Assembly (NCBI GenBank): GCA_045605805.1
Contig: JAZUQR010000004.1
Location: 1-10,975 of the forward strand
Source: Alphaproteobacteria bacterium
GTDB lineage: Bacteria > Pseudomonadota > Alphaproteobacteria > CAAHEQ01 > UBA3637
Direction of reading: 5' to 3'
DNA: 10,975 bases
Part shown: positions 1 to 10,975 of the stretch, in pieces
How the letters are laid out: the number at the start of each line of letters is the position of its first letter
How positions within the stretch are numbered: position 1 is the first letter of the stretch
Notes under the pieces: generated by a model
The model's database searches: none
What the model was told of the DNA's origin: nothing
What the model saw: only the letters and a program-made list of their open reading frames with translations
Translations under genes and position numbers: made by a program

Positions 1-79
1 AAAAAACAAACAAAACAAATGAAAGGAATTAAAATGAACTGGAACATAGAACAAACCATTGAAGGCCGGCGTAAGGCAT
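1..79 (+). repeat. Exact 79-bp terminal direct repeat, left copy
   Basis: Positions 1-79 (aaaaaacaaacaaaacaaatgaaaggaatt...gaaggccggcgtaaggcat) are identical to 10897-10975 by base-by-base comparison. Confidence 0.98.
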
Positions 80-81
80 GA
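34..81 (+). CDS. Putative 15-aa upstream ORF / leader peptide MNWNIEQTIEGRRKA
   Basis: GAAAGGA Shine-Dalgarno at 21-27, ATG at 34, TGA at 79-81. Its initiation region (20-38) matches that of the pilin (137-155) at 18/19 nt. Translation is unproven. Confidence 0.35.
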   Translation: MNWNIEQTIEGRRKA

Positions 82-150
82 AATGATGTTTTTGTTGTTC
101 CAATCCATTGAGTATTCTTCTCAAAAATAAAAAAACTGAAAGGAAATAAA

Positions 151-516
151 ATGAAAAAAAATGAATCCGGCCGTTCTATGGTTGAAATGTTGGGCGTTCT
201 CGCCATTATCGGTGTGTTGTCCGTCGGTGGTATCGCCGGCTATACATTGGCTATGAATAAATATCGTCAAGCCGAAGTTTCTAACGCTATTGCTTTGACA
301 TATGTGGAAGCTGTGGCTCAAGGGAAGCAGGTAGCCTATGCTGACGTGGCAAACGGCGTTACAGTTCCAGCTGGATTGTCTGGTTATATTACCAATATTC
401 AGGTTGACGAAGCTGGTGGCGTGACGATTACAGGTAAGGAAGCTTCTTTCAAGTGTGAAGACGTCGACTGGTGTAAAGACGGTGTGACGGCTGCTGTAAA
501 CGCTATAGTTTCATAA
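151..516 (+). CDS. Type IV pilin-like protein (class III signal peptide), 121 aa
   Basis: Short leader MKKNESG, then RSMVEMLGVLAIIGVLSVGGIAGY: Gly at -1, Glu at +5 and a hydrophobic helix. C-terminal Cys pair (CEDVDWC) resembles a pilin D-region. SD GAAAGGA at 138-144 and its own terminator. Confidence 0.88.
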   Translation: MKKNESGRSMVEMLGVLAIIGVLSVGGIAGYTLAMNKYRQAEVSNAIALTYVEAVAQGKQVAYADVANGVTVPAGLSGYITNIQVDEAGGVTITGKEASFKCEDVDWCKDGVTAAVNAIVS

Positions 517-529
517 GTTGCTTCATCAC

Positions 530-561
530 AAAAAAACTCCCTTTAACGAGGGAGTTTTTTT
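530..561. terminator. Bidirectional intrinsic terminator
   Basis: Perfect 13-bp inverted repeat aaaaaaactccct-(ttaacg)-agggagttttttt with a U-tract on both strands, lying between the convergent pilin and SUKH genes. Confidence 0.92.
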
Positions 562-1000
562 ATGGGGTTTCGTTCAGCAAGTGGTACAGCATATCTTCAA
601 AACGGGGCAAGGCCACCACGGGCAAAAGGGCGTTTCTGTCCAACAGCTCGTAGGTGTTATTTTGGGCATTATAGCAGATAAGCCCTTCACTGCACCGCCC
701 CAAAACCAAGCGTTTGGCAAAAAAGCGTGCTGTGGCATATTGTTTGTGATAGCCCATTAAAGAGGGGTGGTCAAACACTGTGCCAGCCCGTTCATGCGAA
801 GAGCAGGAAAAAAACTCTAAATCCCCACAGGCAAAACCATCGGTCAATGTTAAAAAATTAAGATAGCCCCGAGGAATGCGGACTCGCCCTGCCTTGACCA
901 ACGCCACAGAAGCACTTTGGGCTTGGTTTAATCCAACGGCCGGAAAAAATACCGTCTCCTTTGTTTTTAATTGGTTCACAAGCGTTTGCAACAAAATCAT
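560..1000 (-). CDS. SMI1/KNR4 (SUKH superfamily, YrhA-like) immunity-type protein, 146 aa
   Basis: IPRGYLNFLTLTDG fits the SUKH signature lP-x-Y-x-x-FL-x-x-x-(N/D)G, followed by LEFF, LVLG, ICYN..TYELLD and FEDML elements. GGAGG SD and a 4-nt ATGA overlap with the upstream HNH-like gene. Confidence 0.75.
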   Translation of the reverse strand: MILLQTLVNQLKTKETVFFPAVGLNQAQSASVALVKAGRVRIPRGYLNFLTLTDGFACGDLEFFSCSSHERAGTVFDHPSLMGYHKQYATARFFAKRLVLGRCSEGLICYNAQNNTYELLDRNALLPVVALPRFEDMLYHLLNETP

Positions 1001-1632
1001 TTGTTCCCTCCTTTGGGATTGAAGTGAAGCACTTGTGTGGCCATTTCGTTTGTACCATAAGGCACATAGACGGCCGTTTTTGGCACAGGAACATATAATA
1101 TGGGCGGCGTTATCACCCCTGCATCCGACAAAATCTGTTGGTTCAAAAAATGGTGGATTTCTTCGTGAAACGGATAATGCGGGATAAGAACAAAGTTTTC
1201 TTCACTTATGGTCCCCCCATAGGCCAGAGGGTATTTCAAATGAAGGGTCCAATTGATGGGGAGCTTGCCTTGAAAAAGGGCTTTGATTTGGTCTTCATCC
1301 AAACCGGCCACACGCAACGCATCAAAATGATTGGCCGGCAGATGTTGTAAAAAAACAGCCATTTGCTTTTTCGTTTGAACTGCTTCGGATTTGAAATCGT
1401 GTGTATAGTGTGCAATGCGCTTTAAGGCCACCAAATCCATGCCATACAGGTTTGTTTTTTGAAATTGATTTAACCAATACGCATCATTATTGGGGGCATC
1501 CAAATTATCCAATGCAAAATCCATTTCTTGGTCGTTTGGGTTGGGTGGAGCATGGGCCACTTGGGTTAAAGAATCCCAATTTTCAAAAAGCTGTGCGCCA
1601 TCTAATTGAAAATCATCCTTTTGTGGCGACAT
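997..1632 (-). CDS. HNH (beta-beta-alpha-Me) toxin-like protein with acidic N-terminal extension, possibly catalytically degenerate, 211 aa
   Basis: AGLDEDQIKALFQGKLPINWTLHLKYPLAYGGTISEENFVLIPHYPFHEEIH parallels the polymorphic-toxin HNH pattern GL..DI....G..P.G(Y/W).VHH..PL..GG.N...NLVLI...P.H as recalled. AGGAGA SD at 1641-1646. Confidence 0.68.
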   Translation of the reverse strand: MSPQKDDFQLDGAQLFENWDSLTQVAHAPPNPNDQEMDFALDNLDAPNNDAYWLNQFQKTNLYGMDLVALKRIAHYTHDFKSEAVQTKKQMAVFLQHLPANHFDALRVAGLDEDQIKALFQGKLPINWTLHLKYPLAYGGTISEENFVLIPHYPFHEEIHHFLNQQILSDAGVITPPILYVPVPKTAVYVPYGTNEMATQVLHFNPKGGNK

Positions 1633-1647
1633 GGTTGTTTTCTCCTA

Positions 1648-3864
1648 TTACATTGGCGTTGATGGTGGTGGCAATGCCGATTGATTTTGTCCTTCTTCCA
1701 ATGCTTGATTATTCATTTGTTGCATTTGTTGTTGCTCTGCCTGCCATTCGGCCATACGTTCTTGGGCAATCCAATACGGTACATTGGGTGAAGACCCCAT
1801 GGCAATTTTTTTCTTCATATCCGGTTCCATATACCAACGGGGGGCATCGGCCAAAATCGGCCGGCTCATATGGCTTTGCACCAACACATATTGTTGTAAG
1901 GGGTTCAAGCTCATAATTTCAGAAACCTGAATCACAGAAGATTGTTGCATTTGACGGGATACATTTTGTGTGAACATACTGCCTTGCGGGGCGTTCATTC
2001 CTTCTTGACGAGAGGTGCTTTTCACCTCTATGGTTGTATTGCCCACCATTTCCACAAAGCGTTTAGCCGTTTGTTCGTTGTTTTGTGACAACACAATTTT
2101 AACGGCTGTTGTAGAAATCAATGTTTCTAAATCGTCTTTACCATATTTACCCGAGATTTGCCCCAAGTCCTGCCCAATCAACAGATATGACACTTTTTGG
2201 CCACGACCCACGGCCGGCCCATTCACAACAGCCGACAACTTTGGCATTTGCGGAAATTCGTCTAACACAAACAACACAGGGAACGGGCCTGCCTTTTGGC
2301 CGGCACTGTTCACATGCCCAGGTGGATTGGCAATTAAATAGTTGCTCATCAATTCAACAAAGATACCCGTAATCACGCTTAAAGCCGTTGCGTCCACCAA
2401 ATCCACAGACAAATAAACCGTCACTGGTTGCATTTTGCCTGTATTGGGATCGGCAATACCACGCAAATCGCTGAAAGTAAAATCACTTTTTTTGGTACGG
2501 GCAATCACCGCAGCGTTTTTGAAAATACTGATGCCCGCAAAGGCGGTGGACAGCACAGAACCTCGCTCTTTATCCGGTGTGTTGCCCAATTGGCTTAACT
2601 CGGTGACAGCACGGCGGGCATAGCCAAAACGATTCGCTTCCGCAACGGCCGCATCTAACACATCTTTCATGGGGTCGGCCATCATGGCCATTTGATCGCC
2701 TTCGTCCGAACGCCTTTTAATATCAGCCGCCACTTTCATGCTCATATCTGTCCACCAATCCAAAATCATGGCAATACATGGTTCACACCCATACCAACTG
2801 GGCGGCAAGCCGTCCCACATACCAACGGGGGCATAGTTCGCCAAAGTCAATGTGCCACTTTTAAGTGCATTCAAGGCCATACGGGCACCAACATCTTGCA
2901 TATCCATATAGTAGGTTTCCAAAATGCGAGCATCTTCTTGGTCAAAAGAACCCTCTTGCAACTTTGTGACAAAATAATCGTTGGCTCTGGCTCGTTCGCA
3001 TTTAGAGGCGATAAAGTGCAACAAGCCCGCCATAGCATTACGGCCCGCATTGGCCCAGTGTGGGTCTTGTCCACCCGTCGCCTCAGGCACCAAAATCTTG
3101 TTCATAGAGTCAATATACATATCTCGGGCAGGCCCCAAGGGAGGCAAACTTTCAGGGGACAGCGGATTCCAGCTTGGGTAAAAGATATTTTTTTCCGGTT
3201 CGTCTGCTTTGCCCCAATTGATGATATAAACCGGCCCCAAGCTGGCCCGATAGGCCGATGTATTAAAACACAATTCGGGCTTTGGGTCATTGATAATAAG
3301 GCTAACGCCATCCGAGGCAAAAATTGTTGGAACAACAACGCCAACTGTTTTACCGGTACCAGGCGGCGCACATACCAACACAGCCAATGTTTCGGCCAAT
3401 TTTAACAGATGCCCCTTAAACTTGCCCAAAACCGTACAGATACCTTTATCAATGCCAATTTGTGACATTTGCCTTATGTCATCCAAAGTGGCCATACGCC
3501 CTTCACCAAAGATGTTTGGCATATTCTTATATGGGTTTTTGATAATCCCTCGTGCAATGATACCAAACATTAAAACAAACGGCACAACAGGAACCAAGTA
3601 GGCCACAGAAAATGTCACACGGGCATCTGTAAAATAGTTCCACCATTTACCAACGATTGAAAATAAATAAAGTGGATTCATGACGGCACGCTTCAAAAAT
3701 ATTATCCCTTGTTTGAAAGATTCTTGGTCAAGGCCTTTCATACACCATACATATATCGGCATTGCCAACAAAAGTGTGACATACCATACCAGTAAGGCCA
3801 CGATAAATGTTTTCATAATATAAAAACCAAACTTTCTTTGTTCGGCATACATACGATCAACCAT
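1648..3864 (-). CDS. virD4: Type IV secretion coupling protein, VirD4/TraG family, 738 aa
   Basis: Two N-terminal hydrophobic segments, Walker A CAPPGTGKT, IINDPKPEL, WNPL, DPHW, KSDFTFSDLR, Walker B LFVLDEFPQMPKL, GRGQKV..LIGQDLGQI..KYG. GGGAG SD. Confidence 0.93.
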   Translation of the reverse strand: MVDRMYAEQRKFGFYIMKTFIVALLVWYVTLLLAMPIYVWCMKGLDQESFKQGIIFLKRAVMNPLYLFSIVGKWWNYFTDARVTFSVAYLVPVVPFVLMFGIIARGIIKNPYKNMPNIFGEGRMATLDDIRQMSQIGIDKGICTVLGKFKGHLLKLAETLAVLVCAPPGTGKTVGVVVPTIFASDGVSLIINDPKPELCFNTSAYRASLGPVYIINWGKADEPEKNIFYPSWNPLSPESLPPLGPARDMYIDSMNKILVPEATGGQDPHWANAGRNAMAGLLHFIASKCERARANDYFVTKLQEGSFDQEDARILETYYMDMQDVGARMALNALKSGTLTLANYAPVGMWDGLPPSWYGCEPCIAMILDWWTDMSMKVAADIKRRSDEGDQMAMMADPMKDVLDAAVAEANRFGYARRAVTELSQLGNTPDKERGSVLSTAFAGISIFKNAAVIARTKKSDFTFSDLRGIADPNTGKMQPVTVYLSVDLVDATALSVITGIFVELMSNYLIANPPGHVNSAGQKAGPFPVLFVLDEFPQMPKLSAVVNGPAVGRGQKVSYLLIGQDLGQISGKYGKDDLETLISTTAVKIVLSQNNEQTAKRFVEMVGNTTIEVKSTSRQEGMNAPQGSMFTQNVSRQMQQSSVIQVSEIMSLNPLQQYVLVQSHMSRPILADAPRWYMEPDMKKKIAMGSSPNVPYWIAQERMAEWQAEQQQMQQMNNQALEEGQNQSALPPPSTPM

Positions 3865-3865
3865 G

Positions 3866-5014
3866 TTATTCTCCCTTTAATAATTGTTTTAATGTGTCAA
3901 TTTGGGCAACAGACAAAGGACCTGTTTCTTTTATCAATTCGGCTGTTGTTGGGATTTCTTCCGTTCCCCCCACATCTGTGCGTGATACTGTCACTTGCAT
4001 TTCTTTCCATATGCGCAACATTTCTTCGGCATTGATGATATTGCCTTTTTGTTCAATCATAAAAGGTTGTACAGGAATATCGGAAAAATCAGGTGCAATT
4101 TTTTCTTCAATCTCTTTGACACTTTGAAGTAATTCATAAACAGGAGACACACGATGGTCTACCTCGGAAAACCACAAAGGAGCTTCCCCATTAAAAGGTT
4201 CTTCTTCTCCTAACCAATCACCCGATGCTTTATCCACATACACAACAAAAATCCTGTCTGAACCAGCTGCCACAAAATCAATTTGTTGAACGGATGTTTT
4301 AACATTCTGAATCAATTGATAGCCGGCATTTTCAAACAAAGCGGGCACATCCTCCACAACTGGTTCACGCACAGGGATTTCAATATCTTCCAAGGGGATG
4401 TTTTCAAAATCCGCTTCAATATCCGGTTCTGTTGGGACAGGGGATATTGGCTGTCTGTTTGCAGGCATTTGAAAGGTATCCAAAGGCATATTGGGTTGAA
4501 AAACAGAAGCGGGTTCTGATGGTTCAATGGAAGCCATACTTCCTTGGGCATTGGATTGTCTGGAAGTGGATAAAGCGACAGGGCGTTTTGGTGTGGACTT
4601 TTTGATCTCTTTATTAGATACAGGCGGTGGTGGCGGGGCCAAAATAAGACCTGTTTTCTTCTTGTGTTTTGAAGAATGTTTTTTTGTTTTCTTTGTGAAT
4701 AATGAATGAAAAAAGTGAATAACAGTTTTGATTATTTTTTTTACAGTTTTGCGCCAACGGACCTTTGTGCAAAGATGCCACAAATAAAGAAAACACGGCA
4801 CAGAAAACAAAAGCACAATCAAAAAAATCCAATCGCTTTTTGCGTTCAACATCCATCCGGATTCAAACTCTTTGATAATAAACAACCAGGAATGACGAGA
4901 AAATAAGTGAAAACGCCAATTACTGTATAAAAAACCGCGCAGCCACCAACCAAAGAAAATGACTGCGACAATCAATCCGACTAATAAGTTTCTGCGCCAT
5001 TCTTTTTTTTGCAT
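3866..5014 (-). CDS. Membrane-anchored protein: 2 TM helices, basic/Pro-rich linker, C-terminal NERD-like PD-(D/E)xK-fold domain, 382 aa
   Basis: Hydrophobic segments at about aa 10-30 and 63-80, a Lys-rich then PPPPP linker, and C-terminal GYQLIQNV..QIDFVAAGSDRIFVVYVDK.SG....W..SPV resembling NERD (QIDH...IFVIETK..SG...NP). AAGGA SD. The CDS call is solid; the domain call is moderate. Confidence 0.6.
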   Translation of the reverse strand: MQKKEWRRNLLVGLIVAVIFFGWWLRGFLYSNWRFHLFSRHSWLFIIKEFESGWMLNAKSDWIFLIVLLFSVPCFLYLWHLCTKVRWRKTVKKIIKTVIHFFHSLFTKKTKKHSSKHKKKTGLILAPPPPPVSNKEIKKSTPKRPVALSTSRQSNAQGSMASIEPSEPASVFQPNMPLDTFQMPANRQPISPVPTEPDIEADFENIPLEDIEIPVREPVVEDVPALFENAGYQLIQNVKTSVQQIDFVAAGSDRIFVVYVDKASGDWLGEEEPFNGEAPLWFSEVDHRVSPVYELLQSVKEIEEKIAPDFSDIPVQPFMIEQKGNIINAEEMLRIWKEMQVTVSRTDVGGTEEIPTTAELIKETGPLSVAQIDTLKQLLKGE

Positions 5015-5044
5015 GACAAATCCTTATCTTTTATTGTTTGATTC

Positions 5045-5073
5045 ATTATACAAAAAACAAAAATGTTTTTCTA
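5045..5073 (-). promoter_or_regulatory. Putative sigma70-type promoter of the NERD-like/virD4/HNH/SUKH operon
   Basis: Minus strand TAGAAA (5073-5068), 17-nt spacer, perfect TATAAT (5050-5045), about 30 nt upstream of the ATG at 5014. Confidence 0.45.
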
Positions 5074-5102
5074 GCAAAAAAAGCGGACTTTTGGTTTTTT
5101 TC

Positions 5103-5381
5103 TTAAATATGTTGTAAAACAAGATTGGGATTAAAATCAACACCCATCGCTTCATTTGCTTTTTCGTATTTATTCAACACAAATCTGAAATAGGTTAAAA
5201 CGAACAAGCGTGTGGCTGATGATAATCCAGATTGGCCTTTGGAAGCATCAATTTTTGAACACAATTCATGAATGGTTAGGCCTTCTCTGGCGCATATATC
5301 TGATAAAGAAATCCAAGTTTCACGATCCAATCGCATACTTGTTCTGCGTCCATTCACGATAACATTTTTACAAACTAACAT
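5103..5381 (-). CDS. Ribbon-helix-helix (RHH_4-type) DNA-binding protein, 92 aa
   Basis: KNVIVNGRRTSMRLD..TW..L.DIC.REGLTI.ELC..ID......LSSA.R.FVL.YF is the typical alphaproteobacterial RHH_4 pattern. Start moved to ATG 5381 because AGGAGA lies just upstream. Confidence 0.88.
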   Translation of the reverse strand: MLVCKNVIVNGRRTSMRLDRETWISLSDICAREGLTIHELCSKIDASKGQSGLSSATRLFVLTYFRFVLNKYEKANEAMGVDFNPNLVLQHI

Positions 5382-5487
5382 TTGTTTCTCCTTTCCTTTT
5401 AATAAAAAATACATTATACTTATGGGTAGTGAAAAAACGAATTGCAACCTATAAGTGTATTATTTTTTTAAGGACACAACTTATAAT

Positions 5488-6036
5488 ATGAAAAAACAAG
5501 AGAAAAAAAAGATTTTGCATACTTGCGATTTTCCAAATTGTACCGAAGGGGCAGAGTTTCGGGCACCAAAAGACAGGACTTTGCGTTCTTATTATTGGTT
5601 TTGTCTGAAACATGTACAAGAATACAATAAAAAATGGGATTTTTTGGCGGGTTTGTCGGCCGAACAAATTGAGGCTCAATTGCAAAATGATGTGACTTGG
5701 CAACGTCCAACATGGAAGTTGGGGATGGGTGGATCAGCCAAAATTGTACATGGAAAAGTCAGTGATAAGTTTCACTTTTTTGATGAATCGCAACTTGGGA
5801 TGAGCGGACAATACAATCCACCACCCACAGAAATGCGTTATTCAAAAAAAATTCAAGATGCTGTTTTGTTTATGCAGTTGGAACAGCCGCTATCACTTGA
5901 AAAAGTAAAAGCACAATATAAAAAATTGGCCAAAATCTATCATCCCGATATTGCCAAACAAGATGCCTCGCTCTTTCAAAAATTGACCAACAGTTATACC
6001 TCTCTTGTGGCGTTTTTAGAACGGGGTGAAGAATGA
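5488..6036 (+). CDS. Alphaproteobacterial-type J-domain (DnaJ-class) co-chaperone
   Basis: N-terminal CDFPNC...GEF-like/RAPK...YWFCLKHVQEYNKKWDF...WQRPTW region and a C-terminal J domain with YHPD. ATG 5488 is preferred over GTG 5455, but the start is uncertain. Confidence 0.88.
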   Translation: MKKQEKKKILHTCDFPNCTEGAEFRAPKDRTLRSYYWFCLKHVQEYNKKWDFLAGLSAEQIEAQLQNDVTWQRPTWKLGMGGSAKIVHGKVSDKFHFFDESQLGMSGQYNPPPTEMRYSKKIQDAVLFMQLEQPLSLEKVKAQYKKLAKIYHPDIAKQDASLFQKLTNSYTSLVAFLERGEE

Positions 6037-7073
6037 AAAACTATTGGTTAACACGCTTCATTTTGATTCCTGTCACCTTGCTTGGCATTATTACTTTGAA
6101 CTTTGTGTTGATTCAAATGACCCCAGGCGGACCGGTTGAACATATGATGATGAAATTGCAAGGGGGTGCTTTAACTTCGGAAATAGCTCAATCAGATACA
6201 AAGCAAAAGGCCTATATTGAACAAATGCGCACTCAGCTGAATCAACAATTTGGATTTGACAAACCTGTGTGGGTGCGTTTTGGCTCAATGCTTAAAAACT
6301 ATCTGTGCTTTGATTTTGGTAAAAGTTTTTATCAAGACAAATCCGTATTGACTTTGTTGAAGGAAAAAATGCCTGTGTCTTTGTCATTGGGGATTTTTTC
6401 CACTTTGCTGATTTATCTGATTGCCATTCCATTGGGCATCAAGAAAGCCCAAAAAGCCGATTCTTCATTTGATAAAATAACAACGGGTATTTTAACCATT
6501 TCCTATGCGGTTCCCGCCTTCTTATTTGCCATTTTTTTGGTTATTTTTTTGGCAGGAGGGCATTATTTGGATTTGTTTCCATTAAAAGGATTGACTTCCG
6601 ATAACTGGGAAAATTTGTCATGGATTCAAAAAGCGGGTGATTATTTGTGGCATATTACATTACCTGTTCTTTCCATCTCTGTGGGGGGAATTGCAGGTTT
6701 ATGTTTTTTAACACGCAATTCTTTTTTGGATGAACTGGGTAAAGCCTATGTGATGACAGCCAAAGCCAAAGGGTGTTCCCAACAACGCATTTTATGGGGG
6801 CATGTCTTCAGAAATGCCATGCTTTTGGTGTTGGCAGGTTTTCCCGCCATGTTGGTCAGTATGCTTTTTACCGGATCTATGCTGATAGAAGTGATTTTTT
6901 CACTGGATGGGCTTGGATTATTAGGCTATGAATCTTTAATCAACCGAGATTATCCCGTTGTTTTTGGTTCGCTGTACTTATTCACATTATTAGGGTTGAT
7001 GTTGAATGTTTTAAGCGATTTTGTTTATACATTGGTTGACCCACGCATTCATTTTTCAAAGAGGCAACTATGA
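6033..7073 (+). CDS. yejB: Peptide/microcin C ABC transporter permease, YejB-like
   Basis: LIPVTLLGIITLNF..IQ..PGGPVE, FGFDKP, FDFGKSFY, KMPVSLSLG, DYLWHITLPV, LTRNSFLDE..K.YV.TAKAKG, GHVFRNAML, IEVIFSLDGLGLLGYE...RDYPVV, DPRIHF. Confidence 0.9.
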   Translation: MKNYWLTRFILIPVTLLGIITLNFVLIQMTPGGPVEHMMMKLQGGALTSEIAQSDTKQKAYIEQMRTQLNQQFGFDKPVWVRFGSMLKNYLCFDFGKSFYQDKSVLTLLKEKMPVSLSLGIFSTLLIYLIAIPLGIKKAQKADSSFDKITTGILTISYAVPAFLFAIFLVIFLAGGHYLDLFPLKGLTSDNWENLSWIQKAGDYLWHITLPVLSISVGGIAGLCFLTRNSFLDELGKAYVMTAKAKGCSQQRILWGHVFRNAMLLVLAGFPAMLVSMLFTGSMLIEVIFSLDGLGLLGYESLINRDYPVVFGSLYLFTLLGLMLNVLSDFVYTLVDPRIHFSKRQL

Positions 7074-8092
7074 ATACTTTGTGGCATCGTAGAAAAAAGA
7101 TTTTTTGTCAAAACAAACTGGCTGTATGGAGCTTGTGGATATTTTTATTTTTGTTTTGCGTATCACTTTTTGCCCCGTTTCTTGCCAATGACAAACCGTT
7201 ATTGATACGCTATGAAAACAACTTTTATTTTCCTTTTTTGCAAGATATTACCGATGAAGAATTGGGAGGAGATTTACCCACTTTTGCCGACTATACAGAT
7301 CCCTTCACAAAAAAACAAATCCATCAAAAGGGATGGATGATTCTGCCTTTGATTCCCTATCATGCCAACACGGTGGACTATTTTTCCAAAAATCCTTTTC
7401 CATTGCCACCAAGTAAAGACCATTGGTTGGGAACAGATGACCAAGGGCGTGATTTGTTGGCCCGATTATTATACAGTCTGCGTCTTTCACTGTCTTTTGG
7501 ATTGATACTCACTTTGGTTGCTTCGGTCATCGGTTTAATCATAGGGGCGGTGCAAGGTTATTTTGGGGGTAAAACTGATTTAGTTATTGGGCGTTTGATA
7601 GAGATTTGGTCCAGCCTGCCACAGTTATTTATTTTAATTATATTAGCGGGCTTTTTCAAAGCAACCTTTTTTTCTTTGCTGATAATTATGGTGTTGTTCA
7701 GTTGGCCCACATTGACCACCGTTGTGCGTGCCGAGTTTTTACGCATTCGTAATTTAGATTATATTCGTGTGGCCAAAGTATTAGGTGCAAGCGATATCAA
7801 CATTATGTTTCGCCATATTTTACCCAATGCTTTGATTGCCACCACAACTTATATGCCATTTATCTTGTCTGGGGCCATTGTAGCCTTATCTGCATTAGAT
7901 TTTTTGGGATTAGGACTTCCCCCAGGCACCCCCAGTTTGGGCGAATTGATTCGTCAGGCAAAAGAAAACCTAAACAGCCCGTGGATTGGTTTCAGTGTTT
8001 TGATTTTAATGACAATTTTGCTGGCCTCTCTTTTATTGATTGGCGAGGGTATCCGATCAGCTTTTAACCCCCATAGTAAGGAGGAAAAATGA
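7070..8092 (+). CDS. yejE: Peptide/microcin C ABC transporter permease, YejE-like
   Basis: SLFAPFLANDKPL..Y...FYFP, ADYTDP, HWLGTDDQGRDLLARL.Y, GAVQGYFGG..D, VRAEFLR.RNLDY, FRHILPNA, LDFLGLGLPPG.PSLGEL. ATGA-coupled to yejB. Confidence 0.9.
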   Translation: MNTLWHRRKKIFCQNKLAVWSLWIFLFLFCVSLFAPFLANDKPLLIRYENNFYFPFLQDITDEELGGDLPTFADYTDPFTKKQIHQKGWMILPLIPYHANTVDYFSKNPFPLPPSKDHWLGTDDQGRDLLARLLYSLRLSLSFGLILTLVASVIGLIIGAVQGYFGGKTDLVIGRLIEIWSSLPQLFILIILAGFFKATFFSLLIIMVLFSWPTLTTVVRAEFLRIRNLDYIRVAKVLGASDINIMFRHILPNALIATTTYMPFILSGAIVALSALDFLGLGLPPGTPSLGELIRQAKENLNSPWIGFSVLILMTILLASLLLIGEGIRSAFNPHSKEEK

Positions 8093-9462
8093 GCCTGCTT
8101 TCCATCCAAAATTTGACAGTTCGTTTGAAAAATATCACGCCTGTGGAACAAGCCTCACTTGTGGTGGAAAAAGGTAAATGTGTGGCGCTGATTGGCCCCA
8201 GCGGTTGTGGCAAAACAACTTTGGCTCGTTCCATTTTGAAATTACAGGATAACACCGTTTTAACAGGCAAGATTTTGTTTCATAACACCAATTTGTTGGA
8301 TTTGTCTGAAAAAGAATTATTAAACATTCGGGGTGGCAAAATTGCCATGATTTTTCAAGAGCCGATGACAGCCCTCAATCCGCTTCATCCGGTTGGCAAA
8401 CAAATTATGGAAAGTTTGGTTTTACATAAGAACAATCCCACCAAAGCGCATATAGAAGGCCTGTTAAAACAAGTTGGATTAAAAAACACAAAACGCATTT
8501 TGAAAAGCTATCCACATCAGCTTTCGGGCGGAGAAAGACAGCGCATCGTAATTGCGATGGCCTTGGCTGGTAATCCCGAACTTTTAATTGCAGACGAACC
8601 CACAACAGCATTGGATTCTGTCACACAAAAACAGATTTTAGCTTTATTAAAACAGCTTCAAAAAGAATTGGATTTGGCCATTTTGTTCATCACACATGAC
8701 ATTGCCGTTGTGCGCCAAATAGCAGATAAAGTCTATATGATGGCGGCCGGCAAAGTTCTAACGGATAAATTGCCGCAGGATGAGCCCTTTTCTGCCCCCA
8801 CACAGATATCACCATCATCCCCTTGTGTGTTAGATGTTCAAGGGTTGGGTATCAGCTATGGGCAACATCAGGTTGTGAAAGATTTTTCGCTTACGGTGAA
8901 ACAAGGCGAAACGGTGGCGCTGGTCGGGCCAAGCGGATGCGGCAAAAGTTCCATCGCCCATGCTTTGGTTCGTTTAGTTCCAGCCACTGGAAAAGTTTAT
9001 CTTGACGGGCAAGATTTTTTTGCATTGAAAGGCAAATCCCTTCAACAAGCCCGATCCAAAATACAAATGGTTTTTCAAGATCCTTTTTCTTCGCTGAATC
9101 CCCGTTGGATGATAGAAGATATTCTTTTGGAAGGGGCCAAAATCCATAAAATCAAAAACAGCCAAACCTTGTTATCTGAAACTTTGCAAAAAGTTCATCT
9201 GAATGCGGACATTTTGCACCGCTATCCGCATGAATTATCTGGCGGTCAGCGGGTTCGTGTGGCTTTGGCACGAGCCTTGATGTTAAATCCAAACCTGTTG
9301 ATTTTGGATGAAATTACCACAGCATTAGATATTCATACACAGGCAAAAATTATCCACTTGTTAAAAGAGTTGCAAGCAAAACAAGGCCTTGCGTATATAT
9401 TTATCACACATGACGAGAGAGCCTTGAAAGCCCTTGCACATCGGCTTATTTTGCTAACCTAA
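8089..9462 (+). CDS. yejF: Fused dual-ATPase ABC subunit, YejF-like, 457 aa
   Basis: Two NBDs: GPSGCGKT / LSGGERQR / LLIADEPT / FITHD and GPSGCGKS / LSGGQRVR / LLILDEIT / FITHD. ATGA-coupled to yejE. Confidence 0.88.
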   Translation: MSLLSIQNLTVRLKNITPVEQASLVVEKGKCVALIGPSGCGKTTLARSILKLQDNTVLTGKILFHNTNLLDLSEKELLNIRGGKIAMIFQEPMTALNPLHPVGKQIMESLVLHKNNPTKAHIEGLLKQVGLKNTKRILKSYPHQLSGGERQRIVIAMALAGNPELLIADEPTTALDSVTQKQILALLKQLQKELDLAILFITHDIAVVRQIADKVYMMAAGKVLTDKLPQDEPFSAPTQISPSSPCVLDVQGLGISYGQHQVVKDFSLTVKQGETVALVGPSGCGKSSIAHALVRLVPATGKVYLDGQDFFALKGKSLQQARSKIQMVFQDPFSSLNPRWMIEDILLEGAKIHKIKNSQTLLSETLQKVHLNADILHRYPHELSGGQRVRVALARALMLNPNLLILDEITTALDIHTQAKIIHLLKELQAKQGLAYIFITHDERALKALAHRLILLT

Positions 9463-10045
9463 ACTCTTTCAAATCGTGATCAATACCGTTCAACACAGCT
9501 CGTTTGTTGCTTCCCATATATGTTTTAACGGAATTACCGTTTTTTATGGCAATAGCAGGCCAACCTCTGACTTGATATAACCGCACCAATAAATCCCGTT
9601 GTTCTGCAATTTCTTCCTTCAAATGTTTGTTGGCCAAGCAAGCATCAAAGTCTTTGTTTAGCATACCCAACGATTGTGTATATTGCAATATCAAAAAATC
9701 AATAGTCTTGCTGTTGATGATTTTGTCTTGATTTTTGTAAAGCCAATTCATCATGCGATGGGCTTTATCGTCTGGTAAGCATCGCATCAACATAGCGGCT
9801 TTCATTGACTTTTCGTCCGTCACCACATCCACCATTTTAATCAATGCTTGTCCCTTATTGGCATATTTTTTCAACAGCTCGGGGAAAATTGTTTGATGAA
9901 AGTCCTTACAATGCGGACAGGTGATAGAGGTAAAAACATACATTTCTGTTTTTGCAGGTTTGCCATAGGTGCGTAAATCTGTTATTGGTCTGGCCTGAAC
10001 CGAAAAAGCACTTAAAAAAAGCATCCCTAACAAAAACAATCTCAT
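9446..10045 (-). CDS. DsbA-family thiol-disulfide oxidoreductase, exported, 199 aa
   Basis: Signal peptide ending VQA, SITCPHCKDFH active site, second Cys pair (MRCL...FDACL), cis-Pro loop RGWP, AGGAGA SD. Confidence 0.88.
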   Translation of the reverse strand: MRLFLLGMLFLSAFSVQARPITDLRTYGKPAKTEMYVFTSITCPHCKDFHQTIFPELLKKYANKGQALIKMVDVVTDEKSMKAAMLMRCLPDDKAHRMMNWLYKNQDKIINSKTIDFLILQYTQSLGMLNKDFDACLANKHLKEEIAEQRDLLVRLYQVRGWPAIAIKNGNSVKTYMGSNKRAVLNGIDHDLKEFRLAK

Positions 10046-10047
10046 TT

Positions 10048-10758
10048 TTATCTCCTGTCGTTTAAGAAATAGAGCATCAAACGGAACAAATTGATAAAGT
10101 CCAAATAAAGTGCCAAAGCACCTTGAATGGCCTTTGCTTGCATCACTTCTTCGGAATCCGAATCGGAATACATGGCCTTTAATTTGTTGGAATCATAGGC
10201 CGTTAAACCCACAAAAATCACCACAGAAATCACATTTAACACAAAGTTAAATTGGCCCGATCCAACAAACAGATTCACCAATCCGGCCAAAACAACGCCA
10301 ATCAAGCCCATTATCAAAAAACGGCCCATACCACTTAAATCTTTGTCTGTTTTGAAACCAAACCAAGCCAAAGCAAAAAACATGCCAGCTGTCACAACAA
10401 AGGCTTGAAACAAAGCAGTGCCGGAATAAACAAACAACAAACTGCTGGAACTAATGCCCATCAAAGCAGAAAACAGCCAAAACCACAGTTTCGCTTGCTG
10501 AATGTTTAACTTTGAGGTGGCGTTTCCAATCAAAAAAACAACCAACAAAGGGGCAAACACGGCAATCCAGCCCAGCACACTCATGCTTAAAACCCCTTCG
10601 GCATTGGTGGTGTAAAACAATCCCATCAACGGTTCACGCACGCACAGCCATGCCATTAAAGCGGAAATTAAAAGCCCGCCTCCCATGTAATTATAGATTT
10701 TTGAAAAATAATCTTGAATAAAAAGCGTTCTGCGTTTTGCTTGTAAAACTTGTGTCAT
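10048..10758 (-). CDS. Bax inhibitor-1 / YccA family membrane protein, 236 aa
   Basis: KIYNYMGGGL, about 7 hydrophobic helices, TDKDLSGMGRFLIMGLIG, IFVGLTAYD, GALALYLDFINLF. The real start is MTQV (ATG 10758, AGGAG upstream). The 64-aa extension in the ORF track is read-through of intergenic DNA. Confidence 0.93.
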   Translation of the reverse strand: MTQVLQAKRRTLFIQDYFSKIYNYMGGGLLISALMAWLCVREPLMGLFYTTNAEGVLSMSVLGWIAVFAPLLVVFLIGNATSKLNIQQAKLWFWLFSALMGISSSSLLFVYSGTALFQAFVVTAGMFFALAWFGFKTDKDLSGMGRFLIMGLIGVVLAGLVNLFVGSGQFNFVLNVISVVIFVGLTAYDSNKLKAMYSDSDSEEVMQAKAIQGALALYLDFINLFRLMLYFLNDRR

Positions 10759-10896
10759 TTTTTCTCCTTTTGTTGACAATAAAGAAAATAGCCGTTTTTT
10801 TTGTAAAAAACAAGGAAATAATGAAAAAAAGGAAACATAATGTAAATTATGCGAACAAGGCTTCAAGGAAGGCAAACACAAGTTTAATATTAAACA

Positions 10897-10975
10897 AAAA
10901 AACAAACAAAACAAATGAAAGGAATTAAAATGAACTGGAACATAGAACAAACCATTGAAGGCCGGCGTAAGGCAT
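10897..10975 (+). repeat. Exact 79-bp terminal direct repeat, right copy
   Basis: Identical to positions 1-79. Confidence 0.98.

Follow-up and report, generated by a model that had tools for sequence, protein, structure and literature searches.

A VirD4 coupling-protein operon with a putative HNH nuclease effector and its predicted immunity protein in gut Alphaproteobacteria

Most documented cases of antibacterial type IV secretion come from Xanthomonadales, whose effectors carry one common recognition domain; to our knowledge this domain, XVIPCD, is the only one described for antibacterial effectors of type IV secretion systems (T4SSs). The immunity proteins of the Xanthomonadales system (X-T4SS) are periplasmic lipoproteins. 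In Rickettsiales, the rvh system is a chromosomal P-type T4SS of a reduced alphaproteobacterial genome, with its genes in separate islets, extra VirB6-like and VirB8-like copies and virD4 placed after virB11. The DotL coupling complex of Legionella has the membrane partner DotM and the adaptors IcmS, IcmW and LvgA, and the cytoplasmic domain of DotL's inner-membrane partner recognises acidic effector signals. X-T4SS effectors (X-Tfes) are recognised by VirD4 through the XVIPCD (PMC8740702, PMC6536674). The known case closest to the locus described here is TfdA of Stenotrophomonas maltophilia, an HNH-superfamily (GHH) DNase with the immunity protein 20840, delivered by a bacteria-killing VirB/VirD4 T4SS; TfdA is toxic in E. 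coli and the immunity protein rescues (PMC11253643). Given this published T4SS-delivered nuclease with its immunity protein, the remark in the original prediction that it knew of no described system with such an architecture goes too far.

The window analysed here is an entire 10,975-bp contig (C4) and holds four minus-strand genes between 560 and 5014 (Table 1). The ORF list agrees with the orientation and spacing first claimed: a 1-nt gap between P0001 and P0002, a 15-nt gap between P0002 and P0003, and a 4-nt ATGA overlap in which the start of P0004 overlaps the stop of P0003. Each gene also has the Shine-Dalgarno sequence attributed to it, SD-like motifs read before the four starts being AAGGA, GGGAG, AGGAG and AGGAGG. 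The proposed promoter stood only in part: it is the top promoter-like match within 1-5600 in a consensus scan (5073-5045, 10 of 12), but the nine promoter-like sites of this region are not above the shuffle mean of 11.3, so the site is a candidate only. The proposed terminator hairpin has a folding energy of -21.6 kcal/mol (z = -6.8; none of 200 shuffles was as stable), and with an A-run on one side and a T-run on the other it could terminate transcription in both directions; a consensus scan called no terminator at about 530-561, though the hairpin is clear by eye. We infer co-transcription of the four genes from their spacing only.

Table 1. Features of the operon and its immediate surroundings, in window coordinates.
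Feature	Position	Strand	Basis or remark
Intrinsic terminator hairpin	530..561	-	A-run before, T-run after
P0004, 146 aa, SUKH/SMI1-KNR4-like (YrhA family), predicted immunity protein	560..1000	-	NCBIfam, predicted complex
P0003, 211 aa, HNH nuclease toxin-like	997..1632	-	Motif, fold matches, homologues
P0002, 738 aa, VirD4/TraG-type coupling protein	1648..3864	-	Pfam
P0001, 382 aa, membrane protein with NERD-like domain	3866..5014	-	Pfam, AF2 model
Candidate sigma-70-type promoter, TAGAAA / 17 nt / TATAAT	5045..5073	-	Upstream of P0001
RHH_4 (ribbon-helix-helix) gene	5103..5447	-	PF13467 1.6e-17; just upstream, co-oriented

Set beside TfdA, the P0003/P0004 pair is alike in that a putative HNH-superfamily DNase-type effector gene adjoins a predicted immunity gene. 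TfdA is an 899-aa protein with its nuclease N-terminal and an XVIPCD-type secretion domain C-terminal, encoded outside the virD4 operon, present in 77% of strains and thought to be horizontally acquired (PMC11253643), whereas the much shorter P0003 has its nuclease towards the C-terminal side and no XVIPCD, and its gene is found directly behind virD4, conserved lineage-wide. The X-T4SS resembles the proposed arrangement in a T4CP (type IV coupling protein) that recruits antibacterial effectors and in its effector-immunity bicistrons (PMC8740702, PMC6536674). It differs in that the source genome of our locus has no XVIPCD and has its T4SS genes scattered instead of in one cluster. In addition, P0004 is a predicted cytoplasmic SUKH-like protein and not a periplasmic lipoprotein. 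Polymorphic toxin systems of the type that pairs HNH-type C-terminal domains with SUKH immunity proteins (Zhang et al. 2012, PMC3482391) have C-terminal modules homologous to the P0003 domain, and here too an immunity-like SUKH gene follows; unlike in those systems, P0003 has no long trafficking region, cassette array or paralogues, and the pair is conserved. A scattered chromosomal T4SS, a small genome and extra VirB6-like and VirB8-like copies recall rvh, but here dUTPase and SH3 genes follow virB11, and virD4 occupies an operon of its own with three lineage-specific genes. The likeness to DotL/DotM is a functional analogy only: P0001 has the same topology and P0003 an acidic leader, but no sequence or fold similarity was found and the P0001 domain is PD-(D/E)xK/NERD-like.

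As far as sequence comparison goes, it is the order conserved in relatives, and not the window alone, that shows the four genes to be a real unit. Among 25 orthologous loci (L011-L035), P0001 is present in 24, P0003 in 22 and P0004 in 21, the misses being loci cut by contig ends except for P0004 in L024. The proposed search for synteny in relatives returned a conserved order in 55 species loci (P0001 in 48, VirD4 in 54, P0004 in 51 and the P0003 domain in all 55), that is, a four-gene order kept across genera in 48-55 of 55 loci at only 25-60% identity. P0002 orthologues in relatives share 56-79% identity, and operon identities across the family track those of VirB4. By these comparisons the operon is ancient and vertically inherited in a gut/rumen Alphaproteobacteria lineage, and it looks like a unit kept lineage-wide in small-genome gut Alphaproteobacteria, not like leftover plasmid DNA.

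The flanks within the window carry pilin-like, RHH_4, DnaJ-domain, yejBEF-like ABC transporter, DsbA-like and Bax1-I genes. In 19 of the 45 related loci that could be assessed, the RHH_4 gene (60-87% identity) lies next to the operon, no more than 400 nt away and in the same orientation, which makes it a frequent conserved neighbour whose membership in the operon unit is uncertain. A DnaJ-domain gene, with no obvious secretion link, is likewise conserved beside the operon. The neighbouring pilin-like gene is present in only 9 of 55 related loci, and we find no link to a type IV pilus, one of the two partner machines first suggested.

P0002 is the VirD4 protein it was taken for: its Pfam matches lie above cut-off, with PF02534 at 2.4e-54 (185.4 bits, cut-off 20.1), TraG-D_C at 7.7e-24 (84.5 bits) and TrwB_AAD_bind at 2.9e-19 (69.7 bits), and its translation reads a Walker A GTGKT, a Walker B-like VLFVLDEF and hydrophobic N-terminal segments. 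NCBIfam equivalogs all score far under their cut-offs (best CD1115, 141 against 250), which marks it as a divergent T4CP. It is also the sole T4CP match in the source genome (1.21 Mb, 98.85% complete). As anticipated, no virB or relaxase gene lies within the window and a T4SS is encoded elsewhere in the genome. The genome-wide check yielded one virB system, spread over contigs C27 and C10, and 0 matches at E <= 0.1 to the five relaxase families PF03432, PF08751, PF03389, PF07514 and PF01076. Contig C27 carries the one copy of virB4 together with virB8, virB9, virB10 and virB11, a candidate virB3 (105-aa ORF) and a VirB6-like gene (654-aa ORF, named by position), both without a Pfam match, and a weak second virB8 copy scoring under the Pfam cut-off; contig C10 adds three more tblastn matches to the VirB6-like ORF. 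Behind virB11 on C27 lie the dUTPase and SH3 genes, and no virD4. The seven lectin-like beta-flower repeats of VirB10, a 2153-aa protein, suggest that it attaches to a surface coated with glycans. VirD4 and VirB4 orthologues share one distribution among the 41 genomes compared, each being found in 24 of 24 family genomes plus G026, G033 and G040, with no match in the 13 remaining class-level relatives. Some T4SSs function without a T4CP, so the partnership between VirD4 and the VirB proteins rests on this co-occurrence. Instead of the stand-alone orphan first proposed, VirD4 appears to be the sole T4CP of one scattered, vertically inherited chromosomal virB system.

P0003 comprises an acidic disordered leader (1-45), a putative HNH (beta-beta-alpha-Me) nuclease toxin domain at about 55-190 and a short basic tail. 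All 23 orthologues share H131, K133, P135, N146, H156 and H160, and an alignment of 151 wider relatives retains H131 in 137 sequences, N146 in 144 and H156 in 127. The AF2 model (pLDDT 83) has strands at 128-132 and 147-151 and a helix at 152-167. Foldseek gave zero rows at E <= 1e-3, with a weak best match to 8ydb_J (E 0.062) and top rows of Cas8-HNH and colicin/pyocin DNases. VIA matches are likewise all weak (best 8w1p_G with Z 4.7, rmsd 2.9 over 83 residues; ColE7 and ColE9 with Z 3.4 each), although of the 17 chains that reach Z >= 2 at least 14 carry HNH domains. In a PDB profile search the motif aligned with Cas8-HNH (E 0.88). P0003 itself falls into no Pfam or NCBIfam family, its 23 orthologues have no HNH family match at E <= 1, and PF01844 matches 6 of 40 wider relatives weakly (19.7-22 bits, cut-off 21.4). 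Homologues of the domain amount to 605 representative proteins at E <= 1e-3, of which 150 were listed and 40 scanned for architecture; in nine of these 40 it forms the C-terminal module of polymorphic-toxin or phage-type proteins, carriers including LXG (P0118), WXG100+PT-TG (P0116), PT-TG (P0098), PT-HINT (P0068), RHS (P0109), MuF_C (P0106), Portal_Mu (P0079) and Hcp (P0058) proteins. The invariant motif, these homologous C-terminal domains and, more weakly, the HNH fold matches bear out the HNH toxin-like label of the original prediction, and the reading of P0003 as a putative HNH nuclease toxin is mostly supported.

The ends of P0003 have features that may act as signals: over the first 45 residues the net charge is negative in 22 of 23 orthologues (median -8), and over the last 30 it is positive in 19 of 23. 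XVIPCD is absent from P0003 and its orthologues, with 0 PF20410 matches in the source genome at E <= 0.1, and Pfam and orthologue scans found no other export domain on P0003. The gene is single-copy in the source genome, and P0003 shows neither the strain variability nor the spare cassettes typical of polymorphic toxins.

P0004 matches the NCBIfam YrhA family (NF038335) at 9.4e-11, with 41.8 bits under a cut-off of 55, and its relatives are annotated as 'YrhA family protein' in their sources. At E <= 1, 20 orthologues match SMI1_KNR4 (11), SUKH_6 (10) and SUKH_5 (6), all under cut-offs; precomputed PF09346 or PF14568 annotations occur on 2 of 109 relatives, and a PDB profile search returned nothing relevant. 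These matches point to a cytoplasmic SUKH/SMI1-KNR4-like protein of the YrhA family, in line with the SUKH partner first proposed. Modelling of the two proteins together, also suggested at the outset, was run on alignments made for this analysis and gave an ipSAE of 0.86 in all three runs, whereas the best of three controls scored 0.02, though the 0.86 may partly reflect memorised nuclease-immunity complexes already solved. Of 80 solved complexes 58 reach the ipSAE mark used, as do 2 of 110 mismatched pairs. Both partners have a pLDDT of 91 or more, and the runs agree in 97% or more of their contacts. The predicted interface joins N127, H131 and H160 of P0003 to the invariant R71 and E105 of P0004, which is thus predicted to sit on the HNH active site and to be the immunity protein of P0003.

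P0001 begins with two long hydrophobic helices (3-33 and 59-84) and a basic helix (87-106), continues with a disordered Pro/Lys-rich linker (about 107-215) and ends in a NERD-like PD-(D/E)xK-fold domain (220-363). Its Pfam NERD match (PF08378) is marginal, with 23.6 bits over a cut-off of 22.1; 7 of 22 orthologues match NERD at E <= 0.1, and Atlas feature matches are mostly NERD clusters. In the AF2 model (pLDDT 78) the best fold match of residues 220-363 is Upx (Z 8.4, rmsd 4.0, 118 aligned), ahead of AF1548 (7.9), Cdn1 (7.7), NucS (7.6), Can2 (7.4), FokI (6.2) and Hjc (5.3), while Foldseek returned SfsA (2.2e-3) and NucS (4.2e-3). These fold-match scores are modest. With the Pfam score and the model, they agree with the NERD-like membrane protein first described, and the picture of an inner-membrane two-helix protein with a divergent, presumably cytoplasmic NERD domain is mostly supported. 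The orthologues share an invariant block (D261..GDWL..EE.FN.E.PLWFSE..HR.SP). The canonical PD-(D/E)xK catalytic residues, with positions assigned by eye against the model strands, are not conserved in the 22 orthologues: column D245 is D in about 16, and the invariant D261 is followed by a variable K262 (K, R, D, E, T, S or Q). For this reason no single biochemical role is assigned to P0001.

Taken together, our analysis favours, at a probability of roughly 55%, a coupling-protein operon of the single chromosomal T4SS that carries a dedicated nuclease effector, its immunity protein and a lineage-specific membrane protein. T4SS delivery of P0003 and an adaptor role of P0001 are the parts of this reading that we infer. 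P0003 and P0004 would be produced by coupled translation, P0004 being predicted to bind and cap the HNH active site and so to protect the DNA of the producer. The acidic leader and/or the basic tail of P0003 would dock on VirD4, possibly aided by P0001, tethered to the inner membrane and reaching out with its cytoplasmic NERD-like domain; VirD4 would then remove the immunity protein and pass the toxin into the VirB channel, and the toxin would cleave the DNA of a contacted cell. This cell would most likely be bacterial, because the immunity gene is retained, and probably another member of the gut community. Some observations run against this reading: polymorphic toxins classically vary between strains and P0003/P0004 are single-copy and lineage-conserved, and P0003 combines weak fold matches with the lack of an XVIPCD.

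The same architecture could instead serve against a eukaryotic target, a gut protist or host cell, with the SUKH protein giving cis-immunity before export only. We regard this as unlikely, if the most serious of the alternatives: in its small size (1.21 Mb) and scattered virB genes the genome resembles those of obligate host-associated Alphaproteobacteria, the lectin-like repeats of VirB10 would suit glycan-surface attachment, P0003/P0004 are conserved and not polymorphic, and there is a published case of T4SS effectors whose immunity proteins protect in cis (PMC10933484). On the other side, LXG, Rhs and Hcp proteins, typical weapons between bacteria, carry homologous toxin domains. SUKH partners, moreover, are reportedly characteristic of toxin-immunity pairs in bacteria. 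It is distinctly unlikely that P0003/P0004 form a self-contained toxin-antitoxin or addiction-like pair, or that P0003 is exported otherwise, with virD4 adjacency as old synteny and P0001 unrelated. P0003-P0004 binding is the only predicted interaction, the conserved RHH_4 and DnaJ-domain neighbours have no obvious link to secretion, and P0003 has no XVIPCD; against this stand the tight spacing and translational coupling through all four genes, an order far more constant (48-55 of 55 loci at 25-60% identity) than RHH_4 adjacency (19 of 45), the conservation of the P0003 leader and tail, which lie beyond its toxin domain, and no other export domain found on P0003.

Two nuclease-fold proteins flank a T4CP in this operon, T4CPs are related to DNA translocases, and none of the five relaxase families is found in a 98.9% complete genome, all of which would fit a DNA-processing module of a T4SS that moves DNA by release, uptake or transfer, in which the HNH protein nicks in the relaxase's place, the NERD-like protein deals with DNA at the membrane and the SUKH protein restrains the nuclease. 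We consider this quite improbable given that the P0003 domain family is the killing end of polymorphic toxins, that in the predicted complex the inhibitor hides the whole active site and that P0001 orthologues do not conserve the PD-(D/E)xK catalytic residues; nor do we know of any HNH relaxase. Origin of the operon from a decayed integrative conjugative element or plasmid, or a role as an anti-phage island with a VirD4-like ATPase, to which the position of virD4 among housekeeping genes away from virB and a weak PADLOC match of VirD4 to mad8 (5.9e-5) might point, is disfavoured to the edge of dismissal by the presence of the operon in 24 of 24 family genomes in one gene order with identities tracking VirB4, by the plasmid T4CPs, the best of which share no more than 32-33% identity and belong to canonical virB8-11-virD4 clusters, by a window with no integrase, relaxase or repeat boundary, and by the lack of any PADLOC match for P0001, P0003 and P0004.

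If the coupling-protein operon is read correctly, uncultured gut/rumen Alphaproteobacteria of about 1 Mb would have found a different solution from that of the Xanthomonadales, in which the virD4 operon itself encodes an effector-immunity pair that lacks an XVIPCD and is accompanied by a membrane partner specific to the lineage, and thus a second, independent recognition mode for T4SS toxins. It would also give a name and function to an HNH toxin domain family without a curated model, spread over 605 representative clusters and found in toxins of the T6SS, T7SS, Rhs and phage MuF types, and provide the first functional clue to neighbour interactions of common, uncultured gut bacteria. The P0003/P0004 pair is small and easily testable in E. 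coli.

A wider and tentative reading, one that we would give perhaps one chance in five, is that of an undescribed hard-wired 'cartridge', in which the T4CP, P0001 as a membrane-tethered T4CP receptor of a new class, and one DNase effector with its immunity protein co-evolve and plug into a scattered T4SS with a lectin-repeat VirB10. On this view the gut Alphaproteobacteria, with their genomes of 1 Mb, might live as contact-dependent killers or epibionts and break down the DNA of neighbours, and cargo would be chosen by T4CP paralogue swapping, not by a common signal. In sister genera, a VirD4 paralogue is paired with a pentapeptide-repeat protein, which on such a reading would be a second cartridge.

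Re-examination of the minus-strand operon recovered the ORFs, spacing and SD-like motifs of the original prediction, whose description of four consecutive genes is correct and the finding real; its domain calls for the four proteins were largely right as well. P0001 (NERD-like membrane protein) and P0002 (VirD4) lie 1 nt apart, 15 nt separate P0002 from P0003 (HNH toxin-like protein), and the start of P0004 (SUKH-like predicted immunity protein) overlaps the end of P0003 by 4 nt (ATGA); an SD-like motif precedes each of the four starts. Among promoter-like sites in the region the one at 5073-5045 scores highest (10/12), but such sites (9 found, against a shuffle mean of 11.3) are not commoner than in shuffles; the hairpin around 530-561 (-21.6 kcal/mol, z -6.8) was equalled in stability by none of 200 shuffles. 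In our reading, these genes make up the operon for the coupling protein of the lineage's T4SS and also supply a dedicated nuclease effector together with the matching immunity protein.

P0002 is a type IV coupling protein (T4CP), matching PF02534 (2.4e-54) along with TraG-D_C and TrwB_AAD_bind, and its Walker motifs are visible in the translation. Because every NCBIfam equivalog falls far below its own cut-off, we call it a divergent T4CP. Its nearest plasmid counterparts share 32-33% identity with it and are located in ordinary virB8-9-10-11-virD4 clusters on sphingomonad megaplasmids. The claim that this VirD4 is an orphan and the module stand-alone does not hold: the source genome (1.21 Mb, 31 contigs, rated 98.85% complete, with contig C4 of 10,975 bp as the entire window) carries a single VirB4, co-distributed with VirD4 in relatives, and other, scattered virB genes, and the operon is better termed the virD4 operon of a scattered, vertically inherited T4SS. 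Of the transfer genes whose search in this genome had been proposed, virB4 and other virB genes are present, while five relaxase families gave zero matches; P0001-P0004 have no paralogues there at E < 0.3.

Coordinates of the operon, its neighbours and the T4SS genes elsewhere in the source genome (locations without a contig name refer to the window)
Feature	Location	Strand	Description
P0001 ORF	3866-5014	-	382 aa
P0002 ORF	1648-3864	-	738 aa
P0003 ORF	997-1632	-	211 aa
P0004 ORF	560-1000	-	146 aa
RHH_4 gene	5103-5447	-	flanks operon upstream
DnaJ-domain gene	5455-6036	+	divergent from RHH_4 gene
Pilin-like 121-aa ORF	151-516	+	convergent; weak N-terminal methylation (prepilin) motif, PF07963 0.0053, PRK10574 7.9e-5
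yejF-like ABC ATPase	8089-9462	+	457 aa, two ABC domains
Candidate virB3	C27		105 aa; named by position only, without Pfam match
virB4	C27
VirB6-like ORF	C27		654 aa, after virB4; named by position only, without Pfam match
VirB8	C27		second, weaker VirB8-like ORF below Pfam cut-off (18.2 vs 23.2 bits)
VirB9			552 aa, adjoins VirB10; C-terminal SPOR-like match sub-threshold (20.7 vs 21 bits)
VirB10	C27:76642-83100 (L010:8639-15100, L010 being part of C27)	-	2153 aa

VirB10 combines an N-terminal ASH domain with seven Bflower_2 repeats, which form a 5-fold, lectin-like beta-flower, and has its TrbI domain only at 1875-2072; a surface-exposed, sugar-binding VirB10, if that is what it is, would be unusual. 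Downstream of virB11 lie dUTPase and SH3 genes instead of virD4. The VirB6-like ORF also has three tandem tblastn matches (31-40% identity) on another contig (C10:88759-91044), which recall the VirB6 expansions of Rickettsiales, and we take the scattered gene layout to recall the rvh system of that order, by analogy only. Two larger T2SS/T4P-type ATPases are also encoded on C27.

Across 41 genomes, VirD4 orthologues (56-79% identity) were found in all 24 same-family genomes, which span 5 genera, and in one family besides, with more distant T4CPs in 2 further genomes and none in 13 class-level relatives; the distribution of VirB4 is the same. Of 25 orthologous loci, 24 contain P0001, 22 P0003 and 21 P0004, every absence falling at a locus cut by a contig end except that of P0004 in one locus (L024). 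A scan of genome contigs with the single P0003 sequence returned zero relatives, whereas an alignment-based pattern scan succeeded and yielded 55 species loci, which share species with the comparison genomes, so that the two synteny counts are not independent. By their titles, almost all 55 are Alphaproteobacteria MAGs recovered from the gut of goat, yak, sheep, buffalo, rabbit or human; two carry a Lactobacillales label and are probably mislabelled. The lineage may correspond to RF32, a gut group in GTDB. Of the 55 loci, 48 have P0001, 51 have P0004 and 54 have VirD4, and the gene order never changes, which bears out the conserved four-gene synteny proposed for checking. The operon is thus vertically inherited together with the virB genes. 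The distribution of operon and VirB4 in relatives, together with the plasmid T4CP comparison, led us to reject both a decayed ICE and a defence island. PADLOC returned a single weak match among the operon proteins, that of VirD4 to mad8 (5.9e-5). A type IV pilus as the partner machine, also suggested originally, is rejected as well, a gene related to the neighbouring pilin-like ORF being found at just 9 of 55 loci.

The upstream neighbours, the RHH_4 and DnaJ-domain genes, show 60-95% and 36-79% identity in relatives, respectively, far above the conservation of the operon genes. The former adjoins the operon in 19 of 45 assessable related loci and the latter is present in 26 of 55. In the related locus L061 both lie between the module and a virB11 gene (L061:438-1403, 75% identical to that of the source genome) about 1.2 kb upstream, an arrangement that may be what remains of an older linkage between virB11 and virD4.

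Neither P0003 nor its orthologues match a curated family in Pfam or NCBIfam. Residues H131, K133, P135, N146, H156 and H160, in HNH order, are invariant in 23 orthologues, and the AF2 model (pLDDT 83) places a beta-beta-alpha unit at 128-167. Homology to toxin C-termini is the strongest evidence for P0003 as a putative HNH nuclease. The family profile retrieved 605 representative proteins at E <= 1e-3 (385 at <= 1e-10) and, among 40 of 150 listed representatives scanned with Pfam, the domain forms the C-terminal end of LXG, WXG100+PT-TG, PT-TG, PT-HINT, RHS, MuF_C, Portal_Mu and Hcp proteins, with weak PF01844 HNH matches in six further representatives of these 40. The motif P..H.K.P...GG..N..P[YF]H is retained in 137-144 of 151 aligned sequences. 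This homology and the kept motif together indicate that an HNH toxin-domain family without its own model probably includes P0003 as a short, free-standing member. Structure matches of the predicted fold are weak but one-sided, pointing towards HNH nucleases: the top Foldseek matches are Cas8-HNH, colicin E9/E7 and pyocin DNases (best E 0.062; none at E <= 1e-3 for the P0003 or P0001 model), and VIA gave 17 chains at Z >= 2 (best Z 4.7, rmsd 2.9, 83 aligned), of which at least 14 carry HNH domains, at positions that for some of these chains are presumed. A PDB profile search with the P0003 orthologue alignment gave only a motif match to Cas8-HNH (E 0.88), and PHROGs just two unnamed phrogs at E > 1e-3.

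P0004 matches the NCBIfam YrhA family at 9.4e-11 (41.8 bits, below the cut-off of 55), and its relatives are named "YrhA family protein" in source records. Its likeness to SUKH/SMI1-KNR4 proteins is sub-threshold, with SMI1_KNR4 found in 11 and SUKH_6 in 10 of 20 orthologues at E <= 1; a PDB profile search with the P0004 alignment gave chance-level cytochrome oxidase matches only. Modelling the HNH protein with its SUKH partner, as proposed originally, did return a complex: P0003 (45-211) with P0004 scored 0.86 in 3/3 runs, whereas none of three controls exceeded 0.02; partner pLDDT was >= 91 and the runs agreed on at least 97% of contacts. Of 80 solved complexes, 58 attain the score mark applied, as do 2 of 110 mismatched pairs; our own alignments served as input. 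The predicted interface covers P0003 residues 123-132, 135-137, 151-154, 157 and 160-161, including N127, H131 and H160, and on P0004 includes invariant R71 and E105, the latter contacting H131, which fits an inhibitor capping the active site. Part of the score may be the predictor's memory of nuclease-immunity complexes.

In the P0001 model, two long hydrophobic helices are followed by a basic one, then by a disordered linker of ~110 residues and finally by a folded C-terminal domain. Pfam assigns this domain to NERD by a narrow margin (23.6 bits, cut-off 22.1; 7/22 orthologues match), and it resembles PD-(D/E)xK nucleases with modest Z (Upx 8.4, AF1548 7.9, NucS 7.6, Can2 7.4). Canonical PD-(D/E)xK catalytic residues are not conserved among the orthologues, which share an invariant acidic block, GDWL..EE.FN.E.PLWFSE..HR.SP. 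All 82 family members are close and come from the same type of MAGs. As a putative membrane partner P0001 recalls DotM, by analogy only.

Beyond the gene identities, operon structure, toxin-domain homology and predicted capping complex, the mechanism is conditional: P0003 would be recruited by VirD4, P0001 would act as a membrane-tethered adaptor, and the target cell would be a bacterium. The recruitment signal could be the acidic leader of P0003 (first 45 residues, net negative in 22/23 orthologues, median -8) or its basic tail (net positive in 19/23). A leader-motif regex over the source genome found P0003 only, four looser matches lying in stop-containing frames or unrelated contexts, and XVIPCD had no match there.

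The closest described case is TfdA of Stenotrophomonas maltophilia, reported as a GHH nuclease that a VirB/VirD4 T4SS delivers and that has an immunity protein; unlike P0003, it is 899 aa long, ends in a secretion domain and varies in its distribution from strain to strain (PMC11253643). Classical polymorphic toxins appear not to use T4SS, according to the cited passage of Zhang et al. 2012 (PMC3482391). A search of open-access literature found the operon nowhere described. Its novelty is that effector and immunity genes are hard-wired to virD4, with no XVIPCD, a NERD-like partner and an unmodelled toxin family.

Sister genera encode another VirD4, a paralogue sharing 37% identity with P0002 (L097:8298-11515, on contig C6 of genome G024). 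Its gene is surrounded by the housekeeping genes uvrA, dnaG, rpoD and RNase D and starts 2 nt behind a gene for a 354-aa pentapeptide-repeat protein; the two may be another "T4CP plus cargo" module. Farther along the window, the yejF-like ATPase scores 451 bits against the YejF model (529 positions; cut-off 834), and the 3' end of its gene runs 17 nt into the convergent DsbA-like gene (9446-10045).
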